38,265 nucleotides of DNA. Source: a virus (Duplodnaviria > Heunggongvirae > Uroviricota > Caudoviricetes). Under the pieces are notes generated by a model. It saw only the letters and a list, made by a program, of their open reading frames with translations, was not told where the DNA came from and did no database searches. The translations under genes and the position numbers were made by a program. Shown here piece by piece: positions 1 to 38,265 of this stretch (positions are counted from its first letter, which is position 1; every line of letters starts with the position of its first letter). The DNA lies in the IMG/VR virus record IMGVR_UViG_2917870735_000001, positions 1-38,265 of that record. One strand, written 5' to 3'.

Positions 1-690
1 TCAGGAAGTTGATAACAACTTTAATTCTGACTCAAGTTCTTCAACTCTTTCAGTCAGTTTCTGGATATGGTGAATCAGTGGAACAACCAGACGTTCGTAC
101 ATTACACCTTCGGCAACAAGGCCATTGCTGGAAATAGCTTCAGGAGCATCATTCTCGTTAGCTGGTCGCCAGTGTACAAACTGAGGGGCAATTTCTCCTA
201 CTTCCTCGGCAATCAACCCGTAGAATCCCCAGTCACGCCTGTCATTTTCGCATTGCGACCTGTACCATACAGGGCGCATCTTGAAAATGAGATCGGCGTG
301 CTCTGAATCTATCGTCTCTACTGAATGTTTATAGCGAATAGACGATGTTGACCGCAGTACAGACGAAATTGCAGGGTCAGGATTAAGATAAAGGTTTGCC
401 GCCGCTGTAGTCATGCCCAATCCCCATAAATAAAACGCTTCACGACCTGTCAGTGGATAAAAATCTCCGCCATAACGACCGCTTTCCAGATCGTTCACTT
501 CCACTTTGTTTTTCAGCTTATTATCAACTTCAGTTTTTGTGTATCTGGTGCTGATATCCTGCTTTGCACTGGTCATATCAGTCTGAAGCGTTGATACTTT
601 TACGTTAATTGAGGAAATATCTTCCTTTGCCTTACTGACATCTCCCTTTAGCGTTTTGATGTCATCAGGAATTACTGTCGATGTAGCCAT
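1..690 (-). CDS. tail fibre-like protein with C-terminal intramolecular chaperone (peptidase S74-like) domain
   Basis: 229-aa ORF; ATG at 690 preceded by GAGGAAG RBS; stop TGA at 3..1. N-terminal coiled-coil-like region; C-terminal segment (..LIFKMRPVWYRS..DWGFYGLIAEEVGEIAPQFV..) resembles the autocleaving chaperone domain of phage tail spikes/fibres (recalled pattern, not searched). Confidence 0.5.
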   Translation of the reverse strand: MATSTVIPDDIKTLKGDVSKAKEDISSINVKVSTLQTDMTSAKQDISTRYTKTEVDNKLKNKVEVNDLESGRYGGDFYPLTGREAFYLWGLGMTTAAANLYLNPDPAISSVLRSTSSIRYKHSVETIDSEHADLIFKMRPVWYRSQCENDRRDWGFYGLIAEEVGEIAPQFVHWRPANENDAPEAISSNGLVAEGVMYERLVVPLIHHIQKLTERVEELESELKLLSTS

Positions 691-699
691 TTTTCTTCC

Positions 700-981
700 T
701 CACATCCAGCTACGGAGTTGATGCTCAACAGCAACCGCGTGTTCATCGAATAATGACGATATTTGCGAATCATTAATGATGCGCACATTTACAAAATATC
801 CGTCTTCCTTAGCACATACCGGCTCGCCATCTTCAGTCAGTTCTCCGGTTTCTTTGTACACGTTACCTATCACGTCAATAAGAATATCATCCTGCATCAA
901 CTCGTCATCATAATAGCCAATGCTCTCCATAAAGGCCGAAAAGTCGGCCCTGTCTGCAAATTTGAGTGTTAAATCTTTCAT
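700..981 (-). CDS. hypothetical protein in tail-fibre cassette
   Basis: 93-aa ORF whose ATG (981..979) overlaps the TAA stop of the upstream fibre gene by one base (TAATG), suggesting translational coupling; acidic protein, no recognised motif. Confidence 0.4.
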   Translation of the reverse strand: MKDLTLKFADRADFSAFMESIGYYDDELMQDDILIDVIGNVYKETGELTEDGEPVCAKEDGYFVNVRIINDSQISSLFDEHAVAVEHQLRSWM

Positions 982-3044
982 TAGATTGACTCCCCCATCT
1001 GAGCATCAGTCAATGCCTTGTGCCATATTCTGAAATTCCTGATATGACCAAATAAATGACGTAATCCGGCTGTAGTCTGGCCTCCAATACGGATAACTGC
1101 GGTGCTCTGAATACAGGACCATGTGGTTTTTGTTTCGCTGGATATACGCCCGTTACTTACTGCGCATGTAGACTGATCAGACTTTACACGCATCCCCATA
1201 ACCATTTTTTCAAGTGATGCATTTTCGTTTATCCGTCTGTTAGACCCACCAATATCGCAATAAGGAAATCCGTCGTAATCTGCTGAAGAACCGAAGCCAA
1301 GAATAATAGCCGCTCCGGTTTGATGACCGCCGGTATCAAAAACACGCGGTGCTGCATTTGGCGTTTTATACCAGTTCTTATGTACCTCACAAAGAACCGT
1401 AAAAGGAAGATTATAAAGATTATTCTTAATTGGGACTGTAACTATATCGCTTGCCCGTGTTACCGGTGCAGCCCCCGTAACAATAAAAGATGATGCGCCT
1501 GTACCAGCCTCAATCTGGGGAGTGGTTACATCGAGACAATCCCCTGATGCCACCATCTGACCTGTATCCGGAGAATACTGGACGAAACCACCAACCGTAT
1601 TTTCTGTTGTATCTGCTTTTAATGTAGCCTCAAAAAATATCCAGCCAGTTGCATCATCCTTAACAGACCTTGCTGTAACACGGCTTGTCTGGCCTGTCTT
1701 GCCAATTATGCGGGTGGTAAGGTTCAGGCTTGCTGCTCCTATTGATGTCCTTACATCCCCATCATAATGTTCAAATAAAATACGAACGGCGATATTATCA
1801 ACTTCACTTTTTACCCGACAGGATATAGTTACATACTTTTCGTCACCTGAAGTATCAACCCCTCCGGTACTTGAATACAGCCCTATAATGGTATGCGCTT
1901 TACTTGTGCCAACAATCGAATCCTGTACGACAAACCGGCCATAATTAAAACCGAAACTATCTGTGCCTGTTTCTGTAACGTCCAGTGAAGTTGACTTATT
2001 CCACTTCGAAGGGTCTGTACTGTTCGGGAAGAAGTTCGTTCTTTGCCCCTCAATAAGCAGGCCATCACGTTCAAATCGTGGCTCGTCAATGGCAGCCTCT
2101 GTCAGCACACCAGATTTATTAATGTAAGTTGCTTTTGATGCGCGTTTAAACTTTACAATCTTGTCGCCAGGCATTGTTATTTCATCGTCGCCAATAACAA
2201 TCTTTTTATATGACGGCGAAAAGCCCGTAATCATATCCAGTGAATCATTAAACGGAATCCAGACATCAGGCAGCGGCGGAACTATATTCACATATGGTTT
2301 TACAGCCACTTCCGCTGCAGCTTCTGCGCGGTCTGCCGCCGCTTCAGAACGTGTCGCCGCCGCGACGGCTTCATCCTTTTTCTGCCCGGCCTTTGTTGCC
2401 TCTGCTGCGGCCTCCTGCGCTTTTGTGGTGGCAGTTTCAGCCGCTGTTGTCGCTGATAATGCTTCACGACGTGCTGCGTCAGCATTTTCTGCAGATTTCT
2501 CCTCTGACGCCCGGGCATTAGTCTCTGAAAGTGATGCTGCTGTTGCTGCTTTTTCTGATGCTGTTTTAGAAGATGCAGCAGCTTTCTCGCTGTTGGCTGA
2601 ATTCGTCTCTGACGTTTTCGCCGCGTTCTTCGATGAAGCCGCTGCAGTTTCGGATTTCTTTGCCGCCGCTGCGCTCTGAGAGGCGGCTTCGGCGTTGCGT
2701 GCCGCTTCTTCCACCATTTCCTCAAAACGACGCAATGCCTCCGGCATGACATCATCTTCCGTCATGGCACCGAGAAAATCATTCAGCGTACCTGGTCTGG
2801 AACCTTCATAGACGGTAATGGTCCCGGCATGTGAAGGCGGAAAACCTTCAACCAGCAGGATAACGCTGTACTGGCCATACTCAACATCCATGCTGTAACG
2901 CCCGGCTTCATCCGGATTTTCAGAGGCCACCGTGTTCACCAGTACCGTGGTGCTGTTACGCTTTGCCTTCAGTTGAATAGTGCAGTTCTGTATTGGTTTT
3001 CCCGCACCATCTTTCAGCACACCTGAGATTTTTACTGCTGCCAT
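981..3044 (-). CDS. stf: side tail fibre protein (lambda Stf-like N-terminus, Ala/Ser-rich central repeats)
   Basis: N-terminus MAAVKISGVLKDGAGKPIQNCTIQLKA.. matches remembered lambda Stf N-terminus; ATG at 3044 (a GTG lies 6 nt upstream at 3050); long low-complexity A/S/T/E-rich collagen-like middle; position downstream of lom as in lambda. Confidence 0.85.
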   Translation of the reverse strand: MAAVKISGVLKDGAGKPIQNCTIQLKAKRNSTTVLVNTVASENPDEAGRYSMDVEYGQYSVILLVEGFPPSHAGTITVYEGSRPGTLNDFLGAMTEDDVMPEALRRFEEMVEEAARNAEAASQSAAAAKKSETAAASSKNAAKTSETNSANSEKAAASSKTASEKAATAASLSETNARASEEKSAENADAARREALSATTAAETATTKAQEAAAEATKAGQKKDEAVAAATRSEAAADRAEAAAEVAVKPYVNIVPPLPDVWIPFNDSLDMITGFSPSYKKIVIGDDEITMPGDKIVKFKRASKATYINKSGVLTEAAIDEPRFERDGLLIEGQRTNFFPNSTDPSKWNKSTSLDVTETGTDSFGFNYGRFVVQDSIVGTSKAHTIIGLYSSTGGVDTSGDEKYVTISCRVKSEVDNIAVRILFEHYDGDVRTSIGAASLNLTTRIIGKTGQTSRVTARSVKDDATGWIFFEATLKADTTENTVGGFVQYSPDTGQMVASGDCLDVTTPQIEAGTGASSFIVTGAAPVTRASDIVTVPIKNNLYNLPFTVLCEVHKNWYKTPNAAPRVFDTGGHQTGAAIILGFGSSADYDGFPYCDIGGSNRRINENASLEKMVMGMRVKSDQSTCAVSNGRISSETKTTWSCIQSTAVIRIGGQTTAGLRHLFGHIRNFRIWHKALTDAQMGESI

Positions 3045-3055
3045 ATCCACTCCAC

Positions 3056-3082
3056 AAAAAGGCCCGCCTGAACCGGCGGGCT
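3056..3082 (-). terminator. rho-independent terminator downstream of lom
   Basis: GC stem (cccgcc / ggcggg, about 7 bp) with a run of A on the plus strand at 3056..3060, i.e. T-run after the stem on the minus strand; 27 nt after the lom stop. Confidence 0.55.
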
Positions 3083-3108
3083 GTCATAACACTGTGTTAC
3101 CTGGCTAA

Positions 3109-3708
3109 TCAGAATTTATAACCGACACCCACGATGAAACCGTCAGTGCGCCAGTCGTCACTGCCGGAACCTTCATATGCAAGGTCAATGGCCACGGATT
3201 CGGTCGGGTTAAACTGCACACCCGCCCCCCACGCCAGAGACGTGTTGCTGTGGCGGTTGTCATCGCTTCCGGTCAGCACATCATGCATTTTCCCCTTGTT
3301 GTCGGTCACCTGAAGATAATCCCCGGAAAAAGTCGAAACACGGCTGTAAGCCACACCCGCCATCGCATAAGCACTGAACCATTCATTCACGCGTACAGAC
3401 GGCCCCGCCATCACGCTGAACCAGCGGTTACGCACTGAATCTTCATGCCAGCGGGTATCGCTGTAACGGGTAATCTGGCGATTCTTGTCTCCTGCATAGC
3501 TGAATGACGTCACCAGCCCCAGCGTGTCCGTAAATTCATAACGGTATTTCACGTTAATGCCCTTCAGGTCATCGTTGCCGGGCATATCAGTATGGGACTG
3601 AAGATACCCGCCGCTTAGTGTGGACTGATGCTCTGCTGCACTCGCTGGCGTACCAGCGGCGACCAGCCAGACTACTGCAGACAGAATAACAGCACATAAT
3701 TTACGCAT
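3109..3708 (-). CDS. lom: Lom/Ail-family outer membrane beta-barrel protein
   Basis: 199 aa with signal peptide ([24 protein letters not shown]) and C-terminal ..[25 protein letters not shown] identical in pattern to remembered lambda Lom; located between J and stf as in lambda. Confidence 0.9.
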
Positions 3709-3730
3709 AATTACCTCTCGCTTTTCTGCA

Positions 3731-3756
3731 ATAAAAAAGGCGCCATTTCTGGCGCC
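3731..3756 (-). terminator. rho-independent terminator between J and lom
   Basis: Perfect stem ggcgcc / ggcgcc (3739..3744 and 3751..3756) with a 6-nt loop, preceded on the plus strand by AAAAAA (3733..3738), i.e. T-run following the stem on the minus strand. Confidence 0.6.
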
Positions 3757-3775
3757 CGTATTTGGGTTATAAAAT

Positions 3776-6700
3776 TCAACTGATACTGATACCGGCTGTT
3801 GATTTCTTCATCACGACAACAAGAAGGTCGCTGATACTGGTCGTTGGCGTCCAGTTATTAGCACCATATGAAGAAACATTGAAAGTCAGGGTGACATGAC
3901 CGTGTCCGGCAGGCATATCAATGACGGATGAAAATACCCTGCTGACATCCGTCGCGGGTTGCTGAAAGATTTCCTGTCCGTTCTTCAACACCTGCAGCTT
4001 ACAGGTTGAATACCAGTATGACTGTTGGTTGTTGCTGTTGAAGTTTTCATGCTTACCACCGCGAAACAGAACGGGTGGGATTACTATCTGACGGTCAAAA
4101 GCCTGGTCATCGTACACAGTGACCGTTATTGTACCGCTGGCATAACTGCCATTTCTCGGAAAGGCTTTTCCCACCGTTTTGACAATATCACCTTCAATCT
4201 GGTTGGCAGACAGTTTTCCCAGAATCCGACAGTTCTGGTTAATCGTGACATTGTTGAGCGTCCCGGAGTTCGCATTCACGTTACCGCTGATATCGGCATT
4301 TTTCGCCGTCAGCCGCCCGTCCGGTGTCAGGGAAAATACCGGAGGATTACCGCCGCTGGTAATGGTTGGAGCCGTCAGATACTTCAGGAACACCTCGTTC
4401 ATGAATATCTGGTTGCCCTGCGCCACAAACATCGGCGTTTCATTTCCGTTTGCCGGGTCAATAAACGCGATACGGTTAGCGGCAACCAGGAACTGGCTCA
4501 GTTTACCTTCCTCCGTATCCTCCATGCTGAGGCCAAGCCCCGTGACATAATGCCTGCCGTCTTCGGTCTGCTCAATTTTGACGCCCCACATGGCATTCCA
4601 TTTATCGTTGGCATCTTTCCACTCTTTCGAAAACTCCTCCAGTTTGCTGGCGTTATCCTCCGTCAGCTCGACTTTTTCCAGCAGCTCCTTGCCGAGATGG
4701 GATTCAGTTATCTGGCCTTTGAAAAAATCCAGGTAACCTTCCGCATCATCGCTCGCCTGACCGACAGCCTCCACGAATGCCGATTTGCCAACAGTATTCA
4801 CACTGCGGATATAAAAATAATAATCATGGCCCGGCTTAATATTGATACTGGCAGCTATCCAGTACAGCGCCGTGCCAAGATAGCGGGCTGTGGTTTCAAC
4901 CTGCCTGATATCCGCAATCCGCTTTTCCGAGAACCAGAATTCAAACTGTACCGTCGGGTCATAAACGGCAAGATGCGGCGTTGCGGTTATCTGAAAATAG
5001 CCCGGCGTCAGATCAATCCTCGACGGTGCTGCCGGTGCGGCAATCCGGAACGATACCGACGCCGGATCGCCCTGCTGCCCCCACGCATTTACCGCCCGGA
5101 CTGTCAGCCTGTAGTTCCCCAACGCCAGTTGTGTGAAGCGGTATGTGGTTTCCGTCGTCCTGGCAGTGCTGACCAGCCGCTCACTGCCGTCATCCGCTGT
5201 CACGGTCAGACGGAGCAGGAAGCTCACGCCCTTCACCACCTTTGGTGTGTCCCATCGCGCCAGCACCTGATATTCCCCGCTATCTGCAGTGACTTCTGCG
5301 GTCAGGTGCTGCACTGCTGGCGGTGTGACACCGTTCACCGTGCCGCTCTGGTCACCGTCAAAGTGCGCCCCGTTATCCACGATGGCTTCTTTTTCCGGTA
5401 CATGCTGCACGGCGGTGATGGCATACGTACCGTCATCGTTCTCCCGGATACTCACACAGCGGAACAGGCGCTGGCGCAGCGTCGGCAGCTTCAGCCCCCA
5501 CACGCTGTATTCGGCAACGCCGTCAGGAACACGGCTCACTTTCACCTTCACGCCGTCGGTGACGGACTGGACCTCCACGCTGACCGGATTACCCTGCCCG
5601 TCAACCAGGCTTATCAGCGTGGTGCCGGAGGATGGCAGCGTGATTTCACGGTCGAGCGTCAGTGTCCGCGTCTGGCTGTTCACCGCCAGCACGCGCCCGC
5701 CGGTGCTGATACCGGCATAGTCATCATCACAGATTTCAATGACATCGCCCGGCACATGGCGAAGCCCTTCTGCGCCCACGCTGAAGTCCACGGTCTGCGT
5801 TTCCAGCAGCTCCGTTTTAATCAGCCACAGCCCGGCGCGGTGCGCCTGCCCCCGGCTGGTACAGCCAAAGGCATCCATCTTCGTGACGTTACGACCGTAA
5901 CGGGCAATGGCCTGTGTGTCCTCCACAAGCTCTGTCGCCGTCTCCCAGCCGTTATTCGGGTCAATCCAGTTCACCTCAACGGCAGTATGGCGGTCCTTCA
6001 GGGCGCTGAAGCTGTAGCGGAACGGCGCGCCATCATCCGGCATCACCACATTACTGCGGTTATAGGTCCACACCTTATCCGACGGTCGGTCCTGCACGAA
6101 CGTCAGCGTCTGCCCGTTCCATACCGGCATACAGCGCATCGCCGAGCAGAAATCACTGAGAACATCCCACGCCTTACGCTGTGTGGTCAGATACGCATTA
6201 CAGGTGATACGCGGCTCCGTGCCGCCAAAACCGTCCGGCACCGACTGATCGCAATGCTGGCCGATGACATACAGCGCCCATTTGTCCACATCCGCCGCAC
6301 CAAGACGTTTCCCCATGCCGTAGCGCGGATGGGTCAGCATATCCCACAGACACCATGCCATGTTGTTGCTGTATGCTGGCTTAAACGTTCCGTCCCAGAT
6401 ACCGCTGTATTGCCGCGTCTGCGGGTTATAGTTCGACGGCACCTGCAGAATGCGCCCGCGAAGATGATAATTACGGCTCACCTGCTGGCTGCCGAACTGC
6501 TCCGAGTCCACCTGCACGCCGACCAGTGCCGTGTTCGGGTAGCACTGTTTCACATCGATGATTTCGGTGTATGACGACCAGAGCGTTTTGTTCTGCAGCT
6601 GGTCTGTGGTGCTGTCCGGCGTCATCCTGCGCATCCGGATGTTGAACGGGCGCGGCGGCAGGTTATCCACCACCACCGAGGCCAGATACTGTGAAGTTGT

Positions 6701-7174
6701 TTTGCCCTTAATGGTGATGTCTTTTTCCGTCACCCAGCCACCATTACGCTGTATCTGAACCAGCAGGCGGACTTCCGATGGATTCCTGTCCCCCTTTGAG
6801 GTGGTTTCCACCAGTGCCTGCACACCGAAGGTAAAGCGCAGACGGTCGATGTTTGCCGACGTGATGGTCCGGGTGATCGGCGTGTCATATTTCACTTCCG
6901 TACCCAGCACCGTCTCGGAGCCGGAGGATTCAAATCCCTCCGGCGGTGTCTGCTCCTGCTCACCTGCCCGGAACACCACCGTGACACCGGAGATGTTGGT
7001 ATTCCCCTCACTGTCCAGCACCGGTGTACTGTTCAGCAGCACGCTTTTTAATCCATCCACCGGACCTTCAACCGGCCCTTCGCTGATGGCATCAATCACA
7101 CTCAGTAACTGCGTGGATTTCAGGTTGTCCTTCGCTTCGCGCGGGGTATGCCCCTTACTGCTGCCTTTACCCAT
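3776..7174 (-). CDS. J: tail tip host-specificity protein J
   Basis: 1132 aa, the same length as lambda J; N-terminus [34 protein letters not shown].. and most of the body match remembered lambda J almost residue for residue; C-terminal about 150 aa (receptor-binding region) diverge. Confidence 0.95.
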
Positions 7175-7234
7175 TCGTCATGCTCCATAAACGACAAAAC
7201 CGCCCGCAGGCGGTTTCACATAAAATATTTTGCA

Positions 7235-7882
7235 TCATCGACCAATCACCACAACCTGACCACCGTCCCCTTCATCTGCCGTGCTGATCTCCTGAGATAC
7301 CACACGTGACCCCACGCGCATTTCACCATACAGAACGGGCAGAACATTGCCCTGGGCAACCATGTTATCCAGTGAGGAGAAATAGGTGTTCTGCTTACCG
7401 TTATCCGTTGTCTGTGTGCGGGGAGTTCTGGCTTTCGGTGCCAGCATCTGCGCCACACCGCCCAGGATCATACTGGCCCCTGCCGCATACATACCCGATA
7501 CAGCCGCGGCACCCAGCCAGCCCACAGGGTTCCACCATGCCACCGCAATCAGCGCAGCCCCCAGCACTGCCTGAAAAACACCACCACTTTTGGCACCCGC
7601 CAGACGCGGTACTATGTGGATCACGGCACCATTTGCCAGCGGCTCATTAAGACGGGCAGATAATTCGTTTTCGCCTGCATCACGCCCGGCAATGCGCACC
7701 TGATACCAGCCGTCGCTCAGTTTCTGGCGAAACGACGGTAGCTGCGTGGCCAGCGCCAGGATGGCTTCGGCCCCCGTTTTCACACGAAGGTCGATGCGGC
7801 GGCCAAATCGTTGCAAATCCCCGTAAAGGCAGATGCGTGCCATGCCCGGTGACGCCAGAGGGAGTGTGTGCGTCGCTGCCAT
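7235..7882 (-). CDS. I: tail assembly protein I
   Basis: N-terminus MAATHTLPLASPGMARICLYGDLQRFGRRIDLRVKTGAEA.. and C-terminus ..VSQEISTADEGDGGQVVVIGR match remembered lambda I; overlaps K 3' end as in lambda. Confidence 0.9.
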   Translation of the reverse strand: MAATHTLPLASPGMARICLYGDLQRFGRRIDLRVKTGAEAILALATQLPSFRQKLSDGWYQVRIAGRDAGENELSARLNEPLANGAVIHIVPRLAGAKSGGVFQAVLGAALIAVAWWNPVGWLGAAAVSGMYAAGASMILGGVAQMLAPKARTPRTQTTDNGKQNTYFSSLDNMVAQGNVLPVLYGEMRVGSRVVSQEISTADEGDGGQVVVIGR

Positions 7883-8523
7883 TTGTCGGTATACCTCTCT
7901 CGTTTGCTCAGTTGTTCAGGAATATGGTGCAGCAGCTCGCCATCACCACAGTAAATGGCGGCATGATTCGGCACCGATGAACCAAAGCAGCACAGCAGCA
8001 CATCGCCCGGTTGTGCCGCTGACAACGGCACCTGATACAGCCCCGTCGCCTCCATATTGTCAAGATAGAGATTCTGACCGTGACGCCACCAGTCATCCCC
8101 GCGATTAAAATCCGGCATCTCAATTCCCGCCAGATGGTAAGCATCCCGGAACAGCGTGTAACAGTCCGTCACCCCGTGCTCAAAGCGCCGCCCGGTGAGA
8201 TGCGGCACACAGCGGAATTTATGGATCGCCCCCCGGCAGACCAGCCACCACGGCAAATCACTCTGCACCTGCAGCCGCCGGTCGGCCTCACTCAGCCAGG
8301 GCAGACCACCGGGGTGGCTGTGGACCAGCGCCACAATCTCACCCTGCATCTCTGCCTGCAGCCAGTCCTCCGGAGCCATCCGGAAATACTCCTCCGGCTC
8401 ACCGGAAATATTCACGCAGGGAAAATATCTTTCCCCCTCCGGCGTTCTCACCACGAAGCCGCACGACTCCGCTGGCGCACATCGCCGGGCGTGCGCCAGA
8501 ATCGCTGATTCTGTCTCTGTCAT
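7780..8523 (-). CDS. K: tail assembly protein K (JAB/MPN plus NlpC/P60-like domains)
   Basis: Sequence ..AILAHARRCAPAESCGFVV..EIVALVHSHPGG.. matches remembered lambda K; HSHP metalloprotease-like motif present. Confidence 0.9.
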   Translation of the reverse strand: MTETESAILAHARRCAPAESCGFVVRTPEGERYFPCVNISGEPEEYFRMAPEDWLQAEMQGEIVALVHSHPGGLPWLSEADRRLQVQSDLPWWLVCRGAIHKFRCVPHLTGRRFEHGVTDCYTLFRDAYHLAGIEMPDFNRGDDWWRHGQNLYLDNMEATGLYQVPLSAAQPGDVLLCCFGSSVPNHAAIYCGDGELLHHIPEQLSKRERYTDKWQRRTHSLWRHRAWHASAFTGICNDLAAASTFV

Positions 8524-8528
8524 GGGAT

Positions 8529-9227
8529 TTACTGCGAAAGTTTGTTAATGGAAAGGAAGCCGCCAAAGTTGCCGACGTTATTGCGAAACTTACAGCCACT
8601 CAGGCATTTGCTACATTTATCCTTCGTGATATCGGACGTCGGCTGGTCATATTCATCCGCGACAGCCGGACCATTATAACCGCACTCATCACCGCGATAG
8701 GTCCAGGTGCAGGTGTTGGCCAGCATGATGCGCCCCGGAAAAACGGCACCATCCGTTTCCGTCGGTGTGGACAACACAAAAGAGGCACTGACCGCGCTCA
8801 GTTCGCTGCACTGCTCGATGCGCCAGCGGCTGATCACCTCCTGCTCCGGATCGGCGTCACTGTTTCCGTTGACGAAGTTCACCGCATCCAGAAAACGGGC
8901 GTAAACCTTACGCCTGACCACCGTTCCGCCGACCAGACTTTGCAGGTCTTCCGCCATCCCGGTGACCATGCCGTGCAGGTTAGAGACTTTCAGTGTTGGT
9001 CTTGCACTGGCTCCTTTGCCGTTCATCTCAAAGCCGCTTCCCTGAATAGGGTACGCCTGATACTGTCGCCCCTGCCAGGTGACCGACTCACCTTTTTCGT
9101 TCTGCTCATTACAGAAAAAATAACGCTCTCCGCCGACCTCTGTCAGATCGACTTCCCAGAGCACGACCAGCGCGGATTGCTCCGATTTTGTACACTCATT
9201 CAGTGTTTCCTGCTGTATATCCTGCAT
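8529..9227 (-). CDS. L: minor tail protein L
   Basis: 232 aa; MQDIQQETLNECT.. and C-terminal ..CSKCLSGCKFRNNVGNFGGFLSINKLSQ match remembered lambda L; ATG overlaps the M stop (ATGA). Confidence 0.9.
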   Translation of the reverse strand: MQDIQQETLNECTKSEQSALVVLWEVDLTEVGGERYFFCNEQNEKGESVTWQGRQYQAYPIQGSGFEMNGKGASARPTLKVSNLHGMVTGMAEDLQSLVGGTVVRRKVYARFLDAVNFVNGNSDADPEQEVISRWRIEQCSELSAVSASFVLSTPTETDGAVFPGRIMLANTCTWTYRGDECGYNGPAVADEYDQPTSDITKDKCSKCLSGCKFRNNVGNFGGFLSINKLSQ

Positions 9228-9526
9228 CAGTGAGTGACCTCTTCAAAGGTACAGTTAAAATCGGTATACATGGCATTATCCGAAATACTCCACTCCCTGC
9301 AGACAACCCGGACGGTCCTGTTGTATTTTGGCGGACGCCACAAAAAAGCACGCATCCCGGCATGACGGGATAAAAAACTGTCCAGCGTAGCGCGGGAATA
9401 TTCATCTGTGACCCGAAATACCGGTTTAAACGTTTTCAGATCCGCATTCAGACCACCAGCCCGTCGCTGTTCATATCCGTCACCGAACTTTACCGTAATA
9501 ACAGATGGCTTTCGTGTCGTCTCCAT
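9227..9526 (-). CDS. M: minor tail protein M
   Basis: Internal ATG at 9526 gives METTRKPSVITVKFGDGYEQRR.., matching the remembered lambda M N-terminus; the longer ORF to 9613 would overlap the tape measure 3' end and lacks an RBS. Confidence 0.8.
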   Translation of the reverse strand: METTRKPSVITVKFGDGYEQRRAGGLNADLKTFKPVFRVTDEYSRATLDSFLSRHAGMRAFLWRPPKYNRTVRVVCREWSISDNAMYTDFNCTFEEVTH

Positions 9527-9560
9527 CCCCTCGCGGGGGAGCCAGTTAAAAACTTCAGAC

Positions 9561-12500
9561 TCAGGCACTGCATAATCCTCCGTCCCGACGTGATGACTGC
9601 ATAATTGACACAACCCTGCTGTCGATCAGATCCACCAGCCCCCTGGCTGACTGCGTATCTATCTCGCCATTGCTCCCTTTATTCTGAATACTGATGTGAT
9701 ACACGGGAGAATAGACAAATCCCCCGCCACCACTCACATTCCCAATGGCTCTGACCCCTAGGGAGCCGTCCGCTGCCCGAGTCAGTGGCATGATAGCTTC
9801 AGGCCCGGCCTCGCCCATCAGCCCGGCACCTTTCGCAAAAGCAAAATACGTCGGTGTATCCACAATGGTGTTACTGTAAGCACTCAGATTTGCCGATGTG
9901 TAAACACCGCCTTTTGCGTTCGCTACTGCACCGGAAAGCCAGTCGCCAACACTACCAATCCATCCCCCCGCTCCCGACATTGTCCCGGAGAGTGATTTCA
10001 GCCCGTTAACAATGGCCGCGTTCATCAGGATTTTTGAAACTTCCTGAAGGATCGAACTCCCCCAGTTTCTCCAGTCCACAACGTTGCCGGCCAGTGCCTC
10101 AGAAATATTTGAAACCAGACCATCCATAGTGGAAACGACCGCATCTGCCGCTTGTGAAGCATAATCAGTGGCACTGTCTGCCCAGTTCGTCAGCCCCTCT
10201 TTGAGCCCGGCATTCCAGTTACTGCGTAAAGCATCGGCCTTTGCATAATAATCCTGCTGATCGTTGAGACGCTCCTCCAGATATTTTTCATTCAGCGTTT
10301 TTTCCTGTTTCCACAGGGCTTCTTCGATTTCTCCGGTCTGGTACTGTCTCAGCAACTCATTATTTTTCTGCTCAAACTCCTGTCGGATGTTCCACATTTC
10401 CTGAAGCCGCTCACGTATTCGTGTTCCGTCTCCATACCCTAACAACTGAGCCTCATTTGATGCCCTGACACTGGCGTTACTGTCCGCCAGGCTGCTTTCA
10501 TAAGCAGCAATTTGCTCACGAATTTTTTTCTGGTCGATGAGTGCTGCATTCTGTAAAAGGGTTTGTTTCTGCGCTTCTGATAAGGTTAATAATTCGCCCT
10601 GGCTGACCTGGTATTTCATCTTAGCCAGTTCAGTATTCTGTCCTGCCAGTGCTATTTGTTCTTTTTGTTGTTTAATCAGTCTGTTATAAGCATCTTCCGT
10701 TTTTTCTGCTTCCGATTTTCCACCACGTACTTTTGGCTTATTCGCCTGGTTGTTACGCCATGCTTCCAGCGCGTTGTTGATATAAGTTTGCCTTGCCGTC
10801 TGATAGGCATCCCCCACAAAACCGAGATCATCCGCTACATAGCCCAGACGAGTACGCTCACGCGCTTCCCCCTTCATACGGGATAAGGTCAGCTCTCGCT
10901 CAGTGTTATTCAGCGCGTTCTGCTGTTTATCATCCAGAGCAGCCTGTGGCAGCCGTAACGGTACATTCACCAGCCCCTGTCGCTGCTGAAGTAATTCATT
11001 ACCAAGCCCAAGAAGACGATTAAACTCGGTATGTTGGCCATTCATGATCAGTAATGACTGATATGCTTTGTTTTGTTCCGCTGCCTGTTGGCGGATCAGC
11101 ACCACTCGTCGTTCTTCCAGCCCGGCAAGCACATCCTGGATTGACTGGGCTTTTTCCTGCATTCCGGAAAGTCGGGACTGCTCAACAGCCAGCTGACTTG
11201 TTGCTTCTGCAAGCCCTTCTGTGACAGTTTTCACCGACGTCATGTGGTTAATCATAAAACCGTTATCGGTTGTCCAGCCCGGGTTTGCCAGGACATACTG
11301 ATAGCCAGCAATTTTTTCCTGTAAGGATTTAATCTTACTTTTCTGCTCGTCAATTAACCTGTTCTGCTCCTCCAGAGCCTGCCGCGTCTTTTCTTCATTA
11401 TCTGCCGCTTCAGGAAGTGACATTGCAGACGTTTTCTGGCGAATTTCGTCGATTGTTGCGGCATACTGACGCGCTGATTCTCTGGCCTGCTCCTGGTTCT
11501 GATACATTGTGTACCAGGCCGCCGCCCCCAGCATGACAAGTCCAGGCACACCACCAACCAGCCCCAGAGCACCACTTAACAACCGACTACTAACTGACGT
11601 AACGTTATTCAGCGTTGCCTGTGCCGCTGTTCTGGCGGCAATATTACGGGTAAGTGAAGCCTGTGCGGTTGCCAGTTTCGCTTCTGCTGCAGCCTGTTTT
11701 TCTGTACCACGGGCAGCCACAACCGCCTGCTGCGCACGATACAATGCCGCCCGCGCTCTGGCTGTTGCTATCTGTGTCCCTCTGAGCTGTGCCTCAGCAA
11801 GAGCCACTTCGTTTCTGGCAGCAGTGATTAACCCGGCAGTTGCAGAGCCCGCAGAAGACGCCATATTGCCAAAATATCGGGCTACACCAATTGCAACCAG
11901 AGCTCCCGCCGCCGTGGCAACCGTATCAATATTATTCGCAACACCATTCATTATTCCGGTAAGCGTTTTCGTTGCACCGCTGGCATCATTCGCACCACCA
12001 ACCCAGGCCATAAAGGCGTTTTCAACTTTGGTTGCAGAGGATGATACGGTATCAGGCATGGCTGCATATTCATCCCGCAGCGTACCAAGCTGGCTAATCA
12101 GTGCAGGAACAACCTTATCGGCGGTCAGCTTTCCATCATCCGCCATTGCCTTCAGATCTTTACGGGCAACCCCCATTCCTGCAGCCAGAGCACGAATAAC
12201 ACGATCACCGCTTTCATTTACTGAATTAAACTCTTCACCGCGCAGAACCCCTTGCGCCAGTGCCTGGCTGAACTGAGTGATCACCGAGCTGGCTTCCGCA
12301 GAACTGGCTCCGGACAATTTCAATCCTGTAGAAATGGCCTCGGTAACTTTCAGTACTTCCTCAGACCTGTAACCATATTCCCGCATGGAAGAAGCCGAAC
12401 GTGCAAAAAGACTGGCGTTATCAGCAAAAGCAGTACCCGTTCTCTGGCTGATCGCCATTAATTCGCGCTGTGATGCCTGGAAATCATCGCTGGACTGCGT

Positions 12501-12803
12501 GGCCTGCTTCAGACGGGCATTTACTGAGCTCCATTCATCCGCAAGAGATATAAGATGTCCAGTGGCAAAAGCACCGGCAAATGCGCCAGCCATATTCATT
12601 GCCGAAGACTTCGCCGTATTTATCTGCTCGGTCACTTCTGCCAGTGCTCGCCGCATATCACGGGATGCAGCTGCAGACTGTCGACCTCCGTTCTGCATGG
12701 TACGGTAGTACTCCTGTCCCATACGTGAAGCTCGCGCAATTTCTGACTGGAATGACTGCGAATTTGCCGAGATTTTTATAATCAGTTCGCGTAGTGACGC
12801 CAT
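9561..12803 (-). CDS. tail tape measure protein
   Basis: 1080-aa ORF with ATG at 12803 and GGAGAA RBS; highly alpha-helical Ala/Gln/Glu-rich composition; positioned between the G/G-T chaperone pair and M. Longer than, and not obviously colinear with, lambda H. Confidence 0.85.
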   Translation of the reverse strand: MASLRELIIKISANSQSFQSEIARASRMGQEYYRTMQNGGRQSAAASRDMRRALAEVTEQINTAKSSAMNMAGAFAGAFATGHLISLADEWSSVNARLKQATQSSDDFQASQRELMAISQRTGTAFADNASLFARSASSMREYGYRSEEVLKVTEAISTGLKLSGASSAEASSVITQFSQALAQGVLRGEEFNSVNESGDRVIRALAAGMGVARKDLKAMADDGKLTADKVVPALISQLGTLRDEYAAMPDTVSSSATKVENAFMAWVGGANDASGATKTLTGIMNGVANNIDTVATAAGALVAIGVARYFGNMASSAGSATAGLITAARNEVALAEAQLRGTQIATARARAALYRAQQAVVAARGTEKQAAAEAKLATAQASLTRNIAARTAAQATLNNVTSVSSRLLSGALGLVGGVPGLVMLGAAAWYTMYQNQEQARESARQYAATIDEIRQKTSAMSLPEAADNEEKTRQALEEQNRLIDEQKSKIKSLQEKIAGYQYVLANPGWTTDNGFMINHMTSVKTVTEGLAEATSQLAVEQSRLSGMQEKAQSIQDVLAGLEERRVVLIRQQAAEQNKAYQSLLIMNGQHTEFNRLLGLGNELLQQRQGLVNVPLRLPQAALDDKQQNALNNTERELTLSRMKGEARERTRLGYVADDLGFVGDAYQTARQTYINNALEAWRNNQANKPKVRGGKSEAEKTEDAYNRLIKQQKEQIALAGQNTELAKMKYQVSQGELLTLSEAQKQTLLQNAALIDQKKIREQIAAYESSLADSNASVRASNEAQLLGYGDGTRIRERLQEMWNIRQEFEQKNNELLRQYQTGEIEEALWKQEKTLNEKYLEERLNDQQDYYAKADALRSNWNAGLKEGLTNWADSATDYASQAADAVVSTMDGLVSNISEALAGNVVDWRNWGSSILQEVSKILMNAAIVNGLKSLSGTMSGAGGWIGSVGDWLSGAVANAKGGVYTSANLSAYSNTIVDTPTYFAFAKGAGLMGEAGPEAIMPLTRAADGSLGVRAIGNVSGGGGFVYSPVYHISIQNKGSNGEIDTQSARGLVDLIDSRVVSIMQSSRRDGGLCSA

Positions 12804-12818
12804 TCTCGTTCTCCAGGC

Positions 12819-12845
12819 AAAAAAAAACCGCCGAAGCGGTTTTTG
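12819..12845 (-). terminator. rho-independent (potentially bidirectional) terminator between the moron ORF and the tape measure gene
   Basis: Stem accgc / gcggt with loop cgaa, flanked by a 9-A run (12819..12827) and a T run (12840..12844); on the minus strand the stem is followed by nine T. Confidence 0.7.
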
Positions 12846-12848
12846 CTT

Positions 12849-13190
12849 TTAAAGAAGCCCAGCCTTACGCCTTGCTTCTTCAAGATATTCATCATCCGTT
12901 TTTTGCGAAACGGTACTATCAGGGTTATGTGTTAAATCACTACCGCAATGCTTACACTTAATGGCTTCTTCTTTGATCAACTCCGCACAGTAAGGGCATT
13001 TTTTCATGCCATTGCTCACCATTTGTTGCTCATGCGTTTTTTCATCTTTTTGGATTACAAGTGAATGAACCAGGGCAACGATAAAGAGTAAGGCTCCGTA
13101 TATCCACCATCCCCAAAATGAACGCCCTTTACTTTGCGCGATAATAGCCGGAATTAACCCCAGGACTAGCGCAATAAGAATAACTTCCAT
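12849..13190 (-). CDS. small membrane protein with C-terminal zinc-ribbon (CPYC..CKHC); moron
   Basis: ATG at 13190 with strong AAGGAGA RBS; two predicted TM helices then CPYCAELIKEEAIKCKHCGSDL; AT-rich relative to flanking tail genes; own terminator downstream; inserted between the G-T chaperone and the tape measure gene. Confidence 0.6.
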   Translation of the reverse strand: MEVILIALVLGLIPAIIAQSKGRSFWGWWIYGALLFIVALVHSLVIQKDEKTHEQQMVSNGMKKCPYCAELIKEEAIKCKHCGSDLTHNPDSTVSQKTDDEYLEEARRKAGLL

Positions 13191-13248
13191 CAATATCTCC
13201 TTATTTACTTAATAAAAATCGGAATCATAATCCAGTAAAGTAAGAAGA

Positions 13249-13560
13249 TCATTGTGTCGCTGCAAATAATGCATTTTCAAACGCTGTAAACGGATCTTTA
13301 ATATTATTTGCAGGAACGACCTCCCACTGAAGAATCGCTTCATTCAGTGGAACTTTGACACCCTGCGCCCCGTAAACTGCAGAAACTATCTGGGCAGCCC
13401 GGATATCAGCCCGCTCGTCACCCAGCGGGCTGATCCTGTCAAATTCTGCCCACATCATGATTTCCGATGCAGACATTTCCCGGCGTAACTCTGACAATGT
13501 GCGCCCCATCCTGAGCGCCAGCATCATCAGAAAACGAATACCCGGAAGTGCTACTTTTTT
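13249..13560 (-). CDS. T-like extension of tail assembly chaperone (expressed as G-T fusion by -1 frameshift)
   Basis: ORF in the -1 frame relative to G, open from the slippery site through to 13249; the T-frame stop TAA at 13563..13561 lies just upstream of the slip site. Confidence 0.6.
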   Translation of the reverse strand, partial: KKVALPGIRFLMMLALRMGRTLSELRREMSASEIMMWAEFDRISPLGDERADIRAAQIVSAVYGAQGVKVPLNEAILQWEVVPANNIKDPFTAFENALFAATQ

Positions 13561-13931
13561 TTAATAACTTCAGCATCAGTGATCAGTTCCAGTGACTGAC
13601 GAAGCAGTCGCGCATGTACCGGACCATATACTGTAAGTACCTGCTCCCGATCATCCGCTGAAAACACGGGTTGCATCCCGGTATCACACAGAACATCGAT
13701 GAACAGTTCAACATCCGCTTCCAGATTTCGGCGGGCACGCTCCGCAACTGATAACGGTGTATCATCATCTCCGGTTTTAACGATCTCCTGCCAACGTAAC
13801 CAGGCTTCTGCAGAGGGTTCCCGTAATACAACCGTTGTACCTTCCCACTCAGGAACATCAACTGTTTTGTGGCGAAAACCAGACATCGTCGCCAGTGCCA
13901 GATTGCGGATATTTTTAGACATAGATTTCAT
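13551..13931 (-). CDS. tail assembly chaperone (G-like)
   Basis: 126-aa acidic protein immediately downstream of the major tail gene, ending in KKK-stop at the slippery site; conserved synteny major tail - G - G-T - tape measure. Confidence 0.7.
   Translation of the reverse strand: MKSMSKNIRNLALATMSGFRHKTVDVPEWEGTTVVLREPSAEAWLRWQEIVKTGDDDTPLSVAERARRNLEADVELFIDVLCDTGMQPVFSADDREQVLTVYGPVHARLLRQSLELITDAEVIKKK
13554..13560 (-). other. programmed -1 ribosomal frameshift slippery heptamer A AAA AAG
   Basis: Minus-strand sequence GAA GTT ATT AAA AAA AAG TAG at the 3' end of G; the heptamer A-AAA-AAG is a classic -1 slippery site and the -1 frame continues ..KKVALPGYSFLMMLALR.. without stops. Confidence 0.7.
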
Positions 13932-13936
13932 CCTCC

Positions 13937-14641
13937 TTAACTGACAGTTACGGTGCAGGAAGTGGAGGTCACCTTATTAACCGGGCTTGCTGAATCAGAA
14001 ACCTCACAGGTATACGCACCGGCATCTCCGGATGTCACAGAGGCCTTGTTGAAAGTTGCCGATGTCTGCCCGGAAACTGGAGAGCTGCCTTTCTTCCAGA
14101 CATATGAATAAGGAGGCACACCACCTGATGCCTCAACAGACATATTCAGCGTTTCACTGGCAGAAACCTGTAGTGTACTTTTCAAATCAGAGAGGAGTTT
14201 CAAAGGTTCAGTGGTCAGAGAGGGCTTTCCTTTCAGGCGCAGGGAAAATGTGGCAGCAACAACACCGTTGGTTCCCACAGACCAGGTATGCTGGCGAACT
14301 TCTGCCATAAAGGTAAATCCATTTCCTGACGGGAAAATAACTTTGAAACCGTATGTGGTGTCGTTGTCATAAGCACTACGCAACGCGTTCTGGGCAGCGT
14401 TGAGATAAAAGTTTCCTGACATGGAAATCTCTGAAGCAGCCCCAAGACCGTTGATATTCTCCTGCTCGGTAGAACACAGCGTAGTGACATCAATATCCTG
14501 TTTCTGCCCGGCGGTAAACTGAACCTCTTTAATCGTACAGCTCAGTTCAAGAAAACTGGCAGAACTCAGCGTTTCTGCCGTTACCGGTGCAGACGAGATC
14601 ATGACTTTGGTCTGCTGAGAACGTTCAAAATTAGAGGACAT
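13937..14641 (-). CDS. major tail protein with C-terminal Ig-like domain
   Basis: ATG at 14641 with AGGAGA RBS (the longer ORF to 14692 overlaps a terminator hairpin); C-terminal ..SGGVPPYSYVWKKGSSPVSGQTSATFNKASVTSGDAGAYTCEVSD.. is an Ig-like (Big_2-type) pattern common on major tail proteins. Confidence 0.75.
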   Translation of the reverse strand: MSSNFERSQQTKVMISSAPVTAETLSSASFLELSCTIKEVQFTAGQKQDIDVTTLCSTEQENINGLGAASEISMSGNFYLNAAQNALRSAYDNDTTYGFKVIFPSGNGFTFMAEVRQHTWSVGTNGVVAATFSLRLKGKPSLTTEPLKLLSDLKSTLQVSASETLNMSVEASGGVPPYSYVWKKGSSPVSGQTSATFNKASVTSGDAGAYTCEVSDSASPVNKVTSTSCTVTVS

Positions 14642-14653
14642 ACTCGTCTCCTG

Positions 14654-14680
14654 AAAATAAAAAACCCGCCAGCGGCGGGT
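14654..14680 (-). terminator. rho-independent terminator-like hairpin upstream of the major tail gene
   Basis: 7-bp GC stem acccgcc / ggcgggt with a 3-nt loop; on the minus strand followed by TTTTTTATTTT. Confidence 0.55.
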
Positions 14681-14700
14681 GGGTAAAATCATTAACGACC

Positions 14701-15045
14701 TCAGGCAATTACCTGAAATTCAAGCGTAGCTCTGCTCAGACGGGAATCAGGATCATAACCCTGAGTTTTAGAAATAACGGATGGTGCCAGTTCCCTTACC
14801 GCATCAAGCGCCTGCTCACGGATATCATCTGCGTCATCAGGAGCCGTTGCCCAGATATCAATCTGCACTGTGATTCTGGATTCAGCCTGACCATCAAGCA
14901 CATCAGACGCGATGTCAGACACCACTGAAAACACCAGCCATGGTGGAAATACCGCAGGCTTTCCCTCCGTCAGCGGGACCACATAAGGATAAACCTGCCC
15001 TCCGGCCAGTTTGGACAGAAGAGCATACAGCGTGGCTTCTCTCAT
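14701..15045 (-). CDS. tail completion/terminator-like protein
   Basis: 114 aa; ATG overlaps upstream stop (ATGA); position between head-tail joining genes and major tail gene. Function assigned by synteny only. Confidence 0.45.
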   Translation of the reverse strand: MREATLYALLSKLAGGQVYPYVVPLTEGKPAVFPPWLVFSVVSDIASDVLDGQAESRITVQIDIWATAPDDADDIREQALDAVRELAPSVISKTQGYDPDSRLSRATLEFQVIA

Positions 15046-15491
15046 TTACTCAGCACCCCATCAATAGCCTGATTCATACGCTTCATGGCAACCTGTGCTG
15101 CCAGCTCCTCTGTCATATCAAAGGCCGGGCGAATGAACGGATGGGCAGGCATATTGATAGTCCCCAGCTCCACGAAACGCCAGTAAAACGCGTTTCGCGG
15201 ATCGCTGGCTTTCATGCTGTTATCACTGTTTCCGGTTCGCAGATTCCGCCCACGAATGTGGACACCAGAGATAATTTCACCACGACGCCGTGAACGCTGA
15301 GTCAGAATAACCACGTTTTTCTTCAGTTTTCCGGTTCGCTCTGGCGCATGGTCAATAACCGCCTCCCGGATAACCTCTGCACCGGCACGGGAGGCATCGC
15401 GAAGCACCTTATTACTCTCTGCTCTGCTGAGAAGTTCCAGATCTCTTGCAATATCCGCCAGGCCAGAAAAATCCAGACTAAAATCTGTCAC
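15042..15491 (-). CDS. HK97 gp10-like head-tail joining protein
   Basis: Synteny and size; likely GTG start at 15491 with AGAGGTGG RBS, overlapping the upstream stop (GTGA); the ORF track's TTG start at 15512 has no RBS. Confidence 0.55.
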   Translation of the reverse strand: MTDFSLDFSGLADIARDLELLSRAESNKVLRDASRAGAEVIREAVIDHAPERTGKLKKNVVILTQRSRRRGEIISGVHIRGRNLRTGNSDNSMKASDPRNAFYWRFVELGTINMPAHPFIRPAFDMTEELAAQVAMKRMNQAIDGVLSK

Positions 15492-15826
15492 ATTCCACCT
15501 CTCTGGCTGCAAAGTATTTCAAGCCTGGAGGATCGTGCGTCCGGGATCGGCGGCCCGTCAATATTCAGAATGGCTCCCTTGAATGCCCCGGTCAGCACTT
15601 TCAGACGTGAGGCGGCCGTCACATCGCGCCGAAATCGCATCCAGACTCTTACTGTTGTCTGCGCGGTTTCCGCACCGCCCGATATACGTTCCCGCCCACT
15701 GATCCCCTTAACCTCTGCCCATACCGTAGCCCCCTCTTTCAGGGTTTCCTCCGGGTGACCGGAAGGGGTACGGGAGGTCGTAATATTCAGAATAACCACG
15801 CGATCACGTAATCTTCCTGCCTGCAT
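15488..15826 (-). CDS. head-tail adaptor / head closure protein
   Basis: 112 aa, ATG at 15826 with strong AGGAGGA RBS; synteny downstream of capsid gene. Confidence 0.55.
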   Translation of the reverse strand: MQAGRLRDRVVILNITTSRTPSGHPEETLKEGATVWAEVKGISGRERISGGAETAQTTVRVWMRFRRDVTAASRLKVLTGAFKGAILNIDGPPIPDARSSRLEILCSQRGGM

Positions 15827-15835
15827 GAAATCCTC

Positions 15836-16141
15836 CTATGTTCCGGGATGAAACCGATACATTCGGAGTCCGGTATAGAAAAAATCAGGTACAGCATCCT
15901 GCATTTCCCTGTTCTCGTACCAGTAGCCAACCAGTTGCATAAGACGCAACTTTATCAGCGGTGTTATTACAAGCCCGGTCGTATCCTGATCAGGAACAGT
16001 TTCATCGTGAAGTGTCCGGTTTAAAAACTTTTCAGCCTCTTCTCTGGCTGCTGCCAGATACATCATAAGAAGTGCATTCTCCTGTTCATTGTCATCATCA
16101 ATCCGGCACTGAACACGAAGCTCTTCCAGAGTAGGCATCAT
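15836..16141 (-). CDS. head-tail connector (gp6-like) protein
   Basis: 101 aa acidic protein; synteny directly downstream of capsid gene. Confidence 0.55.
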   Translation of the reverse strand: MMPTLEELRVQCRIDDDNEQENALLMMYLAAAREEAEKFLNRTLHDETVPDQDTTGLVITPLIKLRLMQLVGYWYENREMQDAVPDFFYTGLRMYRFHPGT

Positions 16142-16152
16142 TTGGGCTACCT

Positions 16153-16341
16153 CTATGAATGCTGTTTTTTAGCCTTATCAGATACCCGTGCAACAGGTGT
16201 TCTCTTATCAGAAACAATCCCTGCTGCAGTGGCAATTTCACGTACCCGTTCGGGTAATTCTTTATCTTCATACTCACCAGCACGAATGATCTCAACGCGC
16301 ATACCGTCCGGTGACCATTTCAGATCTTGTTTCAGGATCAT
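16153..16341 (-). CDS. small hypothetical protein
   Basis: Internal ATG at 16341 with AGGTGA RBS gives about 62 aa; the longer version would overlap the capsid gene 3' end. Confidence 0.35.
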   Translation of the reverse strand: MILKQDLKWSPDGMRVEIIRAGEYEDKELPERVREIATAAGIVSDKRTPVARVSDKAKKQHS

Positions 16342-16390
16342 GATTCTTTCACCTGTCAGAACAGTGGCGCAATTCAGCGCCCCTGAGTGA

Positions 16391-17596
16391 TTACGCCGCT
16401 GCAATCTTCAGCAGTTTGATGGCCTGCGAATCGACCAGCATGCCGCCGGTGCGCTTGGTGGTATAAAAACCGACAAACGGTTTATTGGTGTACGGATCAC
16501 GCAGAATGCGGGTACCGATACGGTCAACGATGGTGTAACCCCGTTTGAAGTTACCAAATGCAATAGCTTTCGCATCAGCGGCGATATCCGGCATCTGTTC
16601 GTTTTCAGCGATACCGTAACCCGCCAGAGAGGACGGTTGCCCCAGCTCCAGCCCCGGACGCCACAGATAGTTACCCTCGGTGTCTTTCAGCAGACGGATG
16701 GCAAACAGGCTGTTGTTGTTCATCATGAACTTCGCGCCAGTGCGGTGTGCCTTACGCAGCGTGTAAATCAGTTTGATAATGGCGTCTGCGGTCACCGTCG
16801 TCGCTTCACCGGATACAATATGCTGAAGTTTACCGAACGCACGAACCTTATCGGTTTCATCGGTGGATTCATACGCCAGGAACCCTTTTGGCTTCTTGGT
16901 ACCATCACCGGTGGTAAAGGCAATTTCTTCCTGTTCGGCAAATTCGGTCGCCAGCTCGCTGTTGATCCAGACCTCCACGTTGAAGAAGGCATCATCCAGC
17001 ATTTTCTGAGTGGCCTGCGGGTTACCGTAGATTTCCCCCATGAAAGGTTCAATCAGTCCCAGTTTTGAGGTGGCAGTCTGGGAGCGCGCGTCAGTCTCGC
17101 CCACCCATCCGGAAGCCGTGCCGCCCAGATTCACCAGTTTTTTGTAGTCGGAACCGCCAACAGTGATCACCGTGGCTTCCTGGCGCATCACCACTTCATC
17201 TTTCAGCAGGGTGAGAATGTTGCGATCCAGTGCTTCCGGCACGGCATAGCCACCGTCTTCATCGGTGCCCACCTGCAATGCCTTGCGCTCCAGATCGCGC
17301 AGACCGTCTTCACGGCCTTTACGCAGAAAGCCCACAAACGCCTCTTTGTGCTCTGTGGCCAGTTTATTTTGCGCACCACCTGCCGGACGTTTCAGCTCAA
17401 GCAGCTCTTTTTCAAGGTCGCTTTTGAGATTTTCCAGCTCGCTGAGTTTCCCGTTCAGGGTTTCCACCTGCCCGGCAAGTTTGCCTTTTTCCTGCTCAAT
17501 CGCATCCACGCGCTTGTCGTTCTTTGCCCTGAAGTCGTCAAACTTCTGCTGCAGCTCCTGCGCGACCTGTTCCACATCTTTAATATCAACCGCCAT
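16391..17596 (-). CDS. major capsid protein, HK97 fold with N-terminal delta (scaffold) domain
   Basis: 401 aa; N-terminal about 100 aa strongly coiled-coil (..ELQQKFDDFRAKNDKRVDAIEQEKGKLAGQVETLNGKLSELENLKSDLEKELLELK..) followed by capsid body; sits after the prohead protease as in HK97-type modules. Confidence 0.9.
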   Translation of the reverse strand: MAVDIKDVEQVAQELQQKFDDFRAKNDKRVDAIEQEKGKLAGQVETLNGKLSELENLKSDLEKELLELKRPAGGAQNKLATEHKEAFVGFLRKGREDGLRDLERKALQVGTDEDGGYAVPEALDRNILTLLKDEVVMRQEATVITVGGSDYKKLVNLGGTASGWVGETDARSQTATSKLGLIEPFMGEIYGNPQATQKMLDDAFFNVEVWINSELATEFAEQEEIAFTTGDGTKKPKGFLAYESTDETDKVRAFGKLQHIVSGEATTVTADAIIKLIYTLRKAHRTGAKFMMNNNSLFAIRLLKDTEGNYLWRPGLELGQPSSLAGYGIAENEQMPDIAADAKAIAFGNFKRGYTIVDRIGTRILRDPYTNKPFVGFYTTKRTGGMLVDSQAIKLLKIAAA

Positions 17597-17610
17597 CGTA
17601 TTTCTCCTGA

Positions 17611-18261
17611 TTAGAAGTTCAGATTTTTCAGTGCATTCAGTGCAGAGCCCACATCCTCAGCGTCGCGCAGGGACAGTGCGCCATAGCCCCCGGCCATGAA
17701 TGCTTTGGCCTGGGTACGGGAGAGTCCGACATCACGCAGGACTCTTTCGATTTTTTTCTGTTCGGGGATTTCCCCGCGGGCCAGTGCGTTCTTGACGTCG
17801 CTGATCCGCGCCTCGTCGTTAGACGGGAACGTCACCAGGCTGACTTCCCAGAGGTCGATTTCTTTCAGCAGAAAGGCTTCTTTGCTCCGGTCGTATTCCC
17901 AGTCTTTCAGGACGTACCCAATAGAAAGGCCGGTTAACGAACCAGCCTTCATGTGTGCATGTGCGCGTTTTGCGAGGGGATCATCATCAATAAGCAACCG
18001 TCCCCTGACGTAAAGCCCGACATCGTCTTCCTTCATTTCGGTGTAAACACCGATGGGTTCATCCATGCGGTGCTGCCAGAGCAGCGCAGGTAACGCTTTT
18101 CTGTCACTCCACGCCCGCAGGGAAGCAGCAAATGCCCCGGACATCACCACATCATCGTGGCTGTCCTTTACACCAAAGACGGAGCCATACCCTTCAAACT
18201 CACCGGAGTCACTGACAGATTTCAGACTCAGCGGTACATCAAGACGTTGTTTCGTCTGCAT
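17611..18261 (-). CDS. prohead protease (HK97 family, peptidase U35-like)
   Basis: Position between portal and capsid; ATG at 18261 with AAGGA RBS, overlapping portal 3' end; alternative ATG at 18297 lacks an RBS. Confidence 0.75.
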   Translation of the reverse strand: MQTKQRLDVPLSLKSVSDSGEFEGYGSVFGVKDSHDDVVMSGAFAASLRAWSDRKALPALLWQHRMDEPIGVYTEMKEDDVGLYVRGRLLIDDDPLAKRAHAHMKAGSLTGLSIGYVLKDWEYDRSKEAFLLKEIDLWEVSLVTFPSNDEARISDVKNALARGEIPEQKKIERVLRDVGLSRTQAKAFMAGGYGALSLRDAEDVGSALNALKNLNF

Positions 18262-19480
18262 TGGCGTTATCCTTCTGCTTACCGGCTTTACTGCCATCGG
18301 AGGGTTTCGTGGTCATGTTCATCGGTGTGAGATAGACATCACCACCGGGACGCGGATTCATATCTTCCAGGTCGCGGCAATCATTGGGAGAGTAAATTCC
18401 CCAGTTGATCCCGGTGGCGTAGGCTTCAAAACGGGACTTCATATCCCCGCGCAGTAACGCCCCGGCGTTAAATTTGGCGTAATAAACGCCCTGCTTACTT
18501 TTTCGTACCAGTCCGGTGTTGATCCGCTGTTCGATGCGGGTCAGATACGGCACCAGTGAATAGTTGATAAATCCCAGCCCCAGCTCTTCGATATTGTTGA
18601 AGGTGGCGCGATCGGTGTTCTGCACCATGTGCAACGGCACCCGGAACAGACGACAGATTTCTTCAAGCTGAAACTTGCGGGTTTCCAGGAACTGGCTGTC
18701 CTCGGCGTTCAGCGCCATCGACTTCCAGTCCAGCCCCATCTCAAGGATCATCGGGCGGTGAGCATTGCCAAGCCCGGTGTGACGCTCCTCAAAATCTTTC
18801 TTCAGGCGCTCATAAGCCTGATCTGACAGCGTCTGCTCTGTACGCAACACACCCGACGTCACCGCGCCATTGCTGAACAGTCTGGCCCCGTGCTCTTCGG
18901 TCGCTGCCGCCAGCGATATTGCCTCGCGGGCATAGGCGATGGGATTCAGCCCCACCAGTCCGTCCAGCGTCAGCGTGCGCACATGCCAGATATCCTCCTG
19001 GCTCAGTACATCCGTGGAGCCATCCGGGAATGTGACCTGATAGACCGGCTCCCAGCTACTGTTAAGCTTCGGTACCACACAGCCGGGATCGACGGGCAGC
19101 AGTTCAGCCACTTCGCCAAATGCTTTCACTTTGTAGGCGTAAAAGTTTCCCCGCAGGCACAGACAGGTGACCACCAGCTCCCAGAACTCCTGCGGCGTCA
19201 TATAGCCATTGGGATGCGTGGAGATCAGCTTATGCAGACGTTCGCCAGTGGCTCTCTGCTTCAGGCTGCCGTTCAGGTGATACAGGTTGCAGGGCAACAT
19301 CCCGACCGACTCCGCCAGCACCCTGACACAGGAAAAAACCGCCGTCAGTCGCATGGCCCGCTGGCTGCTGATCTGCTTTCCGGTATAGGTGTCGTAGGAC
19401 AACCCGATAGCATCCGCCAGCTCTGCTGGCGTGGTCACCGGTGCGTCACTTTTTCGTTGAAATAATCCCGAAAAGAACAC
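18239..19480 (-). CDS. portal protein (HK97 family)
   Basis: 413 aa; GTG start at 19480 with GGAGGT RBS; position between terminase large subunit and prohead protease. Confidence 0.85.
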   Translation of the reverse strand: MFFSGLFQRKSDAPVTTPAELADAIGLSYDTYTGKQISSQRAMRLTAVFSCVRVLAESVGMLPCNLYHLNGSLKQRATGERLHKLISTHPNGYMTPQEFWELVVTCLCLRGNFYAYKVKAFGEVAELLPVDPGCVVPKLNSSWEPVYQVTFPDGSTDVLSQEDIWHVRTLTLDGLVGLNPIAYAREAISLAAATEEHGARLFSNGAVTSGVLRTEQTLSDQAYERLKKDFEERHTGLGNAHRPMILEMGLDWKSMALNAEDSQFLETRKFQLEEICRLFRVPLHMVQNTDRATFNNIEELGLGFINYSLVPYLTRIEQRINTGLVRKSKQGVYYAKFNAGALLRGDMKSRFEAYATGINWGIYSPNDCRDLEDMNPRPGGDVYLTPMNMTTKPSDGSKAGKQKDNANADETTS

Positions 19481-19662
19481 TATTTACCTCCGCCGACAGA
19501 CGACTGTGTACGGTCGAGATATCGCGCCACCAGCCACGACCAGAACAGGCACAACGCCCCGGCAACAACAAACCCCGCCGGGGGATAAATCAGCCAGGCA
19601 CCATACGCCAGCAAAAGCGCCCCCAGCACGCCCACCAGAGGCGCGAGAATCAGCATGATCAT
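19480..19662 (-). CDS. small hydrophobic protein (60 aa)
   Basis: ATG at 19662 with GAGGT RBS; predicted two TM segments; lies exactly between terminase large subunit stop and portal start. Confidence 0.35.
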
Positions 19663-19673
19663 AATTACCTCAG

Positions 19674-21407
19674 TTAAAGCGAGCGGATCCCATAGGACTC
19701 AATGTGGTCAGACAACGTGTCTTCTTTCTCGTACAGCATGGCTCTGCCAACCGCCATAATCAGCGCAACTGCACCATCGATTTTGTTTTCCGCCTGCTCT
19801 TTGACGGGCTTCACCACATCATCGTTACCCGGAATGGTTTTGCCGACCACGTTGCCGATACACCAGGTCATGATGGGATTGCCATCATGATGAAAGCGCC
19901 CCGATTCAATTGCCGCTTCCAGCTCTTTCATCGGGTCGGACATGTTGGTGTAGTTCTGAATGATAGTGATGGGGTTCAGGTCTTCATCAGCAAGGTCATG
20001 TGACAACCCGGTCGCCCCGAAGGGGTCGATGGGTGACTCACTGACCGGGCTGATTTTGTTCGCCGCTTTGGCCTCCTCGAGGATGTAGCGATAATCCACC
20101 TCCGCACCATCGGTAACGGTCAGAACCCCCATCTCCACCCATTTCTGAAAGCGTTCGGCTGTCCGTCGATCTTCATTTTTCTCGACGCTGTACACCGTGT
20201 CATACGGTACCCAGAAACGCGGGGCCACACTGTAGTAATGCGTTTTACCGTCAATCTCGCGGGTATAAAGTCGCGCCATGCTGTTCATATCCAGCTTACG
20301 CGCCAGGTCAAAGGCCAGAATGCACGGCTGCCCCTCGAACTGCTCAAGGGTCAGTGATTTATCCTCGCAGCTCTGCCAGCTCACCAGGTTGAAATACGCC
20401 GAACGCGCCGACACCCAGATATTGAGGTGTTTTGTTTTAAAGACGTTTGCCAGACGGGCATTATTTTTCGCACGCTGCTGCTGACTTAACAAAAATTCGC
20501 GATAAACCGACACGCCAATATTTGGATTGGCTTTTTCCAGCACCTGCGGGTCGGTCCAGTCGTCACCTTCATCAACGGTATAGATGATCCCGAACAGTTC
20601 ATCGTTGGGAACCGAGCCATTGAGCATCTCGATAACTTCCCGCCGCTTGTCGTAGCACGGCCCCTCAATGTTGTACCCGGCGGTGGTGATAGCCCACATC
20701 AGTGGCTGGCGTCGCGCCCCCATCCCGGTAAGCATTGTGGTGTAAAGCGCATCGGTGGCGTGCTCGTGATATTCATCCACCACCGCACAGTGGGGTGATG
20801 AACCATCACCGGGGTTACCGATCAGTGGTTCAAACCGCGCACCATCCTCCTGACGGTTCATGTTTGAGGCGTTAACCTCAATCCCGAACGCTTCCGTCAG
20901 CATGGGTGTGCGTTTACACATCAGTCGCGCCGGGCGAAAGACTTCCCACGCCTGTTTCTCCGTCGTGGCACCGGAATACACTTCCGCGCCAAACTCGTTA
21001 TCACAGGCAAAACAATACAGGGCAACACCGGCAGAGATTGCCGATTTGCCGTTCTTACGGGGGATTTCGGTATACACCTCACGGAAGCGGCGCAGCCGGG
21101 AGCCTTTATTGACCCAGCCAAACGCACAGCAGATCACAAATAGCTGCCACGGCTCCAGCGTGATGGGCATCCGTTTGAATGCCCACTCACCCTTGGTGTG
21201 CGGCAACAGCTGAATAAATTTCGCGGCCCGTTCAGCCAGGTCCTTGTCGAAGCGGTAACGAAACGACTTACTTTTTTCCGCCATCAGGTCATCAAGATGG
21301 CGCTGGCAGGCCTGAATCACAAACTGGCAGGCAACAATCTTTCCGCGCACGACATCCCGGGCATACTGATTGGCAGCATTTACGTTGGGGTAAGATTTCC
21401 GGCTCAT
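19674..21407 (-). CDS. terminase large subunit
   Basis: 577 aa; ATG overlaps small-subunit stop (ATGA); size and position upstream of portal. Confidence 0.9.
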
Positions 21408-21898
21408 GATTCGATGATTTTCAGAAACGGGTTAGTGGCTTTCTTCTTCCCCGCCAGGCCAATCAGACGCTGGCGGCTGCTGGGGTCGAGTCCGAGCATT
21501 GCCCCCGTACTGCTCATCTCGGACTCCTGTTCTTTTTTGGCGGTCAGCTCCGGATTTTTGACCATACCGCCCATTGCACCGGTGATGGTGTTGCCCTGTC
21601 TGGCAATATTTTTCACGGCACGTCGCCAGAACTCGTAGGCCACGCACCACCGCTCAAGCACTGCGAGGTCAGTCACGCACAGCAGGCCCTGACCGCAGAG
21701 TTCTTTGGTTGTCAGTTGCCACATGATCGTGGCGAGAGGGAGATCTTCTTCTGCGAACCACTCCGGTGGCTCAACACCTTTGATGGGCGTAAAAACAGGT
21801 TCATCTTTATTCAGGGCTCGCTTGCCGGGGTTTCCGGCCAGCGCCTTGCGCGCCGTTGGCTTGGGGCGACGCCCGGAACGCCCCGCCGTTCCAGCCAT
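21404..21898 (-). CDS. terminase small subunit (P27-family-like)
   Basis: Basic N-terminus (..[29 protein letters not shown]..); ATG at 21898 (ORF track GTG at 21907); immediately upstream of large subunit and downstream of HNH gene. Confidence 0.75.
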
Positions 21899-21944
21899 AT
21901 GCGGCACTCCTGGTTAAATTTCATTTTTCGCGGGTATAAAAAAA

Positions 21945-21965
21945 CGATGGGGCGGGCAGTCCGGA
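21945..21965. other. candidate cos / terminase recognition region (G-rich motif ggggcgggcagtcc)
   Basis: G/C-rich motif in the HNH to terS intergenic region, loosely resembling the lambda cohesive-end sequence GGGCGGCGACCT (recalled); location is where cos sites sit in HNH-terS-terL phages. Confidence 0.25.
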
Positions 21966-22028
21966 AGGATGCGGGCTGCAGGGATTTACCCTCCCCCTCC
22001 CCTAGGTGGATTCAGATGATAGTTATTA

Positions 22029-22379
22029 TCACTTAAGACGTTCACGCGCGGTCTTCGTGGCGTGACACGACCAGCACAGGCTTTCGAGGTTGCGGTCATC
22101 ATCAGTACCGCCGTGAGCTTTCGCGATGATATGGTCGACACAAGACGCCTGTTTCACCACGCTCCGCCGGAGATGTTCCTGGCACAGCCCTTTGTCACGC
22201 TTCAGGATACGGGCCCGGATGACTTCCCATTTGGTACCGTAGCCGCGCTGGTGACGGGATTGTCCTGGCTTGTATTGTTTCCAGCCTTCGCTTTTGTGGC
22301 TTTCGCAGTAGCCTGACGGGTCAGTGGTGGTTTGGCGGCAGCCGCGAACGCGGCAGGCTTTTGGGGTTCGTGGGGGCAT
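22029..22379 (-). CDS. HNH endonuclease
   Basis: Cys-rich N-terminus (CRVRGCRQTT..CESH) and HNH core (..CVDHIIAKAHGGTDDDRNLESLCWSCHATK..); ATG at 22379 with GGAG RBS; adjacent to terminase small subunit. Confidence 0.8.
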   Translation of the reverse strand: MPPRTPKACRVRGCRQTTTDPSGYCESHKSEGWKQYKPGQSRHQRGYGTKWEVIRARILKRDKGLCQEHLRRSVVKQASCVDHIIAKAHGGTDDDRNLESLCWSCHATKTARERLK

Positions 22380-22444
22380 GCTGGCTCCAATAAAAAGCCC
22401 CGCGACGCGAGGCTTAGACAGAAAAAACACCGGATAAGATCTGG

Positions 22445-22648
22445 TCATTCTTCCTTTTTAATAATGACTTCTCGAGGGCGCAATTGTTGGATAGCACGAC
22501 AAATACAATATGGAATAACTGCCCATGCTACTCCCATTGCTGCACCTGCAGCCTGTTGTGGAGCACTCTGAGCACCGAAAACCCCGAGGATTCCTTCAAT
22601 AAATCCAATAGCACTACACAAAAGACTGATGACCCAGAGAATTTTCAT
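22445..22648 (-). CDS. small membrane protein (67 aa)
   Basis: ATG at 22648 with AAGGAG RBS; hydrophobic N-terminal and central segments; AT-rich; upstream AT-rich promoter-like region. Confidence 0.4.
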   Translation of the reverse strand: MKILWVISLLCSAIGFIEGILGVFGAQSAPQQAAGAAMGVAWAVIPYCICRAIQQLRPREVIIKKEE

Positions 22649-22765
22649 AAACCCAAACTCCTTTTAAATAAACACTTTACTAGGATAATTCTCATAAAAT
22701 GTTAGTAAAGTATTTTCAGGAAAATAGCGTATCACTGCCTATTTTTGACACTGATGCTGGGATAA

Positions 22766-23140
22766 TTATTCCGGTCGCTGGAGTTGCTCATGATGATACA
22801 GAGCGAGAATCAGGTCATAAGACCCTTGCCTGTCTTTGTAACCAGTTTTATCAACCAATTCAGCTTTACTGATTCCGGGTAAATCAAGAATCAGATTCGC
22901 AACTTCAATTGCCCTTTGGTACAACTTACCGCCCTTTTTCTCCCCATGCAGTGGTTTTACATTCTTGAGGTAACCTCTATCCGCCAGGGCGAGAAATGTT
23001 GCCCTTGGGCATATCTTCTTTCGTGACGATTCGCTTTCTGTAACCTCTGCGACAGCTGCATCCCATGCATCACGAGGAGGCATTGAGCTATCAGCAACCA
23101 AATGATAAGCGATTAAAGCGGCGCGCGCGTATTGAGACAT
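22766..23140 (-). CDS. hypothetical protein (no recognised domain)
   Basis: ORF of 124 aa from ATG 23140 (141 aa from ATG 23191); located between the spanin genes and the packaging module; soluble, no signal peptide. Confidence 0.45.
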   Translation of the reverse strand: MSQYARAALIAYHLVADSSMPPRDAWDAAVAEVTESESSRKKICPRATFLALADRGYLKNVKPLHGEKKGGKLYQRAIEVANLILDLPGISKAELVDKTGYKDRQGSYDLILALYHHEQLQRPE

Positions 23141-23178
23141 AATGCATCCATATACAAAAATCTCATGATAAGACTTTT

Positions 23179-23622
23179 CTAATATGAACACTGTGATCTC
23201 ACATACTCTTGCAGGCCATTCAATTGGTTAGTTATGGTTTCGATGCGCTCTCTGAGAACGAAATAATCCCGTTGAGCGGTGTCAGTAAGTCTGGGGCTGG
23301 AAGCATCATCCACGCCGGAGGCGGCGGTGGTTTTATGCATGTCCGGACAGACTGCTTTGACGTGCAGCCACTTACGACCAGCAGAAACATCAGCACGAAG
23401 ACTTTCGATAGTCGCGTTAGCATCAGCAAGCTCCTTTGTATATCTGGCATCGAGTTCAGCTACATTACTTTGACGTTTCTGCATGTCAGCGATAATGGAT
23501 GCGGCCTTATCGCGCTGCTTTTTGTAGGTGATGGCGTTATCACGGTAATGATTAACCGCCCATGACAGGCAGACGATGATGCAGATAACCAGAACGGAGA
23601 TAATCGCGGTGACTCTGCTCAT
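23179..23622 (-). CDS. Rz: i-spanin Rz
   Basis: 147 aa with N-terminal TM helix ([18 protein letters not shown]) and coiled-coil periplasmic domain; contains embedded Rz1 in another frame; follows the endolysin gene. Confidence 0.85.
23232..23423 (-). CDS. Rz1: o-spanin Rz1 (lipoprotein) embedded in Rz
   Basis: Embedded ORF with lipobox ..LLVVSGC followed by [22 protein letters not shown], matching remembered lambda Rz1; start taken at the internal ATG giving about 63 aa. Confidence 0.7.
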
Positions 23623-24095
23623 ACCTCAATCTCTCTGACCGTTCCGCCCGCTTCTTTGAATTTTGCAATCAGGCTGTCAGTCTTATGCTCGAACTGACCA
23701 TAACCAGCGCCAGGCAATGAGGCCCAGATATTGCTGCAACGGTCGATTGCCTGACGGATGTCACCGCGATCAATCATTAGTAAAGCGCCACGCTCCTTAA
23801 TCTGCTGCAATGCAACAGCATCCTGGCTTTTAGGAGAGAAGTCTGTCAGCCCTAACTGCTTGCGGTAAGCATCCCACCAGCGTGAAAGAAGTTGATAACG
23901 GCCTGCGGCTGTTGATTTGAGTTTCGGGTTTAGCGTGACAAGTTTTCGAGGGTGATCGGAGTAATCAGTGAAGAGTTCGCCACCGACAATAACGTCATAA
24001 CCGTGGTTACGTGTCGGTTGTCGCCCGTTATCCGTTCCTTCTGACCAGGCCACCATATCAAGGAAAGCTTTACGCTGAGGATTTAGTACCTGCAT
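23619..24095 (-). CDS. R: endolysin (lambda R-type lytic transglycosylase)
   Basis: 158 aa; ..[146 protein letters not shown] matches remembered lambda R nearly throughout. Confidence 0.9.
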
Positions 24096-24098
24096 AAA

Positions 24099-24425
24099 TT
24101 ACTCCTTCGAGCTACCAAATTTGTTACCGATTACTCGCATTGCAGCCCCACGAATAGCATCGACACCGATCAGCCCAACGCCGCCACCAATGGCAACAGA
24201 AAGAGATTTAGGCCATCCGACATACTCAAGAGCGGATGCAAAAGTCAGCGTCAGAGCACCACAGAGCAAAATCTCGAGCGTTTTTCGCTTCCAGCCACCA
24301 CCACCGCCAAAATAGGCAATGCGCAATCCAGCCATAACAATCGACATAATCACTGCGCCCAGTGGTGTGTCTCCACGCCACCAGCTCTGGAGCAAGTCCA
24401 GCCAGGTATTTGGGTTATGAGGCAT
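24099..24425 (-). CDS. holin (not lambda S-type)
   Basis: 108 aa with at least two hydrophobic TM segments and charged C-terminus; immediately upstream of the endolysin with 3-nt spacing. Confidence 0.7.
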   Translation of the reverse strand: MPHNPNTWLDLLQSWWRGDTPLGAVIMSIVMAGLRIAYFGGGGGWKRKTLEILLCGALTLTFASALEYVGWPKSLSVAIGGGVGLIGVDAIRGAAMRVIGNKFGSSKE

Positions 24426-24577
24426 TTGTAGTTATCTCTCACCTCGCTGATACAGCAGGTGCAAATTGAGGGAACATCATGTACCGCAAATCAGAAGCGG
24501 AAACGTCAAAGAAGCCGAACCAATGGATAACTGCGGAATAGGCCAGGCCCAACGAATCCCCAGCCACAGAAACGACA

Positions 24578-24599
24578 AAACCCGCTCGACGGCGGGTTT
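24578..24599 (-). terminator. hairpin with partial U-tract upstream of the holin (candidate tR'-like terminator of a short late leader)
   Basis: 8-bp stem aaacccgc / gcgggttt; on the minus strand followed by TGTCGTTTCTG. U-tract is weak. Confidence 0.3.
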
Positions 24600-24722
24600 A
24601 AGCTGTGTGGCGAAGTAACCACTCTTAACAGATTACAAGAATTTTTGCGGACCGCGTTAATGATTTTTAATCCCAAAGTCGTATTATTCGTTTTTTACTG
24701 TAGGAGTTAACAGGTTTATATT

Positions 24723-26054
24723 ATGTTAGATACACTATCTTTCACTGAACGTGACGAGTTCCAACGAAGAAACATCGCTGAAAATATCATCAAGTTGCTA
24801 AAACCAGAGGCAGACATTTCACCACTGGTAATAGACGGCGCATGGGGAACAGGGAAAACAGAATTTAGTATCAAACTGAAAAATCTCATTATTGAGCAAG
24901 AAACCGAATCTAAAGTTGTTTATATTGATGCCTTTAAAGGGGATCATGCAGAATCTCCATTACTTCTCATAACCTCTGCAATTGCTAGCATTTTGCCTGA
25001 GGAAGAAAAACAACACTTCATTAAGAGATCACTTCCTGCAATTCGATTTGGTTTAAAAACGGTACTAAAAGCTGGTGCAGGTTGGTTTTTACGACAGGAG
25101 GCTAGTGAAGTTGCCGAAGAATTCCAAGATGCGATGAAGAAAGCAAGCAATGCAGCAATAGATGGGACTATTGAAAATTTGCTTGAAGACCATATGGAAT
25201 CAGAGAAAAACATAAATTCACTTAAATCTTGCATCGAAAGTATTTCAGAAAATCAAAAGATAGTAATTATAATTGATGAATTAGACCGATGTAAGCCGAG
25301 TTTTTCAACAAATGTCATTGAAACAATAAAACACATTTTTGACATCAATAATGTCTTTTTTATTTTAGTTACAAACACAGAACAATTAAAAGCATCGATA
25401 AATCATATTTATGGTTATAGTATTAACTCACAAAAGTATCTTGACAAGTTTATAAAATATACCATCACGCTTCCAGACACATGTTTAATAAATGGTCACG
25501 TCGTATGTAAAACATCTGCTATATATTGGAATTACCTTGTAGACAAGACAAAATCACTAAATGAAATTAATAGTTTATCTGGTAGATTTATCCGTGATTT
25601 AATTCAACGAACCAACTTATCCTTACGTGAAACACAAACTTTTTCACGCAATCTTAACATTTTTCAACTGTTAAACGACGAGGAGTACAAAAGCAGTGCT
25701 CCTTTAATAAATAGGATCTTTGTCGTAGCTGTCTTCATACATTGCTTTGGTGACAAGGAAAAAATAAAACAAGAAATTACCGCTGAATCTATATCTCATT
25801 TAGCAGACCTGCTTAACATAAAAGAAATACCTTATTCTTATGAGAGAAGATCGCAAATTCCTGAAATATCTATTGTATTCTTCGGAATAATTAAAGACAG
25901 CATTACTCTTAATGCGCGATTTGCCCCTAAAAGTGATGAAGAACTTAAAAGATTCACAAATGTTTATACTAATTATGATCACCTAAATTTTTGGAGTACT
26001 ACACCCAGAGAGTTATTGATAAAATATATCAATCAAATGTCATTCATTCAGTAA
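24723..26054 (+). CDS. KAP-family P-loop NTPase
   Basis: 443 aa; Walker A GAWGTGKT (about residues 39-46) and the KAP-characteristic Walker B ..IVIIIDELDRC..; markedly AT-rich relative to flanking phage genes; opposite strand to the late operon; strong terminator immediately downstream. Confidence 0.8.
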   Translation: MLDTLSFTERDEFQRRNIAENIIKLLKPEADISPLVIDGAWGTGKTEFSIKLKNLIIEQETESKVVYIDAFKGDHAESPLLLITSAIASILPEEEKQHFIKRSLPAIRFGLKTVLKAGAGWFLRQEASEVAEEFQDAMKKASNAAIDGTIENLLEDHMESEKNINSLKSCIESISENQKIVIIIDELDRCKPSFSTNVIETIKHIFDINNVFFILVTNTEQLKASINHIYGYSINSQKYLDKFIKYTITLPDTCLINGHVVCKTSAIYWNYLVDKTKSLNEINSLSGRFIRDLIQRTNLSLRETQTFSRNLNIFQLLNDEEYKSSAPLINRIFVVAVFIHCFGDKEKIKQEITAESISHLADLLNIKEIPYSYERRSQIPEISIVFFGIIKDSITLNARFAPKSDEELKRFTNVYTNYDHLNFWSTTPRELLIKYINQMSFIQ

Positions 26055-26056
26055 AT

Positions 26057-26088
26057 AATACGCCCCTGCATGGGGCGTATTTTATTAA
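26057..26088 (+). terminator. rho-independent terminator after the KAP NTPase gene
   Basis: Perfect 10-bp stem aatacgcccc / ggggcgtatt with a 5-nt loop (26057..26081), followed by TTATT; overlaps the 3' end of Q on the other strand. Confidence 0.7.
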
Positions 26089-26450
26089 ACGTCCAAATCT
26101 AATGTTAGATCTAGCATGGAAAGGCAGCCATCAATAAATCCTTCGGCTAGCTGTATTTCTATACGTATCAATTTCTCATCCTTTCCACGCGCCTTTGCAA
26201 TCTTACGCTTGGATATTCTGTATAAATAATGTGCCACAAGAAGCGAATGCTCATAAGGTCTTTTTTGCTTTAGACGAGCAAGACAACCTTCAATAATTAA
26301 TGCATCACTATCCGAACAAGCCAAGCGTTTCTTGCTGGTATAGGGAAGAAGCCCTTTAAACCCAGCAGCTATAGGAGAATAGTCTACTCCTGAACTATCA
26401 CTCGCCGCCCATGCTCCCCAACGATCCAGAACCATCTGAATATCACGCAT
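26085..26450 (-). CDS. late-gene antiterminator Q-like protein
   Basis: About 121 aa from ATG 26450 (ORF track GTG at 26465); sequence MRDIQMVLDRWGAWAA.. resembles the Q-antiterminator family of phage-82-type prophages as I recall it; conserved position upstream of the lysis genes. Confidence 0.65.
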   Translation of the reverse strand: MRDIQMVLDRWGAWAASDSSGVDYSPIAAGFKGLLPYTSKKRLACSDSDALIIEGCLARLKQKRPYEHSLLVAHYLYRISKRKIAKARGKDEKLIRIEIQLAEGFIDGCLSMLDLTLDLDV

Positions 26451-26467
26451 CAACTTTCTCCACAAAA

Positions 26468-27463
26468 TCAGGCCAGCACGCCAGTTGCCAGCGCACGATC
26501 GATAAAACGAAATATCAGCTCCAGTTGGGAGCCATACTTCTCTTCAAATGCCACGGTATCTGCATGCAGCTCGTCGTGATGCTTTCTGCACAAAGGCAAC
26601 ACAAAGAGGTCATGCGCTTTTGTCCCCATTCCTCCCTGACCGTGACCTATCAGGTGGTGAGGATCATCAGCAGACTTTCCACAACATGCACACGGCTGCG
26701 TCTTAACCCAGCGCGTGTACTTTTCGTTAACCCAGCGGCAACGTTTGGGGCGTAACATAAAAGACTCCGGCGACTCCGGATCCACTTTCAGCGCCAGCAC
26801 CTTTTTCGCTTTATCCTGGATGATGCTGGTGGCAGGAACCGAAGGAACAAGGTCACTTTCCCGGGTGACAGACGGCACAACAGGCTTCGGTAATCTCAGT
26901 GCCTTACGGGCTGCACTTTCCGGTAAGGCATCCGCCAGGTCATTACGAACCAGCCACCAGCATAGTTCCGGCATTGTCACAACGTGACTATCATCAAAAC
27001 CGAGATCCCGACGCACAACAGACAACATCCAGCGGGCACAGTTATCCGTTGCCATTGATTCCAGCCGTTCCGTGAACTGATCGTGCAGCTGGTTATCGCA
27101 GTGCCAGCACAGACGGATTGCGCCCGGCGCGTGTCGCATTGTGGTCATGTTCTCGCTGTGCCAGTCGGAATGAGGCCACTGGCAGCCTTTTTCACGAAGT
27201 AACCAGCTTTCAAGACATTCCACTCCACCAGCACGACGGATCACTGCCTCATTGCGGAACACGGCCCGAACGGCAGGATCATCCGCCAGCGGTTGTGATG
27301 CTGCCGGAACGGCACCACTGGCGAAAGATGAATAACGTTCCGGCTCAGGCTCCAGCAGGACACGCCCCTGCATAAACAGGGGCATCAGCTCTGAACCTGG
27401 TCTGAACAATACGATCCCCATACGCGGGGCAATTTCAGGGGTCAGTAGAGCTCTCACGGTCAC
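26468..27463 (-). CDS. DUF968-like protein (Cys/His-rich C-terminus)
   Basis: 331 aa; C-terminal ..QPCACCGKSADDPHHL..HDLFVLPLCRKHHDELH.. Zn-binding/HNH-like pattern typical of nin-region proteins in E. coli cryptic prophages (recalled); start could be GTG 27463 or ATG 27421. Confidence 0.5.
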   Translation of the reverse strand: MTVRALLTPEIAPRMGIVLFRPGSELMPLFMQGRVLLEPEPERYSSFASGAVPAASQPLADDPAVRAVFRNEAVIRRAGGVECLESWLLREKGCQWPHSDWHSENMTTMRHAPGAIRLCWHCDNQLHDQFTERLESMATDNCARWMLSVVRRDLGFDDSHVVTMPELCWWLVRNDLADALPESAARKALRLPKPVVPSVTRESDLVPSVPATSIIQDKAKKVLALKVDPESPESFMLRPKRCRWVNEKYTRWVKTQPCACCGKSADDPHHLIGHGQGGMGTKAHDLFVLPLCRKHHDELHADTVAFEEKYGSQLELIFRFIDRALATGVLA

Positions 27464-27464
27464 C

Positions 27465-28274
27465 TCAATGAACGGTATCGAGCAGCTTTAACAGCTCAGG
27501 GAATCGGGATTCGAAGAAATGCGGCTGCGTCTCGCGCGGATTTGCGGGACTGGTGATGTTCTTGCCGAACATGCAGCCTTTCGCTGTCAGCGACCAGAAT
27601 TTTTTGATGTTGTTAATCGCGGTACGGCTGTATCGTTCGCGTTGTTCAACGATCCCCAGCTTCACCATCTGGTGATATGCCTGATTAGCCGTCAGGCGGA
27701 TACCATACTGCTTCAGCAGTGCACTCAGCGACAGCGTGGGGCGACTTGAGCCATCGTGTGCATCAGCAGGAGCATCAATGGCATAGCGCGGTGCCAGATT
27801 CGGTAATCCAACAGCCTCCTGGAGTTTCTGACAGGCCCCAAGCACAGATGAGTTAGACAGGTTTAACTCCCGACGCATAAAGTCCAGCAGAATCACTCCA
27901 GCCTGCATCTTGTCAGCAGCCTGTCCGGATAATTTTTCCGGTGCGCTGGTTACCATGTCGAAAGTACGGATCACCTTCAGATGGAATGACGGGCTGATCC
28001 ACATTGCATAGGCATACACCAGTTCCTTACAGACATACGTTCCCCGTTCATTTCCCCCATGAATCACACTCACCGGGTCAACACCCAAATTCTGGGTGTT
28101 GGTCAATTCATGAACAAGCTCAACAGTTTGTTGGCTGGAAAGAAACTTTCCTGGCTCCTTGGTTCTTGCATTTGCACCAGATGCTACTGCTGCGCGATGC
28201 AGATCGTTCAGGCTGTAACGACCATAAGCATCACGACGAACTTCAATACCATCAATGACCATCAGATTATTCAT
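27465..28274 (-). CDS. KilA-N domain protein (antirepressor-like)
   Basis: 269 aa; ATG at 28274 with AGGAGAA RBS; N-terminal region with the KilA-N-like pattern (..IDGIEVRRDAYGRYSLNDLHRAA.. ..YAMWISPSFHLKVIRTF..). Confidence 0.55.
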   Translation of the reverse strand: MNNLMVIDGIEVRRDAYGRYSLNDLHRAAVASGANARTKEPGKFLSSQQTVELVHELTNTQNLGVDPVSVIHGGNERGTYVCKELVYAYAMWISPSFHLKVIRTFDMVTSAPEKLSGQAADKMQAGVILLDFMRRELNLSNSSVLGACQKLQEAVGLPNLAPRYAIDAPADAHDGSSRPTLSLSALLKQYGIRLTANQAYHQMVKLGIVEQRERYSRTAINNIKKFWSLTAKGCMFGKNITSPANPRETQPHFFESRFPELLKLLDTVH

Positions 28275-28293
28275 ACTTCGTTTCTCCTCTTAA

Positions 28294-28683
28294 TCAGGCG
28301 GCTGCACCCGCCGTTTTCTCGTACTTACTTATAGTGATCTCGACCTTCCCTTCCGGGATAACCGGTCCCCACTCCACCAGCATTCTTTTCACCTGGCTGT
28401 CGTCTTCCCACACACCCGCGTGGGTCAGGGCGTCAAACAGCGCCTTGTTATAGTTATCCAGATCGCGGATCCGGTTATCCGGTGGAAACAACACGATCTC
28501 CACTGAAGCAGGTGCCGACGTTGGTTTCGGCAGACGACGTAACTGCTCAATGATGGCGGCACACGCCGCGCCCTGGAATTTGCGCCCCGCCGCGCTTATC
28601 AGGCTCTTACCTGCAAACGCCCCTTTGTTGGGGTGTCGCCAGTACGTGTTCACGCTGGGCGGAAAAGGCAGAATCAGCTTCAT
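28294..28683 (-). CDS. rusA: RusA-family Holliday junction resolvase
   Basis: 129 aa; ..RDLDNYNKALFDALTHAGVWEDDSQV.. matches the remembered RusA catalytic core (DLDN..K..DAL...W.DD.QV); ATG overlaps upstream stop (ATGA). Confidence 0.8.
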   Translation of the reverse strand: MKLILPFPPSVNTYWRHPNKGAFAGKSLISAAGRKFQGAACAAIIEQLRRLPKPTSAPASVEIVLFPPDNRIRDLDNYNKALFDALTHAGVWEDDSQVKRMLVEWGPVIPEGKVEITISKYEKTAGAAA

Positions 28684-29006
28684 ACTTTCAGGCCCCTCTC
28701 ATGTAACCAGTAGGCTGCACGCAGCCTAGCGTTTTCCTCACCGGCAAGCAGTGCGCGGATAATCCCGACCGCCTCGCTGTCGTCGTCCTTCACCGCGGTA
28801 TGAAGCGTGATCCCCCGGGCCACGCCACGCTTTATCGTGATGACGCCTTTTTTCTCCAGTGCGCGAAGATGCTCCACCGCTGCATTCACTGAACGGTATC
28901 CCAGCATGGTTGCCACCTCCTGATTGGTTGGCGGGAAGCCACGTTCTTTCTGATAAGAAATCAGCATATCCAGCACCTGCTGCTGGCATTGAGTTAACGT
29001 CGTCAT
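28680..29006 (-). CDS. LexA N-terminal DNA-binding-domain-only protein
   Basis: From ATG 29006: MTTLTQCQQQVLDMLISYQKERGFPPTNQEVATMLGYRSVNAAVEHLRALEKKGVITIKRGVARGITL.. closely parallels the remembered E. coli LexA N-terminal winged-helix domain ([66 protein letters not shown]); no S24 peptidase domain follows. ATG overlaps the upstream TAA (TAATG). Confidence 0.6.
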   Translation of the reverse strand: MTTLTQCQQQVLDMLISYQKERGFPPTNQEVATMLGYRSVNAAVEHLRALEKKGVITIKRGVARGITLHTAVKDDDSEAVGIIRALLAGEENARLRAAYWLHERGLKV

Positions 29007-29494
29007 TAAGCCCCCACGTAATTCCCTGACAGATACCACTCTTCACCCGATGCAGCGCGCTTGCTGCTTTTCCGTAAACACCGCTCACGACGCGCAAGAA
29101 AATTGTTTCGCTCTTGCTGGGAGTGGCTTTCACGGAATGCCGCCATCCACACCGTTGCAGCACGACGAAATAAGCCCCTGGACTCCAGTTCTTCAGCCTG
29201 GCGGGTCAGGCACAAAATCACCCGCGGGTCGTTAGTGCCGACATAGAAATTGCGCACAGGTCTGGATTCACGAACTGGTTGCGGTTCCGGCTCCTGCGGT
29301 ATCTCAGTCAGGCGAGGGAAATGTCTGCGTGTATCCCCTTCACAACGGTGAGCCACACGCCCACTCTGACGTAACTTGCTTGCTGACTGCAGAACGCGCT
29401 GTCGTGAGTAACCTGCAAAAGCATCCGCAATGTCTCCGGAAGTACACCCCGGATGGGCTTCAATGAATTTCTGAACGTCATTCAAAAGACTCAT
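29006..29494 (-). CDS. hypothetical protein of replication module
   Basis: About 162 aa from ATG 29494 (2 nt after the initiator stop); basic, Arg-rich C-terminus; no recognised motif. Too short to be a helicase loader. Confidence 0.45.
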   Translation of the reverse strand: MSLLNDVQKFIEAHPGCTSGDIADAFAGYSRQRVLQSASKLRQSGRVAHRCEGDTRRHFPRLTEIPQEPEPQPVRESRPVRNFYVGTNDPRVILCLTRQAEELESRGLFRRAATVWMAAFRESHSQQERNNFLARRERCLRKSSKRAASGEEWYLSGNYVGA

Positions 29495-29496
29495 GA

Positions 29497-30438
29497 TCAC
29501 CCCCTGAATCCTGCCGGGATCTGGCTGTAGTCCACGTTGTCGTAACTGGCTTTAAAGTACGGGTCTTCGCGTTTTTCTGTGTACGTGCTGACGGACGGTG
29601 ATAAGCGCAGGGAAAGTTCATCCCATTTTTCCCGCAATTTCGATGGGCTGAGGACGTTACGGCACCAGAACGGGTCACGACTGACGCGGCTGTACATCTC
29701 GCAGATTTGTTTGTGAGTGCGACCATCCTGAACACACATCAGGCGAATTTCGTTTGCCCAGGCTGTCCAGTTTGGTTCTTTGGGACGAACCACCTCGCCG
29801 TCACATTCGGCGGCCTGCTCGTACAGGGCGATGATTTTTTTCCAGAGCCACTGTGCACAGGTCAAATCATCCTGCGTTCCCCACTGGCGCTTTTTAGGGC
29901 TGAATACAACCGCATCAGGATGGCGAGTTAAAAAATCCTGTTCAGCCTTCTGCGTGTCCGGTTGCGAAGCGTCCGGACGAGAAGTTTTTTTATCTGACGG
30001 ATCATGTTTTGATTTTACTGACGGATCCCCGCCAGATTCTGACGGGTGAAAACCCGCTTTTTTGCCAGATTTCGACGCATCAAATTTTGACGGGTCAGAT
30101 TTTGATGCGTCAGATTTTGACGGGTCAGAATCTGACAGTTGAGAAAGTGCCGCAGCCTGAAGCTTTGCAACGTTAAGCTGATAGACGTTCGACGCATTGC
30201 GGTTACCCTGGCGACGCGCCTTACGCGTTAACCAGCCTTCTGCTTCCAGCCGTGCGATAGCCGTTCTTACAGTACTCACCCCTGCGCCAATCTGGCGGGC
30301 AATGGTTTCAATTGATGGCCAGCACACACCTTCGTCATTACTGAAATCAGCCAGGCGGGCCATAATTGCCACACTGGATAATTTCATGCCTGACGCTGCG
30401 CAACCATCCCATACATAGCCGGTTAATTTAGTGCTCAT
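29497..30438 (-). CDS. replication initiator (O-like) with N-terminal winged-helix DNA-binding domain and internal origin iterons
   Basis: 313 aa; N-terminal HTH (..WPSIETIARQIGAGVSTVRTAIARLEAEGWL..); central low-complexity linker DPSKSDASKSDPSKFDASKSG encoded by tandem DNA iterons, as in the lambda O architecture. Confidence 0.65.
   Translation of the reverse strand: MSTKLTGYVWDGCAASGMKLSSVAIMARLADFSNDEGVCWPSIETIARQIGAGVSTVRTAIARLEAEGWLTRKARRQGNRNASNVYQLNVAKLQAAALSQLSDSDPSKSDASKSDPSKFDASKSGKKAGFHPSESGGDPSVKSKHDPSDKKTSRPDASQPDTQKAEQDFLTRHPDAVVFSPKKRQWGTQDDLTCAQWLWKKIIALYEQAAECDGEVVRPKEPNWTAWANEIRLMCVQDGRTHKQICEMYSRVSRDPFWCRNVLSPSKLREKWDELSLRLSPSVSTYTEKREDPYFKASYDNVDYSQIPAGFRG
29990..30140. 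repeat. replication origin iterons (tandem roughly 15-bp repeats, consensus about ATTTTGACGGGTCAG) inside the initiator gene
   Basis: Plus-strand copies at about 30067..30082, 30083..30098, 30099..30113, 30114..30128, 30129..30138, with further degenerate copies at 29993..30050; adjacent T-rich stretch at 29985..29992. Confidence 0.6.
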
Positions 30439-30447
30439 GACCGACCT

Positions 30448-30786
30448 CTATTTCCCTGAATTTACGACGAAACTGTTCGAGCGGACTGAAGCATTCATGC
30501 TCATAGCCTTCGCGGAGGTAGATAACCCGTTGTGTTTCCGGCTCCCAACGAATGACTCTGACGGGTACTCCGTAGTGATCTTTGAACCAGCGGTTAACTT
30601 GTCGCAAAGGACTGTCTCCTTCTGCCGGTTGAAATCACCCACAGCCCACTCTGCAAAGCTGTGGGTTACAATTTCCCTGTCACCTGGTACATTCACTGCA
30701 TAGCAATACTCCACCTTCGCTTTTCCACCCGGTACAGGAAGCGCAATCAGTTGCGAGCGACGGTAGGGTGTTGTTAAACTGTTCAT
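30448..30786 (-). CDS. hypothetical protein
   Basis: 112 aa; ATG at 30786 overlaps the upstream stop (ATGA) indicating coupling within the early-right operon; no recognised motif. Confidence 0.45.
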
Positions 30787-31340
30787 GCGTTAGTTTCTCC
30801 ACAATTAGAAGCAATCGACGCCACGACGCCCGGAGCTGCACACTCGCGGGCGTCATTACTTTCTGAAATGCAAAAGATTTTGTAGACCAGTGCTGCATGC
30901 TCCTGCAGCTTCGAAATTGACAGGTACAGTTCGTCGTTAATTGCTGCCTGCTCGTGTGGTTCCACCACCCCATCTTCAATTGCTGAACGAATCTGTTTTG
31001 AATAACTGCCGATCTGTTCAATGACCTCCAGCAGGCGTTGATTGATATCGGCGTTCTCTACTTCCTCAATTTCAGGAAGCGATACAAACACCCCACCAGC
31101 AGACTGTGCGACTGCATCCGCAATGTGGTGAGTGCCAGCAGCACGCTGTAAAACCATTGCCCATCCCAGCGGGAAAATCTGATCGCCATCGGCACGAAGG
31201 CGGTTGAATAAAGCGTTCTCTGTTACATCCAGCCAGTCAGCAGCTTCAGCGTACCCCCCCGGCAACGCCGCGATAGTTTTTCTGACAGCTTTCACGTACC
31301 ACTCAGGCTGTTTTTCTACTTTCCAGTGATGCTTACCCAC
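30783..31340 (-). CDS. early regulatory protein in CII position (possibly YdaT-like)
   Basis: 185 aa; GTG start at 31340 with AGGAGG RBS, overlapping cro-like 3' end; assignment rests on synteny (cro, then this gene, then replication genes), not on sequence recognition. Confidence 0.4.
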
Positions 31341-31593
31341 GGCTTACCTCCTGTTCCTGTGGTTTAAACTCATTCCGGTTTTGACTAGATTGAAAACGAG
31401 CAGGGTAGAGAATCTGCATTTCGCTGATTTCGCCCTTAAAAAAATTGGCCAGACGTTCTGCAAGATCGATAGATGGAATTTGTTCCAGTCTCTCAATACG
31501 ACTCAGCGTCGCTGGATTGACCTGAACGCCCGCAGCAACATGCTGCAAAGTGAATCCATGCGCCTTACGCACATTTCGTAATGGTGATTGCAT
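31333..31593 (-). CDS. Cro-like HTH (XRE-family) repressor
   Basis: 86 aa; HTH ..HGFTLQHVAAGVQVNPATLSRIERLEQIPS..; ATG at 31593 with GGAGG RBS; divergent from cI across an operator-containing intergenic region. Confidence 0.7.
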   Translation of the reverse strand: MQSPLRNVRKAHGFTLQHVAAGVQVNPATLSRIERLEQIPSIDLAERLANFFKGEISEMQILYPARFQSSQNRNEFKPQEQEVSRG

Positions 31594-31690
31594 ATAACCT
31601 CCACATATTGCGTGATAAGCATATTATTTCACGCAAAAAATTTGCGCAAGTTGATTTGCTTAACGCGCAATAAAGAAATGTAATAAACGC
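31594..31690. promoter_or_regulatory. immunity operator/promoter region (OR-like) with divergent promoters
   Basis: Inverted repeat TTGCGTGA (31608..31615) / TCACGCAA (31629..31636); palindrome TTGCGCAA (31642..31649); further CGCAA half-site at 31666..31670. Candidate rightward-genes promoter on minus strand: -35 TTGCGC, 17-nt spacer, -10 TAATAT. No SD before cI ATG. Confidence 0.6.
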
Positions 31691-32383
31691 ATGAACATAG
31701 GAAACCGAGTCAGACAACTTCGCCAGGCGAAGAACATGAAAATCGCCGATCTTGCTGAAGCAATAGGAGTGGATGCGGCGAACATCTCACGTTTGGAAAC
31801 AGGCAAGCAGAAACAATTTACCGAACAAGCACTGAGCAATATTGCCAAGAGCTTAGGTGTTGATATTGCTGATCTCTTTACCATAGACATCAAAAGTAAT
31901 ACTGTATATAAAAACAGTATTAATGAGGATGTTACGCAGGTGAAGGATGTGTTCCGTATTGAAATGCTGGATGTCAGTGCCAGTGCGGGAAATGGCCTTA
32001 TCCAGGGCGGTGATGTCATTGATGTGATTCATGCCATCGAATACAGAACTGATAATGCTGTATCGATGTTTGGCGGACGACCAGCCAATCACATTAAAGT
32101 TATCAACGTTCGTGGAGACAGTATGTGTCCAACCATAGAGCCAGGAGATCTAATCTTCGTTGATGTCAGTATCAATCAGTTTGATGGAGATGGTATCTAT
32201 GTATTTGGTTTTGATGATAAAATTTACGTCAAACGACTGCAAATGATACCTGACAAATTGCTGGTGATTTCTGATAACCAGATTTACCGCGAATGGGGAA
32301 TTACCAGCGAAAATGAACACCGATTCATGGTCTTTGGAAAGGTCTTAATCAGCCAGTCACAAACCCTTAAGCGACACAATTAA
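31691..32383 (+). CDS. cI: CI-type repressor (HTH_XRE plus S24 LexA-like autopeptidase domain)
   Basis: 230 aa; N-terminal HTH (..MKIADLAEAIGVDAANISRLETGKQ..), C-terminal S24 domain with Ser motif (..VRGDSMCPTIEPGDLIFVD..) and Lys (..YVKRL..); divergent from cro-like gene. Confidence 0.9.
   Translation: MNIGNRVRQLRQAKNMKIADLAEAIGVDAANISRLETGKQKQFTEQALSNIAKSLGVDIADLFTIDIKSNTVYKNSINEDVTQVKDVFRIEMLDVSASAGNGLIQGGDVIDVIHAIEYRTDNAVSMFGGRPANHIKVINVRGDSMCPTIEPGDLIFVDVSINQFDGDGIYVFGFDDKIYVKRLQMIPDKLLVISDNQIYREWGITSENEHRFMVFGKVLISQSQTLKRHN
31900..31919. promoter_or_regulatory. SOS-box-like palindrome TACTGTATATAAAAACAGTA inside the cI coding sequence
   Basis: Matches the LexA box consensus TACTG(TA)5CAGTA at 18 of 20 positions, with both CTGT/ACAG arms and TA flanks intact; lies in the linker-coding part of cI. 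Confidence 0.4.
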
Positions 32384-32402
32384 CCCCACATCCCCATCAT
32401 TT

Positions 32403-32427
32403 AGCCACTAGAAGGTGGCTTTTCATT
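32403..32427 (+). terminator. terminator-like hairpin downstream of cI
   Basis: Stem agccac / gtggct (6 bp) with 6-nt loop followed by TTTTCATT; 20 nt after cI stop. Confidence 0.5.
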
Positions 32428-32436
32428 GCCCACAAC

Positions 32437-32490
32437 ATTGCACATTACGCAATAAAATACTTGCACAGCACGCAATTTAATTTTATCTTT
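32437..32490 (+). promoter_or_regulatory. second operator cluster (OL-like) with candidate rightward early promoter
   Basis: Same half-sites as OR: ATTGC..GCAAT (32437..32453) and TTGCA..CGCAA (32461..32475); candidate -35 TTGCAC (32461..32466) and AT-rich -10 around 32481..32490. Confidence 0.35.
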
Positions 32491-32941
32491 CTTTCCAGAC
32501 CAACAAACAAGGTCCTAACAAAATTTGGTTGTAACACGGCGTATGGCACATGCGTCATTAGCGGTCTGGAGACGTTAAAGGGGACAATCCACTCCTTGCT
32601 CGGGCAAACAAACCAGGTAGCCGGAATGTGCAAGTCAATGATGATGCTGACAAGACGCCTAACCAGCGTGGCGATTCGGTTTGACGCCTGGGAAGAGACC
32701 AGGGTGCAACGATAAGAGCATTTATGGAGCCGCAACAAAGTGTGGTGCCGTAACGGGCTAAGTGCTCTCAGCGTTGTGGTAATCCGCGAAATGGCGCGGC
32801 GGTAAGTATGGCGGGGTTACTCTTTCCCCGTTGAGGACACCGGGTTGTCAGGCTGACCATACGCCTGAGTGACAACCCCGCCACAACAGCCACTGCCTTG
32901 GCGGTATCAGTTTGTACCATTGCTTCCGGCTGGTACCGCTC

Positions 32942-33040
32942 TTTTTACAAAACAGAGAAGAGCATCACCGGACGACGGGCTCATAACCCAATCCATCCGG
33001 GCGGCTACTACCGCAGGTGTTCTTCTCTGTTTTGTGGAGA
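32942..33040. repeat. long inverted repeat: perfect 15-bp arms ACAAAACAGAGAAGA / TCTTCTCTGTTTTGT separated by 59 bp
   Basis: Arms at 32947..32961 and 33021..33035, extendable with G-U/A-U pairs to about 20 bp (32942..33040); lies in an ORF-poor leader upstream of the early-left genes. Confidence 0.5.
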
Positions 33041-33160
33041 AACTAACCGCCCCTGCGGGGGCATCTATTGAAACGTAATTGACTCAATAATCGCCGGATG
33101 GCGAGGGCTTCCTTTTCCCAAAATTCAGCGCGGTGCAGCGCATATAAAGTGGAGAACGAA

Positions 33161-33697
33161 ATGTCATTTATTAAAACTTTTTCCGGGAAGCATTTTTATT
33201 ATGACAAGATAAATAAAGACGACATCGTTATTAACGATATCGCGGTTTCCCTTTCAAATATCTGTCGCTTTGCTGGTCATCTTTCACACTTCTACAGCGT
33301 TGCCCAACATGCGGTGCTTTGCAGCCAGCTGGTACCGGAGGAGTTTGCTTTTGAAGCGTTAATGCATGATGCAACAGAAGCGTATTGCCAGGACGTCCCC
33401 GCACCACTGAAACGCCTTCTTCCTGACTATAAACGGATGGAAGAAAAAATAGACACCGTAATCCGTGAGAAATACGGGTTACCCCCGGTTATGAGTACGC
33501 CCGTGAAATATGCCGATCTCATCATGCTGGCAACCGAACGCCGCGATCTCGGGCTTGATGATGGCTCTTTCTGGCCTGTACTGGAAGGCATCTCGGCAAC
33601 AGAGATGTTCAAAGTGATTTCACTGGCACCGGGCCATGCCTACGGGATGTTTATGGAACGCTTCAACGAGTTATCGGAGTTACGCAAATGCGCATAA
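33161..33697 (+). CDS. HD-domain phosphohydrolase (YfbR-like 5'-deoxynucleotidase family)
   Basis: ATG at 33161 with GGAGA RBS; H..HD signature (..HAVLCSQLV..ALMHDATEAYCQDVPAPLKRLL..) parallels the remembered E. coli YfbR pattern (..YHDASEVLTGDLPTPVK..). Confidence 0.65.
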   Translation: MSFIKTFSGKHFYYDKINKDDIVINDIAVSLSNICRFAGHLSHFYSVAQHAVLCSQLVPEEFAFEALMHDATEAYCQDVPAPLKRLLPDYKRMEEKIDTVIREKYGLPPVMSTPVKYADLIMLATERRDLGLDDGSFWPVLEGISATEMFKVISLAPGHAYGMFMERFNELSELRKCA

Positions 33698-34566
33698 CTC
33701 ATGTAGTTAGTTTTTCTGGCGGGAGAACATCAGCATATCTTGTTCACCTGATGGAAGAACAAAGAAAGGCTGGTAACAGCGTCTGCTACATCTTTATGGA
33801 TACCGGTTGCGAACATCCGCTGACATATCGCTTTATTCGGGAGGTTGTGAAGTTCTGGGACAGACCACTAACTGTGTTGCAGGTAAATATCAATCCAGAG
33901 CTTGGGCAGCCAAATGGTTATACGGTATGGGAACCAAAGGATATTCAGACGCGAATGCCGGTGCTCAAGCCGTTTATGGACATGGTTAAAAAATATGGCA
34001 CGCCATACATCGGCGGCGAGTTCTGCACTGACAGATTAAAACTCGTCCCCTTCACCAAATACTGCGATGACCATTTCGGGAGAGGGAATTACATCACATG
34101 GCTGGGTATTCGCGCAGATGAACCCCGCAGACTGAAACCGAAATCGGGTGTCCGGTATCTTGCCGAGCTGTCAGATTTTGATAAGTCGGATGTTATCCGG
34201 TGGTGGCGTAAACAACCTTTTGATTTGCAAATCCCGGAGCACCTCGGGAACTGTGTTTTCTGCATCAAAAAGTCAACGCAAAAGCTGGGGCTTGCATGTA
34301 AAGACGAACCGGGTCTGATGCGAGTTTTTAAGGAACTGGTTACGGGTAAACACGTCAGAGATGGTCATCGCAGGACAGGTAAAGACGTTATGTACCGTTG
34401 TCACCTGACGCTTGACGGGATTGCCAGAATGTATACCGACAGTGACTACAAAAATTTGTATCAGGCGATGGTGCAGGCCAGGCGATTTGATACCGGGTCG
34501 TGTTCAGAGTCATGTGAAATCTTTGGTGATCAATTGGAATTGAAATTCGAAGAGGTAGGGGTATGA
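33688..34566 (+). CDS. PP-loop ATP pyrophosphatase superfamily protein (PAPS reductase-like)
   Basis: 292 aa; N-terminal PP-loop-like motif ..VVSFSGGRTSAY..; GGAG RBS; start overlaps HD gene 3' end by 10 nt. Confidence 0.6.
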   Translation: MRITHVVSFSGGRTSAYLVHLMEEQRKAGNSVCYIFMDTGCEHPLTYRFIREVVKFWDRPLTVLQVNINPELGQPNGYTVWEPKDIQTRMPVLKPFMDMVKKYGTPYIGGEFCTDRLKLVPFTKYCDDHFGRGNYITWLGIRADEPRRLKPKSGVRYLAELSDFDKSDVIRWWRKQPFDLQIPEHLGNCVFCIKKSTQKLGLACKDEPGLMRVFKELVTGKHVRDGHRRTGKDVMYRCHLTLDGIARMYTDSDYKNLYQAMVQARRFDTGSCSESCEIFGDQLELKFEEVGV

Positions 34567-34898
34567 CAACAAAAATTAACGACCATGCACTGCGTGAGCG
34601 CGCGCGGAATAAAGTGCAGAGCATTGAATTCGCCTTAACACATAGTGCATTCGCTGAGATTCGCGCTGAGCTTGAAGATGATTTAGAACTGGCACGGATT
34701 CTGGAAGTAGAGCCAGATGAACGCGCAGCCTATGAATTATTCATGGAAAAGCGTTTCAGCGACTCAGTAGATCGTCGGAAATCGGAAAATGGCGATAACG
34801 AGTACATGGCATGGGATATGACTCTCGGCTTGGTTGTCTGGCAGCAACGCGCTGGAATGAGTCTTTCAACTGTACAACCGCTGGAGAGTCAGCAATGA
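34563..34898 (+). CDS. hypothetical acidic protein
   Basis: 111 aa; ATG overlaps upstream stop (ATGA); GAGGTAGGGG RBS; no recognised motif. Confidence 0.45.
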   Translation: MTTKINDHALRERARNKVQSIEFALTHSAFAEIRAELEDDLELARILEVEPDERAAYELFMEKRFSDSVDRRKSENGDNEYMAWDMTLGLVVWQQRAGMSLSTVQPLESQQ

Positions 34899-35089
34899 AC
34901 AACTTAATGACAACCAAACAAGTCGCCGACTTCTGTGGCGTTTCAGTATCGACAGTTCTTCGCTGGAACAGCGTAAACAGGAGAACTGGCCAGAAATACA
35001 GGCCTGACTTTCCAGATCCTGATATTAAATCCTGCCCAAATAAATGGGCATCACGCAAGATATACAGGTTTGCGGGAGTTATTGAGTAA
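34895..35089 (+). CDS. AlpA/excisionase-like HTH protein
   Basis: 64 aa from ATG 34895 (GGAGAG RBS; overlaps upstream stop ATGA): MNNLMTTKQVADFCGVSVSTVLRWNS.. is the typical AlpA/Xis-family winged-helix pattern; lies near the integrase. Confidence 0.6.
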   Translation: MNNLMTTKQVADFCGVSVSTVLRWNSVNRRTGQKYRPDFPDPDIKSCPNKWASRKIYRFAGVIE

Positions 35090-35322
35090 TACGTAGTAGT
35101 TCAGATGTGAGCTAACACATCTATGGCACAGAGCTAAACCTAATCAGACTGTCTACTCTGTGCCTAAAGTGGATGTTGCAAATACCACCAGCGAAGAACC
35201 AAAATTAATGGTGCAGGATGATGCAGATAATTCTGATGAAAACACCCAGAATTTGTTACAATAAGTACATAGCATTAAAGTTTGTTATGAATGTCTAAAT
35301 GTAGCTTAATTCAGAGGTGATA

Positions 35323-36870
35323 ATGGGTGCCAATGGTTTACTAGCAGTCTTCGCCATACTTATTGCTTGGTATACTCTCTTAACGGATGAGAGACGTGTT
35401 GATTTAAGGTTACGCATATCTAAAATTAATATTATATTCATTATCTTTTTTATATCAACAATCTTAACAATTATATATTCTAAGGTATTGCTAAGTATTT
35501 TTCCGATAAAACCGATCCCTTGGATACTCGGTTTTAACGAAGATACATTGGCTTTTACTTGTCTTTGTATCATAATTACATTTTTTGGAATTAAAGTACT
35601 GGGCAAAAGACTACCAAAAGCAAACCTTACCTGTTGGATCAGCGTTTCAGAAATGTATCTGCGCGCAAAAAAAATAGAACAACTGGGATATCTTTTTGAT
35701 AAATATCACGAACAGCTATTTAATATAATTAGTAATAAAAAATGGTATGTTCGCGTACATAATTACTTAGTCCCTTCATTATCTTCCATTATAATGGATA
35801 AAGAGAAGGCAAAAAAAATACGATTCAAAAAAGCTAGAAAATTTCTGTCAAAGTTTTTCCCTTATGAAGACAAAAGACAAAATGCTATTCAATTAAATAT
35901 ATCCAATCTTCTGAAATCAAAGGTTTTTTCACATTATTTAATTGATACTTACCCTCACGTAGCTATGAAGGCCACCTGCTTACAGCTTAGATATAATTAT
36001 GAGTATAATACAAATTTCTTTACGTATTTAATATCTAACCCAAACAGCATTATGTATAGGGAGTTACGAGACAACCAAAATCGTTCATATACAGGGGAGT
36101 ATGCACTCGACGAAAGTAATGCCTTGCTTAATTTTTATTTAAATGATATTCGTATGGCGATAAATTTAGAAATATGGAAACCTGTGGGTGATTATGTCAT
36201 TAGCTACATAAAAAAACAAAAAGGGAGTTCTTGCTTTTACAATCATCCAGATAATTACTATTCAAGTAGTGATGAGCGTTGGGAATGCCCAATCTTCGTT
36301 GGATTGACGTTTTTCGATGTTATGGTATCTACAGCAATATTCAAACGCTCAAAAAACAATATGTGGCTCATGTATTATCGTTTTTTCCTAAAGGAAATTC
36401 TTGAGAGCTATGAAAAATCTAGCAGCATAGATATAAATAGAGAGTTCCCCATGCGATTTGATTATTTAATATATGAGCTAATCAGCCGTTGTAATATATG
36501 GGTAGGTGCAACAGAACACCTCAATTATGATAACTGGACAACAGAAGAGAAAGAGCAATCCCCAGAGTTCTTTGCCTCTACAACCTTGGGGGAAATGATG
36601 TATCTGATTATTACTTCAGAAAAAATGCATAACAATCAAAAGACATATCTTTTAGAAATCATTATTCAAAGAATGAACTCTCTTGATCAAAACAAGAAAC
36701 CTGCTTACTCCAAGGAAATCTTCAACAATCTTATCCGAGCATTCTCCCCTACTTCCATTGATATAAATGCAGTAAATAAATTACGGCAACTTTATAAAGG
36801 TGTTGATCATGTTCTAAAAAACAAAAATTCAACTTTTGAAGTTGAACTATCAAAATATCTTGACCAATAA
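35323..36870 (+). CDS. AT-rich membrane-anchored protein of unknown function (3 predicted N-terminal TM helices plus about 400-aa soluble domain)
   Basis: ATG at 35323 with AGAGGTGA RBS (ORF track GTG at 35317); GC content far below the prophage average; hydrophobic segments about residues 5-22, 36-58, 70-92; no recognisable catalytic motif; located between xis-like gene and integrase, convergent with int. Confidence 0.7.
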   Translation: MGANGLLAVFAILIAWYTLLTDERRVDLRLRISKINIIFIIFFISTILTIIYSKVLLSIFPIKPIPWILGFNEDTLAFTCLCIIITFFGIKVLGKRLPKANLTCWISVSEMYLRAKKIEQLGYLFDKYHEQLFNIISNKKWYVRVHNYLVPSLSSIIMDKEKAKKIRFKKARKFLSKFFPYEDKRQNAIQLNISNLLKSKVFSHYLIDTYPHVAMKATCLQLRYNYEYNTNFFTYLISNPNSIMYRELRDNQNRSYTGEYALDESNALLNFYLNDIRMAINLEIWKPVGDYVISYIKKQKGSSCFYNHPDNYYSSSDERWECPIFVGLTFFDVMVSTAIFKRSKNNMWLMYYRFFLKEILESYEKSSSIDINREFPMRFDYLIYELISRCNIWVGATEHLNYDNWTTEEKEQSPEFFASTTLGEMMYLIITSEKMHNNQKTYLLEIIIQRMNSLDQNKKPAYSKEIFNNLIRAFSPTSIDINAVNKLRQLYKGVDHVLKNKNSTFEVELSKYLDQ

Positions 36871-36972
36871 TGATGTATTTATCCATCACCTGCTTATATT
36901 GCAGGTGGTATCCTGATCCCAGTTGATCTATCAGTCAAAAAATCAGTCATATAGCGTTCAAATGTAAGAATA

Positions 36973-37008
36973 ATGGCAGCACCCGCTTTACGCTCAAAGC
37001 AGGCTGCC
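36973..37008 (-). terminator. hairpin downstream of integrase gene (candidate terminator)
   Basis: ggcagc..gcttt / aaagc..gctgcc imperfect stem (36975..37008); on the minus strand followed by ATTATTCTTACATTT; 34 nt after int stop. Confidence 0.35.
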
Positions 37009-37041
37009 AAATTTGATTACGTACTGGCTACGCATACTGTG

Positions 37042-38265
37042 TCAATTGGAGCATGAGTTAGTACAAGTAACAATCGATTCAACTCTCTCCCACCATGCCT
37101 GGTAGGCTTTACGCTGTTCTTCTAAATAATCGCACTTGTCATAAACCTGCCATACCCCTGGCAGTTTATGACCTAGCATTATTTCTGCAATATGAGGCGC
37201 AGTAAGATCAGAAAAGTTTGTTCGTGCTGTTCGCCTCAAATCATGAAGAGACCAATGAGGGAATTGATACCCCAAACGCCGCCATGCGTACTGCATTAAA
37301 TTGTAAGGCAGCGACTGCAATGATGTCCGACCAACGGGTTCCCTGCTTCCTTCCTTAGTAAAAAGCATATCGGAACCATTGTTCATAGAAATAGCGTACT
37401 TTATAAGCTCTTCAACCGGTTCAATAATGGGCCGCTTTAGCGGTTCGCCTGTTATCTCCCCAGTCTTATGTCGTTCTGGTGGTACAGTCCATACTTTATT
37501 AATGAAATCAAAATCGTCCACCCTGGCGGTAATTAGCTCTGAACTACGGCAGCCAAAATGCAGCAATAGTTTAATGAATGCCCGGTATTTAGGAACCATT
37601 CGAGAACCATCGATCGCAGCATAAAGGATTTTAATTTCATCATGTGTCAGAAACCGTTTCTTCTGACCTTTACGGATATCCATATCTTTACCCGTGATAT
37701 CCGACAGCGGGCGAGTTTCAATGAGCTTTCTCTTATACGCCCAGACATGGGCCTGCTTTGCGTTAATTAGCAATCGGTCTGCTATTGCTGGAGTCTTAGT
37801 GCTAAGAGGCTCCAGGACTTCTAACCAATCATGCAATGTAGCTGCATCGTGAGGGATATTCCCGATTTTAGAGAACAGGTGCAGCTCAAACGAGCGGAGT
37901 ATCTGTTCAGAACCTTTTTTATTTTTTACACAATATGCTTCATACCAGGCACGGATCACAGACTCTACCGTCATGGCTTCAGTAGCTTTTCGTTTTTCAG
38001 CCTGCTTGACTAATCGTGGATTGCGGTTTGACTCGAGTTCACCACGGAGACGGATAACTTCTTCTCTGGCCTCTTTTAATCCAGTTGCCGGGTAAGTTCC
38101 GATATCAAGGCGCTCACCTTTCCCTGCCCATTGATAACGATATTGGAACACTACGCGACCTTTCGGTGATACTCTGACAGACAGACCATCACGATCGGAT
38201 TTAACCAAAACCTTATCACGTTCCTTTCCAACGACTGAACGCAACCACGCATCAGACAGCGCCAT
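37042..38265 (-). CDS. int: tyrosine integrase (P4-like, N-terminal arm-binding domain)
   Basis: 407 aa; N-terminus ..GLSVRVSPKGRVVFQYRYQWAGKGERLDIGTYP.. typical of P4-family integrase arm domain; C-terminal catalytic motifs ..HDLRRTARTNF.. and ..LGHKLPGVWQVYDK.. (His/Arg and Tyr). Start ATG is the last three bases of the window, so upstream context is unseen. Confidence 0.9.
   Translation of the reverse strand: MALSDAWLRSVVGKERDKVLVKSDRDGLSVRVSPKGRVVFQYRYQWAGKGERLDIGTYPATGLKEAREEVIRLRGELESNRNPRLVKQAEKRKATEAMTVESVIRAWYEAYCVKNKKGSEQILRSFELHLFSKIGNIPHDAATLHDWLEVLEPLSTKTPAIADRLLINAKQAHVWAYKRKLIETRPLSDITGKDMDIRKGQKKRFLTHDEIKILYAAIDGSRMVPKYRAFIKLLLHFGCRSSELITARVDDFDFINKVWTVPPERHKTGEITGEPLKRPIIEPVEELIKYAISMNNGSDMLFTKEGSREPVGRTSLQSLPYNLMQYAWRRLGYQFPHWSLHDLRRTARTNFSDLTAPHIAEIMLGHKLPGVWQVYDKCDYLEEQRKAYQAWWERVESIVTCTNSCSN

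Follow-up and report, generated by a model that had tools for sequence, protein, structure and literature searches.

A conserved three-way-junction RNA at the end of the early-left leader of N-less lambdoid prophages, a candidate processing module with a likeness to the initiator-tRNA anticodon arm

The stretch of DNA analysed here (hereafter the window, 38,265 nt) is a lambdoid prophage in inverted reading direction, with the structural and lysis genes, the Q antiterminator (26085–26465) and the adjoining CII-like and replication genes on the minus strand and an integrase-sized ORF at the right end. The opposite strand carries a cI-like repressor gene with its terminator-like site, a family of operator direct repeats and, to judge from its sequence, the pL promoter driving an early-left leader (–35 TTGCAC, 17-nt spacer, –10 TATCTT), from which transcription would start near 32497 (Table 1). 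The first early-left gene encodes a YfbR-like protein, assigned through a weak Pfam match (24 bits, just under the curated cut-off of 25.9 bits), and genes at the equivalent position in relatives are annotated as deoxyribonucleoside 5' monophosphate phosphatase. Behind it come a PAPS-reductase-like protein and then a small helix-turn-helix protein which may be Xis. No N gene was found in the window prophage or in the relatives examined.

Between the putative promoter and the first gene lies a highly structured leader, whose last large structure is the element described in this work. This leader is a mosaic whose modules recur separately in other phages: phage matches cover either the block 32517–33060 or single modules alone, and the element by itself (32941–33047) matches separately in Salmonella phages. 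The whole leader or parts of it were found in cdtI, 2H10, Ayreon, mEp460, SfII, SfV, SfIV and ST64B, as well as in Stx2c and some Stx2a phages. The ORFs within it are short, and the length of the region differs among relatives by non-multiples of three.

Table 1. Features around the early-left leader, in window coordinates.
Feature	Position	Strand	Description and basis
cI-like repressor	31691–32383	+	Peptidase_S24 plus HTH
Terminator-like site of cI-like gene	32403–32420		Terminator scan
Operator repeats and inferred pL	32438–32490	+	Direct-repeat family; TTGCACATTACGCAA and TTGCACAGCACGCAA
pL leader	32497–33160	+	Untranslated, highly structured, ~660 nt; the element is its 3' end
T0, terminator-like hairpin	32900–32946	+	13-bp stem 32900–32912 / 32928–32940; fold
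5' arm of 25-bp basal stem	32942–32966	+	Includes 15-mer 32947–32961; covariation (helix 1)
Hairpin A	32968–33000	+	Lower stem, asymmetric internal loop, GGG/CCC helix, 7-nt loop; fold
Hairpin A GGG/CCC helix	32977–32979 / 32987–32989	+	Closes loop CUCAUAA (32980–32986)
Hairpin B	33001–33014	+	4-bp stem GCGG/CCGC, 6-nt loop; fold
3' arm of 25-bp basal stem	33016–33040	+	Includes 15-mer 33021–33035
Conserved tail GGAGAAAC	33036–33043	+	Alignment; nearly all listed variants have the tail
Hairpin C	33049–33062	+	GCCCC UGCG GGGGC; fold
First early-left gene	33161–33697	+	YfbR-like HD-domain 5'-deoxynucleotidase; Pfam

A perfect 15-bp inverted repeat with a 59-bp spacer had been reported here in a preliminary description, and its coordinates and complementarity are exact, ACAAAACAGAGAAGA and TCTTCTCTGTTTTGT being reverse complements of each other separated by 59 nt. 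A chance origin had been judged very unlikely, and rightly so: no other perfect inverted repeat of at least 12 nt with a spacer of up to 100 nt exists anywhere in the window, 15-mer repeats appeared in 0 of 300 first-order Markov simulations and their analytic expectation is 0.0036. As RNA, the two arms pair in an unbroken helix of 25 bp, five G·U pairs included; the extension with wobble pairs that had been proposed is thus real, but its length had been put at only about 20 bp. The 59-nt spacer is predicted to fold into two hairpins (A and B), giving a three-way junction with linkers of one nucleotide each. The fold of the 183 nt from 32893 to 33075 reaches –81.8 kcal/mol (z = –7.1 against dinucleotide shuffles), and a longer segment of 391 nt (32720–33110) has a folding z of –6.5. 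A covariance model of the element finds one copy in the 38-kb window, with the next best hit at E ~1.

Two side observations concern the unpaired parts of this fold. The complement of the hairpin loop was sought across the rest of the window, and no site was found. The loops of hairpins B and C are complementary in the commonest variant (CUGC with GCAG), and a kissing interaction between them was considered and rejected, CUGC/GCAG pairing showing no covariation.

On its 5' side the element overlaps the terminator-like hairpin T0. A single C and then UUUUU (32942–32946) follow the T0 hairpin, and the long stem opens with this U-tract as its first 5 nt. The consensus terminator scan was limited to loops of 3–8 nt and thus does not list T0, with its loop of ~15 nt. 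Among 93 distinct upstream variants, 81 have a GC-rich hairpin that stops 0–3 nt short of the T-run, the run behind T0-type hairpins consists of five to seven U, and the sequence of the T0 stem covaries across species. Because the U-run belongs to the long stem, the full 25-bp helix can form only in transcripts that have passed T0. The coupling is not obligatory, since the Mixta copy has the element right after the promoter without any T0.

At the 3' side, the first bases of the conserved tail (33036–33040, GGAGA) are those that pair with the T0 U-tract. The counterpart of hairpin C in relatives is a small GC hairpin whose loop is usually YUGCAG and which lies directly 5' of the RBS of the first gene, and homology between phages stops just past it, the phage matches ending at 33060. 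The long hairpin was also tried as an intrinsic terminator in its own right and discarded, with no T-run past 33040 and no entry in the plus-strand scan. The same scan gave no qualifying T-run after hairpin C on the plus strand.

The pairs of the proposed structure were counted in an alignment of 38 diverse copies. Standard pairs fill 95.4% of the cells, compared to 41–50% once each partner is shifted by one to three columns, and both sides have changed at 11 of the 34 tested pairs, observed values that were matched by 0 of 500 shuffles. The swaps in the long stem include C-G for A-U (20 and 14 sequences), G-C for C-G (24 and 14) and A-U for G-C, and the two arms can change in step, as in CAGAG/CTCTG to CACAC/GTGTG. 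Hairpin B varies both in sequence and in length, with inserts of up to ~27 nt, and keeps its stem, with changes on both sides at three of its four pairs (helix 3). When the 38 copies were folded separately, the junction was recovered in almost all of them and the basal stem had a median length of 25 bp, the stem of many relatives being interrupted by one to three single mismatches.

The alignment also indicates the strand on which this structure is kept. Cells with G·U pairs outnumber those with A·C (70 vs 16), and the core is oriented in the direction of the operon in the pL and Q–holin contexts alike; the structure is therefore one of the pL sense transcript. Folding energy discriminates poorly between strands, the plus-strand fold being more stable in just 25 of the 38 copies. 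Overall, what selection maintains is a structure at the level of the RNA, formed by the sense strand of the operon. The preliminary description had offered three readings of the repeat, and the first of them, a long regulatory or processing RNA stem, stands: it was to be given up if homologues lost the pairing without compensation, and homologues keep it by compensatory changes, on the early-left sense strand.

The other two readings, the half-sites of a dimeric DNA-binding protein and the terminal inverted repeats of a miniature mobile element, do not survive the comparison, and a DNA-level element of any of these kinds, a cruciform included, is in our opinion extremely improbable. What speaks for it is only the perfect 15-bp symmetry of one copy. 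Across homologues it is the complementarity that is conserved while the sequence of the arms changes, G·U positions are conserved, the spacer is the most conserved part, and even in the window the arms of the full duplex are not exact half-sites because five of its pairs are G·U, a pairing that RNA allows and duplex DNA lacks. A mobile element would be expected in dispersed copies, the check that had been proposed, and instead each prophage has just one, at a fixed place in the leader, with a median of one and a maximum of five places per E. coli genome. The flanks at 32942 and 33040 (GCTC and AACT, within ...CCGCTC and AACTAACC...) contain no direct repeat and hence no target-site duplication.

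Database records contain hypothetical ORFs annotated across the element on either strand (e14 ymfH, SfII_35, cdtI orf40 and mEp460 gp36), and the complement of the anticodon-like loop (see below) is an AUG with a Shine-Dalgarno-like sequence ahead of it, which could open a minus-strand MSPS peptide. That the region codes for protein is nevertheless barely credible. Copies of the element are 111, 112, 113, 114, 115, 134, 137 or 138 nt long, lengths that are not confined to multiples of three, so that no reading frame is conserved; the records disagree on the strand, the MSPS frame stops after 9, 12 or 25 codons depending on the copy, and the paired compensatory changes suit an RNA and not codons. 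The hypothetical proteins annotated over the element are probably misannotations. Our search of the literature on ymfH returned nothing relevant.

The element is widespread. It is present in 2,810 of 5,426 complete E. coli genomes, almost always on the chromosome, with a median of one and at most five copies, and all the loci that were inspected have it in the same place, the prophage leader. The K-12 defective prophage e14 carries the copy annotated as ymfH directly 5' of xisE, and the viable phage LLS has a complete copy 5' of a gene of the yfdP family. The first downstream gene differs from one prophage to another (YfdP family, RdgC, an HD-domain protein or Xis, 9–130 nt away), and in this survey of downstream genes the element is always the last feature before the first ORF, whichever ORF that is. 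There is one element per prophage, and it belongs to the leader and not to a given downstream gene.

Beyond E. coli, a species-level scan with the core of hairpin A returned 59 matches, compared to ~69 calculated for chance. Applied to these 59 loci, the covariance model recognized the full-length element (~100–129 bits) in 22, of which, going by their titles, 21 are Enterobacterales and one is a Chryseobacterium. The genera represented include Escherichia, Shigella, Citrobacter, Enterobacter, Kosakonia, Klebsiella, Leclercia, Mixta, Phytobacter, Erwinia and Buttiauxella. Structure around the core was seen only in the Enterobacterales matches and in one Acidobacteriaceae MAG. The possibility that the non-enterobacterial core matches were tRNA-Met genes was tried and dropped, as ARAGORN calls no tRNA there.

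The most conserved part of the element resembles the anticodon arm of a tRNA. Fourteen consecutive nucleotides of hairpin A, CGGGCUCAUAACCC (32976–32989), match the E. coli tRNA-fMet anticodon stem-loop exactly (a reference sequence verified in all 5,426 of the 5,426 E. coli genomes), an identity that spans three G-C pairs and the CUCAUAA loop with its CAU. No tRNA or tmRNA gene is called by ARAGORN in the window, and the Rfam tRNA model finds nothing here or on the Klebsiella-type copy described below. One variant of hairpin A keeps the short helix as GUG/CAC by a G-C to U-A change. The CAU is lost in some copies, where the loop reads UUAAUAA (e14), CUUAUAA or CCCUAA.

A different arrangement was found in Raoultella and Klebsiella phages, where a three-way junction with the same hairpin A sits between Q and holin on an outer stem of 7–9 bp, the long stem being confined to the pL version. 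These late copies often come directly after tRNA genes, the Klebsiella-type one six nucleotides 3' of a tRNA gene. The single copy in the Acidobacteriaceae MAG has nested stems and adjoins a glucosaminidase-like gene.

One explanation for this conservation is that the top of the junction mimics the anticodon arm of the initiator tRNA and binds or titrates a factor that recognizes the tRNA-fMet anticodon stem-loop (ASL), with a VapC-type anticodon nuclease, MetRS, or the 30S P site with IF3 as candidates; it would be made from the early (pL) and late (pR') leaders alike, and the long stem would serve only for stability or excision. The thrS operator is an example of a tRNA anticodon-arm mimic. 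The estimated probability of the 14-nt identity arising by chance is ~1e-4 to 1e-3, of 121 copies sampled through the 3' arm alone, and so independently of the core, 106 have the exact 18-nt core of hairpin A, and the core persists where all else differs, as in the Klebsiella/Raoultella late leaders and the Acidobacteriaceae MAG. SfV, SfII and ST64B infect Shigella and Salmonella, whose VapC toxins cut the tRNA-fMet anticodon stem-loop, and all VapC tested cut ASL-like structures (PMC7180214). Against this, the match is limited to the top three base pairs and the loop, the two lower stem pairs being different, some copies (e14 among them) have no CAU, and most of the core-bearing sequences were gathered by searching for the core. 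On balance we regard such mimicry as rather unlikely. Its more specific form, in which an excised initiator-tRNA arm would act as a decoy from the early-left and late leaders of temperate phages of Enterobacterales, soaking up a VapC-like tRNA-fMet nuclease or engaging MetRS or the 30S P site and in this way protecting or re-programming translation initiation, is suggested by sequence likeness and appears doubtful.

As the phages in question have no N gene, the element could also be, in whole or in part, a put-like processive antitermination or anti-Rho RNA that replaces the N protein. The early antitermination mechanism of LLS was described in 2025 as unknown and possibly put-like (PMC12315714), and the one known case of early antitermination by RNA alone is that of HK022 (PMC9378689). 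The HK022 put RNAs are two stem-loops of ~70 nt with a conserved 5' duplex, AGACG/CGUCU; they are found 3' of both early promoters and suppress pausing and termination by binding the zinc-binding domain of the RNA polymerase beta-prime subunit. It fits with this idea that the element occurs in the two leaders that are antiterminated in lambda, those of pL and pR', and that the leader holds terminator-like hairpins. Its position does not fit: the element lies 3' of T0 and therefore cannot act on it, no strong plus-strand terminator was found further down the pL operon, and the window has no second copy that could serve as a pR-side site. The local alignment of HK022 putL with the leader scores a weak 22 (putL against putR gives 52), the put pattern AGACG-N7-CGTCT is absent from the leader, and an upstream module (32770–32890) would be better suited to such a role. 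Antitermination by the element itself thus seems improbable to us.

Many relatives have the end of the element 9–66 nt ahead of the start codon, and in some copies a short frame starting with (G/A)UG GAG AAA ends at or overlaps the main start codon. These features could point to translational control or control of mRNA stability for the first gene, with the tail and hairpin C held beside the RBS and the short upstream frame possibly involved. In the window, however, the first start codon (33161) is 120 nt away; the short frame has no Shine-Dalgarno sequence, starts within the stem and is conserved neither in length nor in the position of its stop, and the downstream genes are mutually unrelated. 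We give this possibility little weight, marginally less than antitermination.

Several described classes of element were also considered and set aside. A nut/boxA site is not recognizable, the consensus GYTCTTTAANA (PMC5725501) being unmatched in 32400–33200 with one mismatch allowed; a boxA-like string, GCTCTTTTTAC, is off the consensus at 3 of 11 positions, and its GYTC part varies in the alignment of relatives. A retron msr–msd was rejected, as none of the 10 neighbouring proteins tested (0/10) has a reverse transcriptase domain. Among the small RNAs of prophages, svsR (3' end of cI) and co293 (another e14 locus) are located elsewhere, and Pas, AsxR and AgvB come from late regions and hence are not this element. 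Rfam 15 gave 0 matches in the window at the gathering threshold, only chance-level matches in 32350–33250 with E up to 10, and only tRNAs on five related loci.

We tentatively favour, from the modelled fold, a reading in which the element would be a processing module, an RNase III site, at the 3' end of the pL leader in lambdoid prophages that lack N (the SfV, e14, ST64B, cdtI or LLS kind). E. coli RNase III requires about two helical turns of dsRNA. The 25 bp of the basal stem compare with the ~20 bp or more of largely uninterrupted dsRNA that characterize its substrates, and it is from helix length alone that we infer a part for this enzyme. Once transcription has read through T0, the U-tract and the next 20 nt would fold onto the 3' arm to give ~25 bp of dsRNA; with its two and a half turns this helix would be as long as an E. 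coli RNase III substrate is expected to be. The cut would separate the 440-nt structured leader from the coding mRNA, free the region from GGAGAAAC through hairpin C to the RBS, and liberate the top of the junction, with hairpins A and B, as an RNA the size of a tRNA.

Hairpin A, as the copy of the initiator-tRNA anticodon arm, may then be the part specifically recognized by some factor. Late-leader copies in tRNA arrays might be released by tRNA-processing enzymes instead, which would explain why the long stem is restricted to the pL version; given that late copies carry the same hairpin A on stems of 7–9 bp, the long stem may have been added for the sake of excision. Processing leaves the conservation of hairpin A unexplained, so that a second function is needed. 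Further points against the processing reading are the single mismatches in the stem of many relatives, the Mixta copy without T0 and the weak preference of the folding energy for the plus strand.

Lambdoid phages that lack N are common, among them SfV, e14, ST64B, cdtI, LLS and some Stx phages, and the expression of their early-left operon is still a question. Their leader appears here as a mosaic of conserved structured RNA modules that are absent from RNA databases and that genome annotations give as hypothetical proteins, e14 ymfH being one example, a recurrent and probable misannotation that can now be corrected. If the module were merely an RNase III processing hairpin, it would be an ordinary feature of phage early transcripts. 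The interest is raised by its abundance, by the apparent tRNA-fMet mimicry in both early and late leaders, and by the early-left question in N-less phages. Present in about half of the complete E. coli genomes, supported by covariation and carrying a copy of the initiator-tRNA anticodon arm, it offers a testable way into the control of early genes and perhaps into a host manipulation directed at translation. Should the decoy interpretation turn out to be true, phages would have an RNA-based device for counter-defence or host takeover that is without a described precedent among them.

Comparison with known systems places the element outside the described families, since it differs from MITEs, put, nut/boxA, tRNA genes, terminators, retrons and the Rfam families alike; in its presumed working it comes closest to the RNase III hairpins of phage leaders. 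Like HK022 putL and putR, it is a structured RNA that would act in cis, has two hairpins side by side and belongs to the early leader of a lambdoid phage devoid of N, but it has no significant sequence similarity to them and differs in its 25-bp enclosing stem, its single copy per phage and its place after a terminator-like hairpin. In the rrn leader boxA is followed by the RNase III stem that encloses 16S rRNA. Here, too, a U-rich boxA-like string (GCUCUUUUUACAA) stands at the 5' foot of a long-range helix of the RNase III type, although the string fails the boxA consensus and its GYUC part varies among relatives.

DicF of the Qin prophage is released by RNase III and RNase E from the transcript of the immunity-region operon. 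The likeness consists in a small RNA lying within the immunity-operon transcript of a defective lambdoid prophage, release being only a proposal for the element; the Rfam search, which we take to include DicF, matched neither the window nor the P1 locus with a feature annotated as 'dicF-like region'.

Among the targets of RNase III are the lambda N leader, the lambda sib site and the T7 early mRNAs, besides the DicF precursor. As in the lambda N-leader site, sib and the T7 R sites, a long, nearly perfect helix stands between a leader and the first coding region, and as in sib the full helix is available only after terminator read-through, with the U-tract of T0 forming part of the stem here. 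There is no sequence similarity to these lambda and T7 sites, which have no junction arm conserved in sequence, the phages that carry the element have no N protein, and its cleavage is a prediction. The anticodon arm of E. coli tRNA-fMet is matched through the identity of CGGGCUCAUAACCC, within an RNA that differs from a tRNA in having no D arm, T-loop or acceptor end and in the asymmetric internal loop that takes the place of the lower stem. What the element has in common with described systems thus comes down to two properties, the length of an RNase III substrate and the sequence likeness to the tRNA-fMet anticodon arm.

Besides the three-way junction, the leader of the early-left transcript contains a second conserved structured module, which lies ~165–200 nt 5' of hairpin A, the conserved junction arm. 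Inspection by eye points to a possible pseudoknot, in which UAUGG would pair with CCAUA within the GGGUUGUCA/UGACAACCC loop. At least 136 of the loci retrieved from phages or prophages contain the module, and the three-way junction is present in only 35 of these. Phage P1 shares it in its ban operon leader, immediately 3' of the C1-controlled promoter. A search against Rfam gave no match for the module, a candidate for a regulatory or antiterminator RNA of the early leader. The coordinates of this module and of other features of the prophage are collected in the table.

Table. Positions in the window of the second leader module, the short leader frame and neighbouring genes
Feature	Positions	Location	Description
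Second conserved structured module	32770-32890	Same leader as the junction	GTTGTGG...CCGCGAAATGGCGCGGCGGTAAGTATGGC...CACCGGGTTGTCAGGYTGACCATACGCCTGAGTGACAAC...CCACAAC
Short frame (G/A)UG GAG AAA ...	33034-33078	Begins within the 3' arm of the junction	In most copies; read by eye from leader strings
Second early-left operon gene	33688-34566		PAPS-reductase-like; matches SspD and DndC defence-system models
517-aa ORF	35317-36870	Between the candidate xis gene and an integrase-sized ORF	AT-rich, 29-36% GC

The same leader includes T0, a terminator-like hairpin (32900-32946) with a loop of ~15 nt that is missing from the consensus terminator scan. It is kept across species, with covariation, and its U-tract also forms the foot of the junction's long stem. 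In the leader of phage LLS (L333 1195-1330), a further terminator-like hairpin with its U-run is followed, as read by eye, by a long-range stem, GCACAAC...GUUGUGG, and this arrangement suggests that these leaders are built from repeated units, each one comprising a terminator and a stem-closed module. A different stretch of the window leader, the 60 nt at 32720-32779, is 93-95% identical to phiV10, TL-2011b, and related phages, and the matching place in the record of O157 typing phage 10 is annotated as tRNA-Arg, despite which ARAGORN found no tRNA in the window.

Annotated genes overlie the structured leader RNA in several records, namely ymfH of e14 in E. coli K-12 (L129 2832-3143), SfII_35, cdtI orf40, and mEp460 gp36 and gp37, all of them hypothetical proteins and with a strand that differs from record to record. 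These are probably not genes. As for the short (G/A)UG GAG AAA frame, in some relatives it terminates at the first gene's start codon or overlaps it (AUGA); in the leader strings, inspected by eye, it has no Shine-Dalgarno sequence and varies in length among copies.

Junction copies were also located outside pL leaders. In Klebsiella phage GZ7 (L004 1509-1574), a diverged copy lies downstream of Q, six nucleotides 3' of a tRNA gene, and similar loci are L022, L024, L049, L053, L059, L063, L073, L091, and L113. The diverged copy has an outer stem GGCCTG/CAGGCC followed by R-CCA, which resembles the 3' end of a tRNA; it was not called as a tRNA in the ARAGORN-based annotation, and the Rfam tRNA model did not call it either. 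The only convincing copy beyond the Enterobacterales comes from an Acidobacteriaceae MAG (L201 2542-2640, minus strand), where the hairpin A core sits within perfectly nested stems of 9 and 12 bp, directly 5' of an 83-aa ORF and close to a glucosaminidase-like gene, with a covariance model score of 40 bits.

A prophage sRNA, svsR, has been placed at the cI 3' end in a related NC-SV prophage and is 58% identical to co293 of e14 (PMC12803456). The counterpart of this position in the window is 32300-32420, comprising the end of cI and a terminator-like site (32403-32420).

Among the neighbouring genes, the 517-aa ORF gave no match in Pfam and PADLOC searches and looks like a moron without an assigned function. 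The product of the second early-left gene matches the SspD model with E = 7e-15, and its resemblance to SspD and DndC indicates that it may have a DNA-modification or anti-defence function.

Follow-up and report, generated by a model that had tools for sequence, protein, structure and literature searches.

A mosaic yfdR-ninC-yfdT-like-xis gene block and a possible DNA-directed role for the NinC family of phage proteins

The window, by which we mean the whole 38,265-nt stretch of Caudoviricetes virus DNA that was analysed (IMG/VR record IMGVR_UViG_2917870735_000001, positions 1 to 38,265), carries genes for an HD-domain protein, a PP-loop protein and a small acidic protein in a row on the plus strand (Table 1). 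A sequence-only reading had described the three as translationally coupled, and ORF calls confirmed this arrangement, with an overlap of 10 nt between the first two genes (33688-33697) and of ATGA between the second and third (34563-34566). Another ATGA overlap couples the acidic-protein gene to a fourth operon gene that was absent from the earlier list. Its product matched the phrog_1553 'excisionase' profile at 7.7e-36, was 97% identical to the excisionase of phage cdtI (blastp) and gave weak HTH_17/MerR-type helix-turn-helix matches. In the yfdR reading frame, a longer in-frame ORF begins at 33098.

A terminator-like hairpin sets transcription of the cI-type repressor gene apart from the early-left operon. 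The two 15-nt operator-like sites that follow the hairpin show 80-81% complementarity to positions 31606-31621, between cI and cro, so 'OL-like region', the name already given to the sequence upstream of the three genes, is a fair one. These operator sites imply that the operon would be expressed early and under repressor control. The candidate PL at 32462 was not among the promoters given by the promoter scan. Between this region and yfdR lies a leader of about 660 nt that holds no convincing ORF; the RNA of its structured part had a minimum free energy of -63.2 kcal/mol (z = -7.2 against 200 shuffles), and Rfam returned nothing useful for the whole window at gathering thresholds or for the leader at E <= 1. 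Alignment with phage cdtI showed that window positions 32517-33060 are 96% identical to cdtI (L003) 2618-3161 and that positions 33049-33200 match cdtI 4455-4605, so that the deletion junction relative to cdtI, at which yfdP and yfdQ are missing, falls at the small GC hairpin of the leader. The genes are under purifying selection, with dN/dS values of 0.09-0.13 for yfdR, 0.07-0.12 for ninC and 0.25-0.41 for the yfdT-like gene.

Table 1. Genes and control features of the early-left region, in window coordinates
Feature	Position	Strand	Details
cI-type repressor gene	31691-32383		HTH_3 and Peptidase_S24 domains; upstream of the operon
Terminator-like hairpin	32403-32420	+	7-bp stem AGCCACT/GGTGGCT, then TTTTCATT; directly 3' of the cI-type repressor gene
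OL-like operator site 1	32439-32453	+	TTGCACATTACGCAA, 15 nt
OL-like operator site 2	32462-32476	+	TTGCACAGCACGCAA, 15 nt
Candidate PL (putative promoter)	32462-32467 (-35)	+	-35 TTGCAC, 17-nt spacer, TATCTT
Structured part of the leader	32942-33062	+	Long branched hairpin 32942-33040, then GC hairpin 33049-33062
yfdR (HD protein)	33161-33697	+	178 aa from ATG; GGAG-type ribosome-binding site
ninC (PP-loop protein)	33688-34566	+	292 aa; SFSGGRTS at residues 8-15
yfdT-like gene (acidic protein)	34563-34898	+	111 aa
xis (excisionase)	34895-35089	+	64 aa; end gene of the coupled block

Profile searches placed both enzymes in subfamilies. The HD protein was 96% identical over all 178 residues to YfdR (b2361) of the E. 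coli K-12 prophage CPS-53 (blastp), 97% identical to cdtI gp37 and to the copy in E. coli 165, and matched phrog_318 at 1.6e-107. The earlier description of a YfbR-like HD-domain hydrolase agreed with a Pfam PF12917 (YfbR-like HD) score of 24.0 bits, slightly below the cut-off of 25.9. The housekeeping YfbR equivalog (NCBIfam NF003009) gave 20.2 bits against a cut-off of 122, and by these profile scores the protein is a YfdR-type paralogue, not YfbR. Its metal-binding motif H...HD...D is complete (H50, H69-D70, D119) and aligned with the same residues of PDB 2gz4 (5.5e-12) in a PDB sequence search, which returned the structural-genomics protein Atu1052. YfdR is an HD-fold protein whose metal site is intact. 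K-12 YfdR had weak dNMP phosphatase (nucleotidase) activity and bound domain I of DnaA, and in combination with YfdQ plus YfdS or YfdT it damped initiation at oriC, a replication phenotype that needed yfdQ (PMC4776307). The sequence-only reading had used neither this published DnaA binding nor the gene names yfdR, lambda ninC and yfdT.

The 111-aa product is acidic, as had been noted (pI 4.74; 22 acidic vs 14 basic residues), and is predicted to be all-helical. Its AF2 model was weak (pLDDT 63, pTM 0.35), and a PDB sequence search with it gave nothing. Its identity was 83% to WP_000206055 of E. coli 165 and 65% to K-12 YfdT (79 aa aligned), and E. coli assemblies also contain an exact copy (P0271). 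The conserved core of about 50 aa, (A)YELFMEKRF..VDRR...NGDNEYMAWDM.LG..VWQQRAG, often forms the N-terminal part of DUF551 proteins. Searches gave 237 homologues, and among the matches listed all came from E. coli or Shigella. The window copy keeps 25 invariant columns of the YfdT-like family (phrog_660), but its N-terminus differs from that of K-12 YfdT, 4 aa are deleted, and several conserved positions are substituted, among them five nearly invariant ones (G66S, R73K, A74S, K75E and W90L). Since YfdT is part of the K-12 set that damps oriC, the YfdT-like protein is likely a partner of YfdR. By this analogy, the two proteins most probably act after induction or infection to disturb the initiation of host replication or the handling of nucleotides. 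The loss of yfdQ from the window counts against a K-12-type replication role here.

The PP-loop protein, whose SFSGGRTS motif had been recognized earlier, was 79% identical to phage lambda NinC (Orf290) over 285 of its 292 residues and, judged by this full-length similarity, is the orthologue of lambda NinC. It matched phrog_424 (5e-89) and phrog_33262, and Pfam PAPS_reduct (PF01507) at 33 bits, the latter in its N-terminal third only (profile positions 2-65 of 175). In an alignment of 29 sequences, down to 51% identity, PP-loop residues S8, S10, G11, G12, R13 and S15 and six cysteines (C113, C126, C189, C192, C272 and C276) were invariant, and lambda NinC has the same PP-loop and all six cysteines. 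These cysteines suggest a metal or Fe-S centre together with a flexible cysteine-bearing tail; the predicted model was confident, with a disordered tail of this kind, and its PP-loop structural neighbours include the Fe-S sulfur-insertion enzymes LarE, NcsA and TtuA. Among defence profiles the best match of the window protein was SspD (7.4e-15; residues 5-152 against model positions 2-125 of 277 only), followed by BrxP (1.3e-4) and DndC (1.6e-3), and of the 29 aligned family members 29, 28 and 10 matched these three profiles, respectively. Like SspD, DndC and BrxP, NinC is cysteine-rich and probably a metal- or Fe-S-dependent enzyme of ATP pyrophosphatase type; unlike them, it aligned in its N-terminal half only, is phage-borne and solitary, and has no desulfurase, ATPase or DNA-targeting partner linked to it. 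The family is large: 5066 homologues fall into 1566 clusters at 50% identity. In the laboratory, lambda can do without ninC (PMC10695390), in line with the earlier view that neither enzyme has an obvious place in the core lambdoid life cycle.

The closest known operons are yfdQ-yfdR-yfdS-yfdT-torI of K-12 CPS-53 (KpLE1) and the early-left region of cdtI, which occupy the same position, from repressor to xis, and share with the window YfdR (96-97% identity), the YfdT core (65%) and, for cdtI, Xis (97%). The window differs from both in being without yfdP and yfdQ and in carrying ninC in the slot of yfdS. The stretch ATGCGCAT(A/G)A, which contains the yfdR stop and the start of the next gene, is common to the yfdR-yfdS boundaries of K-12 and cdtI, and the ninC sequence begins right after it. 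The same 10-nt overlap and start codon (ATGCGCAT) join yfdR to the unrelated yfdS in those genomes. The overlap was inherited from yfdR-yfdS and so provides no evidence for functional coupling of yfdR and ninC.

This bears on the proposal, made from the sequence alone, that the HD enzyme and the PP-loop enzyme act jointly. The two, perhaps with the acidic protein, would then form one pathway modifying phage DNA or nucleotides, in which, for example, the HD enzyme prepares or recycles a nucleotide for adenylation or thiolation by the PP-loop enzyme. The genes are co-transcribed as well as translationally coupled, and both lie in one operon in a diverged Erwiniaceae prophage (L202). Among complete E. 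coli genomes (n = 5426), yfdR was found in 2948 and ninC in 537, with the yfdR-ninC junction present in 283 and the complete block in 163; the junction is thus kept in about half of the ninC-bearing genomes (283/537), and likewise in roughly 36 of the 80 close loci from IMG/VR, and on distribution alone this still allows a lineage-specific functional link. Against the pathway, all E. coli junctions share one offset and so count as a single event that spread, and about 90% of the yfdR copies in these genomes are without ninC. A YfdR-like gene stood near diverged NinC homologues at only 2 of 79 loci, both times on the opposite strand, and beside NinC homologues at 1 of 43 species-level loci, these 43 being the usable ones from a genome contig search in which many top matches were lambda control-DNA contamination in unrelated assemblies. 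Gene ninC has at least three settings: it may follow yfdR, it follows ninB in lambda-type nin regions, and in Stx phages it comes behind a DUF2303 protein and a hypothetical protein; in lambda it belongs to the rightward delayed-early nin region, whereas in the window and in Stx phages it lies in a leftward early operon. In lambda, in Stx and Vibrio phages and for most further homologues, no HD gene lies next to it. The taxonomic ranges of the families also differ, NinC occurring in 581 phage records, mostly of Vibrio, Stx and Salmonella phages, and YfdR in 329, mostly of Bacillus, Caulobacter and Rhizobium phages; none of 50,697 phage records carried at least 80% of 32900-35300. These distributions indicate that the HD and PP-loop genes, which seldom occur together except in one lineage of E. 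coli prophages, do not form a conserved functional pair, and a joint pathway seems unlikely to us. The suggestion that the HD enzyme degrades a host signalling nucleotide fared no better. Such an enzyme would destroy an immune signal (CBASS, Pycsar, Thoeris or type III CRISPR) or counter dNTP-depletion defences, and its intact metal site, its early, repressor-controlled expression and the spread of the YfdR family through unrelated phages, jumbo phages included, would suit it, while the weak dNMP activity leaves room for another substrate (PMC4776307). YfdR, however, matched YfbR-like 5'-deoxynucleotidase families only, literature searches found no published link between this HD subfamily and signalling nucleotides, and the sole protein-level result for an orthologue is DnaA binding (PMC4776307). 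PADLOC gave no match for YfdR, nor for the 111-aa protein or a 517-aa ORF. We regard this role as very improbable.

Of the earlier idea of a DNA-modification or anti-defence module, the part concerning the PP-loop gene gained ground, and among the three genes only ninC has good comparative support for such a role. Beyond the SspD, BrxP and DndC matches, window NinC was 55% identical, with the same motifs, to the PAPS module in the N-terminal 280 aa of Vibrio phage 44E38.1 p0018 (P0083; 96% of query covered, E = 4.8e-96). Transfer of p0018 with its neighbour p0019 let phage infect a Dnd-carrying host (Piel et al., bioRxiv 10.1101/2021.05.05.442762), an escape reported for a two-gene swap in a Vibrio phage only. 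The p0018 locus is nin-like (O-like initiator, DUF6475, NinC-Dam, NinB-like, NinG). We considered p0019 as a YfdR-like or acidic-protein-like gene and rejected it, as it encodes a DUF6475 protein within the replication module and resembles neither. In p0018 ('Dam methyltransferase with PAPS reductase domain') the module is fused to a Dam-type methyltransferase; in contrast, window NinC stands alone, and tblastn detected no Dam- or D12-type methyltransferase gene anywhere in the window. Fusions of NinC to a methyltransferase numbered 34 (30 with Dam PF05869, 4 with D12 PF02086), next to 12 adjacent methyltransferase-then-NinC pairs and the reverse-order fusions P0122 and P0123, a count inflated by shared ancestry because the NinC domain of the fusion protein itself had been the query that brought in many of these loci. 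Diverged NinC homologues sit amid replication and recombination genes (O-like initiator, NinB, DnaB, RusA, SSB and exonuclease). The partners of DndC and SspD, namely a dedicated cysteine desulfurase, a DndD/SspC ATPase and DndE/SspB, were not found in the window (PADLOC, neighbours) or among the common neighbours of 79 diverged homologues. Literature searches on NinC function, phage PAPS reductases and other anti-Dnd proteins yielded the link of Piel et al., general remarks and JSS1_004 only. JSS1_004 is a T7 gp0.7-like kinase and unrelated.

From these comparisons, the most likely mechanism is that NinC works on its own as a PP-loop enzyme from the clade that serves DNA phosphorothioation (SspD, BrxP, DndC). 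It would adenylate a nucleic-acid substrate with ATP and then transfer sulfur, or carry out a related substitution, on phage DNA, or else engage the host phosphorothioation machinery in another way. The phage would thereby be shielded from modification-dependent immunity, for example of the Dnd, Ssp or BREX type 4 kind, and many NinC relatives may do the same job beside, or fused to, a Dam-type methyltransferase. Two other readings of NinC were weighed. An enzyme acting on RNA, such as a tRNA thiolase or lysidine-type modifier (like TtcA, TtuA, NcsA or TilS), might retune or protect host or phage translation, for instance against anticodon nucleases; grouping of the PP-loop domain profiles with SspD, BrxP and DndC, the repeated fusion or adjacency to DNA methyltransferases, the replication and recombination context and the genetic link of a homologue to Dnd escape make this improbable. 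NinC could also be an auxiliary metabolic gene, a true PAPS/APS reductase that boosts host sulfate assimilation during infection, as the database name 'phosphoadenosine phosphosulfate reductase' and the PHROG class 'moron, auxiliary metabolic gene' would have it, and the best solved structural neighbours are indeed APS and PAPS reductases (CysH; PDB 2goy, 6vpu and 1sur). But identity to these was 18-22% with Foldseek TM-scores of only 0.36-0.49, a PDB sequence search gave weak CysH matches only, and the CysH equivalog (NCBIfam PRK02090) scored 18.7 bits against a cut-off of 154, in addition to the partial coverage of PF01507. The catalytic motif of CysH is ECGLH. NinC instead reads GSCSESCE at the C-terminal motif, differs from CysH in its C-terminal half and its cysteine pattern, and keeps a genomic context of DNA metabolism, so that a metabolic reductase is extremely unlikely.

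Taken together, the locus is best read as an early-left operon under repressor control, from an E. coli lambdoid prophage of cdtI/CPS-53 type integrated beside yjjG. The four modules yfdR, ninC, yfdT-like and xis evolve separately and were joined at gene boundaries by the mosaic recombination usual in lambdoid phages, and a two-enzyme pathway is not part of this explanation. On balance we think it probable that the operon is such a mosaic of independent modules, with a replication role for YfdR and the YfdT-like protein and a DNA-directed or counter-defence role for NinC. The gene identities, mosaic junction, distributions, conserved motifs, fold and methyltransferase fusions were observed directly; the chemistry of NinC, its substrate and a counter-defence role are inferred. 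A broader proposal, which we advance only tentatively, is that the NinC family, lambda NinC included, consists of stand-alone DNA-directed PP-loop/Fe-S enzymes that install a phosphorothioate or other adenylate-mediated (thio) mark or hijack the host phosphorothioation machinery, with Dam-type methyltransferases contributing to a two-mark strategy against Dnd, Ssp and BREX type 4. The window copy might then have moved into an immediate-early leftward operon, where it would be made before restriction acts.

The locus is an ordinary find. Its genes yfdR, ninC and yfdT-like are already known accessory genes of E. coli prophages, with annotations in hundreds to thousands of genomes of this species, the activity of YfdR has been published, and mosaicism of this sort is common. 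The remaining value lies in NinC, a large and strongly conserved phage family that includes a classic lambda gene, an orphan ever since the sequencing of the lambda genome. Direct and cheap tests of the NinC hypothesis are within reach, as the genetics of lambda and cloned Dnd and Ssp systems already exist. Three lines, namely similarity to the phosphorothioation clade, the published link to Dnd escape and the recurrent fusion to DNA adenine methyltransferases, point toward a function of this family in DNA modification or counter-defence.

Four mutually overlapping plus-strand ORFs occupy 33161-35089 of the window, a complete lambdoid prophage of ~38 kb with the integrase at the right end. ORF coordinates confirmed the 10-nt and ATGA overlaps described in the sequence-only reading, as well as the small acidic 111-aa product (pI 4.74), and revealed a fourth coupled gene absent from its list, an excisionase. 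A plausible Shine-Dalgarno sequence precedes all four start codons. The description of the upstream region as OL-like was justified by the two 15-nt sites, and the operon lies in an early, repressor-controlled position.

Early-left operon, its upstream region and two further ORFs of the window
Feature	Position	Strand	Remarks
443-aa ORF	24723-26054	+	in a long, otherwise minus-strand stretch of phage genes
cI-type repressor	31691-32383		HTH and S24 peptidase; upstream of operon
Terminator-like hairpin	32403-32420		
Two 15-nt sites	32439-32453, 32462-32476		both complementary to one cI-cro intergenic site
Leader	32497-33160		~660 nt, between putative PL and yfdR
Structured part of leader	32942-33062		branched hairpin (RNA MFE -63.2 kcal/mol, z = -7.2), then GC hairpin
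yfdP-yfdQ deletion junction	~33049-33060		coincides with a small GC hairpin
yfdR (HD protein)	33161-33697	+	178 aa
ninC (PP-loop protein)	33688-34566	+	292 aa; 10-nt overlap with yfdR
yfdT-like gene	34563-34898	+	111 aa; ATGA overlap with ninC
xis	34895-35089	+	64 aa; ATGA overlap with yfdT-like gene; phrog_1553, 7.7e-36
517-aa ORF	35317-36870	+	between xis and int

The sequence-only reading implied that the genes were unplaced, which proved wrong: blastp against reference loci matched them to YfdR, lambda NinC and YfdT. The HD protein was 96% identical to E. coli K-12 YfdR (b2361, CPS-53) over all 178 residues and 97% identical to the copies of phage cdtI and E. coli 165. The PP-loop protein, with SFSGGRTS at residues 8-15, shared 79% identity over 285 residues with its orthologue lambda NinC and 92% with the 'NinC' of Stx phage VT2phi_272. 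The 111-aa protein was 65% identical to K-12 YfdT over the C-terminal 79 residues and 83% identical to the hypothetical protein 3' of ninC in E. coli 165, and the window Xis was 97% identical to cdtI Xis. Pfam and PHROG profile searches bore out both original domain calls, with YfbR-like HD PF12917 (24 bits) and phrog_318 (1.6e-107) for the first enzyme, and PAPS_reduct/PP-loop PF01507 (33 bits, N-terminal third) and phrog_424 and phrog_33262 (~1e-89) for the second. E. coli assemblies contain the 111-aa protein in identical form, and there the same prophage adjoins yjjG-rimI-holD. RefSeq labels the block in E. coli as 'yfdR: 5'-deoxynucleotidase', 'phosphoadenosine phosphosulfate reductase family protein' and 'hypothetical/DNA-binding protein'. 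Since public E. coli genomes already contain these genes, annotated and in this exact arrangement, the feature is already known.

The operon, mosaic in origin, has the same scaffold as the yfdQRST-xis operon of CPS-53 and cdtI. Compared with cdtI and a sister prophage (L242), the window is without yfdP-yfdQ and has ninC in place of yfdS, and it is most naturally read as a yfdQRST-type operon with cargo exchange. In the sisters, yfdP and yfdQ (DUF2303) lie between the repressor and yfdR (3161-4455 in the cdtI locus L003; 3219-4471 in L242). The window leader, 96% identical to the cdtI sequence upstream of yfdP/yfdQ, holds no convincing ORF; its very stable branched hairpin is followed by a GC hairpin, and the leader had no Rfam match. 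Purifying selection acts on yfdR, ninC and the yfdT-like gene: dN/dS was 0.07-0.13 for the first two and 0.25-0.41 for the third.

The HD and PP-loop genes had been proposed to work as a coupled pair, and the evidence says that they do not, or at most within one lineage. From the last yfdR codons to the start of the gene that follows, …CGCAAATGCGCAT(A/G)A is found both where that gene is yfdS (K-12, cdtI) and where it is ninC (window, E. coli 165), and ninC-specific sequence starts directly after ATGCGCAT. The 10-nt overlap is therefore an inherited feature of the yfdR 3' end, not one evolved for the pair. The ATGA overlap 3' of ninC is likewise kept with a different downstream gene in VT2phi_272. 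Among 80 close relatives in IMG/VR, yfdR lay directly upstream of ninC in ~36, with an unvarying offset that points to one event and its later spread; downstream of these pairs stood the yfdT-like gene, two small Stx-type ORFs or genes for DUF551 proteins. The lambda nin-region arrangement, with ninB upstream, accounted for ~24 of the 80, and the Stx-phage arrangement, with DUF2303 and a hypothetical protein upstream, for ~8. In 5426 complete E. coli genomes (presence, at least 80% of the probe), yfdR was found in 2948, ninC in 537, a 401-bp junction probe in 283 and the whole four-gene block in 163, so that ~90% of yfdR copies are without ninC. None of 50,697 phage records carried at least 80% of 32900-35300. 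Co-occurrence was also rare beyond the lineage: a YfdR-like ORF stood within 5 kb of NinC homologues ~50% identical to the window protein at 2 of 79 loci, both on the opposite strand, and occurred in one of 43 species-level genome loci (at least 6 kb), not adjacent to NinC. Host ranges in the phage collection differed, NinC occurring in 581 records (Vibrio 341, Stx2a 62, Salmonella 62) and YfdR in 329, from Bacillus, Caulobacter, Rhizobium, Pseudomonas and others.

The H...HD...D motif of YfdR is intact (H50, H69-D70, D119) and aligns with PDB 2gz4; equivalence to YfbR was ruled out (20 bits against a cut-off of 122). The suggestion that the HD enzyme degrades a host signalling nucleotide found no backing, as searches of the literature and a defence library linked this subfamily to neither cyclic nor ADPR-type immune signals. 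The K-12 orthologue is a weak dNMP phosphatase that binds domain I of DnaA; in K-12, multicopy yfdQ and yfdR with either yfdS or yfdT inhibits initiation at oriC, and yfdQ is needed for this phenotype (Noguchi and Katayama, PMC4776307). The window retains YfdR and the YfdT-like protein, without YfdQ; by analogy, it is reasonable to suppose that the two may act on DnaA and damp host initiation. The YfdT-like family is small (237 matches, all of those listed being from E. coli or Shigella), and its core of ~50 aa is in many cases the N-terminal portion of a DUF551 protein. In the window copy, 4 aa are deleted (IALAS region) and five near-invariant positions are substituted (G66S, R73K, A74S, K75E, W90L); at least 24 public contigs carry the identical allele. 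AF2 predicted a helical structure for this protein, with low confidence.

NinC belongs to a family of 5066 homologues (E <= 1e-3) in 1566 clusters at 50% identity. In an alignment of 29 members, down to 51% identity, the PP-loop and six cysteines were invariant: C113, C126, C189-x2-C192 (GNCxFCxKK) and C272-x3-C276 (GSCSESCE). The window protein keeps all of these and has two odd residues, R59 (I, V or L in relatives) and C238 (G in most). AF2 modelled NinC with confidence (pLDDT 85, pTM 0.83) outside the Cys-bearing tail 266-292. APS and PAPS reductases were its nearest solved folds (Foldseek TM-scores 0.36-0.49), and the Fe-S sulfur-insertion enzymes LarE, NcsA and TtuA were among its PP-loop structural neighbours. 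CysH has a related fold, but family membership was rejected (NCBIfam CysH 18.7 bits against a cut-off of 154; Pfam match spanning 65 of 175 positions). In the defence library, the 29 members matched SspD (29/29, best 3.7e-17), BrxP (28/29) and DndC (10/29), which supply the PP-loop component in each of the three known DNA phosphorothioation (PT) systems. NinC is a candidate relative of these enzymes, probably with related chemistry; the profile match is confined, as seen for SspD, to its N-terminal half. Lambda ninC is non-essential in K-12 (PMC10695390), and its product had no two-hybrid partners (PMC3224144). Lambda-type ninC, at the same 79% identity, also appeared in unrelated assemblies (L167-L177 and other short loci: Pseudomonas, Kitasatospora, Oceanobacillus, Bradyrhizobium, Shewanella, Enterococcus and others) on contigs that were ~48.4 kb or tiny, several at coverage near 1 and some with lambda P, NinB and NinG; these are most likely lambda control-DNA contamination.

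The 517-aa ORF is markedly AT-rich (GC 0.29-0.36 against ~0.47 in the flanks) with hydrophobic N-terminal segments; it had no Pfam, NCBIfam or PADLOC match, and its sole match was phrog_13820 (unknown function). Its slot is occupied by different genes in E. coli 165 and cdtI and so resembles a hotspot for variable cargo or defence. A moron or an insertion element may explain the 443-aa ORF.

Vibrio phage 44E38.1 encodes a homologue of NinC, p0018 (P0083; 55% identity, 96% coverage), in which the NinC module is fused to a Dam methyltransferase, an architecture different from that of the window. When p0018 and p0019 were transferred to a sensitive sister phage, which from the outset carried a separate Dam with 96% identity to the p0018 Dam domain, the recombinant was able to infect a Dnd-carrying host (Piel et al., bioRxiv 10.1101/2021.05.05.442762). 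The second gene, p0019, encodes a DUF6475 protein and follows an O-like initiator, and the locus order (O-like, DUF6475, NinC-Dam, NinB-like, NinG) is that of a nin-type region; the identity of p0019 and this locus type make the NinC module the more likely determinant of Dnd escape. Among the fetched loci, 34 NinC-methyltransferase fusions were found, 30 with Dam (PF05869) and four with the unrelated D12 class (PF02086), a raw count that overstates independence because the search that gave most of these loci used the NinC domain of the fusion as its query. Adjacent pairs comprised 12 methyltransferase-then-NinC and two NinC-then-methyltransferase, among them cases in lambda-like phages where a Dam gene separates ninB from ninC, and cluster representatives P0122 and P0123 are reverse-order fusions. 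Fusion or adjacency was seen in L087-L165, L200, L202, L206 and L207 (proteins P0083, P0122-P0124, P0127, P0130 and P0155). Two methyltransferase families and both domain orders imply at least three independent fusion events, which argues that NinC probably shares with the methyltransferases both its substrate, DNA, and its purpose, evading modification-dependent immunity. Other neighbours of diverged NinC homologues were replication and recombination genes. PAPS-reductase genes have been noted in Aca-regulated anti-defence operons (2026 survey, PMC13551039), and lambda was counted among mobile elements with PAPS-reductase homologues, for which further study was urged (2024, PMC11437467).

With ATP bound at its PP-loop, NinC would adenylate a nucleic acid, and the sulfur would come from a cysteine or Fe-S centre; an adenylated DNA intermediate is the route taken by DndC-type enzymes. 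Another possibility is that NinC joins the Dnd or Ssp modification machinery of the host. By either route, phage DNA would escape PT-dependent restriction. Against this mechanism counts that a methyltransferase, desulfurase, ATPase and DNA-targeting partner are all absent for the window NinC. PT-clade profiles, methyltransferase fusions and the Dnd link leave the PP-loop gene as a candidate for DNA modification or counter-defence; the proposed pairing of the HD and PP-loop genes proved wrong. The methyltransferase-fusion pattern adds weight to this reading of NinC, which the sequence-only reading had proposed in general terms.

Follow-up and report, generated by a model that had tools for sequence, protein, structure and literature searches.

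Membrane-acting effectors of abortive infection include RexB of phage lambda (with RexA), the transmembrane (TM) effectors of CBASS and Pycsar, and AbiP/AbiZ-type proteins. A single-protein defense at the inner membrane is represented by SNIPE, a membrane-bound GIY-YIG nuclease which cleaves the DNA of a phage as it is injected (Saxton et al., Nature 2026, PMC13190303); it combines one poorly conserved TM helix with a DUF4041 domain and the GIY-YIG nuclease. At the level of genome organization, the P4 psu-int and P2 cos-proximal hotspots have conserved flanking genes that bracket variable cargo, including known defense genes (Rousset et al. 2022, PMC9122126).

Table S10 of DefensePredictor (DeWeirdt, Mahoney and Laub, Science 2026, PMC13092281) has an entry for a truncated E. 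coli orthologue of the protein described here, WP_015740443.1 (cluster WP_047661322.1): it is labeled 'Predicted novel defense gene', has a mean log-odds of 8.35 and is without a homologue in the known systems. Its cluster is one of 1,041 in that table and is given there as a prediction only; it was not found among the tested or validated systems of the paper, nor is it discussed in its text. Among the DefensePredictor predictions that were put to test, 45% were validated (PMC13092281). The flag is not independent of genomic context, because the model uses neighboring integrases and defense genes. The gene had initially been called undescribed; this must be qualified by the machine-learning prediction, which lists the E. 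coli copy, and stands to the extent that it is the only prior mention found.

The slot between the xis-like gene and the integrase

The window, by which we mean the whole stretch of DNA that was analyzed, is a prophage sequence of 38,265 nt. Between a gene for an HTH/AlpA-like protein and a convergent tyrosine integrase it contains a single large ORF, as the initial annotation had it; the ORF was confirmed to be intact, and both flanks were confirmed as well:

34895–35089, + strand: small HTH (AlpA/Xis-like) gene, 64 aa, left conserved flank of the cargo slot
35323–36870, + strand: protein-coding gene, 515 aa plus stop, of an uncharacterized family (confirmed ORF, dN/dS, homologues)
37042–38265, − strand: tyrosine integrase, convergent with the gene, right conserved flank (Pfam Arm-DNA-bind_3, Phage_int_M and Phage_integrase)

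The product of the left flank matches HTH_17 and HTH_23 of Pfam weakly, below the cut-off; its homologue in E. coli 98207 is annotated 'helix-turn-helix domain-containing protein', and the gene is kept at 88–92% in prophages with other cargo. The integrase has counterparts of 95–99% identity in 700 of 5426 genomes of E. coli, and the E. coli prophages that carry them adjoin yjjG. Between these same xis and int genes, E. coli prophages have a dGTPase, an AIPR protein, a restriction endonuclease or other genes without assigned function, and at least six further cargo genes of the slot match no known system. The integrase-proximal slot is thus an accessory hotspot, as had been proposed.

The gene starts at the ATG at 35323 and encodes 515 aa, in agreement with the database entries; the exact protein is on deposit as a hypothetical protein of Escherichia sp. 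E14V7. The length of 517 aa given initially counts from a GTG at 35317, which lies inside the ribosome-binding site, and is wrong: all homologues begin MG(A/T)NG. The GC content of the gene is 0.321 (GC3 0.302), compared to 0.497 for the window and 0.45–0.56 for the other prophage genes, bearing out the observation that it is far more AT-rich than the prophage. Against the Morganella and Sodalis copies, dN/dS is 0.17–0.19; the gene is under purifying selection, with dN/dS about 0.18, and is real and intact. Against an E. coli copy the value is 0.49, an estimate that is noisy from the short divergence. The E. coli copies are often frameshifted or truncated: the one in O103:H2 12009 is split into two ORFs, Stx1a phages match the gene in two pieces, and many members of the cluster are truncated.

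A 1.8-kb cassette and its signals

The gene lies within a segment whose boundaries can be traced by nucleotide identity across elements, and which is preceded by a structured element of the prophage backbone:

35093–35187, + strand: double-hairpin element (stems 35103–35109/35116–35122 and 35125–35133/35156–35164)
35188–36987, + strand: core of the mobile cassette, comprising 5' region, ORF and 3' region (blastn identity across elements)
35229–35253, + strand: 7-bp inverted repeat AATTCTG/CAGAATT, directly upstream of the −10 box
35254–35262, + strand: putative extended −10 promoter element TGTTACAAT, 61 nt upstream of the ATG (conservation)
35313–35320, + strand: ribosome-binding site AGAGGTGA, with TTCAGAGGTGA conserved in homologous cassettes
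36885–36909, + strand: 3' hairpin of the cassette (arms 36887–36893/36901–36907, extendable to 36885–36909)

By blastn, the window from 35187/35188 to 36987/37001 has 81–82% nucleotide identity to loci in Morganella (L014) and Sodalis (L019), and identity over the cassette is 77–78% in L002 and L029; a cassette of about 80% nucleotide identity is thereby shared by four unrelated elements, from Morganella, Sodalis, a MAG and a viral contig. Homology to the E. coli backbone stops at 35145–35187 on the left and restarts at 36991–37063 on the right. The recurrence of the same 1.8-kb cassette in unrelated elements, with a gene whose AT content exceeds that of its flanks in each host checked, supports the separate horizontal acquisition that had been suggested from base composition. 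Relatives, close or more distant, occur in lambdoid and P2-like prophages, in a P4-like satellite, in an ICE and in islands that hold type I R-M or Thoeris. A conserved partner gene was considered and rejected, as the neighbors differ in every context examined. As judged from these comparisons, the gene travels alone, as a 1.8-kb cassette with its own −10-like box, ribosome-binding site and 3' hairpin.

The gene's own 5' region spans only about 135 bp (35188–35322). Its ribosome-binding site is conserved in the homologues, in line with the initial annotation. For the promoter-like hexamers that had also been noted upstream, the result is mixed: a generic sigma-70 scan found promoter-like sites no more often than in shuffled sequence, with no site on the + strand ahead of the gene, whereas one conserved extended −10 box is present. 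It is the sole match to TGNTAYAAT on either strand of the 38-kb window; every close cassette keeps the hexamer (TACAAT/TAAAAT), and the TG is shared by the window, L022, L014 and L029, from which we infer promoter activity for TGTTACAAT. The adjoining AATTCTG/CAGAATT repeat is preserved in L014 and L022 but degraded in L019, L029 and L002; it is a possible candidate for an operator.

Two hairpins further upstream had been ascribed to the gene. Their repeats were recovered exactly as described; the attribution was wrong. Compared to shuffled sequences, folding of the double-hairpin element gives z-scores of −1.8, −3.0 and −2.8, where the 7-bp hairpin 1 (z −1.8) alone is marginal and hairpin 2 (z −3.0) lies beyond the shuffles. 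The element is kept in 10 loci with different cargo, with 85% of cells paired and five pairs showing compensatory change, and 2115 of 5426 E. coli genomes have one like it; a search of Rfam with 34800–37100 gave no match. Because this backbone stretch is common to prophages with ten other cargo genes, the hairpins are not the gene's own, and a role for them as its regulators was rejected; by its distribution, the double hairpin belongs to the prophage backbone and the cassette boundary, not to the cargo gene. The hairpin reported after the gene was found in place: its predicted folding energy is −14.5 kcal/mol (z −3.9, beyond the shuffles), and other cassettes keep it with compensatory changes, as in L014, where the arms are CACCAGC/GCTGGTG. 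Intrinsic terminators were considered, and none was called, because the hairpins are without a U-tract.

The predicted protein and its family

The protein falls into two parts, as seen in its hydropathy and in the AlphaFold2 model:

35335–35601, + strand: membrane domain, TM1–TM3 (hydropathy, AlphaFold2 helices)
35602–36867, + strand: cytoplasmic all-α domain, residues 94–515 (AlphaFold2, pLDDT 89.9)

The three N-terminal hydrophobic helices described initially were found by both methods: TM1 (residues 5–21) is followed by a basic cytoplasmic loop (22–33), TM2 (34–59) by a periplasmic loop (60–75), and TM3 (76–93) leads into the large domain. The positive-inside pattern is consistent across 44 and 46 homologues, and the predicted topology places the N-terminus outside and the C-terminus, with the large domain, in the cytoplasm. 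Residues 1–30 are conserved to the same degree as the core of the soluble domain; this similar conservation of TM1 and loop 1 argues that the membrane segment is more than an anchor.

The soluble domain had been described as rich in K, N and Y, which agrees with a composition of 8.2% K, 7.6% N and 6.6% Y. Its conserved core comprises residues 241–300 and 316–390; E374 is invariant in the family, and S242, E247, G289, W348, Y351 and W393 are nearly so. The strong conservation of this core, with its invariant acidic residues, counts against a defense reading, as the domain resembles an enzyme, or a protein that binds a conserved ligand, more than it does a fast-evolving phage sensor. Column 346 of the family is near-invariant as His and is Asn in the window copy, which has all other conserved residues; the Vibrio and Shewanella lineages are also without His346, yet their genes are full-length. 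A HEPN-like Rx4-6H motif was rejected from the alignments, as the broad family does not conserve the Arg near His346, and a basic DNA-binding domain was rejected because the family-average net charge of the cytoplasmic part is about 0.

No known catalytic or binding motif had been recognized in the protein, and profile and fold searches likewise gave no known family. Pfam, NCBIfam and PADLOC contain no family match for the window protein, and the same databases gave nothing specific for 46 diverse homologues; the PADLOC-DB v2.0.0 models gave zero matches to the window protein at E≤10, and for the 46 homologues PADLOC gave two isolated matches only, near E 0.01. A sequence-profile search of the PDB gave no match, and a fold search with the predicted structure returned only generic helical-repeat matches; the protein may or may not belong to the helical-repeat proteins of the HEAT, ARM or TPR type. 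The lack of a recognizable effector or sensor domain, with generic helical-repeat folds only, is a further observation that counts against a defense reading. Conversely, no confident match to a characterized non-defense family was found in sequence, profile and fold searches. O-antigen modification genes, which can lie next to int (Gtr, Oac), were rejected as a candidate, as they belong to polytopic glycosyltransferase, flippase or acyltransferase families with 4–11 TM segments, compared to three here; the Pfam GtrA, glycosyltransferase and acyltransferase families do not match the protein.

The protein matches phrog_13820 of PHROG (function without annotation) over residues 4–460 with an E-value of 2.4e-38; it is not mentioned in the literature searched, and literature searches with the PHROG identifier and with accessions and locus tags of the family gave nothing. 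The family forms 973 clusters at 50% identity, all of one architecture and of a constant length of 500–600 aa, and homologues match with E-values down to 1e-292 at 98–100% coverage. Its motifs YRELRDNQ, (I/V)WKPVGDY, MWL(M/Y)Y and (R/D/K)EFP are present in the window copy, as is the invariant E374. On full-length similarity, motifs and predicted topology, the window protein is assigned to this family of three TM helices and an all-α domain.

Members of the family recurrently co-localize with known defense genes and mobile-element hotspots. Type I R-M systems adjoin them in five loci (L002, L004, L005, L013 and L020), and other members lie in an island with Thoeris and E1/E2/JAB-patatin (L018), in a TIR islet (L014), in the P4-like satellite with HEPN and RT+TIR (L025), next to an integrase and an NmeDI-like enzyme (L023) and next to McrB_N-HNH (L031). 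The remaining 85 neighbors match mREase_IV, PDC-M72, PDC-M11A, PDC-S21, PDC-S35, PDC-S07 and retron RT of PADLOC; CBASS-like and type IV restriction genes are further neighbor types. One member lies in the cargo region of an ICE, and distant homologues in Acidobacteria sit among housekeeping genes. The latter, together with the broken E. coli copies and the change of His346 to Asn in the window copy, count against a defense reading.

Possible functions and comparison with known systems

The initial proposal, of a separately acquired and membrane-anchored candidate for exclusion or abortive infection that could be expressed from the lysogen, is supported in each of its elements open to checking. 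Read from sequence and genomic context, the gene would be a functional, horizontally mobile accessory gene ('moron'), most likely encoding a lone anti-phage protein at the inner membrane; a role of any kind against phages or mobile elements is, on the same reading, somewhat better supported than not. Within such a role, a membrane-damaging abortive mechanism is the first, if tentative, choice; a block of entry appears rather unlikely, and another mechanism, such as that of an unrecognized enzyme using the conserved E247/E374 site, improbable. The gene would be expressed from the lysogen, and the cytoplasmic helical domain would sense a cue of infection or contact the entry machinery of the incoming phage; the unusually conserved membrane segment would then be the effector. 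In the preferred version, oligomerization would collapse membrane integrity or potential, leading to abortive infection; in the alternative, the incoming genome would be blocked or trapped at the membrane.

One rival reading is superinfection exclusion at the entry step, in which a protein anchored in the inner membrane prevents the entry of phage DNA or traps it, and the cell survives; it might do so by attaching to a tape-measure or ejection protein, or to an entry factor of the host. We consider this rather unlikely. The predicted inner-membrane location, in which the short N-terminus is periplasmic and the large domain cytoplasmic, is compatible with it, prophages carry the gene at slots where exclusion genes are classically found, and the conserved membrane segment could bind to a membrane protein that is conserved in the host; SNIPE, with the same N-out orientation on a single TM helix, acts at genome injection (PMC13190303). 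However, profile searches detected no nuclease or other effector domain, and the present data fit abortive infection equally. Classical injection blockers are small membrane proteins, and a simple plug leaves the conserved 420-aa cytoplasmic domain unexplained. Another rival, given a similarly low probability, is an accessory role outside defense, in which a membrane-tethered enzyme or regulator (in envelope or lipid metabolism, stress tolerance, or competition with plasmids or conjugation) hitch-hikes in variable regions: the invariant E374 and the near-invariant E247, S242, W348, Y351 and W393 are typical of an active or ligand-binding site, the family extends to the ICE cargo region and to the Acidobacteria loci, and the morons found in variable slots are of many kinds. 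Against this, no enzyme family or fold was matched, bona fide defense genes lie nearby in most contexts examined, and known defense genes are among the other cargo of this slot.

AT-rich genes in Escherichia may be silenced by H-NS, and the copy in this prophage could be a silent or decaying passenger, unexpressed or inactivated by the change of His346 to Asn, of a family that is perhaps functional elsewhere. We regard this as improbable. The frequent frameshifted or truncated copies in E. coli (O103:H2 12009, Stx1a phages), the dN/dS of 0.49 against the E. coli copy, the Asn in the His346 column and the failure of the generic scan to find a strong sigma-70 promoter are in its favor; but the window copy is full-length and keeps all other conserved residues, its promoter-like box and ribosome-binding site are intact and conserved, the Vibrio and Shewanella lineages keep full-length genes without His346, and the value of 0.49 is noisy from the short divergence.

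Extended to the whole family, the preferred reading of a lone anti-phage protein leads to a more speculative proposal. The approximately 1,000 clusters, from Gamma- and Alphaproteobacteria and Acidobacteria, may form a new, widespread single-gene immune family, with an all-α fold lacking a specific counterpart among solved structures and a conserved three-helix membrane module as effector; its promoter-to-hairpin cassette would plug into integrase-proximal, satellite, ICE and R-M-island slots, and the double hairpin could mark recombination junctions for cargo exchange. If a role in defense were true, the protein would bring a new domain-less family and a new fold to bacterial immunity, and would be the second case, after SNIPE, of a single-protein defense at the inner membrane; the xis-int slot would be a defense hotspot, in a family of prophages that about 13% of complete E. 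coli genomes contain and to which Stx-converting phages belong. The cassette is compact at 1.8 kb and can be cloned directly with its own putative promoter, so that the hypothesis can be tested cheaply.

Like SNIPE, the window protein would act in E. coli as a single protein of the inner membrane, in the same orientation, here predicted, with the N-terminus periplasmic and the bulk cytoplasmic. It differs in having three well-conserved TM helices and an all-α domain, without DUF4041, nuclease or any Pfam match, and the two are not homologous. As in the P4 and P2 hotspots, conserved genes, here xis and int, bracket strain-variable cargo, some of it known defense genes; here, however, the element is a lambdoid prophage at yjjG, whose slot has xis on one side and a convergent int on the other, and in the P4-like satellite the family member follows the primase gene, outside psu-int. 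The window protein matches no Abi, Rex, CBASS or Pycsar model of PADLOC, and it has neither a partner sensor gene nor a cyclic-nucleotide-binding domain. With the membrane-acting effectors of abortive infection it shares a small TM bundle coupled to a cytoplasmic module and carriage by prophages or defense islands, and an effector of this kind is the working model proposed.

A self-contained cassette between xis and int

The gene described in the initial annotation between the HTH gene and the convergent integrase is present in the ORF listing, where it is called from its longest start. However, the GTG at 35317 sits within the Shine-Dalgarno sequence AGAGGTGA (35313-35320), which is the ribosome-binding site proposed for the gene; since all homologues begin with MG(A/T)NG and the database entries of the protein are 515 aa long, the true start is ATG 35323 and the length 515 rather than 517 aa. 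The surrounding features are as follows.

31691-32383, CI-like repressor
34895-35089, 64-aa HTH gene upstream of the ORF, whose E. coli counterpart is annotated 'helix-turn-helix domain-containing protein'
35317(GTG)-36870, + strand, the ORF as called from its longest start (517 aa)
37042-38265, - strand, convergent integrase downstream of the ORF (domains Arm-DNA-bind_3, Phage_int_M and Phage_integrase)

The gene is indeed more AT-rich than the prophage (GC 0.321 and GC3 0.302, against 0.497 for the window and 0.45-0.56 for other prophage genes) and its product K/N/Y-rich; it is also AT-richer than its own flanks in all eight hosts checked. Its dN/dS is 0.17-0.19, and the exact protein is recorded as a hypothetical protein of 'Escherichia sp. 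E14V7'.

Homology to the backbone of E. coli prophages ends on the left at 35145-35187 and restarts on the right at 36991-37063. The ORF with its flanks recurs at 81-82% nucleotide identity over 35187/35188-36987/37001 in a Morganella chromosomal islet and a Sodalis ICE, and at 77-78% in an island of an uncultured bacterium and an IMG/VR viral contig, in line with the separate horizontal acquisition proposed earlier. The backbone break and the cassette homology agree independently, thus delimiting a mobile unit of about 35188-36987; the ORF is a solo gene under selection in a self-contained cassette.

The slot itself is an integrase-proximal accessory site, as suspected. The xis and int genes are found at 88-98% identity in 700 of 5426 E. 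coli genomes, only 35 of which carry the ORF; the others hold a dGTP triphosphohydrolase-family protein, an AIPR-family protein, a restriction endonuclease with a 313-aa protein, or hypothetical proteins of 413, 331, 342, 160+150, 239 and 271 aa, these last with no or merely marginal PADLOC matches. The following hypothetical cargo genes of the slot (loci L035 to L041) are further candidate defence genes.

L035 796-2034, - strand
L036 886-1878, + strand
L037 725-1750, - strand
L038 611-1584, - strand
L039 809-1525, - strand
L040 635-1447, - strand
L041 1612-2550, + strand

ORF copies of about 96% nucleotide identity occur in 35 of the 5426 complete E. coli genomes, where they adjoin yjjG, and also in Stx1a- and Stx2c-converting phages. 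The lambdoid prophage of the window further encodes tail-fibre, CI-like repressor and DUF968 proteins, and its early-left region (33098-34566, +) a YfdR-like HD-domain protein (under the Pfam cut-off) and a 292-aa PAPS-reductase-domain protein; between this pair and xis lies a gene unlike the DUF551 genes of the E. coli relatives. A second AT-rich island (24723-26054, +; GC 0.33), on the strand opposite to its neighbours, encodes a 443-aa KAP-family P-loop NTPase (Pfam E 2.4e-70) that has its best PADLOC match in the defence candidate PDC-S20 (E 3.5e-176), with PifA and QatA matched more weakly; from these matches, the KAP gene is probably a second defence-type moron of the prophage.

Hairpins and promoter-like sequences at the cassette edges

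The three inverted repeats reported earlier all lie where they had been placed, including the one 3' of the gene, but the upstream two (35103-35164) had been assigned to the ORF's own region, whereas they fall in a backbone segment common to prophages with ten different cargos. Compared with dinucleotide shuffles, the stability of hairpin 1 is borderline (z -1.8) and that of hairpin 2 beyond chance (z -3.0). An alignment of 11 sequences has 85% of cells paired and five pairs with double changes, and its covariation score is equalled in 2 of 500 shuffles and in none of the slid registers. A similar element of 70-98 nt occurs in 2115 of 5426 E. coli genomes, which have up to four copies each; it invariably lies in intergenic DNA that carries no annotation, adjoining accessory genes, and has no match in Rfam. 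Relative to the cassette it is located upstream in the uncultured-bacterium island and the viral contig, and downstream and inverted in Sodalis. Instances are listed below.

35093-35187 of the window, at the left edge of the cargo slot irrespective of the gene carried
L045 3501-3571
L046 3501-3581
L019 (Sodalis) 10859-10930, inverted

The occurrence with ten cargos and at other sites, together with the covariation, thus identifies the double hairpin as a real structured boundary element and not a regulator of the ORF; it could be a site of termination or processing, or a junction at which cargo is exchanged by recombination. The hairpin 3' of the gene is also more stable than expected by chance (z -3.9, dinucleotide shuffles) and is kept in other cassettes with compensatory changes. 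None of the three hairpins has a U-tract, and no intrinsic terminators were called.

The promoter-like hexamers proposed upstream did not hold: a generic sigma-70 scan gives 10 sites where 9.9 would be expected, and the + strand 5' of the ORF has none. In their place stands a single conserved putative extended -10 box, the sole match to TGNTAYAAT on either strand of the window (35254-35262), within the 135-bp 5' region of the cassette and 61 nt 5' of the ATG; the -10 hexamer is kept in all close cassettes, the TG in four of six. The strongest promoter-like site of the region, TTGATA-16-TATAAT (11/12; 35431-35458, - strand), lies antisense within the 5' portion of the ORF; it may have arisen by chance in AT-rich DNA, or be an antisense or spurious promoter.

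A large family lodged in defence hotspots and islands

As the initial annotation had supposed, the protein belongs to no recognised family in Pfam, NCBIfam or PADLOC; its sole family match is PHROG phrog_13820, for which no function is annotated. When 1.84 billion representative proteins were searched with a profile, 973 clusters matched at E<=1e-3, of which 509 reach E<=1e-30; almost all are 500-620 aa long and match along their entire length, and 46 diverse members have no Pfam or PADLOC domain. Members are known from Gammaproteobacteria, Alphaproteobacteria and Acidobacteria.

The AlphaFold2 model is all helical (pLDDT 89.9, pTM 0.84), and this confidently predicted fold appears to be without a specific counterpart. 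Hydropathy and model agree on the three N-terminal hydrophobic helices noted earlier (residues 5-21, 34-59 and 76-93). In two alignments, the positive-inside rule makes loop 1 and the segment after TM3 cytoplasmic (K+R 3.5-4.7) and the N-terminus and loop 2 external, which would place the 420-aa domain in the cytoplasm; sequence and model thus predict an inner-membrane protein with a cytoplasmic all-alpha domain, whose net charge is not consistent across the family. Conservation peaks in TM1 and loop 1, at residues 241-300 and at 316-390; E374 is invariant, and S242, E247, G289, W348, Y351 and W393 nearly so. Residue 346 (nt 36358-36360) is Asn instead of the near-invariant His of the motif (D/W)HMWL(M/Y)Y; Asn346 also occurs, by alignment, in an E. 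coli copy (L022), and the His is absent from some Vibrio and Shewanella members. It may therefore not be catalytic, or the lineages lacking it may differ in activity.

The family gene is always solitary, with neighbours that change from context to context. It directly follows hsdR in Spongiibacter, where the type I R-M system is also accompanied by an SLFN/AlbA_2 gene, and adjoins type I R-M in V. crassostreae, V. intestinalis, Arsukibacterium and a MAG; in the MAG it once more faces a P4-type integrase in convergent orientation. A Sphingobium island combines it with Thoeris (SIR2/STALD and TIR), DUF4917 and E1/E2/JAB-patatin genes; in the Morganella islet its neighbours are a TIR-like gene and integrase fragments. 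It is ICE cargo in Sodalis, adjoins integrases in P. protegens and Paracoccus (here also with an NmeDI-like enzyme), and in viral contigs lies among tail-fibre genes, beside a P2-like phage gpV or beside an McrB_N-HNH gene. In an Enterobacter P4-like satellite (L025), a 57%-identical homologue follows the primase gene and adjoins RT and TIR genes, and a HEPN_LA2681 protein occupies psu-int, a hotspot defined for P4 (PMC9122126). A further 85 neighbours from 15 loci match PADLOC models, among them type IV restriction (four proteins), a retron RT, PDC-M72A/B, PDC-M11A, PDC-S21, PDC-S35 and PDC-S07. The family is thus repeatedly lodged in defence hotspots and islands.

Within the satellite, the HEPN_LA2681 gene (132-1703, -) is at psu-int and the RT and CAP12-PCTIR TIR pair (10111-13309, +) comes after the homologue; from this gene order, there seems to be a second cargo area downstream of the primase.

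Possible functions

Given these contexts, the earlier interpretation as a defence gene stands as a well-supported candidate, and on balance we infer that the product is an anti-phage protein. The only prior mention of the family found in the literature is Table S10 of DefensePredictor, a machine-learning predictor of defence genes, which lists the truncated orthologue WP_015740443.1 as 'Predicted novel defense gene' (log-odds 8.35), in one of 1,041 uncharacterised clusters (PMC13092281); it was not found among the tested or validated systems in those DefensePredictor tables that were available. The overall validation rate is 45% (PMC13092281), and, because the predictor uses genomic context, its flag is not independent of the context evidence here. 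The ORF is one of many uncharacterised defence candidates, and an unusually clean one: it lacks known domains, its confidently predicted fold appears to have no specific counterpart, its family is large and its cassette has sharp boundaries.

Many Escherichia copies are disrupted (L001 8445-9993; phage matches H38-H49): the homologue in O103:H2 12009 is split into ORFs of 436 and 81 aa, each of the 12 Stx1a-phage records gives its match in two pieces, and the 90%-identity cluster has many truncated members. That STEC copies are so often frameshifted is consistent with a gene that is costly or dispensable.

As to mechanism, an unrecognised enzyme is possible, since the invariant acidic residues of the soluble core resemble an active or ligand-binding site and speak against a simple phage sensor. 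A block of phage entry seems unlikely, and is ranked below an abortive mechanism in which a sensor would be coupled to a membrane effector and the helices would work as more than an anchor; this is itself a tentative choice. It is favoured by the membrane segment, which is conserved as strongly as the soluble core, suggesting from the alignments that the helices themselves have a function, in contrast to the poorly conserved anchor of the membrane-bound nuclease SNIPE (PMC13190303).
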